Assembly (NCBI GenBank): GCA_040755035.1
Contig: JBFMBU010000115.1
Span: 1 to 57,191, forward strand
Source: Thermodesulfobacteriota bacterium
GTDB taxonomy: Bacteria > Desulfobacterota > RBG-13-43-22
Length of the DNA: 57,191 bases
Direction of reading: 5' to 3'
The position numbers were made by a program, and so were the translations under genes. The notes under the pieces are model-generated. The model was given only the letters and a program-made list of their open reading frames with translations. It ran no database searches and was not told where the DNA came from. Shown piece after piece: positions 1 through 57,191 of this stretch (positions within the stretch are counted from its first letter, which is position 1; the number at the start of each line of letters is the position of its first letter).

Positions 1-1298
1 TGATAGGCAAAAACGCCGCCATCGGCCCAGTTTTTGGGGACATGGGTGAAAATATAAGTATAGATAGGGGATTTTTGTTTGGTGCTCATGGTCTTAAGAA
101 GATTTCCCATGGCTCCCAAACCTGTGGAGGGAATTTCTCCGCCACCCATACCGGCCATATAAGGTACGTCGTTGTGCAACCCGGCAGCAAAGATATTTCC
201 GATGGTATTCGGCAAATATAGGCCGTCAATGGTGAAGGCGCTGGTGTAGGAAGGAAGAGGGGGGTCACCTGGGGGTGCGGACTTTAAAACAGCATCCAGG
301 ACATCCTTCCAGGGCAGAGCCCGCAAGGCGGCCAATTCAACGGCCGGATTCGTGTCGGTAACCCCAGCTCTGATGGCCACATTCCTGCCCATCTGATGCG
401 CCGTGGTTAAGGCGGTGCCGGTGGTACTGAACCCGGCTTCGCAAATGGCCCGGTGGAACAATCCTTTGGCTTCCGGGGAGGCAACCAGGAAGTTGGTCTT
501 GGCTCCTCCGCCGGAATGCCCCCAGATGGTAACATTTTTAGGGTCCCCGCCGAAGTTGGCGATATTTCTCTTGACCCATTTCAGAGCGGCGATGAGGTCC
601 ATTTGACCGTAATTCCCGGACCCACTGTAACCTGACTCGGCAGACAGAGCCGGATGGGCCATATAGCCGAAAACACCGATCCGGTGCTGGACCGTCACCG
701 AAACCACCCCGTGCTGGGGAAGAGGCGGGCAGTTGTCGGACACCCGATTCACCGATCCTATGGTGAGCCCTCCTCCATGAAACAAAACCATGACCGGCAA
801 ACGTTCATGGGCGTGTCGGGCCGGGGTCTGGATGTTCAGGTAAAGGACATCTTCGCTCATCCCCTCCAGGGGGATGCTGTCATAGACCGGAGAAGCAGGA
901 TAGGATTGGGGGGCCATGGGAGCAAACTTGGTGCATTCCCGGATATGTTTCCAGGGAATGACCGGTTGGGGCGGTTTCCAGCGCAGATTCCCGACAGGTG
1001 GGGCGGCATAAGGGATTCCTCTGTAAATCCTCACCTTATGCCCAATTTCACCCAGCATGGCCTCGTAGGTTTTATAATAAGGGGAATCGGGAGGATAATA
1101 GGTGGACCCTTTGACATATAGGGAGTCAATGGTTGTCCCGGAAACCCAACCCCCTTCGGTCCAGATAGGATCCACCAGATGGGACCCGAGGTTTCCTCCA
1201 TACATAACGGCCGAGGCCTGACTTATGGGGATGAACATCAGACAGGTGGCTAAGATTAAAAAGAACCATTTCCCTCGTTGTTTTTCTTTTTTCTTCAT
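1..1298 (-). CDS. Secreted type-B carboxylesterase/lipase family protein (3' end runs off the window)
   Basis: Not in the ORF track because it has no stop in the window. Hand translation from ATG 1298 (AGGAGG RBS): N-terminal signal-like segment MKKKEKQRGKWFFLILATCLMFIPISQASA, GIPYAAPPVGNLRWKPP, SEDVLYLNI, FHGGG oxyanion motif, GNYGQMD, FGGDPKNVTIWGHSGG nucleophile motif. Confidence 0.9.
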   Translation of the reverse strand, partial: MKKKEKQRGKWFFLILATCLMFIPISQASAVMYGGNLGSHLVDPIWTEGGWVSGTTIDSLYVKGSTYYPPDSPYYKTYEAMLGEIGHKVRIYRGIPYAAPPVGNLRWKPPQPVIPWKHIRECTKFAPMAPQSYPASPVYDSIPLEGMSEDVLYLNIQTPARHAHERLPVMVLFHGGGLTIGSVNRVSDNCPPLPQHGVVSVTVQHRIGVFGYMAHPALSAESGYSGSGNYGQMDLIAALKWVKRNIANFGGDPKNVTIWGHSGGGAKTNFLVASPEAKGLFHRAICEAGFSTTGTALTTAHQMGRNVAIRAGVTDTNPAVELAALRALPWKDVLDAVLKSAPPGDPPLPSYTSAFTIDGLYLPNTIGNIFAAGLHNDVPYMAGMGGGEIPSTGLGAMGNLLKTMSTKQKSPIYTYIFTHVPKNWADGGVFAY

Positions 1299-1398
1299 GG
1301 TTGTCCTCCTTCTTTCATGGCAGAGTTAATGGACATAGGTTCCCTTTCCTACATGGATTGTTTTTTTTCCTTATCACCTCCCTTGCTCTTTAGGTTTC

Positions 1399-1414
1399 TG
1401 CAAACAAATTGCCC
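1399..1414 (-). promoter_or_regulatory. Putative sigma54 -24/-12 promoter for the carboxylesterase
   Basis: Minus strand GGGCAATTTGTTTGCA = GG-N10-GC, about 100 nt upstream of ATG 1298 and downstream of a sigma54 activator gene. Confidence 0.55.
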
Positions 1415-1516
1415 CCTTTTTTTAAGGCCTTAGTGGCTTGAGACGATCGTCTCCTTTCCTTAAAAATCAGGTTTCTCCTCCTTGGAGGAAAAAGACGCCA
1501 TATGCCTATAAAAAGC

Positions 1517-1861
1517 TCAAGCCTTTTCCGGCAGGAAAGGCCTTTTACTGTTGGCGATCAAGTCTGTCAGCATCTCTCCGTTGGCCAGTCCCAGGATGCG
1601 TCCTTTCTCCTTGCCGCCCTCCAGGATTAAAATGGTCGGTGTTCCTATGACCAGGTATTTTTTCTTAAAGGCTTCGATGAATTCTTCCTGCACCAGACCC
1701 ACTTTTATTTCTCGGTCGTGGTTTGCAGCGATTTCCTCGATGATTTTTAATTGTTGCGGAAACTGGTCGTCCCGGGGCATGCATAAAACGAGCACAGGTC
1801 TGGTTTCGGCCATCACCTCCCGGTCAAAATTTTCCGGTTGAATTCGGTAAATCAGGGTCAT
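1517..1861 (-). CDS. Thioredoxin-fold protein lacking the CxxC active site
   Basis: ENFDREVMAETRPVLV and KYLVIGTPTILILEGGKEKGRILG match the thioredoxin pattern including the cis-Pro. There is only one Cys and no WCxxC. Confidence 0.75.
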   Translation of the reverse strand: MTLIYRIQPENFDREVMAETRPVLVLCMPRDDQFPQQLKIIEEIAANHDREIKVGLVQEEFIEAFKKKYLVIGTPTILILEGGKEKGRILGLANGEMLTDLIANSKRPFLPEKA

Positions 1862-2083
1862 CAGCGTTCAGATCCGAACACTCCAAAGATCGAAAGAATG
1901 AAATATCATCTGCCAAACCCATTCTTTCTACCGTTGTCTCGCCATAAGGCATAAACGGATAGGATCAGACAGAGCACGTTGAATTAGTAAAAGGGTTAAG
2001 CCGGTTTGGTTAGGAAAAATTCCGATTGGGGTTGGTGCCCACCTCAGAGGGCAGGCCTTTCTGTATAAACAAAAATAGTAAGT

Positions 2084-2100
2084 TACAAGAACCATGCCCG
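2084..2100 (-). promoter_or_regulatory. Putative sigma54 promoter (-12 GT variant)
   Basis: Minus strand CGGGCATGGTTCTTGTA (GG-N10-GT). An AT-rich tract and a palindromic UAS lie upstream. Confidence 0.45.
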
Positions 2101-2189
2101 GCAGGGATAGAAAAGATAAAATTGCAATCCTTTGTAATGTATTAAAAATATATTTTTAAAAATAAGGCCGGGACCTTAGAAAGGTGGGT

Positions 2190-2226
2190 CATGTCTCATA
2201 ATGGGACAATCCAATATGAGACATGT
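2190..2226. promoter_or_regulatory. Putative upstream activator sequence (bEBP binding sites)
   Basis: Perfect 11-bp inverted repeat CATGTCTCATA (2190-2200) / TATGAGACATG (2216-2226), with the overlapping dyad TGTCTCATAATGGGACA (2192-2208). It lies immediately after the activator stop codon. Confidence 0.55.
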
Positions 2227-2234
2227 CGACGGGG

Positions 2235-4388
2235 TTAGAGGGATTTAGGGGAAAATGCCTGATCCTGGATTTTACGATGCAGGGTTCGCCGGCTGATGCC
2301 CAACAAGCGGGCAGCTTTGGTTTTGTTCCAATGCGTTTGTTCCAGGGCTTCCAATATCTTCGGCAGATCGACCGATACCCCTGTTTGACCTCCCCTTCCG
2401 GAAAGGGGTGCTGGCAGGTTTTGTGTCCTGATTTCGATCGGCAAATGCTCCAGGGCGATAATCCCCCCTCGACAGAGCACAAAGGCATGTTCCAATACAT
2501 GCTCCAATTCCCTTATGTTGCCGGGCCAGGGGTATTCCATAAAGAGTTTAAGGACCTCATTGGAAACCCCTTCGATGTTTTTTTTGAATTGTTGGTTGAA
2601 AACCTGGTTGAAGTAATCAACCAGCAGGGGCAGATCCTCAAGCCGTTGACGAAGGGGCGGCAAGGCGATTTCCATCACTTTCAGCCGATAGTAAAGATCC
2701 AGACGGAACTCTCCTTTCATGACTTTCTCTTTCAGTGCCCTGTTGGTGCAGGCCACCACCCGGACGTCGGCCTTTCGAGTCACCGATTCTCCAACCCTTT
2801 CAAATTCCTTTTCCTGCAGGACCCGGAGTAGTTTCATCTGGATGTAAGGGGAAATATCTCCGATTTCATCCAAAAGGATCGTGCCCCCCTGTGCCGCTTG
2901 AAACCGTCCCTGTTTGTCCCTGATGGCCCCGGTAAAGGCCCCCTTGACGTGACCGAAGAGCTCACTTTCCAACAAGCTCTCACTCAGGGCCGAGCAATTT
3001 ACCGTTACCAAGGGTTTGAAAGCCCGTTGTCCGCTGTAATGCAGGGCCTTGGCCACCATATCTTTGCCCGTTCCGCTTTCACCGGTGATTAAAACGGTGG
3101 TTTCCAGATTGGCCAGGTCTTCCAGGAGCGCATATATTTCCTGCATTTTTTTGCTTCTGCCGATTATTTTATGAAACCGGTGCCTTTCCCTTAACTCCCT
3201 TTCCAAATCCTTGAGCAACGTAATATCCCTGATCACCAGGACGGCCCCCCTGAAATGGCCTTCCGCATCAAGAAGAGGTGAACTGGTCACGCTGACCATT
3301 TGTCTGGGCCGATGGGCATGACCGCATTCGGTCCGATACTCCTTGACCGTAATTTTTTTATTGAGGGTCTGTCTGAGGACTTCCATACAGGATTGCCGGC
3401 AATGATTCATACACCGGGTAAGCTTCCTGCCGGAGATATCCTTTATGGAGACCCCGCAAATGGTCTCCGTGGATTTGTTGACTTCCAGGACCTTTACTTC
3501 CGTGTCTACGGTAATGACCGCATCGTTGACGCTGCCGAAAATGGCGGTCAAGAGACTGCGATGTCCGGCCAGCTCTTTTTCCGCTTCCTTCCGCTGTTGA
3601 ATATCGCTGGTGACCACTCGAAAGCCGGTGATCTCCCCGGTTTTATCCCGCATCAGGGTGATGGAATCCTCGATGAACCGCCTTTTTCCGTCCCGGCGAA
3701 TGATTTCGTAACTGAATTTGGCAGGGGCACCGGTCCGATACACCTTGTTGTAAGCGCGGAAAACGGCTTCGGCCGTTTCCCGGTCCAGATAGTCCCGGTA
3801 GTTCAGGCCGGCACCTGCTTCCACAGAGCCCCCTAAAATTTTTGCGCCCCCTTGGTTGACGAAGGTAATATTCCCTTTCAGATCGACTTCGGCCAGCCCG
3901 TCCTCAATCTGTTCAATCATCTTTCGATACCTGTGCAGAAAAGACCGGTAGGCCCTTTCCACTTCCATAAACTTGTTGATATCGTTCAGATGACCGAAGT
4001 AGGTCACCTTGCCATCCACCAAGGTCCGGCTGCTGTCTGTACGCACCCAGACGGCGGAGCCGTTTTTTCTGATCATTCTAAAGACATGTTCGCTGGGGAT
4101 TTCCAAGTCCTTTTCTTCCGGGAGTTCTTGGATTTCCAGATTATATCGTTCCTGGTCGCTTGGAAAAACCAGGTCTGGAAAAGATTTGCCGATCAGTTCA
4201 TCGGGCTGATCATAACCCAGTATGGAACAGAAATAAGGATTGACATACTGTAGGCGGCCGTCTTGAATAATGTAGAGACCGACATGGGAGTTTTCACAAA
4301 TCGACCGGTAATCCATTTCCAACCCCTGCCGGTTGGAAAGCAAGCCAGGGGTTGAAGCGGCGAACGATTTCTTGTTTTTCGTCTTCAT
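2235..4388 (-). CDS. Sigma54-dependent transcriptional activator with three PAS domains and a Fis-type HTH
   Basis: Three PAS/PAC repeats, GESGTGKD Walker A, ESELFGHVKGAFTGA, LLDEIGD, WPGNIRELE and a C-terminal NKTKAARLLGISRRTLHRK HTH. Confidence 0.95.
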   Translation of the reverse strand: MKTKNKKSFAASTPGLLSNRQGLEMDYRSICENSHVGLYIIQDGRLQYVNPYFCSILGYDQPDELIGKSFPDLVFPSDQERYNLEIQELPEEKDLEIPSEHVFRMIRKNGSAVWVRTDSSRTLVDGKVTYFGHLNDINKFMEVERAYRSFLHRYRKMIEQIEDGLAEVDLKGNITFVNQGGAKILGGSVEAGAGLNYRDYLDRETAEAVFRAYNKVYRTGAPAKFSYEIIRRDGKRRFIEDSITLMRDKTGEITGFRVVTSDIQQRKEAEKELAGHRSLLTAIFGSVNDAVITVDTEVKVLEVNKSTETICGVSIKDISGRKLTRCMNHCRQSCMEVLRQTLNKKITVKEYRTECGHAHRPRQMVSVTSSPLLDAEGHFRGAVLVIRDITLLKDLERELRERHRFHKIIGRSKKMQEIYALLEDLANLETTVLITGESGTGKDMVAKALHYSGQRAFKPLVTVNCSALSESLLESELFGHVKGAFTGAIRDKQGRFQAAQGGTILLDEIGDISPYIQMKLLRVLQEKEFERVGESVTRKADVRVVACTNRALKEKVMKGEFRLDLYYRLKVMEIALPPLRQRLEDLPLLVDYFNQVFNQQFKKNIEGVSNEVLKLFMEYPWPGNIRELEHVLEHAFVLCRGGIIALEHLPIEIRTQNLPAPLSGRGGQTGVSVDLPKILEALEQTHWNKTKAARLLGISRRTLHRKIQDQAFSPKSL

Positions 4389-4551
4389 TTTTTCCCTTCA
4401 GCCTTAAAGCGGGGCAGATGGCCGCTATTTTATTAAAATAATAAGTATAAAAACAGAGCTGCTTGAAATGTCAAGAAAAAGAAGAAAAAGGAATTCTTTT
4501 CTGATGCGGACCTTTTGTTGGGATGGATGATGCTATGGGTGCAAGGGAATA

Positions 4552-4580
4552 TTGACAGGGTCAGATCAAACAGGTAAGGT
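4552..4580 (+). promoter_or_regulatory. Sigma70-type promoter for aroF
   Basis: TTGACA-17 bp-TAAGGT. Confidence 0.55.
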
Positions 4581-4651
4581 GGGTCCATGGTGGGGAAATA
4601 AACGGCCCCAAGCGCAGCCGGCTCCTTCGGGGTCGAAACGGGAGATTTTTT

Positions 4652-5665
4652 ATGATCATTATTTTAAAACCGACAGCTACCAAAAAGGACGCTGATGAAA
4701 TCATCGCTCAGATCGAGGGCCTGGGCCTAAAACCGCTGTACATGCCGGGAACGGAAAGGACCGTGCTGGGGGCCATCGGTGACGAAAGGGTCATTGCTGG
4801 TCTGCATCTGGAAAGCCATCCCTTAGTGGAAAGGATCACCCCGATCCTGACCCCTTACAAGATGGTCAGCCGCGACCTTCACCAGGAAAACACCGTGGTT
4901 CAAATCGGCGGCCTTCCGGTGGGGGGAAGGCGACTGGTGGTCATAGCCGGTCCCTGTGCGGTGGAGAGCCGGGAACAGATGCTGGCCACGGCCCTGGCGG
5001 TGAAAGAGGCCGGAGGCCATGGCCTGCGGGGCGGGGCCTTCAAACCTCGCTCCAGTCCCTACAGTTTTCAGGGGTTGGGGGTGAAAGGGCTTCGTCTCCT
5101 CAAGGAAGCCGGTGAAGAGACCGGGTTGCCCATTACCACCGAAGTGGTGGAGGCCGGTGACGTTCCCACGGTGGAAGGGTTGGCTGACGCCCTGCAGGTG
5201 GGGGCGCGCAACATGCAGAATTTCAGACTCCTGACTAAATTAGGCCGCAGTCGCAAACCGGTGATTTTAAAGCGAGGGATGGCGGCCACGGTGGAAGACC
5301 TGCTCTTAGCCGCCGAATATATCGTCGCCGAGGGAAATCCCAACGTCATCCTCTGCGAACGGGGGATTCGCACCTTTGAAACGGCAACACGCAACACCCT
5401 GGACCTGAACGCCGTCCCCTTTCTCAAGCAGAAAAGCCATCTTCCGGTCATCGTTGATCCCTCGCACGGTACGGGTGTTCGGGATCTGGTGGCCCCCATG
5501 GCCAAGGCGGCCGTGGCCTGCGGCGCCGACGGCCTATTAATTGAAGTCCATTGTAACCCCAAAGAGGCCCTCTCGGACGGGCAGCAATCGCTCTTCCCGG
5601 ACCAATTTTCAAAACTGATGAAAGAACTGCGTCCTTTTGTTAGAGCTGTGGGAAAAGAGCTTTAG
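4652..5665 (+). CDS. aroF: 3-deoxy-7-phosphoheptulonate (DAHP) synthase, class I-beta with N-terminal regulatory domain
   Basis: IAGPCAVES, RGGAFKPRSSPYSFQG, GARNMQNF, LCERGIRTFE, DPSHGTG and ALSDGQQSL motifs. Confidence 0.95.
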   Translation: MIIILKPTATKKDADEIIAQIEGLGLKPLYMPGTERTVLGAIGDERVIAGLHLESHPLVERITPILTPYKMVSRDLHQENTVVQIGGLPVGGRRLVVIAGPCAVESREQMLATALAVKEAGGHGLRGGAFKPRSSPYSFQGLGVKGLRLLKEAGEETGLPITTEVVEAGDVPTVEGLADALQVGARNMQNFRLLTKLGRSRKPVILKRGMAATVEDLLLAAEYIVAEGNPNVILCERGIRTFETATRNTLDLNAVPFLKQKSHLPVIVDPSHGTGVRDLVAPMAKAAVACGADGLLIEVHCNPKEALSDGQQSLFPDQFSKLMKELRPFVRAVGKEL

Positions 5666-5676
5666 CATGAAGATAC

Positions 5677-5718
5677 CGTTCGTCGTTCATCGTTCGTCGT
5701 TCATCGTTCGGCGTTCGG
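5677..5718. repeat. Heptamer tandem array (CGTTCRK) x6
   Basis: CGTTCGT CGTTCAT CGTTCGT CGTTCAT CGTTCGG CGTTCGG, directly after the aroF stop. Confidence 0.9.
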
Positions 5719-5780
5719 CGAAAAACCTTTTTCATGCTTTGTAGTGCCCAACCGGGTCTGAGGGTTAACCATGTCCAACC

Positions 5781-6044
5781 GACCATTTCGGTAACCTCAT
5801 CACCAATATCAGCCAGGAAATGCTGGCACATTGGAACAACATCTCGCTCGAAATGCGGATTACTGTTGGCGGTCAGGAGATATCGGGCATCCATCAAACC
5901 TATACCCAGGCCCGGCCCGGTCACCTACTGGTCCTGATCGGCAGTATGGGATATCTGGAGATCGCCTGCAATCTGGGACGGGCCTCTGATCTTTTGGGCT
6001 TTAAGGGGGGGGAGGAAATGAAAGTCAAGGTCTGGGTCGGCTGA
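5781..6044 (+). pseudogene. C-terminal fragment of a SAM-dependent chlorinase/fluorinase (SAM hydroxide adenosyltransferase) family gene
   Basis: Frame reads DHFGNLITNI...LLVLIGSMGYLEIACNLGRASDLLG, the family C-terminal domain. An in-frame TAA at 5766-5768 lies just upstream and there is no N-terminal domain. Confidence 0.8.
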
Positions 6045-6072
6045 TCAGGGAGAAGATATTCCGGTCAGCAGT

Positions 6073-6093
6073 AATCCGCAATCCGAAATCCGA
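6073..6093. repeat. Heptamer tandem array AATCCG(C/A) x3
   Basis: AATCCGC AATCCGA AATCCGA. The same unit recurs at 15715-15733. Confidence 0.75.
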
Positions 6094-6141
6094 AATTTTA
6101 TCCAATTTGCTTAGAATTTTATTTTTAAGTAACAAAGGGGA

Positions 6142-7653
6142 TTAGTCCTCCTCACCCATTTCACTGACCACCTCTCTCTTGGTCTTCACCCAGGGCAACA
6201 TGGGCAGGATGAGCAAGGTGATGACCACCAGGACGATGACCAGGGAAATAGGTCTGGTGAAGAAGATTCCGGCACCCCCGTTGGACATGATCAAGGCCTG
6301 GCGCAGGGCGTTCTCCATCATCGGTCCCAGGACCAGGGCCAGGACCAGGGGAGCGGCTTCGTAATTGAACTTTTTCATCAGATACCCCAATCCGCCGAAG
6401 ACCAGCATCAATCCGATTTCAGCCACGTTATTGTTCAGGCTGTAAACCCCGATTAAGCAGAAAAGCAAAATAAGGGGGAAGAGCACGGGGTAGGGGATCT
6501 TTAATATTTTTACCCAAAGGCCGATCAGGGGCAGGTTCAGAACCAGGAGCATAATATTACCGATATACATGCTGGTCACCGCACCCCAGAAAAGATCCGG
6601 ATGTTGTTGGATAAGCATGGGCCCGGGTTGCATGCCGTAAATAATCAAGGCCCCCAATAGCATGGCCATAACCGCATTGGAGGGGAGTCCCAGGGTAAAC
6701 AGGGGGATGAAGGCCCCGCCAGTAGCGGCGTTGTTGGCCGATTCCGGACCGGCCAGACCTTCAATGACGCCGGTCCCGAATTTTTCCGGATGAGGGGAGA
6801 CCTTTTTTTCCACGGCATAGGAAACAAAAGAAGAGATCACCGCCCCACCGCCGGGCAGGATACCCAGGAAAAAACCTATCACTGACCCACGAATAATAGG
6901 CCAGGTACTGTCTTTCCAGTCCTTCAGATTGGGCAACAGCCCTTTAATCTTGGTTTTAAAAACCTCCTGTTTCAATCCGGCCTCTACGTTCAGGAGCACT
7001 TCCGAGATGCCGAAAAGGCCCATGACCGCCGGAACCAGGCCCACCCCGTCATTGAGGAAAAAAAAACCAAGGGTAAAACGGGGGGTAGCGGTCATAATAT
7101 CCATACCCACCAGACCGAGAAAAAGACCGAAGGCGGCCATGAGCAGGGCCTTGGGCATGGACCCGCCGGCCAGAAAGGTGAGGATAACCAGACCCAGGAG
7201 CATGAGGGCGAAATACTCCGGCGGCCCGAATTTGAGGGCCATTTCCGCCAGGGGCGGGGCCAGAAACATCAGGCCGATAATAGAAATCGTACCGGCGAAA
7301 AAGGAACCGAAGGCGGCCATGCCCAAAGCCGGACCGGCCCGTCCCTTGCGGGCCATTTGATATCCCTCCAGACAGGTGACCACCGAGGCCGCCTCCCCGG
7401 GGATGTTGACCAGGATGGAGGTGGTGGAGCCGCCGTACATGGCCCCATAATAAATGCCGGCCAGCATGATTACGGCCGAAACCGGAGAGACGTGAAAGGT
7501 GCTGGGCAGGAGCAAAGACATGGCTGCCACCGGACCCAAACCGGGAAGGACCCCTACCAGGGTCCCGATCAGGACACCGATAAAACAGAAAAAAAGGTTC
7601 ATCGGCTCCAAGGCCACCTGAAACCCCAAAAGTATGTTGCCGAAAATATCCAT
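6142..7653 (-). CDS. tctA: Tripartite tricarboxylate transporter large permease
   Basis: GTLVGVLPGLG, YYGAMYGGSTTSILVNIPGE, GPESANNA and PLFTLGLP motifs. The start is moved to MDIFGN (7653), just after the tctB stop. Confidence 0.93.
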   Translation of the reverse strand: MDIFGNILLGFQVALEPMNLFFCFIGVLIGTLVGVLPGLGPVAAMSLLLPSTFHVSPVSAVIMLAGIYYGAMYGGSTTSILVNIPGEAASVVTCLEGYQMARKGRAGPALGMAAFGSFFAGTISIIGLMFLAPPLAEMALKFGPPEYFALMLLGLVILTFLAGGSMPKALLMAAFGLFLGLVGMDIMTATPRFTLGFFFLNDGVGLVPAVMGLFGISEVLLNVEAGLKQEVFKTKIKGLLPNLKDWKDSTWPIIRGSVIGFFLGILPGGGAVISSFVSYAVEKKVSPHPEKFGTGVIEGLAGPESANNAATGGAFIPLFTLGLPSNAVMAMLLGALIIYGMQPGPMLIQQHPDLFWGAVTSMYIGNIMLLVLNLPLIGLWVKILKIPYPVLFPLILLFCLIGVYSLNNNVAEIGLMLVFGGLGYLMKKFNYEAAPLVLALVLGPMMENALRQALIMSNGGAGIFFTRPISLVIVLVVITLLILPMLPWVKTKREVVSEMGEED

Positions 7654-7654
7654 G

Positions 7655-8110
7655 CTAAAATCCCAGAAACCCGGTAGGAAGTTGGGCTTTAAGCCACAGT
7701 TCAAAGATCAGGTATGAGGCCCCGGAGAACAGCAAAGCCCCTATCAGACATTTCACCCACGGTGTGGGTTCCATGACCCGCAGCAGAAAGGCGATTAAAA
7801 GAAAGGTATCCAACAAAAAACCGAAGATACGGAACAGGAGGGTATAGAGGACCAAGGCACCCATGACCATCAATACCTTGGGCCAATGGGTCTTGGCCCA
7901 CAGAGCGCTGAAGGTGCCTCGGACATTGCCGGCATACTGCTGAAAAAAAACCAGGATCGCCAGACCGGTGATGGCCACCCCGGCCAGGAAAGGGAGAAAT
8001 CCCGGGCCGGGAACGGATAGAGTCCCCAGCCCGTATTTTCTTGAAAAAAAGATAATGGCCAAACCGACGGCAAACCAGAAAATACTGGATCGCTGGTCGT
8101 TGTTTTTCAT
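7655..8110 (-). CDS. tctB: Tripartite tricarboxylate transporter small membrane subunit
   Basis: Four TM segments, PGPGFLP and C-terminal FELWLKAQLPTG. It sits between tctC and tctA. Confidence 0.9.
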   Translation of the reverse strand: MKNNDQRSSIFWFAVGLAIIFFSRKYGLGTLSVPGPGFLPFLAGVAITGLAILVFFQQYAGNVRGTFSALWAKTHWPKVLMVMGALVLYTLLFRIFGFLLDTFLLIAFLLRVMEPTPWVKCLIGALLFSGASYLIFELWLKAQLPTGFLGF

Positions 8111-8114
8111 CGGC

Positions 8115-9083
8115 TTACTTTTTGAGACCGATCCCCAGACCTTTTATCAGTTCGCCTGTTTCCTGATAATCCCGTTGGATCAGTTTGGTCAGGTCCTGGC
8201 TGCCCAGATAGGCCGGGGGAAGGTCGAATTTATCCATGGCATCCAGGAAGGCCTTGGATTTCATGGCCTGGGCAAAGGCATTTTGCAGTTTTTCCACCAC
8301 CGCCGGGGGCATTCCGGCCGGGCCCATAAAGCTTAATCCGGAATGGACTGAAAACTTGATCCCCTTTTCAATCAAGGTGGGGACGTTGGGAAAGGCCTTC
8401 ATCCGCTGATCGGTACAGACCACCAAGAGCCGCAGTTTTCCGGCTAGGACGTGTTCTTTCCACTCCGGGGTCTGAGATACCACCTGGACATGTCCGCCGA
8501 GCAGGGCGGCCACGGCCTGAGTACCCCCGGCGAAGGGGATATGATCCCACTTGATCCCGTACCGTTTGGCCAGGTACTCCATTACTAAATGTTGACCGGA
8601 TCCCAAGCCGGAGGTGGCGTATTTAATTTTGTTGGGGTTTTTCTTGGCGTAGTCCAGCAGTTCCTCCAGGGTCTTCCAGGGGGCGTCGGCGGCGACAACG
8701 ATACCGTACTGATAGAGACCGTATTGCATGATAAAGGTGAAATCCTTCAGAGGATCATAGGGAACGGCCTGAAGATGAGGGATACGGCAAAAATTTGCTG
8801 TGGGTGCGTTGTATATAGTGTACCCGTCCGGTTTGTCCCCTTTGACCCGGCCCAGGACCAGGGTCCCGGAGGCCCCCACCTGATTGCTGCAAACTACGGG
8901 CTGTTTTAAAATATTGGCTACTTCCGAAGCCAGGGCGCGGGTAGTCAGGTCCGTCGATCCGCCTGCGGCATAACCGATCAGCACATTTATCGGTTTATTG
9001 GGATAGTCGGAGCCGAATACGGACCCGGAAACCAAGAGGCAGAGCATCAATGTTAACCCCACCCATATCCCTCTGTTTTTCAT
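8115..9083 (-). CDS. tctC: Tripartite tricarboxylate transporter substrate-binding protein (Bug family)
   Basis: Signal peptide, YPNKPINVLIGYAAGGSTD, KPDGYT, SGLGSGQHL and PNVPTL motifs. Confidence 0.93.
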   Translation of the reverse strand: MKNRGIWVGLTLMLCLLVSGSVFGSDYPNKPINVLIGYAAGGSTDLTTRALASEVANILKQPVVCSNQVGASGTLVLGRVKGDKPDGYTIYNAPTANFCRIPHLQAVPYDPLKDFTFIMQYGLYQYGIVVAADAPWKTLEELLDYAKKNPNKIKYATSGLGSGQHLVMEYLAKRYGIKWDHIPFAGGTQAVAALLGGHVQVVSQTPEWKEHVLAGKLRLLVVCTDQRMKAFPNVPTLIEKGIKFSVHSGLSFMGPAGMPPAVVEKLQNAFAQAMKSKAFLDAMDKFDLPPAYLGSQDLTKLIQRDYQETGELIKGLGIGLKK

Positions 9084-9097
9084 AACCCTTCTCCTTT

Positions 9098-9163
9098 CTT
9101 TACTGATTTTTTACTGATTCTTTACTGGATCTTTCCCGATTCTTTTCCGATTCTTTCCCGAAC
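9098..9163. repeat. Six tandem 11-bp repeats in the tctC upstream/5' UTR region
   Basis: CTTTACTGATT TTTTACTGATT CTTTACTGGAT CTTTCCCGATT CTTTTCCGATT CTTTCCCGAAC. Confidence 0.85.
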
Positions 9164-9449
9164 GAAATAATGGAAAGACTAACAAAATCTTTGACTCAAT
9201 AAAGTATAAAGGGGAAAATTTGTCAAGGGGTTATTTATTTTAAACTTGTATGAATGGCAGTTATCTATATTTTTTCAGCAACCCGGTTCAAACCAGGAGA
9301 TCAGGGAAGACCCATAAGCCGATGTCTCTTGGGAAAACCGATTCGGGTTCGGCCAAAGAATCCTTTACTTTTTCCGTATGATTTTATATTATTTTTAACT
9401 TTAGTCTGTTGTATCCGAAAAATGGGACCAAGGGGGAGAGGAAGACCTT

Positions 9450-9761
9450 ATGAAAAATTTAGGCAATATCATGAATCAGGCCAAGATGATGCAGAACCGT
9501 CTGGCCCAGATTCAGGAGGAAATGGGCAATAAAACCGTTGAGGCCTCTTCCGGAGGAGGGATGGTGTCGGTAACCGCCAATGGGCGGCAGGAGATCTTAG
9601 CCATTAAAATAGAGCCCGAGGTCGTTAATCCGGCGGATGTGGAGATGCTTCAGGACCTGGTTCAAGCCGCGGTCAATGACGCCTTGCGCAAGGCCCAGGA
9701 CCTGATGGCCCAGGAAATGGCCAAGGTGACCGGCGGGATCAAAATCCCTGGTCTTTTTTAA
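9450..9761 (+). CDS. ybaB: YbaB/EbfC nucleoid-associated protein
   Basis: MNQAKMMQ, VEASSGGGMV and DVEMLQDLVQAAVNDAL motifs, immediately upstream of recR. Confidence 0.95.
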   Translation: MKNLGNIMNQAKMMQNRLAQIQEEMGNKTVEASSGGGMVSVTANGRQEILAIKIEPEVVNPADVEMLQDLVQAAVNDALRKAQDLMAQEMAKVTGGIKIPGLF

Positions 9762-9763
9762 CC

Positions 9764-10375
9764 GTGGGCACGACCTTATACCCGCCTCCGCTGGCCCGTC
9801 TGATCGCTTCCCTTTCCCGTCTTCCCGGGCTGGGGGAGAAAACGGCTACCCGGCTGGCTTTGCATATATTAAGGCGTCCCCAGGCTGAAGTAGCCGAACT
9901 GGCCCGCACCCTGACCGACGTCAAGGAAAAGATACGTTCCTGCTCTATTTGTTTCAATCTGACCGAAGAAGATCCCTGTCCCTTTTGCCGAAATCAAGGT
10001 CGGGAATCGGGCCTCCTTTGTGTGGTGGAAGGCCCGGGAGACCTTCTGGCCCTGGAAAAAGCCGGAGGATTCAGGGGGAAATATCATGTCCTGCAGGGCA
10101 CGCTTTCTCCCATCGACGGGGTCGGTCCTCGGGATCTCCGTATCCGGGAATTAATGGAACGGCTGGATCAGGAACCCATCACGGAGGTTGTTCTGGCCGT
10201 CAACCCCACCGCGGAAGGGGAGGCCACCGTCTCTTTTTTACTGGAACAAATCCGAAACAGGAAGCCGGAAATACGGTTGACACGGATCGCCTATGGGATT
10301 CCCATGGGCGGGGATATAAAATATATGGACAACTGGACCATCAAAACGGCTTTGGAAAGCAGGAGGGATGCGTAG
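9764..10375 (+). CDS. recR: Recombination mediator RecR
   Basis: LPGLGEKTATRLA, CSICFNLTEEDPCPFC zinc finger, YHVLQGTLSPIDG, NPTAEGEAT and IAYGIPMGG. Confidence 0.97.
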   Translation: MGTTLYPPPLARLIASLSRLPGLGEKTATRLALHILRRPQAEVAELARTLTDVKEKIRSCSICFNLTEEDPCPFCRNQGRESGLLCVVEGPGDLLALEKAGGFRGKYHVLQGTLSPIDGVGPRDLRIRELMERLDQEPITEVVLAVNPTAEGEATVSFLLEQIRNRKPEIRLTRIAYGIPMGGDIKYMDNWTIKTALESRRDA

Positions 10376-10379
10376 TATC

Positions 10380-12056
10380 ATGACCGCAGGTTTGAAAAAA
10401 GGGTCGGAAATTATAGTCGAGGTTTTGAGGGATGAAAATGTGGATGTCCTTTTCGGATTTCCGGGAGGAGCGGTTATTCCTTTATATGACGCCCTTTACG
10501 GATGTCCTATCCGGCACATCCTCACCCGTCATGAACAGGGGGCGGCCCATGCCGCCGACGGGTACGCCCGGGCCACGGGCAAAGTAGGGGTTTGTATTGC
10601 CACCTCCGGACCCGGCGCAACCAATTTGGTCACCGGCTTAGCCAACGCCTATATGGATTCCGTCCCCTTGGTGGCCTTAACCGGTCAGGTGGCCACTTCC
10701 CTGATCGGTAACGACAGTTTTCAGGAGGCCGATATTTACGGCATCTCCATCCCCGTCACCAAATATAATTATCTGGTTAAAGATATCAATGACCTGGCCC
10801 GAACCTTAAAGGAAGCCTTTTATATCGCCCGGACCGGTCGTCCGGGGCCGGTACTGATCGACCTGCCCAAGGACATCCAGGAAGGGCGGACAAAATACAA
10901 ACCGGTCAAGGAAGTTCAGATCCCCAGTTATCACCCGACGGTCAAGGGGCATCCCAAACAAATCGAAGCCATGCTGCGGGCCTTGAAGGAAGCCGAAAGA
11001 CCGGTAGCCTATGTGGGGGGTGGGGTCATTTCCGCCAATGCCACGGAGGAACTGACCGCTTTTATCCGATCGGCCAATATTCCCATCACCACTACGCTTA
11101 TGGGCAAGGGGAGCTTCCCGGAAGACGATCCGCTTTATTTAGGGATGCTCGGGATGCACGGCACCCGTTATGCCAATTATGCCGTTTTTCACGCAGATTT
11201 GATTCTGGCCCTGGGGGCGCGCTTTGACGACCGGGTAGCCGGAGATGTAAAAAAATTCGCCCCCCAGGCCAAGATCATCCATGTCGACATCGATCCGGCG
11301 GAAATAGGAAAAAGGGTCAATATCGATATCCCTATCGTTGGAGACTTGAAAACCGTATTGGGGCAGATACGTGGAAAAACAAAGGGGGGAGAACGGAAAA
11401 GATGGCTGGAAAGGATCAACCAGTGGAAGGCGGAATACCCTTTAGCCTATCAAAAAGAAGGGGAACTCAAACCCCAATATATTTTGGAATGTATCAATAC
11501 CATCCGGGATCGCGACCTGATCGTGGCCACTGATGTTGGGCAGCATCAGATGTGGGCCGCCCAGTATGTGACCACCCGGAAACCCCGCTCCTTTATCACC
11601 TCCGGCGGTTTGGGGACCATGGGTTATGGTTTTCCGGCAGCCATCGGCGCCCAGGTGGGTTGTCCGGACAAGACCGTGATCCTGGTTTCCGGAGACGGCA
11701 GTTTCCAGATGAATATTCAGGAACTGGCCACGGCCCGGACCTACAATATAGCGGTTAAAATTTGTTTGTTCAATAACGGTTATCTGGGCATGGTCCGTCA
11801 ATGGCAGGAACTGTTTTGCGAAAAGCGCTATTCCCAGACCCATTTTGAGTTCAACCCCGATTTCGTCAAAGTGGCCGAAGGTTACGGCATTCAAGGTCAA
11901 ATCGTTTATAAAACAGAGGAGGTCCTGCCGGCTTTGGAAAAAGCCCTCTCGGTCCCGGAACCCTATTTGCTCGATTTCCGGGTGGCCCCGGAGGAAAACG
12001 TGATTCCCATGGTTCCGGCCGGTAAGGGGATCAGTGAATTTATGGATGTAAATTAA
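10380..12056 (+). CDS. ilvB: Acetolactate synthase large subunit (biosynthetic)
   Basis: FGFPGGAV, RHEQGAAHAADGYAR, TSGPGATN, DVGQHQMW and the GDGSFQMN ThDP motif. The start is 10380 or 10368. Confidence 0.96.
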   Translation: MTAGLKKGSEIIVEVLRDENVDVLFGFPGGAVIPLYDALYGCPIRHILTRHEQGAAHAADGYARATGKVGVCIATSGPGATNLVTGLANAYMDSVPLVALTGQVATSLIGNDSFQEADIYGISIPVTKYNYLVKDINDLARTLKEAFYIARTGRPGPVLIDLPKDIQEGRTKYKPVKEVQIPSYHPTVKGHPKQIEAMLRALKEAERPVAYVGGGVISANATEELTAFIRSANIPITTTLMGKGSFPEDDPLYLGMLGMHGTRYANYAVFHADLILALGARFDDRVAGDVKKFAPQAKIIHVDIDPAEIGKRVNIDIPIVGDLKTVLGQIRGKTKGGERKRWLERINQWKAEYPLAYQKEGELKPQYILECINTIRDRDLIVATDVGQHQMWAAQYVTTRKPRSFITSGGLGTMGYGFPAAIGAQVGCPDKTVILVSGDGSFQMNIQELATARTYNIAVKICLFNNGYLGMVRQWQELFCEKRYSQTHFEFNPDFVKVAEGYGIQGQIVYKTEEVLPALEKALSVPEPYLLDFRVAPEENVIPMVPAGKGISEFMDVN

Positions 12057-12077
12057 AAAAAATTAGAGGATGGTAAA

Positions 12078-12584
12078 ATGCGCCAGGTCGTTTCCGTTTT
12101 GGTTCGCAATCACCCCGGGGTCCTGTCCCACGTGGCCGGCCTCTTCGCCCGTCGGGCCTATAACATTGAGAGCATCGTAGCCGGGATCACCGAGCGTCCG
12201 GACATCACCCGCATCACCTTGGTGGTGACCGGGGATGAGGCCATATTAGAGCAGGTTAATAAACAACTCCGAAAATTGATCGATGTTATCGGAGTCATCG
12301 ATTTAAAATATTCCCAGTCCATCACCCGGGAACTGATCCTGATGACCGTCTTCCTTCCTCCGGAAAAACGGGTGGAATTGATTCAGGTGGCCAATTCCTT
12401 CGGGGCCACTATCGTCGATATCTCGGATCAAACCGCCACCCTGGAGTTTTCCGGCAACGAACGCCGGATCAATACCCTGCTAATGGCCCTGGCGCCCTTC
12501 AAGATCAAGGAGATCGCCCGGACCGGATTGATTGCTCTGCCCCTGGAGAGCGTTGTCAGCGACAGCCGGGAATTTTTGGCTTAA
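12078..12584 (+). CDS. ilvN: Acetolactate synthase small (ACT) subunit
   Basis: VRNHPGVLSHVAGLFARRAYNIES, EQVNKQLRKLIDV and EIARTG. Follows ilvB. Confidence 0.95.
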   Translation: MRQVVSVLVRNHPGVLSHVAGLFARRAYNIESIVAGITERPDITRITLVVTGDEAILEQVNKQLRKLIDVIGVIDLKYSQSITRELILMTVFLPPEKRVELIQVANSFGATIVDISDQTATLEFSGNERRINTLLMALAPFKIKEIARTGLIALPLESVVSDSREFLA

Positions 12585-12679
12585 GAAGAAGCCACTTTGT
12601 TCTTGACATCCCATTTTTTCTTATGCTAAAAAGATTACTTTTGTAAAAAATCCTCTGAGGATCGTTAAGGAATACTAAA

Positions 12680-13228
12680 ATGATCGAAGTTCGATTTCAT
12701 GGGCGAGGCGGTCAAGGAGCCGTAACCTCAGCCGAATTGATAGCTTTGGCGGCTATTGAGGAAGGGCAATATGCCCAGGCTTTCCCCCTTTTTGGCCCGG
12801 AACGCCGCGGCGCACCGGTAGTGGCTTTTTTACGGGTCAGTTCTTCCCCGATTCGTATCCGTTCCAAAGTCTACGAACCGGATATCGTAGTGGTGCTCGA
12901 TCCGACCTTATTAGATATTGTGGATGTTTCCGCCGGTTTGAAAGCCCAGGGGACTCTGGTTATAAATTCGGCTAAATCCCTGGCGCAGCTTCGGGAAGTC
13001 ATCGGATTTAAGGGCCGGATGGCCCTGGTGGACGCCGGCAAGATCGCCATGGAAGAGATGAACGTACCCATTACCAATACCACCATGCTGGGGGCCTTGA
13101 TCCGGGCCGCCGGAATTACCTCTTTGTCGTCCATGGAACAGCCCTTGAATAAACGTTTTGGGAAGATCGCCGAAAGAAATAAAAAGGCCATGAAAAGGGC
13201 CTATGAAGAGACTATGATCAAGGAGTAA
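12680..13228 (+). CDS. porC: Pyruvate/2-oxoacid:ferredoxin oxidoreductase gamma subunit
   Basis: EVRFHGRGGQGAVT, FGPERRGAPV and NTTMLGA. Confidence 0.92.
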   Translation: MIEVRFHGRGGQGAVTSAELIALAAIEEGQYAQAFPLFGPERRGAPVVAFLRVSSSPIRIRSKVYEPDIVVVLDPTLLDIVDVSAGLKAQGTLVINSAKSLAQLREVIGFKGRMALVDAGKIAMEEMNVPITNTTMLGALIRAAGITSLSSMEQPLNKRFGKIAERNKKAMKRAYEETMIKE

Positions 13229-13233
13229 ACAGC

Positions 13234-13530
13234 GTGGCAAAAATAGAGGCCCTTCACCCCTGGAAAGAAGTCCCTTTGGGTTGCGCCATCCCGGAAGCCG
13301 GAAATGCCAGACAATTCAAGACCGGTGACTGGCGTTCCAATTTCCGTCCCCGGACCGACTATGAAAAATGCATCAAATGCGGATTCTGTTGGATCTATTG
13401 TCCGGATATGGCCTACAGCCTGAGGGAAGACGGTTATTATGACTGGAACGGCAATTATTGCAAGGGATGCGGAATTTGCGCCCGGGAGTGTCCTAAAGAG
13501 GCCATTCAAATGATTTCGGAGGAACAATAA
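13234..13530 (+). CDS. porD: Pyruvate/2-oxoacid:ferredoxin oxidoreductase delta subunit
   Basis: KTGDWR and two CxxCxxCxxxCP ferredoxin motifs. Confidence 0.93.
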   Translation: MAKIEALHPWKEVPLGCAIPEAGNARQFKTGDWRSNFRPRTDYEKCIKCGFCWIYCPDMAYSLREDGYYDWNGNYCKGCGICARECPKEAIQMISEEQ

Positions 13531-13532
13531 TT

Positions 13533-14711
13533 ATGTCCGGTCGAAAAGGGATGGAGGTTTCCATCGCCGTTGCCGAGGCCGTTAAGTTGGCCAATGCAGA
13601 TGTTATCGCCGCTTATCCCATAACCCCTCAAACCCATATCGTGGAACACCTTTCCGAACTGGTGGCTGATGGGGAGCTGAAAGCCGCCTTTGTCCCGGTG
13701 GAATCGGAACACTCGGCCCTGAGTGCGGCCATGGGAGCGGCTGCGGTGGGGGCCCGGGCCTATACCGCTACCGCCTCCCAGGGGCTGGCTTTGATGCACG
13801 AAATAATGTTTATTACCTCCAGTATCCGTCTCCCACTGGTGATGACCGTGGTCAATCGGGCCCTTTCAGCCCCTATCAATATCTGGAATGATTTGAGCGA
13901 TATTATGGCCGAACGGGATTGCGGATGGATTCAACTTTTCGCCATCAACGGTCAGGAGGCTGTGGACTTGACTCTTCAAGCCTTTAAAATCGCAGAAGAT
14001 CCCCGGGTGCTGCTTCCGGTAGCCGTCAATCTGGATGGCTTTATTCTAAGTCATGTCATAGAACCGGTGGATATGCCGGAGCAGGAAATGGTCGATCGAT
14101 TTCTGCCGGTTTTTAAACCCACCCTGCGTCTTGACCCGGATAATCCTGTTACTATCGGCGCCTTCGGCAGTCCCGATGTCTTCATCGAAGTCAAAAAACA
14201 AATTGAAGAGGCTTTAATCGGGTCTCAAAAGGTGGTGGCCGAGGTCTGGAAGGATTTCGAAAAACAGTTCGGTCGAACCTATAAACCGGTGGAGAGTTAT
14301 AAGACCAAGGGGGCGGAGACCCTGCTGGTGACCATGGGCAGTATTTCCGAAACAGCTATGACCGCTGTAGATGTCATGCGGGAAAAAGGACAGAAGGTGG
14401 GTCTGATCCACATTCGCCTCTGGCGCCCCTTTCCCTTTAAGGAGTTTTTCCAGGCCATCCGGGAGGCCAAAGTGCTGGCTGTGGTAGACCGGGCCCTGTC
14501 CCCGGGCGGGCCGGGAGGGCCGGTAGGGTTGGAAATCAAATCCGCTCTCTTTGATAAAAAAGAGCACCCCTATGTGGCCGAATTTGTGGCCGGTTTGGGG
14601 GGGCGGGATCTGACCGTGGAGGTCTTTTCCGAGATGTCGGCCAAGGCCGAAAAATATGCCAAATCAGGCAAAGAAATGCGCTATGAAATGATCGGGGTAC
14701 GTGAGAAATGA
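13533..14711 (+). CDS. porA: Pyruvate/2-oxoacid:ferredoxin oxidoreductase alpha subunit
   Basis: AAYPITPQT, VESEHSA, TATASQGL and NRALSAPINIWND. Confidence 0.94.
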   Translation: MSGRKGMEVSIAVAEAVKLANADVIAAYPITPQTHIVEHLSELVADGELKAAFVPVESEHSALSAAMGAAAVGARAYTATASQGLALMHEIMFITSSIRLPLVMTVVNRALSAPINIWNDLSDIMAERDCGWIQLFAINGQEAVDLTLQAFKIAEDPRVLLPVAVNLDGFILSHVIEPVDMPEQEMVDRFLPVFKPTLRLDPDNPVTIGAFGSPDVFIEVKKQIEEALIGSQKVVAEVWKDFEKQFGRTYKPVESYKTKGAETLLVTMGSISETAMTAVDVMREKGQKVGLIHIRLWRPFPFKEFFQAIREAKVLAVVDRALSPGGPGGPVGLEIKSALFDKKEHPYVAEFVAGLGGRDLTVEVFSEMSAKAEKYAKSGKEMRYEMIGVREK

Positions 14712-15682
14712 TTGCTGAAGACTTGAAGGATTTTAAAAGATTTACCCCCAAGACTCTGCCTCAAGAAGAACCTTTTGTCTTCGGACATCGGGCCTGCCAG
14801 GGGTGCGGTGAGGTCTTGGCTTTAAGACTGGTGGCCAAAGCTATCGGCAGCCCCATGATTGTGGTCAGTGCCACGGGCTGTATGGAGATCATCTCTTCTC
14901 CCTATCCACAGACTGCCTGGGCCGTACCCTGGATTCATGTAGCCTTTGAGAACACCGCCGCCGTCGCCTCCGGTATAGAGGTGGGGTTGAAAACCTTAAT
15001 GGCCAAAGGGAGAATTCCGGAGAAGAAGATAGCTGTCGTGGCCTTTGCCGGGGATGGCGGAACAGCCGATATCGGTCTTCAGTCTCTTTCCGGGGCTATG
15101 GAACGGGGGCATGATTTCGTTTATGTCTGTCTGGATAACGAGGCCTATATGAATACGGGGATCCAACGATCCAGCTCCACCCCTTACGGGGCCATGACCA
15201 CTACCTCACCGGCCGGCAAAATGACCCCCGGGCAGACCACCTGGAAAAAAAATCTGGCGGCTATCATAGCCGCCCATAATGTACCCTATGTGGCCACGGC
15301 TTCTCCGGCCTACCATCTGGATCTGATGAATAAGGCTAAAAAGGCGGCTATGATCAAAGGCCCGGCCTATCTCCATGTCTATTCCCCCTGCCCTACGGGT
15401 TGGAGGCATGGTACCGATCTGGCGATTGAAGTCAGCCGGCTGGTAGTGGAAACCAACATCTTCCCTTTGTTCGAAGTCATCGAAGGCAATTACGTGGTCC
15501 GTAAGAACAACAGACCCAAAGCGGTGGAAGACTATTTAAAAGGACAACGCCGGTTCAGCCATCTGACCCCGGAACTGATTCAAACTATCCAGAAACGGGT
15601 GAACGAGGAATATGAGCGGTTGTTAAAATTGGAGGGATTGTCCGCAGCAGCAGAGTCAAAAACAGACCCTAAAGAAGAATAA
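14708..15682 (+). CDS. porB: Pyruvate/2-oxoacid:ferredoxin oxidoreductase beta subunit
   Basis: GHRACQGCG, GDGGTADIG, DNEAYMNTGIQRS and PCPTGW. Confidence 0.94.
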   Translation: MIAEDLKDFKRFTPKTLPQEEPFVFGHRACQGCGEVLALRLVAKAIGSPMIVVSATGCMEIISSPYPQTAWAVPWIHVAFENTAAVASGIEVGLKTLMAKGRIPEKKIAVVAFAGDGGTADIGLQSLSGAMERGHDFVYVCLDNEAYMNTGIQRSSSTPYGAMTTTSPAGKMTPGQTTWKKNLAAIIAAHNVPYVATASPAYHLDLMNKAKKAAMIKGPAYLHVYSPCPTGWRHGTDLAIEVSRLVVETNIFPLFEVIEGNYVVRKNNRPKAVEDYLKGQRRFSHLTPELIQTIQKRVNEEYERLLKLEGLSAAAESKTDPKEE

Positions 15683-15753
15683 TTTGATTTAGAAACGGTT
15701 TTGCGTTATATTCCATTCCGCAATCCGCAATCTAACATCAGAAATTACTATAT

Positions 15754-15829
15754 TCCCCGGTAGCTCAGTCGGTAGAGCGGGTGGCTGTTAACCACTTGGT
15801 CGGCGGTTCGAGTCCGTCCCGGGGAGCCA
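15754..15829 (+). tRNA. tRNA-Asn (GTT)
   Basis: 76-nt cloverleaf: acceptor TCCCCGG/CCGGGGA, D arm TAGCTCAGTCGGTAGAGC, anticodon loop CT-GTT-AA, GGTTCGAGTCC T arm, encoded CCA. Confidence 0.97.
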
Positions 15830-15840
15830 GAAAAAAAATG

Positions 15841-15868
15841 AGGCCCGTTCGTTTAGATCGGGCCTTTT
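15841..15868 (+). terminator. Intrinsic terminator after tRNA-Asn
   Basis: AGGCCCG...CGGGCCT stem followed by a T run. Confidence 0.7.
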
Positions 15869-15891
15869 CTTTAGGAGCCCAATACTTAAAA

Positions 15892-16100
15892 GGGGACACT
15901 TCCCATAGTTATTGACATCGCCCTGTAGTTGAGATAGGGATATTGCAGGCCAGGAATAGCACGGGTATGGGTTGTAAATTATCCGCATCATGTTACCCGG
16001 CGAGGGAACAATAAGGAGATGGAACAACTGATTGAGGATTTTGAAAAGTTTGAAATGGAAATCACAGGCCAAGGGGAACAGGAAAAATGGCATGCCCTGG
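15892..16100 (+). pseudogene. Decayed, internally deleted RAYT/Y1-transposase element remnant
   Basis: GGGGACAC end motif, then TTGACA (15912). The frame from 15947 reads (AGG for ATG)-PGIARVWVVNYPHHVTRRGNNKE, resembling the RAYT N-terminus MPRxAR...PHHxTxRGN. No HUH core follows. Confidence 0.65.
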
Positions 16101-16158
16101 TCCACGAAAAATTGAGACCTATCCGTTTACCAGGCAATCATTTAAAAGGAGGCCCGCT

Positions 16159-17586
16159 ATGCAACTAAGCCCTAAGACCAAAGTGGATGAACTGCTTTCC
16201 GCCTACCCCTTTTTGAAAGATTTTTTAATTCAACTGAATCCCCATTTCAAGGCCTTGGACAATCCCTTGGTCAGAAAAACCCTGGGGAGGGTAGCCACCT
16301 TGAGTAAAGCGGCCATGATCGGAGGGATGGATCTCGATACCCTGATGAAGGCCGTGGCCCGGGAGATAGAAAAAGAGACCGGCCAGGAGATCAGCGTCGA
16401 AGTCCTTGTAAAGAGCCCGGTCCCCACCGGTTCAGAGGATCGTATAGCGGCCCTGAAGGAAATCATCAAAGACCTTCATAAGGGCGAAGACCTCAAGGTG
16501 TTGAAACAACGGTTCCTGGAGCTGGTCAAAGACGTGGCCCCTTCGGAAATCGCCCAGATGGAGCAACAGTTGATCAGCGAGGGGATGCCGGAAGAAGAAG
16601 TGAAGAGACTCTGCGATGTCCACGTGGAGGTCTTCAAAGAATCGCTGGAGGAAAAAACCGTTCCCGGTCTGCCGGCCGGTCATCCGGTGCATACCTTTAT
16701 GCTTGAAAACCGTCGGGCCGAGGGCTTCATCAGGCAGATTCAGGCCCTGCACGATATCCAAAAAGAAAAAGATATATTCCTGTCCCTCCTGGAACAGCTC
16801 TCCTCCATCCAGATTCACTATCTGAGAAAGGAAAATCAGCTTTTTCCCATACTCGAGGACCGCGGGATTTCCGGCCCCTCCAAGGTAATGTGGGCCATCG
16901 ATGACGATATCCGGGCCTTGTTGAAGGAGGTCACGGAAAAAACCAAGGCCGGGACGGTAGCCTTGGAAGAAGTAAAAAAACTGATCCAGATGGTAAACGA
17001 TATGATTTACAAAGAGGACCATATCCTTTTCCCCATGGCCTTGGAAACGCTGGTGGAAGAGGAATGGCAGCGGGTCAAGCACGGCGAAGAGGAAATCGGC
17101 TTTGCCTGGCTCGAATCGGTGGAAAAATGGAGTCCCTTCGAAGAGGCCTATCAGGAAAAGCTTCCTCAGGACAAGGTCGGCAGCCTGGCTTTGGATACCG
17201 GGATGCTATCCCCGGAGCAGATCAATCTTCTCCTGACTCATCTGCCGCTGGATATTTCTTTTGTCGATGAAGACGATAAGGTGGCCTACTATTCAGCGAC
17301 AGAAGACAGGATATTCCCCAGGAGCCCCGGGGTGATCGGCCGGACGGTCCAGAATTGTCATCCGCCGAAAAGTGTTCATATTGTGGAGAAGATACTCCAG
17401 GAATTCAAGGACGGCCGGAAGGACAGCGCCGATTTCCATATCCAGCTCAAAGGGCGTTTTATTCAGATTCGTTATTTTGCCGTCCGAGACGGCAAAGGCC
17501 AATACAAAGGGACCCTTGAAGTCAGCCAGGATGTCACCTCCATCAGAATGCTTGAGGGGGAAAAAAGACTGCTGGATTGGGAATGA
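16159..17586 (+). CDS. DUF438-family protein (DUF1858 + DUF438 + hemerythrin-like + PAS domains)
   Basis: AGGAGG RBS before ATG 16159. Motifs EIAQMEQQLI..CDVH, GHPVHTFMLEN, HYLRKENQLFP, MIYKEDHILFP, and the PAS segment RIFPRSPGVIGRTVQNCHPPKS. Confidence 0.9.
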   Translation: MQLSPKTKVDELLSAYPFLKDFLIQLNPHFKALDNPLVRKTLGRVATLSKAAMIGGMDLDTLMKAVAREIEKETGQEISVEVLVKSPVPTGSEDRIAALKEIIKDLHKGEDLKVLKQRFLELVKDVAPSEIAQMEQQLISEGMPEEEVKRLCDVHVEVFKESLEEKTVPGLPAGHPVHTFMLENRRAEGFIRQIQALHDIQKEKDIFLSLLEQLSSIQIHYLRKENQLFPILEDRGISGPSKVMWAIDDDIRALLKEVTEKTKAGTVALEEVKKLIQMVNDMIYKEDHILFPMALETLVEEEWQRVKHGEEEIGFAWLESVEKWSPFEEAYQEKLPQDKVGSLALDTGMLSPEQINLLLTHLPLDISFVDEDDKVAYYSATEDRIFPRSPGVIGRTVQNCHPPKSVHIVEKILQEFKDGRKDSADFHIQLKGRFIQIRYFAVRDGKGQYKGTLEVSQDVTSIRMLEGEKRLLDWE

Positions 17587-17619
17587 GCAGGGTTTTCATT
17601 GCCCGAAGGGCCTGACGGT

Positions 17620-17646
17620 AGGAGGAAGACAAGTCGTCTTCCTCCT
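17620..17646. terminator. Hairpin between the convergent DUF438 and fprA genes
   Basis: Perfect 11-bp stem AGGAGGAAGAC/GTCTTCCTCCT with a 5-nt loop and no strong U tract. Confidence 0.5.
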
Positions 17647-17765
17647 GTCCCGCCTTTGTCGGTGGCAAAAAAGGATTTTTCCGTTTTTAATAAAACTAAA
17701 CTGATACGGATAAAGGAGTCAGGATTCCGAATCAGGAATTTCTCCTATCTTTTAGATAACCAGGG

Positions 17766-18953
17766 TTATCCCTTGGCCGCCACGGTATTGCCGAAGGCCA
17801 GGGCTTGTGCTAATTCTTCATCACTCGGCTGCCACATCGCTTTCAGCCCCTCTCCGATTAATTCAAATCCGGCCTTTGATAAATGATCGTTCAGGATGTT
17901 TACACTCTCCCCGCTCCAGCCGTAGCAGCCGAAGGCCGCGGCTTTTTTGTTTTTAAACTTCAGACCGGTTATCATTTCGATCAGCGTGGCCATAGCCGAA
18001 AGGATCCCTTTATTGATGGTCGGGGAGCCCAATAGAATCATCCTGGACTTGAAGATCTCGGTGATCACATCGTTGATGTCACTGCGGGAGACATTAAAGA
18101 GCTTGACCGTCACCCGGGCGTCTTTTTGCTTAATGCCTTTGGCGATGGTCTCCGCCAGCTTCCTGGTGCCGTTCCACATGGTATCGTAAATGATGGTGAT
18201 CTGATTTTCCTGGAAATCCGCGGCCCATTCCAGGTATTTTTGGGCGATTTGCAGCGGGTTGTTTCGCCAGATCACCCCGTGGCTGGGACAGATGGCATTG
18301 ACCGGCAGGTTCAAACCAACCACTTCATTGATTTTTTTTGTAACCAGGGGGGAGAATGGGGTAAGAATATTGGCATAATATTTTATCGCTTCCTCAAAAA
18401 GCTCCGATTGAACAACCAGATCATTGAAGAGGTGTTCGCTGGCAATATGCTGACCGAAGGCGTCGTTGGAAAACAGGATAGCGTCATCGGTCAGATATTC
18501 CATCATGGAATCCGGCCAATGGAGCATCATGGCCTCGACAAAGACCAGATCTTTTTTCCCCAGGGACAGCTTGTCGCCGGTTTTGACCACATGGAAGTCC
18601 CAGTCCTGATGATAATGGCCCTTGAGCGATTTGACACCGTTGGCGGTGCAATAGACCGGTTTGTCGGGAATTCGGCGCATCAGCTCCGGCAAGGCCCCGG
18701 AATGATCCATTTCGGCATGATTGGCGATGACATAGTCGATCTTATTGAGATCAATTTCCTTTTCTAAGTTGGCCACAAACTCTTTGGCAAAGGGCATCCA
18801 GACCGTATCGATGAGCGCGATCTTTTCATCCCGGACCAGATAGGCATTATAGGACGTGCCGCGATGAGTTGAATATTCCTCGCCATGAAACTTGCGCAGT
18901 TCCCAATCAATTTTGCCCACCCAGTGGACGTTAGGCGTGATTTCAAATTTCAT
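17766..18953 (-). CDS. fprA: Flavodiiron protein (FprA/NorV-type NO/O2 reductase; metallo-beta-lactamase + flavodoxin domains)
   Basis: GTSYNAY, NHAEMDHSG, HWPDSM, SNDAFGQH, PSHG, YDTMWNGT and FGCYGWSGE. The start is set at MKFEIT (18953) after a GAGG RBS. Confidence 0.93.
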   Translation of the reverse strand: MKFEITPNVHWVGKIDWELRKFHGEEYSTHRGTSYNAYLVRDEKIALIDTVWMPFAKEFVANLEKEIDLNKIDYVIANHAEMDHSGALPELMRRIPDKPVYCTANGVKSLKGHYHQDWDFHVVKTGDKLSLGKKDLVFVEAMMLHWPDSMMEYLTDDAILFSNDAFGQHIASEHLFNDLVVQSELFEEAIKYYANILTPFSPLVTKKINEVVGLNLPVNAICPSHGVIWRNNPLQIAQKYLEWAADFQENQITIIYDTMWNGTRKLAETIAKGIKQKDARVTVKLFNVSRSDINDVITEIFKSRMILLGSPTINKGILSAMATLIEMITGLKFKNKKAAAFGCYGWSGESVNILNDHLSKAGFELIGEGLKAMWQPSDEELAQALAFGNTVAAKG

Positions 18954-19279
18954 AAGGCACCTCTTTCTTTTGGGTTTATTTATCTCAGTCTCTTTGTTAA
19001 ATTTCCAATTCGGAAGGATCCCAATTCTTCGAAAAAGTATAGGAAAAGAAAAAGAGGCGGTCAAGGAGAAAATTAGCGGAGGTCAGGTTAAAGGGACTGC
19101 AGTTTGGAGCAAAGGGGCAAGGAAATTTCAGAAATTTAATGGGGTAACTATCTCCAGGTAAGGTTCAAGGGCTAAGGTTTAAGGCCAAAACCATGCAACT
19201 TAAAGCGGGGTTGGGGGATGGATACTTGGTCCGATTTGTGGCCAATTTCTCCAAGTCCCGCCAACCCGAGGCAAAGGGA

Positions 19280-20983
19280 TTACTTTAATTTTACCCCAAC
19301 GGCTACAGAACCCAAGTCTGTTACCAATAAATCGTCGTCGATTTCAATGGGGTCTCCCAAAATCGCCCTTAAGTCTTCTTCCGGGGTGCTGATGGGCATA
19401 ATATTGAAGTTCTTGACCAGCACATCTAAAACATTGGGTGTAATGAAGGCCGGCAAAGAAGGCCCTAAGCGGATATTTTTGATCCCCAGATAAAACAGGG
19501 TCAAGAGAATGGCTACGGCCTTTTGTTCATACCAGGAAAGGATCATGGACAAAGGCAGATCGTTTACCCCCACGTTAAAGGCCTTGGACAAGGCCACGGC
19601 GATCTGGATGGCTGAATAGGCATCATTGCATTGGCCGATGTCCAGCAGTCTGGGGATGCCGCCGATGTCTCCCAGGTCTTTATCAAAAAAGCGGAACTTG
19701 CCGCAGGCCAGAGTCAGGATCACTGTGTCCTTGGGGGTCTGTTCCACGAATTTCGTATAGTAATTGCGCCCCGGTTTGGCGCCGTCACAGCCGGCCACTA
19801 AAAAGAAATGACGGATGTCTTTATTCTTGACGGCTTCAATGACCTTGTCGGCCACGCCTAAAACCGCATTGCGTCCGAAACCGGTGGTCACTTGCCCGCG
19901 GTCGATGTCCTCAGCGTATCCAGGTAGGGCCAGGGCCTTTTCAATCAAAGGGGTGAAATCTTTGTTTTTGATATGAACGACCCCGGGCATCCCTACCAAT
20001 CCGGTGGTGAAGAGATTCCCCTGATAGGATTCTTTGGGTTTCTGAATACAGTTGGTGGTCATCAGAATAGCCCCTGGGAAATCGGCAAACTCTTTCCCCT
20101 GGTTAAACCAGGCGGTTCCATAATGGCCGTAAAAATGAGAATACTTTTTCAATTCAGGATAGCCGTGGGTGGGAAGCATTTCCCCATGGGTATAAATAGT
20201 AATCCCTTTCCCTTCGCTTTGTTTCAGGACCTCTTCCAGGTCCTTCAGATCATGACCGGAAACCAGAATGGCCTTGCCCTTCTTGGCCCCCAAAGGTACT
20301 GCTGTGGGCACCGGATGCCCGTAGGTCCCGGTATTGCCGGCATCGAGCAGTTCCATGGCCCGCAGGTTGTTTTCGCCGCATTTCAGGACCAGCCCGACCC
20401 AGTCATTCAAGGTCAGGTCTTTGTTCAAAGTTGCGGCCAGCCCTTCCTGAATAAAATAGTACACGGCATCGTCCTCCTGCCCCAGGATATGAGCATGGTC
20501 GGCATAGGCGGCCACTCCCATGAGACCGTAGGTCAGGGTCCACTGGAGGGAATGGATGTCTTTATCCACCGAGGGGTCGGAATTAATCCCCACCCCTTCG
20601 CCCTGGTGAACCATCCCGTTCAGAGTGGATTCCGGTATAAAAACAGCCGGACCTTCGCTGAATTGATTCTGTCCCCCGGCAGCCTTGATCTTTTCTTTCA
20701 AGGTTTCTCTCCAGGATACCGTCTGATTGATCCATTCCAAAAATCGGTTCGGATCAAAATCAACATTGGTCAAGGTGGAAAAGAGGGCTTCACAAACGAA
20801 GATGTTGACCTTAGGTTCGTTCACCCCGAGTTTACGGCCTTCAATGGCCACATGGGATAAGCCCCTCAAGGCATAAATCAACAGGTCTTGCAGGGCGGCC
20901 ACATCCGGCTGCTTTCCGCAAACCCCGATTTTGGTACATCCTTCTCCTTTGGCAGTCTGTTCACATTGGTTACAAAACATCAT
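19280..20983 (-). CDS. hcp: Hybrid cluster protein (hydroxylamine reductase / NO reductase)
   Basis: CNQCEQTAKGEGCTKIGVCGK N-terminal cluster, SGHDL, THGEMLP, TTNC, GCDG, LACGK, GQCND and SWYEQKAV. Confidence 0.97.
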   Translation of the reverse strand: MMFCNQCEQTAKGEGCTKIGVCGKQPDVAALQDLLIYALRGLSHVAIEGRKLGVNEPKVNIFVCEALFSTLTNVDFDPNRFLEWINQTVSWRETLKEKIKAAGGQNQFSEGPAVFIPESTLNGMVHQGEGVGINSDPSVDKDIHSLQWTLTYGLMGVAAYADHAHILGQEDDAVYYFIQEGLAATLNKDLTLNDWVGLVLKCGENNLRAMELLDAGNTGTYGHPVPTAVPLGAKKGKAILVSGHDLKDLEEVLKQSEGKGITIYTHGEMLPTHGYPELKKYSHFYGHYGTAWFNQGKEFADFPGAILMTTNCIQKPKESYQGNLFTTGLVGMPGVVHIKNKDFTPLIEKALALPGYAEDIDRGQVTTGFGRNAVLGVADKVIEAVKNKDIRHFFLVAGCDGAKPGRNYYTKFVEQTPKDTVILTLACGKFRFFDKDLGDIGGIPRLLDIGQCNDAYSAIQIAVALSKAFNVGVNDLPLSMILSWYEQKAVAILLTLFYLGIKNIRLGPSLPAFITPNVLDVLVKNFNIMPISTPEEDLRAILGDPIEIDDDLLVTDLGSVAVGVKLK

Positions 20984-21068
20984 TTTTTCGTTCTCCTTTT
21001 TCGGTCAGATTTTTTCACTCAGCATGCGCTTGATGGGCCTTAATATAATCATTTTTTTTCTTTCGCCA

Positions 21069-21082
21069 TTGATTTAAGTCAA
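21069..21082. promoter_or_regulatory. Crp/Fnr-family (HcpR/Fnr-like) operator upstream of hcp
   Basis: TTGATTTAAGTCAA, one mismatch from TTGAT-N4-ATCAA, about 85 nt upstream of the hcp start. Confidence 0.6.
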
Positions 21083-21238
21083 GAATTATTATTTTTTTTC
21101 GGGAAGACTCCGGCTGCCGGGATTTCTCTCCCCCAATGTGGCCAAGGTGCCCACGATTCATAAAATCGGGGCACCATGATAAGGAGAATCGGTCCTGGAA
21201 ACAGTCAGGGTCAACAGGGCCTTGCCAAGAGAGAATCT

Positions 21239-21270
21239 GCAGGGTATATTAAAGCAGGGTATATTAAAGC
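21239..21270. repeat. Exact 15-bp tandem duplication
   Basis: GCAGGGTATATTAAA GCAGGGTATATTAAA GC, upstream of the 21300 gene. Confidence 0.85.
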
Positions 21271-21299
21271 GGAATATCAAAAAATGATAGGAGGAAGAG

Positions 21300-22049
21300 A
21301 TGAAAGGGAATAAGTTACCGAAAGGATTGGGGATCATTTTACTGGGGTGGATGTTTTTCCTCTCCTTACCGGTCTCGGCCGGGCTTATTGATGATATGGT
21401 CCTGCTGGACCGGGATTATATACCGGCTCTGGCGTTGACCAATCAGCCGGATAAACCTGAAATGCAGGTGAAGGAGGCCTTCAGCCGCCTGGAAAAAGCC
21501 TGGGAACAGTTTCAGAAGTCTCTATCCAAAGCCGACAGGGAGACCCCGGTTCTCCAAACGGCCTTAAAAGAGGCTGAAAAGAATATTCAGGAGGCAAAAA
21601 AAATGCTGGCCCGGGGCAAACGCCATGATGCCCATGAGGCACTGGAAGGCCTAAGAACCGGGTTCTGGAAGGCCAGAAGCACCATGGGCATCGATTATCT
21701 GCCCGACCACTTGACCGCTTTTCATGATCCGATGGAAGGGTTTTACGATAAAGCGGTGGCCATTAAGCAATCCGGCGGGGATCCCTCCTCCTTGAAACCC
21801 CTGCTCTCCCACCTTTCCACGCTATGGTCCGAGGTGGAAAAGAGGAATTTGGATCGGAGACTGTTCGGGTTTAATGAAGAGAAAGCTTCCAACTATGAAG
21901 ACATGGTGAAGCAGGAAGGAAAAATTCTGGTTCAGCTTTCCCAACTGCTTGCCTCGGGAAACCAGGAGGCCTTGGTCAAGACCGCCGGTTCTTTAAAAGG
22001 CAACTTCGCCCGCCTATATCTCCTTTTCGGTAATTTCTCCGGATTATAA
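21300..22049 (+). CDS. Secreted all-helical hypothetical protein
   Basis: AGGAGG RBS, signal peptide ending LPVSA, amphipathic helices, and His/Glu motifs HDAHEALE and DHLTAFHDPME. Confidence 0.8.
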   Translation: MKGNKLPKGLGIILLGWMFFLSLPVSAGLIDDMVLLDRDYIPALALTNQPDKPEMQVKEAFSRLEKAWEQFQKSLSKADRETPVLQTALKEAEKNIQEAKKMLARGKRHDAHEALEGLRTGFWKARSTMGIDYLPDHLTAFHDPMEGFYDKAVAIKQSGGDPSSLKPLLSHLSTLWSEVEKRNLDRRLFGFNEEKASNYEDMVKQEGKILVQLSQLLASGNQEALVKTAGSLKGNFARLYLLFGNFSGL

Positions 22050-22096
22050 GGGAAGGAGAGGAAGAGAATCCTTTTATTTATAAATAATAAAAAATA

Positions 22097-22168
22097 AATC
22101 AATAGGTTATGCTTTTTAGCCCTTTACCCCCTTTTTGTCTGGACAATCCAGACAGCTTGGGCTAATAT
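22097..22168 (+). promoter_or_regulatory. IHF consensus, operator palindrome and sigma70 promoter upstream of the small Cys-rich gene
   Basis: AATCAATAGGTTA (WATCAA-N4-TTR) at 22097-22109, TGTCTGGA-CAA-TCCAGACA at 22136-22154, and TGGACA-17-TAATAT at 22140-22168. Confidence 0.5.
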
Positions 22169-22293
22169 ACTGTCCATGCAACGCTTTTCCTTAGCGACAT
22201 CTCTTTAACTCTTCGATTTTACTTAAGGAATTCCCCGGTGTTGTCCAACGCTTAATCCCTGTATGCCAACAGGCTTTTTTTAAGGAGGCATAT

Positions 22294-22497
22294 ATGAAGC
22301 CGCTATTCACACCCCAGCAATTACGGGGCCGATTTGATTGCTTTAGTCACTTTAACCGCTCTGACGCTATTTGTATGAAATATTGTGCCTTGAATATCCG
22401 ATGCGCTTTGGCCAAAAGGCAATGGTTTGACCTGGAAATGGTTGACGACTATTATCCATCCGTTATTTCAACAGATTTTGATCAGGGGCTGGAATAA
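22294..22497 (+). CDS. Small four-cysteine hypothetical protein
   Basis: Strong TAAGGAGG RBS, C-x10-C-x3-C-x5-C spacing and an acidic tail. Confidence 0.7.
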   Translation: MKPLFTPQQLRGRFDCFSHFNRSDAICMKYCALNIRCALAKRQWFDLEMVDDYYPSVISTDFDQGLE

Positions 22498-22819
22498 GTT
22501 CCCGGCATTTTTCCCCTGCCAGACCTTTCAATAAAAAAACTTTAGAGCGGGATTTTTCTCCTTTCAGCAGCACCACTTCCGACTTTTTTATCCCGAACCA
22601 GCCGGCCAGAAAGTCGATACAATGCTTGTTGGCCGCTCCTTCCAGCGGTGGGGCCTGAACCAGTAACTGCAAGGCATCCCGGTATTGACCGGCCCAGGTT
22701 GTTTTTTTGGCCCCGGGCCGGACCCATATCTGGATAGTAGTCCCTTGAAGAACGGGTTTTAAAAAAGGTGGGTAAGGGGAGGAATAAAGAGCGGGAGGGG
22801 ATTTTTTTATTAAGACCAT
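22463..22819 (-). CDS. yggU: DUF167 (YggU) family protein
   Basis: VRPGAKK, VQAPPLEGAAN and LLKGEKSRSK motifs, downstream of yggT. Confidence 0.9.
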   Translation of the reverse strand: MVLIKKSPPALYSSPYPPFLKPVLQGTTIQIWVRPGAKKTTWAGQYRDALQLLVQAPPLEGAANKHCIDFLAGWFGIKKSEVVLLKGEKSRSKVFLLKGLAGEKCRELIPAPDQNLLK

Positions 22820-23119
22820 CTAACCCAATCGGTAACCCAGTTGAATCAGGGTCTTTATCAAGAATTCCTGCAAAAAGATAATAACCAGAAGGATCAGCAG
22901 GGGAGAAAAATCAAACCCCCCCCAATTCAGCGGCAGATAACGACGCATAGGCCTTAACACCGGTTCCGTGACCCCATAGAGGAAGCGGACAATCGGATTA
23001 TAGGGATCAGGGCGGACCCAGGAGATAATGGCCTGGGCGATAATGATCCAGGTGTAGAGGGTCAGGATAATGTCCAGAATTTTTGCCGCGGCAACTAAAA
23101 AATTCCCAAAAACGAACAT
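22820..23119 (-). CDS. yggT: YggT family membrane protein
   Basis: SWVRPDPYNPIVRFLYGVTEPVLRP and DFSP. The start is set at MFVFGN. Confidence 0.93.
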   Translation of the reverse strand: MFVFGNFLVAAAKILDIILTLYTWIIIAQAIISWVRPDPYNPIVRFLYGVTEPVLRPMRRYLPLNWGGFDFSPLLILLVIIFLQEFLIKTLIQLGYRLG

Positions 23120-23244
23120 GAAAAGTACCCTCCGGGAAAAAGAAATGTAAAAATTTTTAATAGCACACCTCAATAACCGTTTCAACAAGAATAAGTGTCC
23201 GGTTAAATTGAATTTCTTCTTTGGAGCCGGCTGTATTGAATTTC

Positions 23245-23273
23245 TTGAATTTGGAATGGATTTTTAGTATGGT
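23245..23273 (+). promoter_or_regulatory. Sigma70 promoter for tRNA-Arg (possibly reading on into pst)
   Basis: TTGAAT-17-TATGGT, ending 10 nt before the tRNA. Confidence 0.5.
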
Positions 23274-23283
23274 GACCTTGCGT

Positions 23284-23360
23284 GCGCCCGTAGCTCAGTC
23301 GGATAGAGCGTCGGACTTCGAATCCGCAGGCCGCCCGTTCGAGTCGGGCCGGGCGCGCCA
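23284..23360 (+). tRNA. tRNA-Arg (TCG)
   Basis: 77-nt cloverleaf: GCGCCCG/CGGGCGC acceptor, anticodon loop CT-TCG-AA, GTTCGAGT T loop, encoded CCA. Confidence 0.95.
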
Positions 23361-23421
23361 AAAAAAATAACAGTTCCTTTGCCTCTGAATCGGAGGGATC
23401 TCACAGAAAAGGGTTCATCTC

Positions 23422-24231
23422 ATGGGAATGTTAAAGGTCGGGATCGGGTGGGTGACAGCGCTGATTTTGCTCACGGCCTTTGGTTGCGGGTCCAAAGGCT
23501 CCATCCATTCACAGGTTCTGACTATCGCCGGTTCTACCTCCGTCCAGCCCTTTGCCGAGAAACTGGCCGAGATCTATATGGATATTGATCCCAAATTTAT
23601 CATCAATGTCCAAGGGGGAGGGTCTACCGCGGGCATCAAGGCCTGCCGGGAAAAGGCGGCTCAAATCGGTACCTCCTCTCGCGCATTGCACAAGGATGAA
23701 GAGGACCTGAGCAAAATTATTATCGCCAAGGACGGTATTGCCGTTATCGTTCATCCCACTAACCCGGTAAAAGACATTTCCCTGGAGCAGTTGCAGGGGA
23801 TTTTTTCAGGCAAAATCCGTTCCTGGGCCCGTTTGGGCTGGGATGATAAACCTATCTATTTTGTCAATCGGGAAGAGGGCTCGGGTACCAGGGATGCCTT
23901 TGAAAGCCTGGTTATGAATAAAATGGAGATATCCGATGAAGCCCTGGTTCAGGATTCCAACGGATCGGTCAGGGAAATCATTGCCAATAATCCCCAATCC
24001 ATCGGTTATATCTCTTTCGGCATCATCAATCATCAGGTCAAGCCCTTAGCGGTCAATTCCATTATCCCCGATTTACAAACGATCAAAAGCAACCGTTATA
24101 CCCTGACCCGCCCTTTTATCTTCGTCTCCCCAAGCAAGCCTACTGCTCTGGCAAGCCGCTTTATCGATTTTGTATTAAGCAAGGAAGGTCAGGAAATTTT
24201 AGAAAAGGAAGGCCTGGTGGGGGTCCGATAG
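23422..24231 (+). CDS. pstS: Phosphate ABC transporter substrate-binding lipoprotein
   Basis: Lipobox AFGC, IAGSTSVQP, QGGGSTAG, REEGSGTR and YTLTRPF. Confidence 0.92.
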   Translation: MGMLKVGIGWVTALILLTAFGCGSKGSIHSQVLTIAGSTSVQPFAEKLAEIYMDIDPKFIINVQGGGSTAGIKACREKAAQIGTSSRALHKDEEDLSKIIIAKDGIAVIVHPTNPVKDISLEQLQGIFSGKIRSWARLGWDDKPIYFVNREEGSGTRDAFESLVMNKMEISDEALVQDSNGSVREIIANNPQSIGYISFGIINHQVKPLAVNSIIPDLQTIKSNRYTLTRPFIFVSPSKPTALASRFIDFVLSKEGQEILEKEGLVGVR

Positions 24232-24232
24232 G

Positions 24233-25069
24233 ATGAAAGAGAAAGTAATCGAAAAAATCCTCACTCTCCTGGCCTTTTCCGCCATCAGTATCCTTTTGTT
24301 GATCACCGCTTTTATTTTTAAGGAAGGCTTTCCGCTGATCTTGAAAGCCGGGATAAACGATTTTCTTTTCAGTGCCAAATGGGCACCGACCAAGGGTCAT
24401 TTCGGTATTTTATCCATGGTCATTTCCTCCCTGGCCGTGACCTTCGGCTCCATCGTTATGGGTGTACCCCTGGCCCTGGCCTGTGCCATTACCCTGGCCG
24501 AGTTTTGCCCTCCCCGTCTCTTAGTCTTTCTGAAACCGACCATTGAGCTTTTGGCCGGTATTCCTTCGGTGGTCTTTGGTTTCTTAGGGGTCATCCTGCT
24601 GGTCCCGCTGATCCGGGAATATCTCGGCGGACCTGGCCTGTCCCTGTTGGCGGCTTCGATTATTTTGGCCATTATGATCCTGCCGACCATCACCAGTATC
24701 TCCATTGACGCCATCCAGGCTGTCCCTTTACTTTATAAGGAAGGGGCCCTGGCCATGGGGGCCACCCATTGGCAGGCCATCCGTCTGGTTATTTTACCCG
24801 CGGCCCGCTCCGGGGTGGTGACGGCTATCATCCTGGGAATGGCCCGGGCCATCGGAGAAACCATGGCCGTGATTATGGTGGCCGGAAACGCCTTGAAAAT
24901 CCCTGTTTCCATTCTGGATCCAGTGAGGACCCTGACCAGCACCATCGCCCTGGAAATGGGGTATTCGGCCGGAGACCATCGAACGGCCCTTTTCGCCGCC
25001 GGCATCATTCTTTTTATATTTATCATGGGCCTGAATATCCTGGCCAATGCACTCATGCGGAAAAAATGA
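24233..25069 (+). CDS. pstC: Phosphate ABC transporter permease
   Basis: ELLAGIPSVVFG and GMARAIGETMAVIMVAGN. Confidence 0.93.
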   Translation: MKEKVIEKILTLLAFSAISILLLITAFIFKEGFPLILKAGINDFLFSAKWAPTKGHFGILSMVISSLAVTFGSIVMGVPLALACAITLAEFCPPRLLVFLKPTIELLAGIPSVVFGFLGVILLVPLIREYLGGPGLSLLAASIILAIMILPTITSISIDAIQAVPLLYKEGALAMGATHWQAIRLVILPAARSGVVTAIILGMARAIGETMAVIMVAGNALKIPVSILDPVRTLTSTIALEMGYSAGDHRTALFAAGIILFIFIMGLNILANALMRKK

Positions 25070-25905
25070 TGCACATCAACCCCACCCTTTCCCAGAAAAT
25101 CATGAAGGTCCTCCTGTGGGGGTTGACCGGGTTGACCATCGGTATTCTTTTTTTTATTATCTTTTTTATTTTTTTTAACGGACTCCCGCAGATTTCCTGG
25201 ACTTTTTTATCCAGTAACCCGGTGGACATGGGCCGTTCCGGCGGCATATGGGCGACTATCGTCAGCACGGTTTATCTTATCGGTATCGCCCTATTCTTTG
25301 CCACACCTTTGGGTCTGGGGACAGCCATTTTCCTGACCGAGTACACCCGAGAGGGTTTGATCACCAAAATTATCCGCTTCGGGACGGAGTCCTTGGCCGG
25401 TATCCCTTCCATTATTCTCGGTCTTTTCGGTTTTGCCATTTTCGTCATGGCCTTCGGCTGGGGGTGGAGCCTGCTCTCCGGCGGTCTGACCCTCTCCACC
25501 ATGCTGCTGCCTACCATTATACGCACTTCCGAGGAATCCATCCTGGCTGTTCCCCGGGAATACAGGGAAGTGGCCTTTTCTCTGGGGGTGGGGAAATGGA
25601 AAACCATTACCCGGGTGGTCCTGCCTTCGGCCCTTCCGGGGATCATGACCGGGATCGTTCTGAGTATCGCCCGTTCGGTGGGGGAGACCGCGGTCATCAT
25701 TTTTACCGCCGGTTCTTCACTCCGCTTTCCGGAATCCATCTTTGAATCCGGACGGACTCTGGCGGTCCATTTTTATATTTTGGCCAGGGAAGGGATTTCC
25801 ATGTCCATGGCCTATGGTACGGCGGCCATCCTGGTCCTGCTGATCCTGATCATCAATATCAGTGCCTATCTGCTTATGCGGATGTTCATGAAAAAATTCT
25901 CATAG
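25066..25905 (+). CDS. pstA: Phosphate ABC transporter permease
   Basis: ESLAGIPSIILGLFG, LPTIIRTSEE and ARSVGETA. The true start at 25066/25069 overlaps the pstC stop; the ORF-track extension to 24769 is spurious. Confidence 0.92.
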   Translation: MMHINPTLSQKIMKVLLWGLTGLTIGILFFIIFFIFFNGLPQISWTFLSSNPVDMGRSGGIWATIVSTVYLIGIALFFATPLGLGTAIFLTEYTREGLITKIIRFGTESLAGIPSIILGLFGFAIFVMAFGWGWSLLSGGLTLSTMLLPTIIRTSEESILAVPREYREVAFSLGVGKWKTITRVVLPSALPGIMTGIVLSIARSVGETAVIIFTAGSSLRFPESIFESGRTLAVHFYILAREGISMSMAYGTAAILVLLILIINISAYLLMRMFMKKFS

Positions 25906-25931
25906 TCTCGAAAGCGGATTTCAGAATAAAA

Positions 25932-26699
25932 ATGCCTGAATTTGATCAGAATAAAATACAGGTTAAAGAGCTGACCGTTCTTTACGGGAACGAATCCTCC
26001 CTGCAGTCCATCTCCCTGGACGTTCCTAAAAACCAGATTACCGGGATCATGGGACCGTCCAACAGCGGGAAGAGCACGCTGCTGCGGATTTTAAACCGTT
26101 TGTCCGATCTGATCCCCAATATCCTGATCCGCGGCAAGGTGTACCTGGACGGGGAGGACATTCTCCGCTCCCATTATGACGTCAACCGGCTTCGAGCCAG
26201 GGTGGGCATGGTCTTTGCCAAACCGATCCCCCTGCCTCGGTCCATTTATGAGAATCTAACCTTCGGTCCCAAGATCCATGGCTTGAAGGAACGTCGTCGC
26301 CTGGATGAACGGGTGGAACAAAGCCTGCGGGCGGCTATCCTCTGGGACGAAGTAAAGGATCGGCTCTTCGAATCAGCCCTCAATCTTTCCGGGGGACAGC
26401 AGCAGCGTCTTTGCATCGCCCGCACCCTGGCTATGCAATCCGAGGTCATTCTTTTAGATGAACCGACTTCCGGTCTGGACCCCATTTCCACGGCCAAGAT
26501 CGAAGAGGCCCTGCGCAGTCTGAAAAAAGACTATACCATCATCCTGGTCAGCAACAACACCAAACAGATCGCCCGTATTTCGGACAAGGTCGCTTTTTTT
26601 CTGATGGGGGATCTGGTCGAATATGGCCCGCCGGATAAACTTTTCACCAGCCCTGCGGATAAACGTACCGAAGATTATGTTTCGGGACGATTCGGATAA
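25932..26699 (+). CDS. pstB: Phosphate ABC transporter ATP-binding protein (degenerate Q-loop and H-loop)
   Basis: GPSNSGKST, LSGGQQQRLCIAR, LLDEPTSGLDP and TEDYVSGRFG. The Q-loop reads VFAK and the H-loop reads VSNN. Confidence 0.92.
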   Translation: MPEFDQNKIQVKELTVLYGNESSLQSISLDVPKNQITGIMGPSNSGKSTLLRILNRLSDLIPNILIRGKVYLDGEDILRSHYDVNRLRARVGMVFAKPIPLPRSIYENLTFGPKIHGLKERRRLDERVEQSLRAAILWDEVKDRLFESALNLSGGQQQRLCIARTLAMQSEVILLDEPTSGLDPISTAKIEEALRSLKKDYTIILVSNNTKQIARISDKVAFFLMGDLVEYGPPDKLFTSPADKRTEDYVSGRFG

Positions 26700-26711
26700 A
26701 AGAGAGGGATT

Positions 26712-27470
26712 GTGGCGGCCATTACCATAAAAAATCTGGATCTGTATTACGGTCCCTTTCAGGCCTTGAAAGATATCTGTTCCTCGTTTAAGGAGAAGAC
26801 CATCACCGCCCTGATCGGTCCTTCGGGGTGCGGAAAATCCACCCTGCTCCGCTGTCTGAACCGGATGAACGATCTGATCGACGGGATCCGAATCGAGGGA
26901 CAGGTCATTATCGGGGATCAGGATATCTACGCCCCCAAGACCAATTTAATTCAGTTGCGCAAGGATGTGGGCATGGTCTTCCAGCGGCCCAATCCTTTCC
27001 CCCTGTCCATTCTGGAGAATGTCCTTTTCGGCCTCAAGGTCCATAATGAACTGCCGTCGGAAAAAAAGAAATGGGAGGAGATTGCCTTTCAGGCCCTATC
27101 GGCCGTGGGGCTTTGGGACAATTTAAAGGACAAGCTGAAACAATCGGCCCTGACGCTGACCCTGGAACAGCAGCAAAGGGTTTGTATCGCCCGTATCGTG
27201 GCCCTCAAGTCCCGCATCGTGCTTATGGACGAACCCTGTTCGGCCCTGGATCCTATGGCCACAGAGAAGATCGAAAGCCTGATGCTGGAACTTAAACAAA
27301 ATTTCACCATCGTCATCGTCACCCACAACATGCAGCAGGCAGCCCGGATTTCCGAAGAAACCGGGTTTATGCTTTTGGGGGATCTGATCGAATTCGGGCC
27401 GACAGGACAGATTTTCACCAAGCCCCAGGATGACCGGACCAACGATTACATCACCGGGAGATATGGATAA
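26712..27470 (+). CDS. pstB: Phosphate ABC transporter ATP-binding protein (degenerate signature motif)
   Basis: GPSGCGKST, VFQRPNPF, LMDEPCSALDP, VTHNMQQA and DYITGRYG. The signature reads LTLEQQQ. Confidence 0.92.
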   Translation: MAAITIKNLDLYYGPFQALKDICSSFKEKTITALIGPSGCGKSTLLRCLNRMNDLIDGIRIEGQVIIGDQDIYAPKTNLIQLRKDVGMVFQRPNPFPLSILENVLFGLKVHNELPSEKKKWEEIAFQALSAVGLWDNLKDKLKQSALTLTLEQQQRVCIARIVALKSRIVLMDEPCSALDPMATEKIESLMLELKQNFTIVIVTHNMQQAARISEETGFMLLGDLIEFGPTGQIFTKPQDDRTNDYITGRYG

Positions 27471-27579
27471 AGAGGTTTGAGGCGGGAGGCAAAAGGCCTG
27501 AGGTCATCAAACCATCCGGTTGAATCCAAAGGTCTTCACCTCCCGCCAGCGTTTCAGATTTCAGGGATGGGTACGGCGG

Positions 27580-28662
27580 TTATTCCGCTGCGGCCGGGAT
27601 ATGATCCGGGGGCCGGACCAGTTTCATGGACAGGGCCTGGACCTGATCGCAGCCGACCACACAAACCCCGCAGCCGAAACAGGCTTCGGGATTCACTTTG
27701 GCCTTCATCTTTTTGGACCTGGTCGCTCCTTCCGGCTTGACCATTTCGATGGCGTCAAACTGACAGCGATCTACACAGGTCTGACAGCCGATACACTTCT
27801 CCTCGTTAACCACAGCGATAAAACGGCTCTTTTCCCACAACTGATTCAGGGGGGTTTTGGTCAGATCCAAGGGCACGGTCATCATACAGCAATCCCGGCA
27901 GCAATGGCAACTGACATTAGCCCCGGTCAAGGAAGCCGTATTGTGCCAGGTATGCAGCAGCCCATCCTCTTCAATCCGGTCGATAAGCGCTATGGCCTCA
28001 TCCAGGTTCAATTCCTTCCCGGCCTCCCGAGCCATAGCGTAATCGGCTCCGCGATTGACCTGAACACAGTGCCAGAGATCTTCTTCCGCCGTATGTGCGC
28101 AGTGTTCGTCCACAGCGGTCGTACGAAACCTGCAGGAACAGGGGACCACGGCGAGGCGTTTCTGGGCCTTATAGATTTCGCGGATATCTTCGCAGGGAAG
28201 GATATCCGGAAGACCCTCGATAGCCTTATAAGCGGGAACGATTCGGATCCGAGGCTTCTGAGCCTGGGCATAAACTTTACCCCTGTCCGGATACCATTCG
28301 TTCATCACAAAATCATGCCAGGCCCGATAAAAGTCGCGGTCCTTAACCACATCCCTCCCTTTGGAAGCCTGGGTGGCGTCATGAAGTTGTCCGATGGACC
28401 GGGCGAAGCGGAAAAATTGCCGGTCCTGAAAATCCCCTTTGGGGAAGACCACCCCGGCATAGAAAAGATCATCCAGTTCCTTTCTGACCTTCTCGGTATC
28501 TACTCCCGTTTTAACCGCCGCCTCTTCCGCCGTTCCCGGAAGGGCGGCAACAATTCCGGCTTGTTCAGGGGTCATCAGGTCCACCAGAATGGCCCGCAGA
28601 CGCTGGGATTTGGGATAGTTAAGACTGGTCATTAAAACCTGATAGGATTCATCGGCTGTCAT
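27580..28662 (-). CDS. 4Fe-4S dicluster domain protein with N-terminal HTH-like region
   Basis: PCSCR, CHCCRDCC, CIGCQTCVDRCQF and CFGCGVCVVGC. AGGAGG RBS. Confidence 0.88.
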   Translation of the reverse strand: MTADESYQVLMTSLNYPKSQRLRAILVDLMTPEQAGIVAALPGTAEEAAVKTGVDTEKVRKELDDLFYAGVVFPKGDFQDRQFFRFARSIGQLHDATQASKGRDVVKDRDFYRAWHDFVMNEWYPDRGKVYAQAQKPRIRIVPAYKAIEGLPDILPCEDIREIYKAQKRLAVVPCSCRFRTTAVDEHCAHTAEEDLWHCVQVNRGADYAMAREAGKELNLDEAIALIDRIEEDGLLHTWHNTASLTGANVSCHCCRDCCMMTVPLDLTKTPLNQLWEKSRFIAVVNEEKCIGCQTCVDRCQFDAIEMVKPEGATRSKKMKAKVNPEACFGCGVCVVGCDQVQALSMKLVRPPDHIPAAAE

Positions 28663-28954
28663 CTTCTGTTCCTCCTTTAAAAAAAGTAAAATTTTCCTTA
28701 AAGCAGCGTCAAGCTTCTTTAGTAACTTAAGAGCGGTTTTTTACCGGACCTCCCTCAAATCCCCGGGGACGTTTGGGCATTCCCGAAAAGGTATTCTTCC
28801 CGAGGGATCGATTATTCTTTAATTGTCAATAAAAAGCCAGTCTTTTTTCAATACCCTTTTTATTCTTGACCTGCTTTTAAAACCTATTTTATACTCCCCT
28901 GAACCTGCCAAGGTCTTAACGGCAAGGAAAGAAGGAAGAAAGGGGAATCGAAGC

Positions 28955-30685
28955 ATGATCGAGGAAATCACGTATCCGCAATACAACATCCATTACCCTT
29001 TATTGCTGAAAAACTGCATGAAAAGGCCGTTGTATCTTTATCCGGATGATATCGGCGTAGTCTATCGCAATGACGCCGGCAACTATCACCGTTTTACCTG
29101 GAGGCAGTGGCAGGAGCGGACCGGAAAGCTGGCGCAGGCCCTGCTTGCCTTGGGTGCTAATCCCGGCCGATCGGGTGTGCCGGGGGACCGGATCGCCACC
29201 ATGTGTCTCAACCACCATTGGCACTTAGAAACGATTTACGCCACCACCTGCATCGGGGCCGTTTCCCACCCTATCAATATCCGGCTCTCCCTGGACCACA
29301 TGGCCTATACCATCACCCATGCCGAGGACAAGATCCTTTTTTTTGACGACGCTATCCTGCCGCTGGTGGAGGCCTTGTATGACCGGATCAAAACCAAAGT
29401 GGAGAAATTTATATTGGTCTCTGAAAAAACCGGTAAACCCAAGACGCGTATCGAACCGCTTTATGAATACGAGGAATTGCTGAAAGAACAGCCTTCCGCC
29501 TTTTCCTGGCCTGATTTTCACGAAGACACCCATGCCGTCCTTTATTACACCACCGGCACCACCGGTCTTCCCAAAGGAGTGATGTTTACCCACCGCCAGC
29601 TTTTTCTCCAAACCCTGTATATGATGGGGATCCGCTATCTGGCCCCTAAATTGCCGGATGACCCGCCGACCCCCAATCCGTTGGTGACCATGGTCAATAT
29701 TCCCCTTTACCATATCCATGCCTGGCAGTCTCCTTTTGCCAATGTTTATGCCGCGGGCAGGCTGGTGTTTCCCAGCCGCTTCACTCCTCAGAGTTTCTGT
29801 GAGCTGGTGCAAACAGAAAAGGTCAATGCCACCGGCATGGTGCCGACCATGCTGGCTATGCTCATCGAATATCCCGATTTCGGGAAATATGATTTAAGCA
29901 GTCTGACCCAAGTCGGGACCGGAGGGGCGGCCCTGCCCCTGGGCTTGAAGGCCAAGGCGGAGAAGATGTTTCCCCGATTCACCGTCGGCTCCGGTTACGG
30001 CATGACCGAGACCCTCTCCAGCGTTATCACGGCCACGATTAAACGCCACATGGTGGAATGGCCCAAGGAAAAGCTGGATCAGGTCCGGGTCAAGACCGGC
30101 CTGCCGCACCCGGCCATTGACGCTTTGGTCATGGGAGAAGATGGAAAGGAAGTTCCCCATGACAACGAAACGATCGGTGAAATCGTACTCCGTGGTCACT
30201 GGATCATGGAAAAATATTATAAGGACCCGGAAAAGACCAATGCCGCCTGGAGGGACGGCTGGTTCCATACCGGTGATGCCGCCAAAGTTGATCAGGACGG
30301 GTATATTATCATCGTCGACCGAATAACCGATGTTATTCGCAGCGGGGCGGAGATGGTCCCCACGGTGTTGCTGGAAAATCTGACCTGCAACGCCGATTTT
30401 ATCCTTGAGGCTACCTATGTCGGGGTCCCGGATGAGAAGTGGGGGGAACGACCCATGTGTCTGGCCCGTTGCCTGCCCAATTCAGAGAAAACCGAAAACG
30501 ATTTATTGAAATTTCTGGAGACCGAAGGCGTGGAAACCGGCAAACTGGCCAAATGGATGCTTCCCGATTATATCGTCTTTTGCGATGAAATACCCAAGAC
30601 CAGCGTCGGAAAATACGACAAGATCGCTATCCGGAAAAAAATCGACGAATACCTGGAAAAGGCCAAGAAGCTCGGAAAATCCTGA
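28955..30685 (+). CDS. Long/medium-chain fatty-acid--CoA ligase
   Basis: YTTGTTGLPKGV AMP-binding motif, GYGMTET, GWFHTGD, PDEKWGERP and IPKTSVGKYDK. The start is set at MIEEIT. Confidence 0.93.
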   Translation: MIEEITYPQYNIHYPLLLKNCMKRPLYLYPDDIGVVYRNDAGNYHRFTWRQWQERTGKLAQALLALGANPGRSGVPGDRIATMCLNHHWHLETIYATTCIGAVSHPINIRLSLDHMAYTITHAEDKILFFDDAILPLVEALYDRIKTKVEKFILVSEKTGKPKTRIEPLYEYEELLKEQPSAFSWPDFHEDTHAVLYYTTGTTGLPKGVMFTHRQLFLQTLYMMGIRYLAPKLPDDPPTPNPLVTMVNIPLYHIHAWQSPFANVYAAGRLVFPSRFTPQSFCELVQTEKVNATGMVPTMLAMLIEYPDFGKYDLSSLTQVGTGGAALPLGLKAKAEKMFPRFTVGSGYGMTETLSSVITATIKRHMVEWPKEKLDQVRVKTGLPHPAIDALVMGEDGKEVPHDNETIGEIVLRGHWIMEKYYKDPEKTNAAWRDGWFHTGDAAKVDQDGYIIIVDRITDVIRSGAEMVPTVLLENLTCNADFILEATYVGVPDEKWGERPMCLARCLPNSEKTENDLLKFLETEGVETGKLAKWMLPDYIVFCDEIPKTSVGKYDKIAIRKKIDEYLEKAKKLGKS

Positions 30686-30727
30686 TCGGAAATCCCTTCC
30701 GGCATTTATCATAATGGTCCCAGCAAA

Positions 30728-30762
30728 AATACCGGCCGGGAAAATATTTCTCGGCCGGTATT
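30728..30762. terminator. Long hairpin after the CoA ligase
   Basis: AATACCGGCCG/CGGCCGGTATT stem with further inner pairing and only a weak U tract. Confidence 0.5.
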
Positions 30763-30939
30763 GAAAACCTGTTGCATTCCCGACTCTTCCCATGCTAAAA
30801 ATACTTTGGATTTAAAATATTATCGATAAAGGGTTTTCCCTTTCCAGCGTTCAGGGAAAAATTGGCAGGTCGAATACCCGGTTAGGTTGAAGGGCCGGAG
30901 AGGCACAACAGATCGATAGAGAAAATAAGGAGATTAGAT

Positions 30940-31734
30940 GTGAAAAAAGGGAGATTAGAAGGAAAGGTGGCGGTAATCACCGGGGCGGCCAACGGGATCG
31001 GACGGGCCACAGCCGCATTGTTTGCCGCCGAAGGGGCCAAGGTGGTCCTGGCTGATGTCAACGAAGGGGGTTTGAAAGAGACCCTGGAACTGGTGAAAAA
31101 TGCAGGCGGGGAGGCTATCGCACGAAAGACGGATGTTTCCGTGGAGGAAGAGGTCAAGGCCCTGATTGATCTGGCGTTGACAACCTATTCCCAGATCGAT
31201 ATCCTCTGCAACAATGCCGGTGTCGGGGGCGATATGGCCAAACTGGAAACCGAAAACGAAGGGACCTGGAAGCGGGTCTTCGGGGTCAATGTCCTGGGGG
31301 CCGTATTCGGCAGCAAGCATGTCGCCCCTCACATGATGGCTAGGAAGTACGGGGCCATTGTCAATACGGCTTCAGTGGCCGGCATCCGCGGCGGGGCCGG
31401 GGGCAATGCCTACAGCGCCAGTAAAGCGGCGCTGATCAATTTCACCATGACCTCGGCCTGTGACCTGGGCGGGTTCAATGTGCGGGTCAATGCCGTTTGT
31501 CCGGGTTTGATCGAAACCGGTATGACCAAGCGGGCCTTTGATTACGCCCGGGCTTCGGGAAAAATCGACAAGATGGGCTATCGCTGCGAACTGAGGCGGT
31601 ACGGCCATTCAGAGGAGGTCGCTCAGGCCATTCTATTTTTAGCCAGCGATGAAGCCAGCTATATCACCGGGCAGGCCCTTCCCGTGGACGGCGGGAATAC
31701 GGCTTCCCTTAATCTCCCCGGCATGAAAGCCTGA
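30940..31734 (+). CDS. Short-chain dehydrogenase/reductase (NAD-dependent)
   Basis: TGAANGIG, NNAG, YSASK, NAVCPG and ITGQALPVDGG. Confidence 0.95.
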   Translation: MKKGRLEGKVAVITGAANGIGRATAALFAAEGAKVVLADVNEGGLKETLELVKNAGGEAIARKTDVSVEEEVKALIDLALTTYSQIDILCNNAGVGGDMAKLETENEGTWKRVFGVNVLGAVFGSKHVAPHMMARKYGAIVNTASVAGIRGGAGGNAYSASKAALINFTMTSACDLGGFNVRVNAVCPGLIETGMTKRAFDYARASGKIDKMGYRCELRRYGHSEEVAQAILFLASDEASYITGQALPVDGGNTASLNLPGMKA

Positions 31735-31748
31735 TTGGATAGAGACCC

Positions 31749-32213
31749 ATGAAAAACACAGAACAATACGGAAAAAAAATCGATCTGGCCTTGAGTATGT
31801 GGGTGAAATTGCAGAGGGCCGCGGCCACTTTCCACCGAAAGAACGCCGAACACTTGAAAAATTTCGTCATCACCCCGGCCCAGTTTGCCGTTATCGAATG
31901 CCTGGGCCACCTGGGGCCCATGATCATGGGGGATTTGTGTAAAAAAATGCTGGTCAGCGGCGGGAATATGACCGTGGTGGTGGATAACCTGGTCAAGGAC
32001 GGTCTGGTGGAAAGGGTGCCCAGCGAAGAGGACCGCCGGGCCATCCTGGTTCGTTTCACTCCCAAGGGGAAGAAGGTTTTTGACGACTCTTTTATGCGTC
32101 ATGCCGATTACCTGACCCAGATAGCCGAGGTCCTGAATGAAAAGGAGCAGGAAGACCTGGGACGTCTGCTGAAAAAGTTGGGCTGCTCTTTACGAGATGA
32201 TGTTCAAACATAA
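31749..32213 (+). CDS. MarR family transcriptional regulator
   Basis: ITPAQFAVIECL, SGGNMTVVVDNLVKDGLVER and EDRRAILVRFTPKG. Confidence 0.93.
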   Translation: MKNTEQYGKKIDLALSMWVKLQRAAATFHRKNAEHLKNFVITPAQFAVIECLGHLGPMIMGDLCKKMLVSGGNMTVVVDNLVKDGLVERVPSEEDRRAILVRFTPKGKKVFDDSFMRHADYLTQIAEVLNEKEQEDLGRLLKKLGCSLRDDVQT

Positions 32214-32323
32214 ACAAGTCGCTAACGAGGGCATGCGTTGAAGGCAACCGGGACCAAAGCAACCGAACCGTTACCTGCTATTTCTCCCTTTGCCGGCAAG
32301 GGAGGGGATAGAAAGGAAAAAAG

Positions 32324-32450
32324 ATGATTAAAACACCGGAACAGTATGGGGAAAGCCTATGAGAACCCGGAAGTGCGCAAATACATGGACAGGTACCTGC
32401 AGGGAGACGCCCGCTTCCCGGTCGAAAACCGGATCAAGGCCATCGCCAAA
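32324..32450 (+). pseudogene. Collapsed remnant of a 4-hydroxybutyryl-CoA dehydratase / 4-hydroxyphenylacetate 3-hydroxylase family gene
   Basis: MIKTPEQYGESL* (family N-terminus) is joined out of frame to KAYENPEVRKYMDRYLQGDARFPVENRIKAI (family near-C-terminal segment). Confidence 0.7.
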
Positions 32451-32591
32451 CGCAGCCAGGTAATCCCAACCGATCATCCAGACTATCAGCAGTCGCTGAC
32501 TTCCCCCTGGACCATGCCGGATTCTTTATTGAAGGCAGGAAAATAATCCGACCCTGACACGATAAGGGGACGGGCAACTCTAAGACGGTTC

Positions 32592-32625
32592 AAAAAAAAG
32601 GCGGGATTTTTCCCGCCCTTTTTTT
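32592..32625. terminator. Bidirectional intrinsic terminator
   Basis: A8-GGCGGGA-TTTT-TCCCGCC-C-T7, between convergent units. Confidence 0.85.
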
Positions 32626-32710
32626 ACCGTTCTGCACCGTATTATTTTATTGCTCCGCTAACAGCGTTTCGGGATTTTCTCGGCCGCACGGGAATTGATT
32701 CCATACCTTT

Positions 32711-34267
32711 TTAATTTTTGATCTTCATATATTCAAACCGTGTTCCCGGATAGGACCCCAACTGCTGTTCCCACTTGACGATCTTTTTACTGGTCCCGAA
32801 ATTACCGTGCTGCGACCATAAAGGAGGCCGCATGTATTTGTCCCGGATCATTTTGGAAATTTTTTTCCCCCAGGCCGCCGCCTCGGCGTCGGTTTTGGCA
32901 CCCATGGAATCATCAATGGCCTTTTCCACCTCCGCGTCGGGGGCATAGACAAATATTGCGTTTTTATTAAAGGCGTTCTGGATATCCGCTCCCCCGTGAC
33001 GTTCGGCGTCATACCATAAACCGCCCAGTTTTAATCCCGTTAACTTCTTACCCCGATGGGCATCATACCAGGCTCCTCCTTCAAGGAGATTGATCTTGGC
33101 CGTGATCCCCACATCTTTGAGGTTGGCCTGAAGGGCTTCGATAACCTCTTTGTCTCGAGTAAGACAATTCAACTCGGTTTCAAACCCCTTGGCATAACCG
33201 GCTTCGGCCAGGAGGGCTTTGGCCCTTTGAGGATCATAGGGGTCCGGTTCAACCTTGGGGTCGAAGCCGAGGTTATAGGGACAAAGGACCTCCCCCCAAG
33301 CGCTGGCCGAGCCGAACATGAGCTTTTCGCAGATGGTTTTGCGATCGATGGCCATGCTGACGGCCTTTCTGACCCGAATGTCATGATAGGGGCTGGGTTT
33401 TTCAGGAAAAGCCATGTCCAAAAAGGTAAGGGCCGAGCCGTAAATATGCTTCACCTGAACGAAGTTCAAATTCGGATCGGTTTTTACCGTCGACAAGTGG
33501 GAACCCCGGACTTCGGCGATATCGGCTTCCCCGGCCTGGAGCATGGCCAGACGGGTGGAGTGCTCCGGTACATAAAGAATGGTTAAGTTTTTAAACTCCG
33601 GTGTTTTCCGGTGATGGACCGGGACCGCCTCCAGTTTGATATATTGGTCCTGTTTGAATTCCACCATGCGGAAGGGGCCGGAACCGACCGGTTTCTCGGC
33701 AAAGCCCTGGTCCCCGACGGCCTCCCGGTATTTTTTGGGCATAATGGCCCCGTTCCACCACAGCCGCTTCCAGAGATCAGGTGCCGGCATGTTTAAATGA
33801 AATCGGACATGATAGGGGGAGAGCACCTCCACTTCCTTGATCCGTTTTCGATATTCCACGCCCAGGGTCATTCTCAAATTGGGATCCATATGTTTTTGAA
33901 AGCTGAACTTTACATCCTCGGCAGTGAGGGGATCTCCATTGTGAAATTTGATCCCCTTTTTAATCATAAAATCGACATAACTCCAGTCCGGAGCGATTTT
34001 CCAGGAAGAGGCTACAGCGGGGAGGGTTTTCAAGTCCACCCCCATATCGATCAGCCCTTCAAAAACCGTGGTGGAGGTCAGAGGGGCATGACCGCCTACA
34101 TGGGTGGCGGGATCGCCTCCCTTTTGAAAAAAAGTGCCCAAGATGCAGGCATAAACCACCTCCCCCGGTTTGGTTTTAGCCAGGGTCAGCCCGGGAAAAA
34201 GGAAAATGGAAATAAAAAGCAACAGAACGGTCCGGGACAAAGGAATCCTTTTTCTTTTTGTTTGCAT
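32711..34267 (-). CDS. Family 5 (peptide/nickel-type) ABC substrate-binding protein, orphan
   Basis: Signal peptide, VFEGL, KFHNGDPLTAEDVKFS, PVGSGPF, DIRVRKAVSMAIDR and YDPQRAKALLAEAGY. No permease is adjacent. Confidence 0.92.
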   Translation of the reverse strand: MQTKRKRIPLSRTVLLLFISIFLFPGLTLAKTKPGEVVYACILGTFFQKGGDPATHVGGHAPLTSTTVFEGLIDMGVDLKTLPAVASSWKIAPDWSYVDFMIKKGIKFHNGDPLTAEDVKFSFQKHMDPNLRMTLGVEYRKRIKEVEVLSPYHVRFHLNMPAPDLWKRLWWNGAIMPKKYREAVGDQGFAEKPVGSGPFRMVEFKQDQYIKLEAVPVHHRKTPEFKNLTILYVPEHSTRLAMLQAGEADIAEVRGSHLSTVKTDPNLNFVQVKHIYGSALTFLDMAFPEKPSPYHDIRVRKAVSMAIDRKTICEKLMFGSASAWGEVLCPYNLGFDPKVEPDPYDPQRAKALLAEAGYAKGFETELNCLTRDKEVIEALQANLKDVGITAKINLLEGGAWYDAHRGKKLTGLKLGGLWYDAERHGGADIQNAFNKNAIFVYAPDAEVEKAIDDSMGAKTDAEAAAWGKKISKMIRDKYMRPPLWSQHGNFGTSKKIVKWEQQLGSYPGTRFEYMKIKN

Positions 34268-35128
34268 AGAAATACTCCTTTCTTTGGTTACATTTTTTGT
34301 TTCAATAAAGGGACAACCGAAACCCTTCGCCCATCGCCAACTATTTTTGAGATAGCCTCCTAAGTACCGGTTAGGTTTTCAGGAAAGTGACAAATACTTA
34401 GGATAGATTCCTGATAGAGTAATTTACGAATAGAATTCTATACCAATCGGATAGAATATATTCTAAAGCGGTAATTTACCCGGACCGAATGAAGTATTTT
34501 CGGAATCCCGTTTTGGCCCCGGCTGGTCCGGGTTGGGAGTAATAATCATTAAAGATCATTCTGTAAAACCGATATCAGGCTCTTTTTCCCTGTTTGAGAA
34601 CCCCTACATTTCAGCGCAGTGATCCGAAGGGTTCGGTCTTTAATTAGGAGACCATTGCAAGCAAATAAAAAGTATTCCTGGAGGCTTTATATTTATGGAA
34701 CGGAAATATATTAACGGTTTGAATTTAGGTGCAAAATTACCGAATGTATTTAACAGATCACCCGGGTTTCGGGGCGGGTAGACGAATTTGGTGTTTGGAC
34801 CGGTTGTCATCTGATCTATATCACTCCTTACGTGTTTCCGTATGAGGATCCGAACAAAAAAACAACTTCACTAACCAAAATGCTGAAATGGAAAAAATAG
34901 ATGATCTTAGAGGATGGTTTTTTTTATATTAGATATACGGTTTCTGTCAAGCAGAAAAACCCGGTACAGCGCAGGTGGCCTCTCTGACCGCTGACTTCCG
35001 AACCCTGGACTATTTATCTTGTTTTGACTTTCAGCTCTTCTCCCAGCTCTCTGCCCTTTGCTCCAAGCCCTCAACTTTCTACCTTCGGATCTCCACCTCC
35101 GAAAACTGAACGCCCAATTCGGGAGTTG

Positions 35129-35953
35129 CTATAACCTGCCTTCGATTGCCAGGGCATATAACCGGGCTACATTAATTTTTTGCAGCTCCGGACCGAAGGC
35201 CTCCATCCCCGCCCCCATGGGATAGCGGTCCAGAAAAGAGATGCGCTTTTGGGCCTCCTCCAGGGTCCAGCCCGCTTTGACCGCATCCTTGAGGGCTGAA
35301 ATCCAATCCTGAATAAAGGACGCCTGTTCATCCAGATAGGGCTTGCCACAGACCTCCCCATGCCCCGGAATGAAATGATCGGCATCCATTTGTTTGAGAT
35401 ATTGCAAAGATTCAAGCCATTCCCTGGGCCAGGCCTCTTGGAGAAAGGTCTGGACTCCATGAAAGATATTGTCTCCGGTGAAAACGGTTCGTTCCTCCGG
35501 AATATAAACCGCCGTCTCGCCGTAGGTATGACCCGGTAAATGGAGAAGTTGGCAAGTATGGTTGCCGACATAAAGGTGCAGGGACTTATCAAAGGTGATG
35601 TTGGGCACCCGGATCCGGTAGGCGTCCAATTGGGAAACAAATTCGGGATCAAGCACTTTAATTCGGTCCTTAAGGGCGTTAAGGTCGGCCTTTAAGATGG
35701 CTTCCCGGGTCTCTTGCTGGGCGATCACCGGACAGTCGAAAAAGAAATTGCCGGTGTAATGATCACCGTGGGATTCGGTATTGATCAGATAGAGCGGTTT
35801 CCCGTGTTTCAGGATGATCTCCCGGTAGGCCAGGGCGTCCCTGGGGATCTGCGGGGTGTCGATCATCACCACCCCTTGGGAAGTGACCACAAAACCGGGA
35901 TTACAGCCCCGGTATCCGGTTTCCACAAACACATTTTTCGTGACCTGATTCAT
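35129..35953 (-). CDS. MBL-fold metallo-hydrolase (cyclase-like)
   Basis: MIDTP, NTESHGDHYTGN, PGHT, FTGD and IPGHG. Confidence 0.9.
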   Translation of the reverse strand: MNQVTKNVFVETGYRGCNPGFVVTSQGVVMIDTPQIPRDALAYREIILKHGKPLYLINTESHGDHYTGNFFFDCPVIAQQETREAILKADLNALKDRIKVLDPEFVSQLDAYRIRVPNITFDKSLHLYVGNHTCQLLHLPGHTYGETAVYIPEERTVFTGDNIFHGVQTFLQEAWPREWLESLQYLKQMDADHFIPGHGEVCGKPYLDEQASFIQDWISALKDAVKAGWTLEEAQKRISFLDRYPMGAGMEAFGPELQKINVARLYALAIEGRL

Positions 35954-36349
35954 CCCTCTTTCCTTTCCTGTTTAATAGGGTCCTTTTCCGATTGTCGTGG
36001 AGGTTTATACCTTTTTTTCTGGGGTGAAGGGGACTTCGTCGCTCGCCTGAATTTAGGGACCCGTTTATTGTGCCAATCAGTTTCCGGGAAATCCTTTCTG
36101 CTTTTCGTTAGAGAAAGGGTAGGAGCATATTTAACGTATAGGTTAATTGAATTGAAAAAAAATTGTCAAGAAATTATTTATGATTTATGATGAGTTATCT
36201 GTAATTCTAAAAGGTCAACATTTTGTTGATTGTCATGACATACCTAAAACCTTTATGGATATTCGAAATGGAGATTAGAATCGTTAATATAAGGGGAACT
36301 TTGTTTTTTTGATTCATATTCTTATAACTATTTTAAAATAAAGGAAAAA

Positions 36350-36784
36350 ATGATGATTAATGAAATAGCCGAAAAGTTTGCCGAGCATTACAATTGTGCC
36401 CAAATTGTTGTGTCTATATTCTCTGAGAAACTTAATCTGAAAAGGGATATAGCCCTGAGATTGGCAACCGGATTCGGCGCCGGGATGGCCAGAAAACAGG
36501 AAGTCTGCGGCGCGGTCTGCGGGGGTATCATGGTACTCGGTCTTCGTCATGGCCGAGGTGAAAAGGAGGGCCGCGAGGTTACGGAAAAGACGTATATACA
36601 GGTTAGAGAACTTATGGCCCATTTTGAGCGTGAACATGGAAGCTGTATGTGCCGTACTTTGCTGGAAGACTGTGAATTGACAACCCCGGAGGGACAGAAG
36701 ACCTATAGAGAAAGTGGTTTTCTGAAAAGTGTATGTATCCCTTGCGTGGAAACCGTTATCAATTTTTTGGGAAAAAAGATATGA
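36350..36784 (+). CDS. C_GCAxxG_C_C family putative redox protein
   Basis: YNCAQ, GFGAGM, CGAVCGG, GSCMCRTLL and a C-terminal C. Confidence 0.9.
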   Translation: MMINEIAEKFAEHYNCAQIVVSIFSEKLNLKRDIALRLATGFGAGMARKQEVCGAVCGGIMVLGLRHGRGEKEGREVTEKTYIQVRELMAHFEREHGSCMCRTLLEDCELTTPEGQKTYRESGFLKSVCIPCVETVINFLGKKI

Positions 36785-36952
36785 GTCATTTATTTCAGAT
36801 CCCTTTCCTTCTATGAAACGGATAGGTGTCTGGTGTAAAAAAAACTCGGATACAAAAGGGCCTCGATGAAGGACTGCGAAGGGCCTGTCACCCATGGCCT
36901 TTGGGGCCAGGGTTTAAGGAGTACCTTGTTTGGCAGAGCTAAATCGCTGAAA

Positions 36953-37678
36953 GTGTTTTATGGTTGGTTTTCAAAGTCTGTTTTCCCGCTTTTGTCTTGC
37001 TTAATTTTTTTCCCGATGGTTGCCCGGGGAGCTTTAAAAGACGATGCGGCTTCATTGCTACAGAAAGCAAAACCCGCGGTCATCCATTTTTCCGATGACA
37101 CCATCCGCTGGCAGGGCCAGACGGTATTCGTCGGGAAACTTGATAATGAGGTAGTCATCGTCAAAGCCAGCTATATGACCCTCACTACGGATGGCGCCAC
37201 CGGAGAAATACGCGCCTGTGATAGGACCGCCCAAGCGGAAACGGCGTTGAGGGGTCCTGTCGGGAAGCCGATTGATGCCAATGCTATTCCTTACCTGGTG
37301 CTTCCCTGGTGCGGGGGGGCCGCTGATCGAAAGAAATGTAAAGCCCATCCCCCGTATCGTCAGCTCGGGCTGCAAATGGGCGATCTGGCGGCTGTGATCA
37401 CCGGTGAAAAGATTGCTTTTGCCATAGCCGCCGACCTGGGTCCGGAAAAGCGCTTCGGCGAGGGATCGATCGAACTGCACCGTCGGCTCGGCCACGAGAC
37501 CATCGGCAAAGATCCCGCCGATCCCAGGTGCGCCAAAAACGAATCCTTGAATTCCGAAGTAGTCTTGGTCATTTTTCCGGGATCGAACGACCGCTGGCTG
37601 CCGGCCGATGAGTTAGAGAAAAAGGGGAGGGCGCTCTGGAATCGTTTATTACAGGAAGGGAAAGTTCTATCAGAGTAG
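36953..37678 (+). CDS. Secreted GH75 (fungal-type chitosanase) domain protein
   Basis: IDANAIPYLVLP, LGLQMGDLAAVI, AIAADLGP and GEGSIEL. Signal-like N-terminus from GTG 36953 (the ORF track starts at 36866). Confidence 0.72.
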   Translation: MFYGWFSKSVFPLLSCLIFFPMVARGALKDDAASLLQKAKPAVIHFSDDTIRWQGQTVFVGKLDNEVVIVKASYMTLTTDGATGEIRACDRTAQAETALRGPVGKPIDANAIPYLVLPWCGGAADRKKCKAHPPYRQLGLQMGDLAAVITGEKIAFAIAADLGPEKRFGEGSIELHRRLGHETIGKDPADPRCAKNESLNSEVVLVIFPGSNDRWLPADELEKKGRALWNRLLQEGKVLSE

Positions 37679-37716
37679 CCAAAAGTACTGAATATGAAAA
37701 GGCTTAAGGGGAAAAA

Positions 37717-38169
37717 ATGAGAAAAATTTCCTATCATCGTACGGAATATAAAGCAAAAGAGAAAAAAATTGAAAATGATCTTTTAGCCTTCATCTATGAC
37801 ATCCCTTACATCGGCGCTTGTGGGATCTTCCCCCCTTTGCAGATCCTTAACCGGATTTTTCTAAGCGGCGGCGGGGACGGGGGTATGGGACCCGGGGCTA
37901 TTTGGGAACCTTTTGAGATAACGGGGCAGGAATATGAGGAACTGACCATGGCGATTGCTTCTACCTCACCGGAGCAATTGAAAAACAGGACCCGCTATGG
38001 AGATATACCCTTCGAGTTTGATTCGAAATTTGACCAGATAAAAGATCGCTTGCAGTGGATCGAAAAGGTGTGTGATAAACACCGGGGGAATTATCATAAA
38101 AAGATTAGAAATCAAAGGGGGAAAGGCCGGTCAAGCCCCGGCAGACCGGTAAGGAAAACGGTAAAATGA
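37717..38169 (+). CDS. Hypothetical protein
   Basis: 150-aa ORF with an AAGGGG RBS and a GGGDGGMGPG motif. No family recognised. Confidence 0.65.
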   Translation: MRKISYHRTEYKAKEKKIENDLLAFIYDIPYIGACGIFPPLQILNRIFLSGGGDGGMGPGAIWEPFEITGQEYEELTMAIASTSPEQLKNRTRYGDIPFEFDSKFDQIKDRLQWIEKVCDKHRGNYHKKIRNQRGKGRSSPGRPVRKTVK

Positions 38170-38237
38170 TTCGAAAGATCCTGATGCTGTTTTTGGTCTA
38201 TGGAGTGGCATCAGAGGAGGTTGCCTTCTATCCTAAT

Positions 38238-39206
38238 TCAAAATTTCAGCTGCCGTCGCAGGTCATCGGCCGTTATCGTGCCGGGCATCAAGCCGTTTTT
38301 AGCGACCTGGTTGGCCGTGGTTTGTAACAACCGGTTCACCGGTGTGGGGACCCCATACAAGCGGCCGAGAAGACAAATTTCTCCATTCAACCAGTCGGAT
38401 TCCACCGTTCCCGTGCCGCGGATGATGCTTTGCCAGGAGGAACTTCCTTGACGACGAACATCACCGCCGGGGGGAACCCGGATAAAATCTCCACGGCGGT
38501 TTCGAAATTCCTCGTCGCCGGCGAAATCGATTCCCGCTTCCTGATAGCATTGCAGGGCTTCTTGTCGGGCGGCCTTCATTAGATCTCTTCCATCGGCTTC
38601 CTGGCCGCAGATGACTTGAAAGGCGTTTCCAAGGTTCAGAAGCAGTTTCGCATATTTCAGGCGCATGACCTTAGGATCGGTCCGGGAGCTGAAACCGGCC
38701 TCCCGCAGGTCGGAAGACACGGTTTCGATTGTTGGGTCAACCCCCTGGGGAAAGCATCCGGCGTCGAGGATTCCCGGGACCGGTGCTGAGTTCTGTTGGA
38801 CCAGACCGGATTCGAGGTGGGTGGCCGGCAACATAACCACCATGGCATAGACTTTTTCAAAGCGGCGTAAGGCCATCCGTTCATTGGCAACACCATTCTG
38901 GGTGCAGATAATTGGGAGATGGTCCCCTCCCGCGGTCCGCAAGGTCTCGAGGGCGGCAATGGTGTCCTGTGACTTCATGCCCAGAATGATCGCATCTCCT
39001 TTTTGAAAGACCATTTTCGTTGGAGAGGATATGGCCGGAATTTTCAAGGTTTCGGTCCATTCCGGTGTTTCCAGTCGTAATCCATGTCTCTGTAGGGCTT
39101 CCAAATGCTCACCGCGGGCGATGAGAACCACTTCCTTCCCCACCCGAAATAATCGGGCGCCAATGACGCCTCCGATGGCCCCGGCACCAAAAATGATGTA
39201 TCGCAT
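38238..39206 (-). CDS. panE: Ketopantoate reductase (PanE/ApbA) family protein
   Basis: MRYIIFGAGAIGG, QNG, KLLLN, SSSWQ, ESDWLNGE and GVPTPVN. The start is set at 39206. Confidence 0.85.
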   Translation of the reverse strand: MRYIIFGAGAIGGVIGARLFRVGKEVVLIARGEHLEALQRHGLRLETPEWTETLKIPAISSPTKMVFQKGDAIILGMKSQDTIAALETLRTAGGDHLPIICTQNGVANERMALRRFEKVYAMVVMLPATHLESGLVQQNSAPVPGILDAGCFPQGVDPTIETVSSDLREAGFSSRTDPKVMRLKYAKLLLNLGNAFQVICGQEADGRDLMKAARQEALQCYQEAGIDFAGDEEFRNRRGDFIRVPPGGDVRRQGSSSWQSIIRGTGTVESDWLNGEICLLGRLYGVPTPVNRLLQTTANQVAKNGLMPGTITADDLRRQLKF

Positions 39207-39385
39207 AGATCCTACTCCCAGTAAAAAGGATTTCGTTTTTCCCGAAAACCGCATCTTGAAAAAGCGTTTTTTCAGATCCAAGTTATCAGCCATTCCCTGC
39301 TTAAAAAGACCAGTATCATATTTATTCCTTTATGTACAGACAGGAAGAAAGGCAGCCAATCTCGGGAATAATCCCATATTTTTAT

Positions 39386-39441
39386 TTGACTTGACTTTTT
39401 CCTATAAGTTATGTTAATCGAAAAAGGTGAACGAGCGCTCG
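39386..39441 (+). promoter_or_regulatory. Sigma70 promoter and palindromic operator for the crotonase-thiolase operon
   Basis: TTGACT-18-TATGTT, then the perfect palindrome CGAGCGCTCG at 39432-39441 just downstream of the predicted start site. Confidence 0.45.
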
Positions 39442-39522
39442 GAAAGCTGTCTGTCGTCTTTGCTGATTCCGGGCGGTCGGGAGATGCAGACATTTCTTTA
39501 AACCCATAAGGAGGAACCCCCC

Positions 39523-40287
39523 ATGGAATTTCAAAACATACTTTTCAGCAAACAGGGGAATATCGGTTTGCTCACCTTGAACCGTCCGCCGGCCAATGCC
39601 ATCAATATGGCCACCCTGCTGGATATTGAAAAAGCCCTGGAGGAGGCGGAAGCTGACAAGGAAATCAGGGTTATTGTCATTACCGGGGCTGGAGAGAAAG
39701 GATTTTCAGCCGGTTTTGACGTTTCTGATCCGGCCGGAGCCGGGGCCACCGGCCCCAAAGGCCAGGAAGTGTGGACCAAAATCGATCGATTTTCAAAACC
39801 GGTCATCGCCGCTATCAACGGCTATGCCTTCGGCGGCGGTTGTGAACTGGCTATGGCCTCCACCTTCAGGGTCATGCAGGAGAATGCCCGGATCGGTCTC
39901 ACCGAGCTTAACCTTGGTATTATACCGGGATGGGGCGGGACACAGCGCATGCCCAGGATTCTGGGGAAATCGAAGGCCCTGGATTTGATCCTTTTCAGCA
40001 AAAGACTGACCGCTCAGGAGGCTTTGGAGATCGGTTTGGTGGATCGTGTTTCTAAGGTCGGGGAATTGATGAAAGACGTTATGGCCATGGCCGAAGAGCT
40101 GGCCGGACGGCCGCCCCTGGCCGTTAAAGCGGTCCTGGCCGCTGTCAACGCCGGAATCGAAAAGGGGCTGGATGAGGGGATCAAAGTGGAATTGGAAGGG
40201 ATTCAGATGGTCTCCCGTTCCAAAGACGCCGTGGAAGGCATCACGGCCTTCATGCAGAAACGTAAACCGAATTTTATCGGAGAATAA
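39523..40287 (+). CDS. Enoyl-CoA hydratase/isomerase (crotonase)
   Basis: LNRPPANA, FSAGFD, AFGGGCE and LTELNLGIIPGWGGTQR, with both catalytic Glu present. Confidence 0.95.
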   Translation: MEFQNILFSKQGNIGLLTLNRPPANAINMATLLDIEKALEEAEADKEIRVIVITGAGEKGFSAGFDVSDPAGAGATGPKGQEVWTKIDRFSKPVIAAINGYAFGGGCELAMASTFRVMQENARIGLTELNLGIIPGWGGTQRMPRILGKSKALDLILFSKRLTAQEALEIGLVDRVSKVGELMKDVMAMAEELAGRPPLAVKAVLAAVNAGIEKGLDEGIKVELEGIQMVSRSKDAVEGITAFMQKRKPNFIGE

Positions 40288-40308
40288 TTTAGTTAGGAGG
40301 AGAAAAAG

Positions 40309-41487
40309 ATGAAAGAGTGTGTGTTTATCGATGGTATCCGGACGGCCAACGCCCGGGCTCACAATGAAAAGGGATGGTTCAGAAATGTCCGACCGGACGA
40401 TCTGCTCACCGTTCTTTATAATGCCCTTTTTGAGAGAAACCCCAAGGTAAAACCGGAGATGGTGGATGGGGTTTTTATCGGAGCGGCCAATCTTTCCGGC
40501 ATGCAGAATGACATTGCCCGGTCAGCCTGGCTGGCCTCGGGTTTGCCGGAGAGCGTTCCCTCGCAGAGTATCTGCAATCAGTGTCCCTCGGGCATGTCGG
40601 CCACCATGGACGCCGCCCGGGCCATCATGACCGGTGAGGTGGACATCATGATTGCCGGTGGTGCGGAGGACATGGAAAAGGTGCCGATGGGGGCCAATAT
40701 GGATATGTCCCCCAGAATTTTCCAGCGTTACAATCCCTTTGAGATCCCCATGGGAGCAACGGCGGAAAAAGTGGCCGACCTCTACAACATTTCCGTGGAT
40801 GATATGATCCAGTTTGCCATTTTTTCCCATCAAGGGGCCAAGATGGCCAGGGATACGGGAAGATTTAAAAACGAGATCATCCCGGTAAAAGGCTTGAAGG
40901 ACGACGGAACCGAATTCATGGTCGACCGGGATCAGTGGATCCGGGAATCCTTGAACGCCGAGGAAATGAAGGTCATGAAAACCCCTTTCAAGGAAAACGG
41001 AAAAATCACGGCCGCCTTGTCGTCACCTTTGACCGCCGGAGCCGCCCTTTTACTGCTCATGAGCCGGGACAAAGCGGATGAGCTGGGTCTTTCCTATAGT
41101 TATAAATATAAATTCGGGGCCCAGGCCGGGAATGATCCCACCGTTATGGGTGTCGGTCCCATCTTTGCCGTTAAAAAACTTTTTGAAAAAACAGGATTGA
41201 AAGCCGGGGATATCGGGGCCGTGGAACTCAATGAAGCATTCGCCAGCCAATCCTTGGCCGTGGTCCGGGAACTGAAGCTGGACAGCGACAATGTGCCCTT
41301 TAAGAAAGTGAATACCTGGGGCGGGGCCATTGCCTTAGGCCATCCCCTGGGAGAATCCGGGGCCCGCATCCTGGTTACCTTACTGAATCGTCTGAAAACG
41401 GATTATCCCAATGAGAAATACGGCCTGGCTACACTGTGCGGCGGTTTTGGAAACGCCAACGCCGTGCTGGTGGAGAAAATTAAATAA
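40309..41487 (+). CDS. Acetyl-CoA acyltransferase (thiolase)
   Basis: NQCPSG, ELNEAFA, GGAIALGHPLGESG and LCGGFG. Confidence 0.95.
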   Translation: MKECVFIDGIRTANARAHNEKGWFRNVRPDDLLTVLYNALFERNPKVKPEMVDGVFIGAANLSGMQNDIARSAWLASGLPESVPSQSICNQCPSGMSATMDAARAIMTGEVDIMIAGGAEDMEKVPMGANMDMSPRIFQRYNPFEIPMGATAEKVADLYNISVDDMIQFAIFSHQGAKMARDTGRFKNEIIPVKGLKDDGTEFMVDRDQWIRESLNAEEMKVMKTPFKENGKITAALSSPLTAGAALLLLMSRDKADELGLSYSYKYKFGAQAGNDPTVMGVGPIFAVKKLFEKTGLKAGDIGAVELNEAFASQSLAVVRELKLDSDNVPFKKVNTWGGAIALGHPLGESGARILVTLLNRLKTDYPNEKYGLATLCGGFGNANAVLVEKIK

Positions 41488-41516
41488 CAACCTCTATAAT
41501 TTTTGAACAACCCAGT

Positions 41517-41570
41517 CCCAGAAGAGCCGCTGCCGAAGGAAGGAGGCCGGCTCTTCTGGGTTTCTTTTTT
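41517..41570 (+). terminator. Intrinsic terminator after the thiolase
   Basis: CCCAGAAGAGCCG/CGGCTCTTCTGGG stem followed by TTTCTTTTTT. Confidence 0.8.
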
Positions 41571-41641
41571 CATCTCCATGATTTCAAGCTGAATATCCCT
41601 CGGACCTTAACTATTTTTATTTATAACTTGGGATCGCCTTG

Positions 41642-43291
41642 ATGACCGATGATGTCATAAAAGAACCTTTTTCCTCCCAAGCCATGACCAAGCAGCAAAG
41701 GACCATCACCCTGGTCGGGGCACTGCTTTCCATGTTCATGAGTTCCTTGAACCAGACGGTTATCGGAACGGCCATGCCCCGGATCATCATCGAACTGGGA
41801 GGGTTCGCCCATTATACCTGGGTGGCTACCGGTTTCATGATTACTTCCACGGTCATAGTCCCCATTGCCGGGAAGCTCTCGGACCTTTTCGGCCGCAAAC
41901 GCTTATATCTCATCGGTCAAGGTGTTTTTATCCTTGGCGCTCTCCTGTCCGGATTTAGCCAGACCTTGACCCAACTCATCTTTTTCCGGGCCCTGCAAGG
42001 GATCGGGGCGGGCACAATGATGGCCAACACCGTGGCTATCACCGCCGACTTGTTTCCTCCGGCCGAGCGTGGAAAATACTCCGGCATGATGACCGGGGTT
42101 ATGGGTCTTTCCTCGGTTATCGGACCCACCCTCGGTGGGTTCATTACCGATACGCTCTCCTGGCATTGGGTCTTCTGGGTCAACATTCCCCTGGGGATTA
42201 CGGTCATCACACTGGTATTTTTGTATTTTCCGGATCTGAAAAAGGATGATCAGAAACCCCGGGTCGAGGATTGGGGGGTATTCACTTTTAGCCTGGCCCT
42301 GGTGCCGGCGATGCTGGCCTTATCCTGGGGCGGGGTGGAGTGGTCCTGGTTTTCCTTTCCCATCCTCGGACTTTTAGGTTTTGCTCTTTTTATGGGATTG
42401 CTCTTCTTTTTAATCGAGAAGAAGATCGAAGAGCCCCTGATTCCTTTTTCCCTTTATCAAAACCCGATTTTCAGGATTTCTCAACTCATCGTTTTCCTGA
42501 TGGGGATGGGGATGTTCGGCAGTATGATTTTCATTCCCCTTTTCTTTCAGGGGGTATTAGGGGCCACGGCCACGATCAGCGGAAGCTTCATGACGCCGAT
42601 GATGTTGGGTCTGATGGTAGGGAGCTTCACCTCCGGGCAATTTTTATCCCGGGCCGGGGGCCACTATCGTTGGCAAGGCCTGATCGGATTGGGAGCCATG
42701 GCCCTCGGGCTGTACTTCATTTCCAGGATGTCCCCGCAGACCGGTTTCAGCCAGGCCGTTATCAATATTATCCTGACCGGGGTTGGGGTCGGGATCATCA
42801 TGCCCTGTTATACCATTGCCGTGCAGAATTCCGTTCCCTTACGTTTGATGGGAACCGCTTCTTCCCTTATGGTTTTTGCCCGGTCCATAGGGGGAACGCT
42901 GGGTTTGACCCTCTTCGGATCAGTGATGAACGATCGTTTTCATTTTTACTTTTTAGAAAAGCTTTCCCCGGCCCTTCAGGCCATGATCGGTCCGGACCAA
43001 TTAGGGGCCCTGGCTAAAAATCCACAGGCCTTAGTCAGCCCCAAGGCCCAAATGCGGCTAAGGGCCTTTTTCGGTGCTTATGGAAGTCAAGGCGCAGCCT
43101 GGTCCGAGCAAATTCTCAATACCATGCGCCAGGCCCTGGCCCTGGCGATTTCCCAGGTTTTCCTTATCGCCATGGCCTTGATCCTCGTCGGTTTTATCGC
43201 TAATTTGTTTCTTAAGGAAATTCCCTTGCGCAAGCATCATGATTTAGAAAACGGCGCCGGCCAGGGGAGGAGTCGGGGAGGTACTTCATGA
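41642..43291 (+). CDS. MFS multidrug efflux transporter, DHA2 (EmrB/QacA) family
   Basis: 14-TM pattern, GKLSDLFGRK, RALQGIGAG, GPTLGGFITD and WHWVFWVNIPLG. Confidence 0.93.
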   Translation: MTDDVIKEPFSSQAMTKQQRTITLVGALLSMFMSSLNQTVIGTAMPRIIIELGGFAHYTWVATGFMITSTVIVPIAGKLSDLFGRKRLYLIGQGVFILGALLSGFSQTLTQLIFFRALQGIGAGTMMANTVAITADLFPPAERGKYSGMMTGVMGLSSVIGPTLGGFITDTLSWHWVFWVNIPLGITVITLVFLYFPDLKKDDQKPRVEDWGVFTFSLALVPAMLALSWGGVEWSWFSFPILGLLGFALFMGLLFFLIEKKIEEPLIPFSLYQNPIFRISQLIVFLMGMGMFGSMIFIPLFFQGVLGATATISGSFMTPMMLGLMVGSFTSGQFLSRAGGHYRWQGLIGLGAMALGLYFISRMSPQTGFSQAVINIILTGVGVGIIMPCYTIAVQNSVPLRLMGTASSLMVFARSIGGTLGLTLFGSVMNDRFHFYFLEKLSPALQAMIGPDQLGALAKNPQALVSPKAQMRLRAFFGAYGSQGAAWSEQILNTMRQALALAISQVFLIAMALILVGFIANLFLKEIPLRKHHDLENGAGQGRSRGGTS

Positions 43292-44106
43292 AGGTTCCCA
43301 ACCAGACCAAGGAACAAAACAGGAAAAAACCTTCTGCCGGGCAAGAGCCCTTTCGCTGGGCTTGGGGGAAACAGGCGGTCCTGGAACTCCTCCGGGTCCA
43401 TCCTGAAAGGGTGGGGGAGGTGATCATGGCTCCACCGGAACTGGATCCGGAGCGGAGGGAAATCGCCGAACTCTGCACCAGGCTGGGGATTCCTTTTTCC
43501 ATAAAACAGCGAAAGCAAATAGACCGGTTGCTTTCTGTCCCGGCCCATCAGGCCGTGGCTGCCAGATTGAAAGAGGATCCTGCCTTGCTGTCGCTGGAAT
43601 CGTTATTATCCGGTATCCCCCTCGACCAAAAACCCGCGCCGGTGCTGCTGGCTTTGGATCATATTCTCGATCCGCAAAATCTGGGAGCCATGATCCGTAC
43701 CGCCCTTTCGGCCGGGGTCCGAGGCGTTATCCTGCCCAAAGACCGCTCCTGCCCTATTTCCGGCACGGTTCGTAAGGCCGCCGCCGGGGCCTTGGAGCAT
43801 ATGCCCTTGATTCAGGTGACTAATTTGGTCCGATCATTGGAAATGTTGAAAAAAAAGGGTTTTTGGATTTTGAGCCTGGAAGCCCATTCTTTGACCTCTT
43901 TATACGAAATAGATCTCCAGGTCCCTTTGGTGGTGGTGATCGGAGGGGAAGCGCAGGGCGTCGGTCCCCTGGTCCGCAAACATTCCGATTGGGTGGCCTC
44001 CATTCCGATGAAGGGGGTGGTCTCTTCCCTGAACGCCTCCGTGGCCTGCGGCGTGGTCCTGTATGAAATCCTGCGGAAGAATCAGTTCCGGGGTCCAAGA
44101 GAATAA
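43288..44106 (+). CDS. rlmB: 23S rRNA (guanosine-2251-2'-O)-methyltransferase
   Basis: LDHILDPQNLGAMIRTA, VIGGEAQG and IPMKGVVSSLNASVA SPOUT motifs. Confidence 0.9.
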   Translation: MKVPNQTKEQNRKKPSAGQEPFRWAWGKQAVLELLRVHPERVGEVIMAPPELDPERREIAELCTRLGIPFSIKQRKQIDRLLSVPAHQAVAARLKEDPALLSLESLLSGIPLDQKPAPVLLALDHILDPQNLGAMIRTALSAGVRGVILPKDRSCPISGTVRKAAAGALEHMPLIQVTNLVRSLEMLKKKGFWILSLEAHSLTSLYEIDLQVPLVVVIGGEAQGVGPLVRKHSDWVASIPMKGVVSSLNASVACGVVLYEILRKNQFRGPRE

Positions 44107-44183
44107 GAGGGCTTCTTTAACTCCTCCCGAGTGTGTTTTTCCGGTGATCCATAATTCACCGAAGATAAATCCCCCACTCCTTA

Positions 44184-44627
44184 TTAGGTAAAGAGGCAGA
44201 TCTTACATTCCCGGGCGAATTTCAGAAAGTCCTCGGCCGTCCAAACCACCACACCGTCGATGAGCTTGCTCTCATCGATTTCCATCATATCCACGGTCAT
44301 CTTGCAAGCGATCAGTTCCACCCCTTCCAACTGGGCCATTTCCTGCATCTCGGCCAGGTTGGGGATATTAGCTTTATCGATTTTCTTCTTCATCATGCTG
44401 GTGGCGATGGTACTCATCCCCGGGATAGCCCCCATAACTCCCGGTGGAATGAATTTGGCCCGTTCCGCCCCGCCTTTGAGGACCATATTCAGCCCCATGA
44501 AGGAATAGAATATCTTGCTTTCCATGCCCATACGGGCGGCATTGATACCCAAGACCAGGGAAGGATAGGCCCCGTCCAGGGTGTCGTGCACACAAATAAA
44601 ACCGGCTTTTTCTTTTTGATCGCTCAT
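44184..44627 (-). CDS. DsrE/DsrF/DrsH-like (DsrE2-type) protein
   Basis: TLDGAYPSLVLG, FYSFMGL, GVELIACKMTVDMM and C-terminal LFT. Confidence 0.88.
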   Translation of the reverse strand: MSDQKEKAGFICVHDTLDGAYPSLVLGINAARMGMESKIFYSFMGLNMVLKGGAERAKFIPPGVMGAIPGMSTIATSMMKKKIDKANIPNLAEMQEMAQLEGVELIACKMTVDMMEIDESKLIDGVVVWTAEDFLKFARECKICLFT

Positions 44628-44804
44628 GGTGGTTTCCCCTCTAAGAATTGATTTTTAATGGGATTATTATAAGATCGGGATAGACAAGGGTCAAGGGGGG
44701 AAAGAATCTTTAATCTCACAGAGTATAAAAAGGTCTTTGACCGCGCCGGGTCAGGTATTCAATCCTCAAGCGGGTTTCCCGTACCCTCACTATGGGATAT
44801 GAGT

Positions 44805-44846
44805 GGGCCGAAGCCCCCGGGACTGTATCCCCGGGGGCTTCGGCCC
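44805..44846. terminator. Perfect 17-bp GC-rich hairpin downstream of the beta-helix gene
   Basis: GGGCCGAAGCCCCCGGG-N8-CCCGGGGGCTTCGGCCC, with no U tract. Confidence 0.65.
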
Positions 44847-44880
44847 GTGTGCATCCCTCAGCAAGCTTTGACTCGGCTAT

Positions 44881-46734
44881 TTATATTTCTTCGATCACGG
44901 CCAGCGTCTTCATTTCAATTAGTTGTGCCGTCTCGGTTTGGCCCAGTAACGCCCTGACGTCGGCGATCAGTCCGTTGAGAAAGTGTATGGCTGTTTTCTC
45001 GTCGTCCTGGTCCAGCGCCGCCTGGGCGTCATTGACGTAGGCTATCAGGATGGCTGCGGTTTCCAAATCCAGCTCTCCCCTGTCGGCCAGGGCCTGGAGG
45101 AAGGCACCCAGGTCGGGGAGGTTGGGAACAACCTCGTCCGCGCCGATGTCGATGCCGGGCGCGCCGTCGCCGTCAGAGTCCACTATCCGTTTGTTCCCCT
45201 CGAAGTCGGTGTCCGGCAGCCCGTACGGGTATGGGGATGGCAGATAGCCGAAGGTCAAAGCATAGCCGGCGTCGATGCAGGGGGAATCGTAGCGCAGGTG
45301 GAAATCGCCGCCGGCGGGGTCCACCAGGCGCGGATCGATATCGTAGAGGTTGTTGACGGAGTCGGGGTGGAAATTCCCGTGGACGTGGTAGATCGCTACA
45401 TCCCTTGGATCGCTAAACCCCTGATAGCTAATGTTCTCATAAAAGAGGGAGTTGGTCAGAATTGTACCGCGCTGGGCGATTGTTGCGGCAGCAACGACCG
45501 CGCCACCATATCCTCTGACGGCGTTATTGCTGAAGATGCAGTTGAAGATGGTTGACCCGGCTCGCCGCTCATCCTAGACGGCGCCGCCGGCCGCGGTATA
45601 GGCCCTGAAGCGCGGCTCAGGATAGCCAACGGGGAAAAGCCGCCAGCCGTTCTGGTAGAAGGTGCAGTTCAGGATGGTCGCATCGGCGAGGTTATAGATA
45701 GCCCCACCCTTGCCATCCCCGTAGTTATTGGAGTTGGTATTGAAGATGCAGTTGGTGATGGTCGGCTGTGCGTAGAAGTTGAGCATGCCGCCGCCCATGC
45801 CGCCCAGGTTGCGCACGAAGGTGCAGCGATCGATGGTCGGGGAGCAGTCAAAGTTGTACATACCTCCGCCGCCCCCGCCTCCCAGCATTACGCTTACCTC
45901 CCACTTTGAAGAGGCAACGTTGTCGCTGAAGGTGCAGCCGCTGATAACGGGCGATTGGCGGTCGACCCCGTTATCGAAGTAGCCCTCGTTGTACATGCCG
46001 CCGCCGGCGCCTATCTTGTCATTGACGGTATTTCCCGCCTGATTGGCAATGAAGGTGCAGTTGGTGACGATGGGCGCGCTGTTCTTGTTGTACATGCCGC
46101 CGCCACGGCCTGTGGCCCAGCCCCATACGGTTCCTACCGCCACCTTGTTGTTGCTGAAGATGCAGTTGGCAACGGTCAGGGCGCTGTTGGTGTTGTACAT
46201 GCCGGCCCCCGCGCTGTTGTCACCGCCGCGGCCACGGGTCACGGTGAAGCCGTCCAGAACGGCGCCGGTCACCCCTGCGGCATAGACCACGTGATAGCTG
46301 TTGTCCGTATCGACGTCAGGAGTCCCGATGTCGCCGCTCAGGACGGTCAGGCCCGGGTCCAAAGAGCGCTCGCGGAGGGCCTTCTCGCCGCCGGCGAAAC
46401 CGCCGTAGAGCGCGACTCCGCTTTTGAGGACAAAGGAAACCGAGCGGTCACTACTGTCGGTTGGCGTGTAGGTGCCGGCGGCGACCCAGATCTCGTCGCC
46501 GGACACGGCGGCTTCCAGGGCGTCCTGGAGGTCGGTGAAAGCGGTTGCCCAACTCGTCCCGTCGCCGTTAAGGGCTGCGGAAGCGTTCACATATATTTTC
46601 AGAGCAGGTTTGGCACCCCACGAGGATGAGATGCCGAAGCAGAGGATCAAAATAAGCAAGGCGGTCATCTTCCTAATGTCCAGCCTGATCGCTTTTGATA
46701 AAAAATCTTTCGGTCCTATTGAATGCTTTTTCAT
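44881..46734 (-). pseudogene. Secreted parallel beta-helix repeat protein (DUF1565-like N-terminus, GG(G/A)xYN/FxxN repeats, choice-of-anchor-Q-like C-terminus) interrupted by one in-frame TAG
   Basis: The 45574-46734 and 44881-45324 ORFs share a frame. Reading through gives GGAV*DERRAGSTIFNCIFSNN...DPRLVDPAGGDFHLRYDSPCIDAG...DIGADE, 617 codons in total. Confidence 0.82.
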
Positions 46735-46778
46735 ATTTCCTTCCTCCCGAATATATTTTTACTTTTTATTTGGTATGG

Positions 46779-47132
46779 TTATGTTTCGGCGTTGACTGAC
46801 GAACTTTGCTTTCTTAGCCGTAAGGCGGCAATCCAATCCATGCCTTTTGTGCTTGAAATCTCATGAAAAGAAATATCCGGCCTCTCCCGGCACAGGTCCA
46901 TGGCATTGAGTACCCGCAGATAGACGTCAGATTCGATATACCGGTCCATCTCCATTTTCGATTGCCATGCCTCCAGGTAAAGGATCAAGGGGTCGGGATC
47001 GCATTCCTCATATATATTACTCTCCAGACAACCTCTTTTCATTTGCAGGTGCTCTTTGACGTAGCCAAGGATGTCCAGGACGGCTTGACGCTTTTCAGGG
47101 ATCGGTTTCAGCTTGAGAAATGAGATGATCAT
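46779..47132 (-). CDS. Antibiotic biosynthesis monooxygenase (ABM)-like small protein
   Basis: MIISFLKLKPIPEKRQAVLDIL...GCLES..YEE...LYLEAWQS...IES..YLRVL, a dimeric alpha/beta barrel pattern. The start is set at 47132. Confidence 0.8.
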   Translation of the reverse strand: MIISFLKLKPIPEKRQAVLDILGYVKEHLQMKRGCLESNIYEECDPDPLILYLEAWQSKMEMDRYIESDVYLRVLNAMDLCRERPDISFHEISSTKGMDWIAALRLRKQSSSVNAET

Positions 47133-47144
47133 GCCCTGAATAAA

Positions 47145-47160
47145 AGCATGATCCATGCCA
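47145..47160 (-). promoter_or_regulatory. Sigma54 -24/-12 promoter
   Basis: Minus strand TGGCATGGATCATGCT, a near-consensus TGGCA-N7-TGC. The predicted +1 is about 47134, two nt before the ATG. Confidence 0.75.
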
Positions 47161-47249
47161 TGGAAGTCATGAGGAGTGAAAAAGGTGTGCAACGATATGA
47201 AAATATTTGATATTGTTTATAACAGGGAAAGGATGGAGCAGCAGTTAAT

Positions 47250-47293
47250 GGTCGAAAAAGGTCGACATTGCGTCTTTAGGTCGATATGTCGTC
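47250..47293. promoter_or_regulatory. Putative UAS overlapping the activator's 3' end
   Basis: GGTCGA at 47250, 47260 and 47279; repeats GGTCGACATTGCGTC and GGTCGATATGTCGTC. An IHF-like TATCAAATATTTT (minus strand, 47200-47212) lies between the UAS and the promoter. Confidence 0.5.
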
Positions 47294-49855
47294 TTTTTTA
47301 GTACGGATGCGGCGGGAAGGGATGCCCAATTTTTCCATTTTGCTGTAGAGGGTTGAAGGTTTCAGCTTTAGAATTTCAGCGGCGCCGTTGGTCCCTTTAA
47401 TTCGCCAGCCTGTTTTTTCCAGCACGCTCAGGATAAGCTGTTTTTCGTTTTCTTCCAGGCTTGGCAGGCGGGATGAAGCTTCGATGAGCTTGTTTTGCAT
47501 TTCCAAATGCAGAGTCTCCCCCCGGCTGAGGATGACCGCATGCTCGATAACGTTCTTAAGTTCTCTGATATTCCCGGGCCAGTCGTACTGCTGCAACAGG
47601 GTCATAACCTTTTTGGAGACCGATTGAACCTTCCTGCCCATCTGTTTGTTAAAGTCTTTAATAAAAACCTGGACCAGAAGAGGAATATCTTCCGGCCTTT
47701 TCCTCAGGGGCGGTACCTCGATGGGAAATACGTTGAGCCGATAGTACAGGTCTTGGCGGAAATTGCCTTTTTTCTCTTCTTCCGCCAGGTTACGGTTGGT
47801 GGCGGCAATTACCCTGACATCGACTTTTATCGTTTTGGAGCTTCCGAGCCTTTCAAATTCCCCCGACTCCAGAAAATGCAACAACTTGGCCTGAACCTCT
47901 GGCGGCAACTCACCGATCTCATCAAGAAAAAGGGTGGAGCCATCCGCCATCTCAAAGCGGCCGGATTCCCGGGACAGGGCCCCGGTGTAGGCACCCTTTT
48001 CCCGTCCGAACAGTTCGCTTTCAATCAAGGTCGGCGGCAGAGCACCGCAATTGACCCTTACCATCACCCGGTCTCGGCGTTGGCTCTGATTATGAATAAA
48101 ACGGGCGAGCAGTTCCTTGCCGGTACCTGTTTCACCGCTGATGAGGACCGTGCTGTCTGTCCGGGCGACCTGTTCCGCTATGCTGAGGACCTGCTGTATA
48201 GGTGCGCTTTTCCCGACGATCGTCTCCTGGGGAAAGGCGAGCACGATCTCATCCTTTAAATAGACATTTTCTTTCTCAAGTTGTTGTTTAAGATTTTCTA
48301 TTTCCCGGAGTTTGTTTTGCAGTTCCTCTTCCATGAGCTTGCGGAGGGTGATGTCTATGGATACCCCCATCAGGCGGTCAGGAGTTCCCGACTCGTTGAG
48401 GTGAAGGTGACTTTGTGAAACAATCCATCTTATATTGCCATCCCTTCGAATAATGCGGTACTCGGCGTCTCCCTCCTCCTTCGACTCGGCCATCGCTTCA
48501 ACTTTCCGCCGAACCTTCTCCCGGTCATCAGGATGGACGATCTGCAGAAGGCGGTCAAAAATCACCTCCTCATCCGGTGGCAGGTCATACAACTCCCTGG
48601 TTTTCTCGGTTAGCCAGTAGCTTTTATCGTCAAGATTCAAGCTCCAGAGCCCGGCGCCGGCCGAATCCGCGGCCATGCTCAAACGCTGCTCACTTTCCAA
48701 AAGTGAACGTTCGGCTTTGCGGCGCTTCAGGAAATTAAGAAAAAGCGCCAAAACCAGAAAAGTCTCTACAACGATCAAAGTGATTGCACCTACGATGCCC
48801 GAACGGTGCGCTTCCCAGAACGAAGGCAGGCGAAACCGTATTTCAGAGCCGGCCTTGACCGCCCTTTCAGGGATAGCCCAGCGTCTGAGCTCCCTCCAAT
48901 CATAGGCCGAGAGGTAGGCCCCCTCTCCGCCGAAGGGAATGGATCCTGGCGACTGTCCCTGCATTACCCGTATGGCCATAGCCGCCGCCTCTTGGCCATG
49001 CTCCGTAAAGCTCAGCAGGTAACCGCCAACGATGCCATGACCCAGGTAGGTCTCCTGAACGCCGAAAACCGGGACGTTTGAGGCTTTGGCGATTCGTGAA
49101 AGGGCCTCGCGAGGAGAAAATATTTTCCCAGCCCCGTCTTTGAAAATACTTGAATAAAAAACGAGCGTGTCTTTGGGAAGCGAAGAGACCCGTGACAGGG
49201 TTTCTTCCAGGGACAGTTTGGTCAGATCGATCACCTCAATTTTATCGGCATAGAGCGCAAGACCTTTCCGGTATCCTTGTTCGGCGTAAAGGTCGTTTTC
49301 TGATGTCCCTCCCACCAGGGCGACGCGTTTCGTCTGCGGTTTAAGGAGAAGCGCTTCGTCCATCAGTTTGGTGAGTTTCTCTCCCACGATCGTGCCGGTC
49401 ACAAAAGAGCGCGCCGCTAAGCTTTCCAGGTGCTGGGCATATCCCCTGGTGATGGCCGCAGCGATGACCGGGACCTTGGGGAAAAGGGAACGTCTTTCTG
49501 CCAGCAGGAAACTGACGGCCCTTGGATAGACGGCAATAATGGTGTCCATCCCCTTGCCGGAGTACTTACGGCCAAGGAAATCGGATAGGGCGGTGTCGTA
49601 GGCAGGGGTCCCAAACCGGGAGACATCCAGGTATTCAACGAATAATTGGATGTCGAAGTGCCGGCTATCCCGAAGGACTTCCCGGATCCCCTGCTCGGTC
49701 AATTGTTGGCCGGCGTTATCCATCCCCTCGCTGTGAAGGATCAGAACCCTTTTTACTTCTCTCTGCCCTGCGGCAGGCAATGCCTGACAAAGCAGAACCA
49801 ATAGAAGGACCGGGAAGACAAACCCAGAGATCCATTTCATCTCAGTTGCTTTCAT
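47276..49855 (-). CDS. Membrane-anchored sigma54 activator: periplasmic ABC-substrate-binding-like sensor, TM, PAS, FhlA-like AAA+ and HTH
   Basis: Signal peptide, TM GIVGAITLIVVETFLVLALFL, PAS (VHPDDRE), GETGTGKE, ESELFGREKGAYTGA, WPGNIRELKN and GAAEILKLKPSTL. Confidence 0.93.
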   Translation of the reverse strand: MKATEMKWISGFVFPVLLLVLLCQALPAAGQREVKRVLILHSEGMDNAGQQLTEQGIREVLRDSRHFDIQLFVEYLDVSRFGTPAYDTALSDFLGRKYSGKGMDTIIAVYPRAVSFLLAERRSLFPKVPVIAAAITRGYAQHLESLAARSFVTGTIVGEKLTKLMDEALLLKPQTKRVALVGGTSENDLYAEQGYRKGLALYADKIEVIDLTKLSLEETLSRVSSLPKDTLVFYSSIFKDGAGKIFSPREALSRIAKASNVPVFGVQETYLGHGIVGGYLLSFTEHGQEAAAMAIRVMQGQSPGSIPFGGEGAYLSAYDWRELRRWAIPERAVKAGSEIRFRLPSFWEAHRSGIVGAITLIVVETFLVLALFLNFLKRRKAERSLLESEQRLSMAADSAGAGLWSLNLDDKSYWLTEKTRELYDLPPDEEVIFDRLLQIVHPDDREKVRRKVEAMAESKEEGDAEYRIIRRDGNIRWIVSQSHLHLNESGTPDRLMGVSIDITLRKLMEEELQNKLREIENLKQQLEKENVYLKDEIVLAFPQETIVGKSAPIQQVLSIAEQVARTDSTVLISGETGTGKELLARFIHNQSQRRDRVMVRVNCGALPPTLIESELFGREKGAYTGALSRESGRFEMADGSTLFLDEIGELPPEVQAKLLHFLESGEFERLGSSKTIKVDVRVIAATNRNLAEEEKKGNFRQDLYYRLNVFPIEVPPLRKRPEDIPLLVQVFIKDFNKQMGRKVQSVSKKVMTLLQQYDWPGNIRELKNVIEHAVILSRGETLHLEMQNKLIEASSRLPSLEENEKQLILSVLEKTGWRIKGTNGAAEILKLKPSTLYSKMEKLGIPSRRIRTKKDDIST

Positions 49856-49970
49856 TGTTGTGAGAGACAGGCTTCCAGAATCTCAAAACCCTTTTTTTAT
49901 TTTCTTTTTCAACCAAACTTTTATATTAATCGATAACGGACCATTCAGCAACCCTAATGTAGTAGGGAAT

Positions 49971-51043
49971 GGGGACGCTGGTACAAAAACAACTTGACAA
50001 AAGGGGAGAGATGTAAGAATAAAAGCAAATGCCAAGACAAGCCAGATTAGACGCCCCCGGGACCTTACATCACATCATGGGTCGAGGGATCGAGGGTGGA
50101 AATATTTTCCGAAACCAGCGAGACCGGAGAGATTTTGTAGAACGACTGGCCGCTCTTTGTAGCGTTGGAAGTATCGAGGTCTATGCATGGGCTTTGATGC
50201 CCAACCATTTTCATTTATTGGCTCGAACAAAGGGGCGCTCCCTCTCTGATAATATGCGGAAACTCCTAACTGGGTATGTGGTAAACTTTAATAAACGGCA
50301 CAAAAGGATTGGACATCTTTTCCAAAATCGATATAGGTCTATTGTCTGTGAAGATGACCCTTATCTGTTAGAGTTGACTCGATATATCCATCTTAACCCC
50401 TTGAGGGCCAAATTGGTAAAAAACCTTGAAGAGCTACGAGACTATCCGTGGTCTGGACATTTATATCTTATGAAAAACGGGGTTGATGACTGGCAGGATA
50501 CCGAGGCCGTTTTAACCTATTTTAGCCGTGACAGAAAAAAAGCCGTAAAAAAATATGAATCCTTTCTTGCAGATGGGGTAGCCAGAGGAAAAAGACCGGA
50601 ATTAACTGGAGGAGGACTGGTCAGAAGTATGGGGGGATGGTTTGAAGTAATCTCCCAAAGGCATAAAGGGGAAGGGACGTTAGGGGATCAGAGGGTCCTA
50701 GGGAGTGGGGAGTACATACAAATCCTTTATTCGGAAGCCGATCGAAAACAAAAGGAAACGATGCGCCTCTTATCTCGGAGAGTGAATCTGGATAAGCTTT
50801 CAAAGCAGTTGTGTGTGAGAGAAGGGGTGCGGGAGGAGGAGTTGCTAAATGGAAAAAGAAGGCCGAAAGTGGTCAAAGTCCGAAAACTGTTTTGCCAACT
50901 GGCCGTAAATAGAATGAGTTATTGCGGGGCTGAGGTGGCCCGATTCTTGGGTATAAGCACCTCGGCTACTAACCGGATGGCAGCGTCCAGGGAATTGCCT
51001 GATTTTGAGGAAATTAGTAAGTTGTTTTAGTACCAGCGTCCCC
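49971..51043 (+). mobile_element. Y1 (HUH) transposase element bounded by 25-bp inverted repeats
   Basis: Left GGGGACGCTGGTACAAAAACAACTT (49971-49995); the reverse complement of 51019-51043 is GGGGACGCTGGTACTAAAACAACTT, a 24/25 match. Confidence 0.75.
50029..51030 (+). CDS. RAYT/IS200-like Y1 tyrosine transposase with C-terminal DnaA-C-like HTH
   Basis: MPRQAR, HHIMGRG, LMPNHFHLL (HUH), GHLFQNRY, RYIHLNP (catalytic Tyr), YPWS and C-terminal GAEVARFLGIS. The DNA is more A-rich than its neighbours. Confidence 0.92.
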   Translation: MPRQARLDAPGTLHHIMGRGIEGGNIFRNQRDRRDFVERLAALCSVGSIEVYAWALMPNHFHLLARTKGRSLSDNMRKLLTGYVVNFNKRHKRIGHLFQNRYRSIVCEDDPYLLELTRYIHLNPLRAKLVKNLEELRDYPWSGHLYLMKNGVDDWQDTEAVLTYFSRDRKKAVKKYESFLADGVARGKRPELTGGGLVRSMGGWFEVISQRHKGEGTLGDQRVLGSGEYIQILYSEADRKQKETMRLLSRRVNLDKLSKQLCVREGVREEELLNGKRRPKVVKVRKLFCQLAVNRMSYCGAEVARFLGISTSATNRMAASRELPDFEEISKLF

Positions 51044-51094
51044 TACTTCTGACGCCTTTGTGTTGGGCTTACCAGATATCGGAAAGGAAAAAAT

Positions 51095-51940
51095 ATGCAT
51101 ATCGGAGTTTGCCTGAGCGGAATCGACCATGACCGTTACACCAGGAGCCAGGTGAGGGAGAAGGCCCTGGAGTTGAGCCGACGGTTTCATCTGGACAGCG
51201 TCGAAATGGTTATCGAAGGGATCGGCCGGCGTTTTGCCCCTTATCCCTGGGAATGGCAGGAGGAGGAATTCAGGGAAGTGAAGGCCTTTTTAAGTCAGTT
51301 TTCCCACTCGGGGGTTCACCTGCCCTTCTTCGGGATGAATGTGATCTGTGTCAATGAAAGGGTCCGGGAGGAGGCTATGGATCAAATGCGCCTGGCCATA
51401 GAGGTAGCCAAACGGTTGGAGGTGGATTATGCCGTGGTTCACGCCACCGGGACGACGGAGGGTCTGATGACCGACCGGGAGCCTCAGAGGCAGTACAAGG
51501 CCTTTACCCGCATGCTGGAATGGTGTAAAGACAGCCAGCTGGTCCTCTCTATTGAAAACGCCCAAAATCTCCATCGAATCGAAGACTGTGCGGCTATGGT
51601 TCGCCGTCTAAAAAACGAAGACGGCTTTCCTGCGGCTATGACCTTCGATACCGGCCATGCCAATCATCCCAAAGACGGAAAAAGCATCCCCTTCAAACCC
51701 TTTGGGACTATTTCTGGTGCTCTGGAGCATTGTTTTGATATCATAAACAATATTCACTTACACAACAATGACGGAACTGCCGATCAGCACCGGGGCCTTT
51801 GGGACGGATCTGCGGATTTAAAGGAGTGTATCGGCCGCTTGGTGGACCTCGGTTTTCAGGGGTCGATCTCCCTGGAGGTAAGGCCTCAACCCATGGAACT
51901 GGACCGGGAAATCGAGACCTTGCTGGAGTGGGTGGGGTAG
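51095..51940 (+). CDS. Sugar phosphate isomerase/epimerase (AP endonuclease 2-type TIM barrel)
   Basis: VHLPF, SIEN, TFDTGHA, HLHNNDGTADQH and ISLE metal ligands. Confidence 0.88.
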   Translation: MHIGVCLSGIDHDRYTRSQVREKALELSRRFHLDSVEMVIEGIGRRFAPYPWEWQEEEFREVKAFLSQFSHSGVHLPFFGMNVICVNERVREEAMDQMRLAIEVAKRLEVDYAVVHATGTTEGLMTDREPQRQYKAFTRMLEWCKDSQLVLSIENAQNLHRIEDCAAMVRRLKNEDGFPAAMTFDTGHANHPKDGKSIPFKPFGTISGALEHCFDIINNIHLHNNDGTADQHRGLWDGSADLKECIGRLVDLGFQGSISLEVRPQPMELDREIETLLEWVG

Positions 51941-51956
51941 GGGGGTGTTCGAGCCT

Positions 51957-52502
51957 TTATTCTTTTTCCAAAAGGTAGAGTATAAGAAAAGTTAAAGGAA
52001 TTTCCCGAATCCTGGAAAAACCGACCGTTTCAGCCAGGTGATGGAGTTGCCCGGAGGGGATGCGGTGGGAGAGGGGAGGGCCATAGCCTCCTTCCTTATA
52101 GGGCCATTCCAAGACCGCTATCCGTTTAAGGCAAACCCGGGCTGATTCCTGCAGTGTGGAAAGATGACGGTCCGATTCATGGAGGACCAGTCCCAAAAAG
52201 ACCAGGTCGAAGGTATGATCCGCAAAGGGCAGTTTTTCTGAAGAGGCCAATTGAAAAGCAGCTCCGGGGACATATTTCCTGGCAGCCTCCAGCATCGGTT
52301 CCTGGATATCCACGCCGGTCACCTTAAGACCTCGACCGGCAAAACCCTCGGCAAAAATGCCGCTGCCGGTCCCGACATCGAGAACCGCATGAGCCGTTAT
52401 CCCTTGCAGACAAAGATCGACGACTTTTTCCGTTTCCAGAAAGGCCAGCCGGGCAGGGTCGCGAAGTTTTTCTATTTTTCGGTATATTTTATCGTCGGTC
52501 AT
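51957..52502 (-). CDS. Class I SAM-dependent methyltransferase
   Basis: VLDVGTGSG, GVD, LPFADHTFDLV, LHE and GPPLSHR. Confidence 0.9.
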   Translation of the reverse strand: MTDDKIYRKIEKLRDPARLAFLETEKVVDLCLQGITAHAVLDVGTGSGIFAEGFAGRGLKVTGVDIQEPMLEAARKYVPGAAFQLASSEKLPFADHTFDLVFLGLVLHESDRHLSTLQESARVCLKRIAVLEWPYKEGGYGPPLSHRIPSGQLHHLAETVGFSRIREIPLTFLILYLLEKE

Positions 52503-52576
52503 CCTTTATGCTCCCAGTTTCTTTTTTCTTTTTTCCTTCGACCTGCGGTTTTAATCTTCTCTGACGGAGACAGGCT

Positions 52577-52785
52577 TTAAGGACTCAAGGGTTGTTTGTT
52601 TCGGGAAGCGGCCGTAAAGATAGTAAAAGTCCCGCTGGCGGTGGCGATCAAACGGTTCCGGGAATCTTTGACCACCGATTCCAGAAAGGCAATACTTTTC
52701 CCCTTTCCATTTCGGTGAAAGGCAACCCGATCAGATCACAAAAACGACGGACGGGGTGAACGTTCGCTTCTTTTTTTTCGGTCAT
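52577..52785 (-). pseudogene. Collapsed PaaI-family (hot-dog fold) thioesterase remnant
   Basis: MTEKKEANVHPVRRFCDLIGLPFTEMERG is joined out of frame at GGGGAAAAG to GKSIAFLESVVKDSRNRLIATASGTFTIF. The central HGG active-site region is absent. Confidence 0.7.
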
Positions 52786-52900
52786 CGTCTGATCCTCTGG
52801 CACTGGATCCGTTTCATTTTTCCCCCTTGCCTAAACCTTTTTCTGTTGTTATATTATAAAACAGTTATAGCAAAGGCAAATCAAAAAAAAGGATTAAGGT

Positions 52901-53203
52901 ATGACCCTTTCCATAGCCAAAGACGCCTGGGTTTACGCAGTAATCAGCCATCCGGGGGAAAACGAGAAGCTTACCGGTTTTCATGACCAAAAGGGAACGA
53001 CTTTTATTCCGATTTTAAAGACGAAAAATGAAGGGGAAGGATTTTTGGGTTATATGCCCCGAGAACCGGGGATACGGTATGAAGTACAGGCGATTATCTT
53101 CGAAGATGTGGTCAAGTATGCCGGGGAAAACGGGTGCATGGTATATCTGGTAAACGAAAAAGGTGAAATTCTGGAAGAAGGGTCTCCCGAAGCGGTCCAA
53201 TAA
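52901..53203 (+). CDS. Hypothetical protein
   Basis: 100-aa ORF with a TAAGG/AAGGA RBS and FIPIL..EVQAI pattern. No function recognised. Confidence 0.7.
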   Translation: MTLSIAKDAWVYAVISHPGENEKLTGFHDQKGTTFIPILKTKNEGEGFLGYMPREPGIRYEVQAIIFEDVVKYAGENGCMVYLVNEKGEILEEGSPEAVQ

Positions 53204-53299
53204 CCATTGGAAAGCCTATTACGCTCCGGCCATATCCTTTACTACACCTACTACACCAGAATTTTTTTAAGATAGTTCCAAATGGAGGAAGGAGAAAAA

Positions 53300-53515
53300 A
53301 TGAAGATAGAAAAATGGTTGTTAGTGGGAACGATCGTGCTGGCCTTGGGCTTATCAGCCTGCGGTGGGGCCGATGTTCAGACAAAAACCTACTCCACCAC
53401 ACTGGGGCAGGAATTGAAGGACCTCCAAGAGGCCTATAAAAAGGGGATTATCACCAAGGACGAATATGAAAAAACCAAAGAAAAGCTGATCGAAAAAAGG
53501 ACGGAAGAAGATTAA
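53300..53515 (+). CDS. Small SHOCT-domain lipoprotein
   Basis: AGGAG RBS, lipobox LSAC, and the TLGQELKDLQEAYKKGIITKDEYEKTKEKL SHOCT pattern. Confidence 0.85.
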   Translation: MKIEKWLLVGTIVLALGLSACGGADVQTKTYSTTLGQELKDLQEAYKKGIITKDEYEKTKEKLIEKRTEED

Positions 53516-53601
53516 ATCAAATGGTTTTCATCCGGAAAAGAACTTTCCGGATGAAAACTAAATTAAAAGATTCCGAAGCTGCCACCCTCAAATTGCCGGT
53601 C

Positions 53602-54036
53602 TTAAAAGGTTCCCAATTGGCAGGAGGAGATTTTTATCTTCAGGGTCTCACAGGCCGAGGCCACCTCTTTCTTGGGGAGTTTAAATTTTTTAGCTATTTC
53701 CCAGGCCGTAGCACAGGGCAGTTTTTCCTTGACCAAGGCCCCTTCGATGGCTGATTTCAAAGTGGGAGAAACGGTTTCTGCCGCCTTGATCCCTTTCCGA
53801 CCGGGGCCATAGCCGAAGAGCCCGAGCTGGCATTGAATAATTGGGATTTCCAGTAGGTCAATGGTTACCCCCACTTCACGGGCCTGGATTTTTAATTTTC
53901 TGGCTGTTTTAAAGGCGTCGGCGCAGGAAATTTTTCCACTTCCACCGGCCTCCTTGACCGCCTCGGCGATTGAAGGGGCCGGTTTTTGTCCCGGCCCGTA
54001 TTTTTTGGAATACCCTCCTCGATCTTGATGGGTCAT
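53602..54036 (-). CDS. Hypothetical protein with an internally duplicated Cys-containing domain
   Basis: Two copies of (I/L)xCAxA..A.KL.....V......L.I.I..CQLG(L/T)F. GGAGG RBS. Confidence 0.8.
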   Translation of the reverse strand: MTHQDRGGYSKKYGPGQKPAPSIAEAVKEAGGSGKISCADAFKTARKLKIQAREVGVTIDLLEIPIIQCQLGLFGYGPGRKGIKAAETVSPTLKSAIEGALVKEKLPCATAWEIAKKFKLPKKEVASACETLKIKISSCQLGTF

Positions 54037-54056
54037 GAATTACCTCCCGAAAAGGG

Positions 54057-54091
54057 AAAAAGGGTAAGCCGGAAAAGACTTACCCCTTTTT
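54057..54091. terminator. Bidirectional-type intrinsic terminator downstream of the small secreted peptide
   Basis: A5-GGGTAAG...CTTACCC-C-T5. Confidence 0.7.
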
Positions 54092-54127
54092 CATTGGTTA
54101 TAAAGTTCGCCGGAAAATTTTTCGGTT

Positions 54128-54283
54128 TTATCTTCCGGTTTGCGGCTGGGCCACTGTTCCCTGGCCGGTGCTGCCGGTATTCGTGGACCCACTCCCAGTG
54201 GTTCCCTGGTTCTGGTCTCCCCCCGCAAAAGCCACACCGACTGTTAACATCAAAACCAAAAGAGCCGATACTACTATTTTCAT
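54128..54283 (-). CDS. 51-aa secreted Gly/Thr/Gln-rich peptide (missed by the ORF track)
   Basis: GGAGGTGAGG RBS. Sequence MKIVVSALLVLMLTVGVAFA-GGDQNQGTTGSGSTNTGSTGQGTVAQPQTGR, followed by its own terminator. Confidence 0.75.
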   Translation of the reverse strand: MKIVVSALLVLMLTVGVAFAGGDQNQGTTGSGSTNTGSTGQGTVAQPQTGR

Positions 54284-54356
54284 TACCTCACCTCCATTCA
54301 GTATGGAATGGTATTTTAAGCTTCTAACTTCTCTTTGTCAAAGGGAAATTCCTTTT

Positions 54357-55562
54357 TTATTCATAACGCAAGGCCTCGATGGGGTCCATGCGGGCCGCCT
54401 TCAGGGCCGGGAAATAACCGAAGACCAGACCGACCGAGACGGAAAACAGCAAGGCGACGACTACAATACCGGCATTAAAAACAAAGGGGACATTCAGGGC
54501 TCCGGCCAGCCAGAAAGAACCGGCAAGGGCGAGGAGGACCCCGATGATACCCCCCAGCGTGGAAAGGACCACAGCCTCCACTAAAAATTGCAACAGCACT
54601 TCCCGTTCCAGAGCACCGATGGCCAGGCGGATACCGATCTCCCGGGTCCGCTCCGTCACCGAAACCAACATGATGTTCATGATCCCGATGCCCCCCACCA
54701 ACAGACTGACCGCAGCCACGGCCCCCAGCAGGGCGGTCAGGACCCGGGTGGTACTGGAAAGCATATTGGCGATTTCTTTCATATCCATGACGTTAAAATC
54801 ATCATCCTTATTGGCGGCGATATGGCGACGTTCCCGCATCAACCGTTCGACATCAGCCTTGACCTGTTCGGTGGCCACGCCTTCCCGCACAGAAATACCG
54901 ATGATGGAAATATCCAGGTTCCCGGCAATGCGTCTTTGAAAAGTCCGGAGGGGGATGACCACCAAGTCATCCTGGTCCTGTCCCATGGAACTCTGCCCTT
55001 TGCTTTCCAGCAAGCCTATAACTTCACAGGATATTTTTTGCAGACGGATCTTGGCCCCGATGGGGTCCTGGGCCCCGAACAATTTTTTGCGCACCGTCTC
55101 CCCAATAACGCAGGAAGCGGCGCCGGCCCGGACTTCACTTTCGGAAAAAGAGCGTCCGCTTTTGATGACCCGGTTTCCCATCTTGAAAAATTGATTGTCC
55201 GAACCGGTGACATTGGTGGACCAGTTCTCATTACTGTAAATGGCGGTCATTGCCTTGGAGACGATGGGGGCCACGGCCACGGCCGAAGGGATCTGTCTGG
55301 TAATGGCTTCGGCGTCTTCGACCTTGAACAAGGGACTGGAAGAGGACATGCCCGGCCCCATACGTTTACCGGGAGTGACCATCAACAAATTGCTGCCCAG
55401 GCTGGCGATCTGCTGGGTCACCTGGGCCGTGGCCCCGTTGCCGATGGTGACCATGACAATAACCGCTGCCACGCCGATAACAATCCCCAGGATTGTTAAG
55501 AAAGACCGCAGCACGTTTCGGCGGATGGCCCGCAGGGATAAAAGAATCGTGTTCCAAATCAT
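54357..55562 (-). CDS. MacB/FtsX-family ABC transporter permease
   Basis: RSFLTILGIVIGVAAV, LGSN and SLLVGGIGIMNIMLVSVTERTREIGIRLAIGA. Confidence 0.95.
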   Translation of the reverse strand: MIWNTILLSLRAIRRNVLRSFLTILGIVIGVAAVIVMVTIGNGATAQVTQQIASLGSNLLMVTPGKRMGPGMSSSSPLFKVEDAEAITRQIPSAVAVAPIVSKAMTAIYSNENWSTNVTGSDNQFFKMGNRVIKSGRSFSESEVRAGAASCVIGETVRKKLFGAQDPIGAKIRLQKISCEVIGLLESKGQSSMGQDQDDLVVIPLRTFQRRIAGNLDISIIGISVREGVATEQVKADVERLMRERRHIAANKDDDFNVMDMKEIANMLSSTTRVLTALLGAVAAVSLLVGGIGIMNIMLVSVTERTREIGIRLAIGALEREVLLQFLVEAVVLSTLGGIIGVLLALAGSFWLAGALNVPFVFNAGIVVVALLFSVSVGLVFGYFPALKAARMDPIEALRYE

Positions 55563-56299
55563 CAGACTGCCCTCCCGTTTTCATGATCGGAAGCAACCAA
55601 ACCATCCAAGAAACGGATGGTCCTGGCGGCATAGGCGGCCATATCCGCCTCATGGGTGACCATGATGATGGTTATGCCCATTTCCCGGTTTAAGGACAGG
55701 AGCACCTCCATGATTTCTTTGCTCCGGGCCGTATCCAGATTGCCGGTGGGCTCATCGGCCAATAAAACCGCCGGTTGGGTGACAATGGCCCGGGCAATAG
55801 CCACCCGCTGCTGCTGACCGCCGGAAAGCTCTCCCGGTGTATGGGTTTCCCACCCCATCAGACCGACAATATCCAGGGCATTTTTGGCCCGGGTTTGTCT
55901 CTCCGCCGCCGGGGTTCCCCGGTAAATGAGGGGCATTTCGACATTTTCCAGGGCTGATGTCCGGCTTAAGAGATTGTAGCCCTGAAAAACAAAACCAAGG
56001 TAATGACGTCTTAAAAGGGCACGCTGGTTGCGGGCCAGGAGGCCCACGTCAATGCCCTTGAAACTATAAAGTCCGGAGGTCGGTGTGTCCAAGCAGCCCA
56101 GGATATTCATGCAGGTCGACTTGCCCGAACCGCTGGGACCCATGATGGCCACAAACTCCCCTTCCCTGATGGAAAGGTCGATTCCCTTTAAGGCCTCCAT
56201 GGCCGCCTGCCCTTGGCCGTAAACTTTTCTTACCCCTTGAAAAACAATGAGCGGGGCTTTGATTTGATCCTGACTGGTTTGGAGGTCTTCCCGGATCAT
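55562..56299 (-). CDS. MacB/LolD-type ABC ATP-binding protein
   Basis: GPSGSGKST, LSGGQQQRVAIARA, LADEPTGNLD and VTHE. Confidence 0.95.
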   Translation of the reverse strand: MIREDLQTSQDQIKAPLIVFQGVRKVYGQGQAAMEALKGIDLSIREGEFVAIMGPSGSGKSTCMNILGCLDTPTSGLYSFKGIDVGLLARNQRALLRRHYLGFVFQGYNLLSRTSALENVEMPLIYRGTPAAERQTRAKNALDIVGLMGWETHTPGELSGGQQQRVAIARAIVTQPAVLLADEPTGNLDTARSKEIMEVLLSLNREMGITIIMVTHEADMAAYAARTIRFLDGLVASDHENGRAV

Positions 56300-57191
56300 C
56301 GGTCGCCCTTTACCTGATCAACAATTAATTGCATTCCCGGTTTAACTTCACCAGCCGTCACCTCGGTCATGGTTCCGTCGGTTGAGCCGATAGAAATAGT
56401 CAGGGCTGAGGGTTGGCCGTTATTAAGAAAATATACCGTCTGCTGTTTTTTTGTTGAATTTTCATCCGATCTGGATTTGGTCATCGATCTGGGAGGACGG
56501 GGTAGAAGGGAAGTCATCAGTCCTCCTGAGGGTTTCTCCTCCTTTTCCGGGAGCGGCGGGGTGTAGCGAAGGGCCGCCAGGGGGATGAGCACGGCCTTAT
56601 CCACTTTTTTAACCGTAATATCGGCTGTGGCCGTCATGCCCGGTCTCAGGGATAAGTCTGAATTGTTCACCTTCAATACCGTTTCATAAGTTACCACCCC
56701 GGAGACGGTTTTGGATCCAAAACGGGTTTGTTTTATACTTGCCTCATAGGACCGGTCCGAATAGGCGGAAACACGAAAAATGGCCTTCTGCCCTTCCTGG
56801 ACCTGGCCGACATCGGCCTCATCCACATCGACTATCAGCTCCATTTGGGTTAAATCCTCGGCCAGGGTGAATAAAACCGGGGCTTGCAGGGCAGCGGCCA
56901 CGGTCTGGCCGGGCTCCACACTGCGGGTAAGGACCAGGCCGTTGATAGGGGAGCGGATCACCGTCTTGAACAAATCCGTTTCCTGGGCTTTTAAAGTAGC
57001 CCGCGCCTGGGACACCGCAGCCCGGGCGCTGACTTCATCGGCTTTAGCCCGTTCAAAGGCCGCTTCAGCGGTTTGATACTCGGTCAGGGAAGGGACCTTG
57101 TTTTGGCTCAACTCCCGAACGGTCTTGAAGCGCTCCAGTTTGTCCCGGGTTTCTTTCAGGGTAGCCTGAATCTGCAATACTTTCCCCTCCG
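56296..57191 (-). CDS. MacA-type periplasmic adaptor (efflux MFP subunit), 5' end outside the window
   Basis: IRSPINGLV, VEPGQTVAA, VDEADVGQV and LRPGMTA. Confidence 0.92.
   Translation of the reverse strand, partial: EGKVLQIQATLKETRDKLERFKTVRELSQNKVPSLTEYQTAEAAFERAKADEVSARAAVSQARATLKAQETDLFKTVIRSPINGLVLTRSVEPGQTVAAALQAPVLFTLAEDLTQMELIVDVDEADVGQVQEGQKAIFRVSAYSDRSYEASIKQTRFGSKTVSGVVTYETVLKVNNSDLSLRPGMTATADITVKKVDKAVLIPLAALRYTPPLPEKEEKPSGGLMTSLLPRPPRSMTKSRSDENSTKKQQTVYFLNNGQPSALTISIGSTDGTMTEVTAGEVKPGMQLIVDQVKGDR

Follow-up and report, generated by a model that had tools for sequence, protein, structure and literature searches.

TIRtrons and the tyrosine transposases that they encode (TIRYTs) were named by Di Nocera, De Gregorio & Rocco (2013, BMC Genomics 14:522; PMC3733652) and are described, in the parts of that paper on which we draw, as units in which a RAYT-like tyrosine transposase gene lies between long terminal inverted repeats, in place of REP hairpins. 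The repeats have a G-rich tip, stand at a roughly fixed distance from the gene or at times overlap it, and also occur alone, as dimers and in clusters, and several distinct TIRYT genes may reside in one genome, each with different repeats. A shared tip, GGGGWSAS, is reported in the same text for 'some' of these repeats and is thus typical, not obligatory. Within the TnpA-Y1 classification of Quentin et al. 2018 (PMC6006769), again as far as the sections used here go, the class-2 tyrosine signature is Y---NP, 20 of 26 TIRYTs fall in subclass 2.1 and all 20 carry a Bac_DnaA_C, HTH_23 or HTH_28 domain; for subgroup 2.1.2 the authors note a tail like Bac_DnaA_C. They doubt, given the lack of resemblance between the repeat tip and a DnaA box, that this tail recognizes the repeats.

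The window analysed here comprises positions 1 to 57,191 of contig JBFMBU010000115.1 from a Thermodesulfobacteriota bacterium, the genome of which is a 318-contig draft (GCA_040755035.1). It holds an intact unit of 1073 bp (49971–51043) in which two 25-nt inverted repeats, matching at 24 of 25 positions, enclose one 333-aa gene (Table 1). An earlier note, made from the sequence alone, had described this layout, and its account of the repeats, of a stop codon within the right repeat and of a TTGACA box that takes its first bases from the left repeat and begins 35 nt before the ATG proved accurate. By a repeat score defined as matches minus twice the mismatches, with a threshold of 15, the window pair scores 22; when 1000 segments of 1 kb were drawn at random from this genome, the maximum was 15, reached once. 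No target duplication is seen at the window copy, the flanks of which (...GGGAAT|GGGG and CCCC|TACTTC) are unlike, and neither end was found to fold on itself as single-stranded DNA (z from -0.36 to -1.14 over four strands), both as the note had stated.

Table 1 Coordinates of the repeat-bounded unit, its gene and a relic elsewhere in the window
Feature	Position	Strand	Remarks
Left (promoter-proximal) terminal inverted repeat	49971..49995	+	GGGGACGCTGGTACAAAAACAACTT; G-rich tip outward
TTGACA, -35-like box	49994..49999	+	At -35..-30 from the ATG; crosses the inner boundary of the left repeat
Putative TIRYT gene, 333 aa	50029..51030	+	N-terminal Y1/HUH core, conserved middle linker, C-terminal DnaA-domain-IV-like helix-turn-helix
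HUH motif His60-Phe61-His62	50206..50214	+	N59, H60 and H62 invariant (54-sequence alignment)
Candidate catalytic Tyr119 in YIHLNP (residues 119-124)	50383..50385	+	Y119, N123 and P124 invariant (54-sequence alignment)
C-terminal predicted DNA-binding domain, residues ~245-330	50761..51018	+	Homologous to DnaA domain IV
Right terminal inverted repeat	51019..51043	-	Includes stop codon TAG 51028-51030
Relic of a different family member	15892..16015	+	Tip GGGGACAC, TTGACA and about 22 N-terminal codons

On the evidence of sequence profiles and a structural model, the encoded protein joins a Y1/HUH core, most like that of E. coli TnpA_REP and with intact catalytic motifs, to a C-terminal helix-turn-helix resembling DnaA domain IV. 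Pfam recognizes the core as Y1_Tnp (E 8.9e-9; 36 bits, exceeding the cut-off of 23), and, of the NCBIfam models, that for the REP-associated tyrosine transposase comes closest; it matches residues 5-142 only and, at 65.5 bits, stays below its cut-off of 80. In Foldseek comparisons of the AlphaFold model (pLDDT 84.3) with the PDB, the top match is TnpA_REP (4er8_A; E 3e-6, target TM-score 0.67), followed by the TnpA proteins of ISDra2 and IS608, and the tail matches DnaA domain IV (1j1v_A; target TM-score 0.69). For that tail, Pfam gives the single sequence a weak match under the cut-off (E 0.0064), and a 54-sequence family profile finds DnaA in the PDB at E 5e-7 (2hcb/1l8q) and 2.7e-5 (1j1v). 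The middle linker carries the conserved motifs GGGLxRSxGGW and DxRxLG. HUH is the sole transposase fold detected, no DDE or RNase-H-fold transposase having been found with Pfam or Foldseek. The combination of a RAYT-like Y1 enzyme with an extra DnaA-C-like helix-turn-helix, suggested in the earlier note, is thus borne out.

The last two bases of the left arm are the first two of the TTGACA box. For the family, a logo of 29 aligned upstream regions shows T in 24 of the 29 at each of the positions -35 and -34, reads TT(G/T)AC at -35..-31 and shows a TGnTA-like box at -15..-11, and the most frequent tip-to-ATG distance is 54 nt. The -10 region of the window copy reads GAATAA, and a strict sigma-70 promoter scan of 49800-51200 returned 0 sites. 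The sole purine-rich run, GGGGAGAG at 50003-50010, lies 19-26 nt 5' of the ATG, too far for a Shine-Dalgarno site, in keeping with the earlier statement that none stands close to the gene. Drawn from the family logo only, this promoter geometry would imply a leaderless mRNA.

The same design recurs in the family. Relatives of the protein number at least 7993 at E <= 0.001 in the protein collection, where they are mostly labelled 'putative transposase' or 'RayT'. Among 18 paralogue places examined in the host genome, 12 have a flanking inverted repeat scoring at least 15 and one more scores 13; altogether at least 13 such units are present, which divide into two subfamilies and have private ends in each case. 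Homologues from other genomes, for which the earlier note had proposed a check of the flanks, have repeat pairs of score at least 15 at 47 of 63 testable loci, and in 45 of these 47 the outer end is GGGAC or GGGTC; the design common to a whole family that the note had supposed is thereby supported. Every diverged copy retains its own matched repeat pair. Tip to tip, the units have a median length of 1091 (interquartile range 1072-1100, n=51). Tandem sub-repeats (at least 6/7 match) occur in 62.7% of 102 arms vs 10.6% of 293 flanking windows, with a period of 8 in 46 of 64 arms vs 2 of 31 flanking windows. Most family repeats consist of a conserved G-rich tip and two tandem 8-bp boxes. The window's own repeats are without clear boxes of this kind (4/7 and 5/7).

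Two details of the ends to which the earlier note attached weight are present in the sequence and lose their meaning in the family. GTAG does lie near both edges of the window unit. Across the family, however, it directly abuts the G-run in no more than 2 of the 51 left arms and 1 of the 51 right arms, at both ends in none, and hence is not a REP-type tag. The palindrome that would form on joining the arms at their GTAC cores exists too; it follows trivially from any inverted repeat, and the nearest relatives have GGTTC or GGTGC in place of GTAC. The decayed relative placed at 15892 has the tip GGGGACAC, a TTGACA box and, 51 nt on, the peptide PGIARVWVVNYPHHVTRRGNN; the peptide aligns only weakly with family residues 2-23 (hhalign E 0.0056, probability 6.5%), and no second repeat arm for it was found in the window. 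A tRNA-Asn gene (15754-15829) ends 63 nt before this relic.

Taken together, the unit is very probably a TIRtron, compact and mobile or formerly mobile, and its gene a TIRYT of the TnpA-Y1 subclass 2.1 type. The TIRtron traits listed above from PMC3733652, leaving aside the exact tip, all have their counterparts in this unit and its genome. The tip differs slightly, as 7 of the 8 positions of GGGGACGC agree with GGGGWSAS (position 7 is G, not A), whereas the tips of the sister-subfamily copies on contigs C59, C80, C38 and C258 (GGGGTCAR) match at 8 of 8; and the Thermodesulfobacteriota-type draft host, with its at least 13 units, exceeds the examples quoted in the text of that paper. With subclass 2.1 and subgroup 2.1.2 (PMC6006769) and with RAYT Group 1 (PMC5581495), as portrayed in the portions of these papers used here, the window protein shares a length of ~330 aa, the Y---NP signature, the C-terminal Bac_DnaA_C-like helix-turn-helix, the lack of nearby REP-like hairpins and low identity between copies within a genome; the assignment to 2.1/2.1.2 is made by these shared features and not by the authors' clustering or profiles. 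The element therefore belongs to an already described kind. The proposal of an undescribed element class does not stand, because ends and arrangement of this kind are those of a family on record before (PMC3733652; PMC6006769), a finding that the earlier note itself had named as decisive against it.

Other known systems are more distant. REPtrons (E. coli TnpA_REP, 4er8) provide the best structural match of the catalytic domain and the nearest NCBIfam model, and their gene also lies between inverted copies of its own repeat. By contrast, the window repeats are not hairpins, GTAG is not conserved, the NCBIfam score is below the equivalog cut-off, the protein is twice as long as TnpA_REP and has a helix-turn-helix tail, and the repeat type occurs at about 9 sites genome-wide, unlike a high-copy REP family. 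With the IS200/IS605 elements (IS608, ISDra2) the unit shares the HUH/Y1 fold, a Pfam Y1_Tnp score above the cut-off, the lack of target duplication and boundaries that apparently fall a few bases outside the recognized end structures; yet those elements have subterminal hairpins on one strand instead of inverted repeats without end hairpins, and a TnpA of about 130-150 aa without a helix-turn-helix, whereas the window protein has 333 aa and two further domains. REPINs, paired inverted REPs served by a RAYT in trans, are similar in having two inverted copies that could form one long hairpin in single-stranded DNA, a form also taken by 73-bp doublets on contig C260 of the host genome, but in the window element a gene of 1 kb takes the place of the loop, and neither repeat arm is a palindrome in itself. 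A classical DDE insertion sequence differs in its enzyme, which is not of the HUH type, and in the target-site duplication that is lacking both in the window copy and in recent duplicates.

Those recent duplicates belong to the sister subfamily. The copies on C80 and C258 are about 98-100% identical and two copies on C38 (C38a and C38b) about 95%; in both pairs, identity ends 2-8 nt outside the tips and gives way to unrelated flanks, and no target duplication was found in either. The duplicating entity is the repeat-bounded unit. The closest relatives of the window element, in genomes G003 (74%) and G001 (68%), likewise match it tip to tip only, and the orthologue of its downstream neighbour sits on a different contig in G003. 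The left repeat is 25/25 identical in G003, a genome of the same genus, while the whole element is only 74% identical there. The host genome also contains solo repeats, the 73-bp repeat-loop-repeat doublets on C260 and tandem duplications of a repeat with its adjacent sequence at one end only (C171, C275 and C41).

For the window copy itself, the host genome contains no near-identical twin, and a comparison of 48800-52000 with 40 relatives gave no clean empty site: three genomes (G011, G012 and G008) have orthologues of the downstream gene with other neighbours and without the element, but the upstream gene is not conserved. Relatives appear in 25 of 72,556 plasmid records, all partial and none covering 80% of the protein, which lends spread by plasmids no support. 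On contig C64, a repeat pair with one difference per arm from the window arms encloses 2.46 kb with an ERCC4-HhH nuclease gene, two small ORFs and toxin-antitoxin relics. Mobilization of this interior as cargo is unsupported, the same inner genes being free of such repeats within about 1.5 kb in G011, G006, G009 and G008; each arm may instead be a solo repeat unconnected with the other. The many relatives on ~1.03-1.4 kb contigs were discounted as a sign of repeat-bounded assembly breaks, since contigs in the collection are mostly about 1 kb anyway.

How such a unit might move can be envisioned as follows. Where the DNA is single-stranded, as at a replication fork, the repeats would anneal with each other into a stem closed by a GGGG:CCCC foot; the helix-turn-helix would bind the element-specific inner duplex, which in most relatives comprises the two tandem 8-bp boxes; the HUH/Tyr domain would sever the single strand on either side of the stem, a few bases beyond the foot, and rejoin the flanks; and the released circle would reinsert without target duplication. 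Protein bound at the left repeat would overlap the -35 box of the putative leaderless promoter and so might repress its own synthesis. Ends that pair with each other and a repeat-binding, autoregulating helix-turn-helix, both suggested in the earlier note, would by analogy amount to REPIN logic applied to a gene-bearing unit, which is plausible. Whereas PMC6006769, in the section concerned, weighs the tip against the DnaA box, the target proposed here for the tail is the variable inner part of the repeat, often two 8-bp boxes. Searches of the literature turned up no TIRYT that had been examined by biochemistry or genetics, so that every mechanistic step here is inferred, and we put forward this sequence of end annealing, stem reading, flank cutting and circle reinsertion tentatively, at somewhat under an even chance. 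The broader proposal is more doubtful, namely that TIRtrons are working single-strand transposons with a mechanism new for HUH elements, in which a panhandle stem with a gene loop, private 8-bp boxes read by the helix-turn-helix, cuts outside the foot and a self-shut leaderless promoter would act together and the doublets would be REPIN-like passengers. Co-evolution of the helix-turn-helix with the repeats was dropped as evidence: partial Mantel correlations, both inflated by the relatedness of rows, are r 0.24 (p 0.0005) for repeats vs tail given core and r 0.14 (p 0.011) for repeats vs core given tail, too close to single out the helix-turn-helix as the repeat reader.

The matching of arm to arm would be accounted for just as well if one protein bound each end as a duplex, and mobility could do without end pairing: the helix-turn-helix would bind each repeat as double-stranded DNA and the HUH domain would nick one strand per end, with inverted repeats placing the nicks on opposite strands, leading to a double-strand cut-out or a rolling-circle-like copy. 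DnaA domain IV, to which the tail is homologous, is a binder of duplex DNA, duplex-binding transposases use inverted, non-palindromic ends, and the one-ended tandem duplications on C171, C275 and C41 resemble products of rolling-circle read-through. We nevertheless consider this course unlikely: every characterized Y1 enzyme with this fold works on single-stranded DNA, 4er8, which is structurally the closest, is hairpin-bound, the 73-bp doublets are a natural single-strand hairpin substrate, and the tight limit of ~1.09 kb, by extension from what is known of IS608, would fit a requirement that the two ends become single-stranded simultaneously.

A different possibility is that the gene is domesticated and immobile, its enzyme serving the host or maintaining dispersed repeats, and that the repeats are binding or regulatory sites selected for its own expression and not transposon ends. 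The window copy is single, the -35 box lies partly within its left repeat, and at 43-55% protein identity (the nearest at 55%) its paralogues are old. The rarity of relatives on plasmids points the same way, as do figures from the parts of Bertels et al. 2017 (PMC5581495) used here, where RAYT groups overall resemble housekeeping genes at about 1.3-1.8 copies per replicon, and Group 1 (~subclass 2.1) has 6.3% near-identical duplicates and 1.2% of its members on plasmids. Yet Groups 1 and 6 are, in the same text, the RAYT groups most like insertion sequences, and a purely regulatory site would need no second copy past the stop codon, kept 25/25 between relatives. Near-identical whole units stand at unrelated sites of the host genome, solo repeats and gene-less doublets exist, and the contexts of the element differ in G003 and G001, all of which makes domestication quite improbable. 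The idea that an ordinary gene is flanked by inverted repeats through chance, or through faulty assembly, favoured by nothing beyond the draft status of the genome, is refuted by the random-segment control and by the recurrence of the layout at 12 further host-genome places and at 47 of 63 loci of other assemblies, and has next to no probability left.

The window element is itself ordinary within its family, and the family is very common, has been named since 2013 and had no bench test in the literature searched. What is added here is the anatomy of the 8-bp boxes, the geometry of the putative leaderless promoter and the pairs of 95-100% identity that end 2-8 nt outside the tips. The host genome offers a rich natural test bed, since its two subfamilies total at least 13 units and it also contains recent duplicates, miniature doublets and end duplications, and the tip with its two 8-bp boxes, the fixed promoter geometry and the boundaries just outside the tips supply substrates and predictions for a first biochemistry of TIRYTs. 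These features also give reason to reconsider whether the DnaA-like tail recognizes the repeats, which has been doubted in print.

The window element is a real, intact and well-formed unit of an already known kind, the TIRtron, in which a RAYT-like Y1/HUH gene encoding an enzyme termed TIRYT is bounded by its own terminal inverted repeats. Its arms match at 24/25 positions, with 1023 nt between them, and the pair scores 22 (matches minus twice the mismatches; family threshold, 15), so that the tight enclosure of one gene described in the earlier note is borne out, as are the placement of TTGACA and of the stop codon relative to the arms and the lack of a target duplication in the flanks (GGGAAT before the left GGGG, TACTTC after the right CCCC). 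Neither window end was found to self-fold as single-stranded DNA (z -0.36 to -1.14, four strands), as the earlier note had said. Two other details do not generalize: GTAG, noted at both outer edges, abuts the tip (the G-rich outer end of an arm) in 2/51 left and 1/51 right family arms and never at both ends, and the nearest relatives do not share the GTAC core.

Features of the window element, its neighbours and a putative relic
Feature	Position	Strand	Description
Left arm of inverted repeat	49971-49995		25 nt, GGGGACGCTGGTACAAAAACAACTT
Right arm of inverted repeat	51019-51043		25 nt
TIRYT ORF	50029-51030	+	333 aa, sole ORF inside the repeat pair
TTGACA	49994-49999		starts 35 nt 5' of ATG; two bases common to left arm
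Stop codon TAG	51028-51030		within right arm
Putative TIRtron relic, second type	15892-16015		tip GGGGACAC, TTGACA and ~22 N-terminal codons
Upstream neighbour	47276-49855	-	by eye, 859-aa sigma-54-type activator with periplasmic-binding-like N-terminus and PAS region
Downstream neighbour	51095-51940	+	281 aa; in relatives at 67-72% protein identity

RAYT-like genes bounded in many species by long terminal inverted repeats, rather than REPs, were described by Di Nocera, De Gregorio and Rocco (2013; PMC3733652), who introduced the names TIRtron for such a unit and TIRYT for its enzyme, gave GGGGWSAS as a common motif, noted several TIRYT genes per genome with repeats differing among them, and found such repeats also singly, in dimers and in clusters. 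The window tip GGGGACGC agrees with this motif at 7/8 positions and the tips of the sister subfamily Group B at 8/8. The arrangement being already published, the ends match a catalogued family and the earlier note's claim of an undescribed element class falls on its own terms. Quentin et al. (2018; PMC6006769) assigned 20 of the 26 TIRYTs to their TnpA-Y1 subclass 2.1, placed a Bac_DnaA_C, HTH_23 or HTH_28 tail in subgroup 2.1.2, reported REP-like structures to be absent near these genes, questioned whether this tail recognizes the repeats, GGGG[AT][CG]A[CG] being unlike the DnaA box, and took the subclass to be the RAYT Group 1 defined by Bertels et al. (2017; PMC5581495). By the account of Bertels et al., Group 1 and one other group come closest to insertion sequences among RAYTs. 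Binding and cleavage assays are proposed in PMC3733652, with none performed there, and no bench study of any TIRYT or TIRtron was found in the literature searched.

The reading of the protein as an HUH transposase with an extra DnaA-C-like helix-turn-helix is correct, as domain models, invariant motifs, profile and structure matches together indicate. Pfam places Y1_Tnp at residues 24-121 (E 8.9e-9), the single-sequence match to Bac_DnaA_C is weak (E 0.0064, under the cut-off), and the nearest NCBIfam model, REP-associated tyrosine transposase, scores 65.5 bits (cut-off 80). Invariant in a 54-sequence alignment are N59, H60 and H62 (HUH) together with Y119, N123 and P124 (Y---NP). Searched against PDB sequences, the profile of these sequences matches DnaA domain IV over residues ~245-330 (2hcb and 1l8q, E ~5e-7; the DnaA-box complex 1j1v, E 2.7e-5) and TnpA_REP (4er8, E 0.0021). 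The closest structure to the AlphaFold model (pLDDT 84.3, pTM 0.72) is likewise 4er8_A (E 3e-6, target TM-score 0.67), followed by the ISDra2, IS200 and IS608 transposases, and the modelled tail resembles 1j1v_A (target TM-score 0.69, rmsd 3.3 A, 90 columns).

The design is a family-level one, as had been proposed. The genome of the window (G000; 318 contigs, 4.6 Mb) holds 34 translated matches to the protein; 18 were taken for flank examination, and 12 of these have a flanking inverted repeat scoring at least 15, with one more, on C254, at 13. The copies split into Group A (proteins starting MPRQARLD, repeats headed by GGG(G)ACG; the window contig C115, C30, C298, C156, C22, C171, C254 and C282) and Group B (MSRPLRI and GGGGTCAR; C59, C80, C258 and two copies on C38), and each place that lacks a pair (C200, C107, C139, C147 and C125) holds either a short relic or a fragment at the end of a contig. 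Inner repeat sequence differs from copy to copy, and arms within a pair are 84-96% alike. Other genomes, scanned at one per species, yielded 80 loci, 63 with at least 60 nt on each side; a repeat scoring at least 15 flanks 47 of the 63, its outer end being GGGAC or GGGTC in 45/47, and several of the 16 missed loci have shorter GGGGACG-led pairs scoring 11-14. Across 53 elements, in whose logo the GGAC columns are fixed by anchoring, the tip A most often stands 54 nt upstream of the ATG, with a median of 55 nt, and the median for the right tip is 19 nt 3' of the stop. Tip-to-tip length varies little: it is 1073 in the window element, against a median of 1091 over n=51 (range 937-1306, interquartile range 1072-1100). 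The decayed relative noted at 15892, directly after a tRNA-Asn gene (15754-15829) and its terminator-like hairpin, is in part sustained: its tip, TTGACA and codons stand at the family's usual spacing, but hhalign aligns the peptide to the family only weakly (E 0.0056, probability 6.5%), and no second arm was found in the window. It is plausibly a relic of another subfamily.

Word searches of the main text of PMC3733652 and PMC6006769 found neither the 8-bp sub-repeat anatomy nor the promoter geometry described here. In the arms of most family members, G(3-4)ACG and about three further bases precede a tandem pair of sub-repeats. Sub-repeats of 7 nt agreeing at 6/7 or better are present in 62.7% of the 102 arms versus 10.6% of 293 flanking-DNA windows, and in 19% of composition shuffles; their period is 8 in 46/64 arms versus 2/31 flanking windows. 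These counts are descriptive, arms of one element and of related elements not being independent, and the window's own arms show no clear boxes (4/7 and 5/7). In 29 aligned upstream regions, T stands at -35 and at -34 in 24/29, A at -32 and C at -31 in 14 each; position -14 is G in 17, -12 is T in 18 and -11 is A in 21. With a -10 box that ends at -7, transcription would begin close to the ATG and the TIRYT message would be leaderless, which is consistent with the absent Shine-Dalgarno site. At the window copy, -12 to -7 reads GAATAA, and a strict promoter scan found no promoter. Whether the repeats vary in step with the tail rather than with the core was also tested, and the result did not single out the tail.

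For the window copy, no near-identical twin was found in G000 and no empty site among 40 relatives; the evidence on its mobility is indirect. Its closest relatives, in the same genus, match tip to tip only (G003 contig 20, 74%; G001 contig 151, 68%; query 1169-2246, window 49968-51045), and contexts differ: the downstream gene's orthologue lies on a different contig in G003, and its loci in G011, G012 and G008 carry no element. Each G003 arm matches its window counterpart at 25/25, including the single left/right A/T difference, so that conservation is far higher in the ends than in the gene. That G003 element (L051 1562-2562; 74% DNA identity) has a frame break near residue 275-287, which puts its helix-turn-helix tail out of frame between perfectly kept ends. 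On G008 contig 6 (L055), a solo window-type repeat with 2 mismatches (3613-3637) lies ~1.3 kb upstream of the downstream-gene orthologue and an 11-nt inner-repeat fragment, AAGTTGTTTTA, ~130 nt upstream (~2440-2455), with a metallo-beta-lactamase-fold-like ORF between them; this may be the trace of an old element in the same neighbourhood, or chance.

In Group B, the sequence evidence for mobility is direct. Copies on C80 and C258 are ~98-100% identical over the unit and the two on C38 ~95%, and 2-8 nt beyond the tips identity is down to background (0.38-0.57), in unrelated flanks; no target duplication was seen around these recent duplicates.

Repeat families are moderately abundant in G000, with ~32 sites of the GGGACGTTGTTCAYTT type versus 0-1 for reversed controls and 9 of the window type versus 3. 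A TIRtron in REPIN/MITE-like miniature, namely a 73-bp repeat-loop-repeat doublet of Group B type (GGGGTCAAATCTTAAATAATGACA and its inverted copy), occurs twice on C260 (10188-10260 and 10605-10677) as part of a 417-bp direct repeat; repeat-bearing units of ~105 and 250 nt lie on C41 and C281. One element end with adjacent sequence is tandemly duplicated on C275 (9600-9750, a 74-nt unit twice) and C41 (340-830, 28-nt and ~60-nt units), and C171 (1866-2229) has an extra left end with an N-terminal gene fragment; these one-ended duplications recur and resemble by-products of end processing. On C64 (L049 939-963 and 3390-3414, 1 position off per arm), a further inverted pair of the window element's type encloses 2.46 kb without a transposase; this stretch carries, all on one strand, a nuclease gene of ERCC4 plus helix-hairpin-helix type (Pfam E 2.5e-23), a truncated PIN toxin accompanied by an antitoxin-like stub, and two small ORFs. 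The same inner genes were found without repeats around them in four relatives, so cargo transport by this pair is not supported. Also there (L049 1054-1202) is a ~140-bp dispersed repeat, unrelated to TIRtron ends, with many copies in G000 and same-family relatives (four on G010 contig 16, for example).

The element's parts, intact motifs and private matched ends are plain, as is, in Group B, duplication of the tip-bounded unit without a target duplication. IS608 and TnpA_REP act on hairpins by cutting and rejoining single-stranded flanks, and the 4er8 match is another ground for comparison with hairpin enzymes. As the likeliest mechanism we tentatively propose that the arms anneal in single-stranded DNA with the GGGG:CCCC tip as the foot of a stem, that the DnaA-IV-like tail would bind its inner duplex part, and that the Y1 domain would, by this analogy, cut and rejoin the single-stranded flanks immediately beyond that foot. 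Both the small, narrowly held size of the unit and the naturally occurring hairpin doublets agree with this stem model. Separate recognition of each end as duplex is unlikely. Slightly less probable again is domestication, the gene being no longer mobile and its repeats serving as binding sites. A chance inverted repeat is extremely improbable: when 1000 segments of 1 kb drawn at random from G000 were put through the identical flank search, the best score was 15, reached once.
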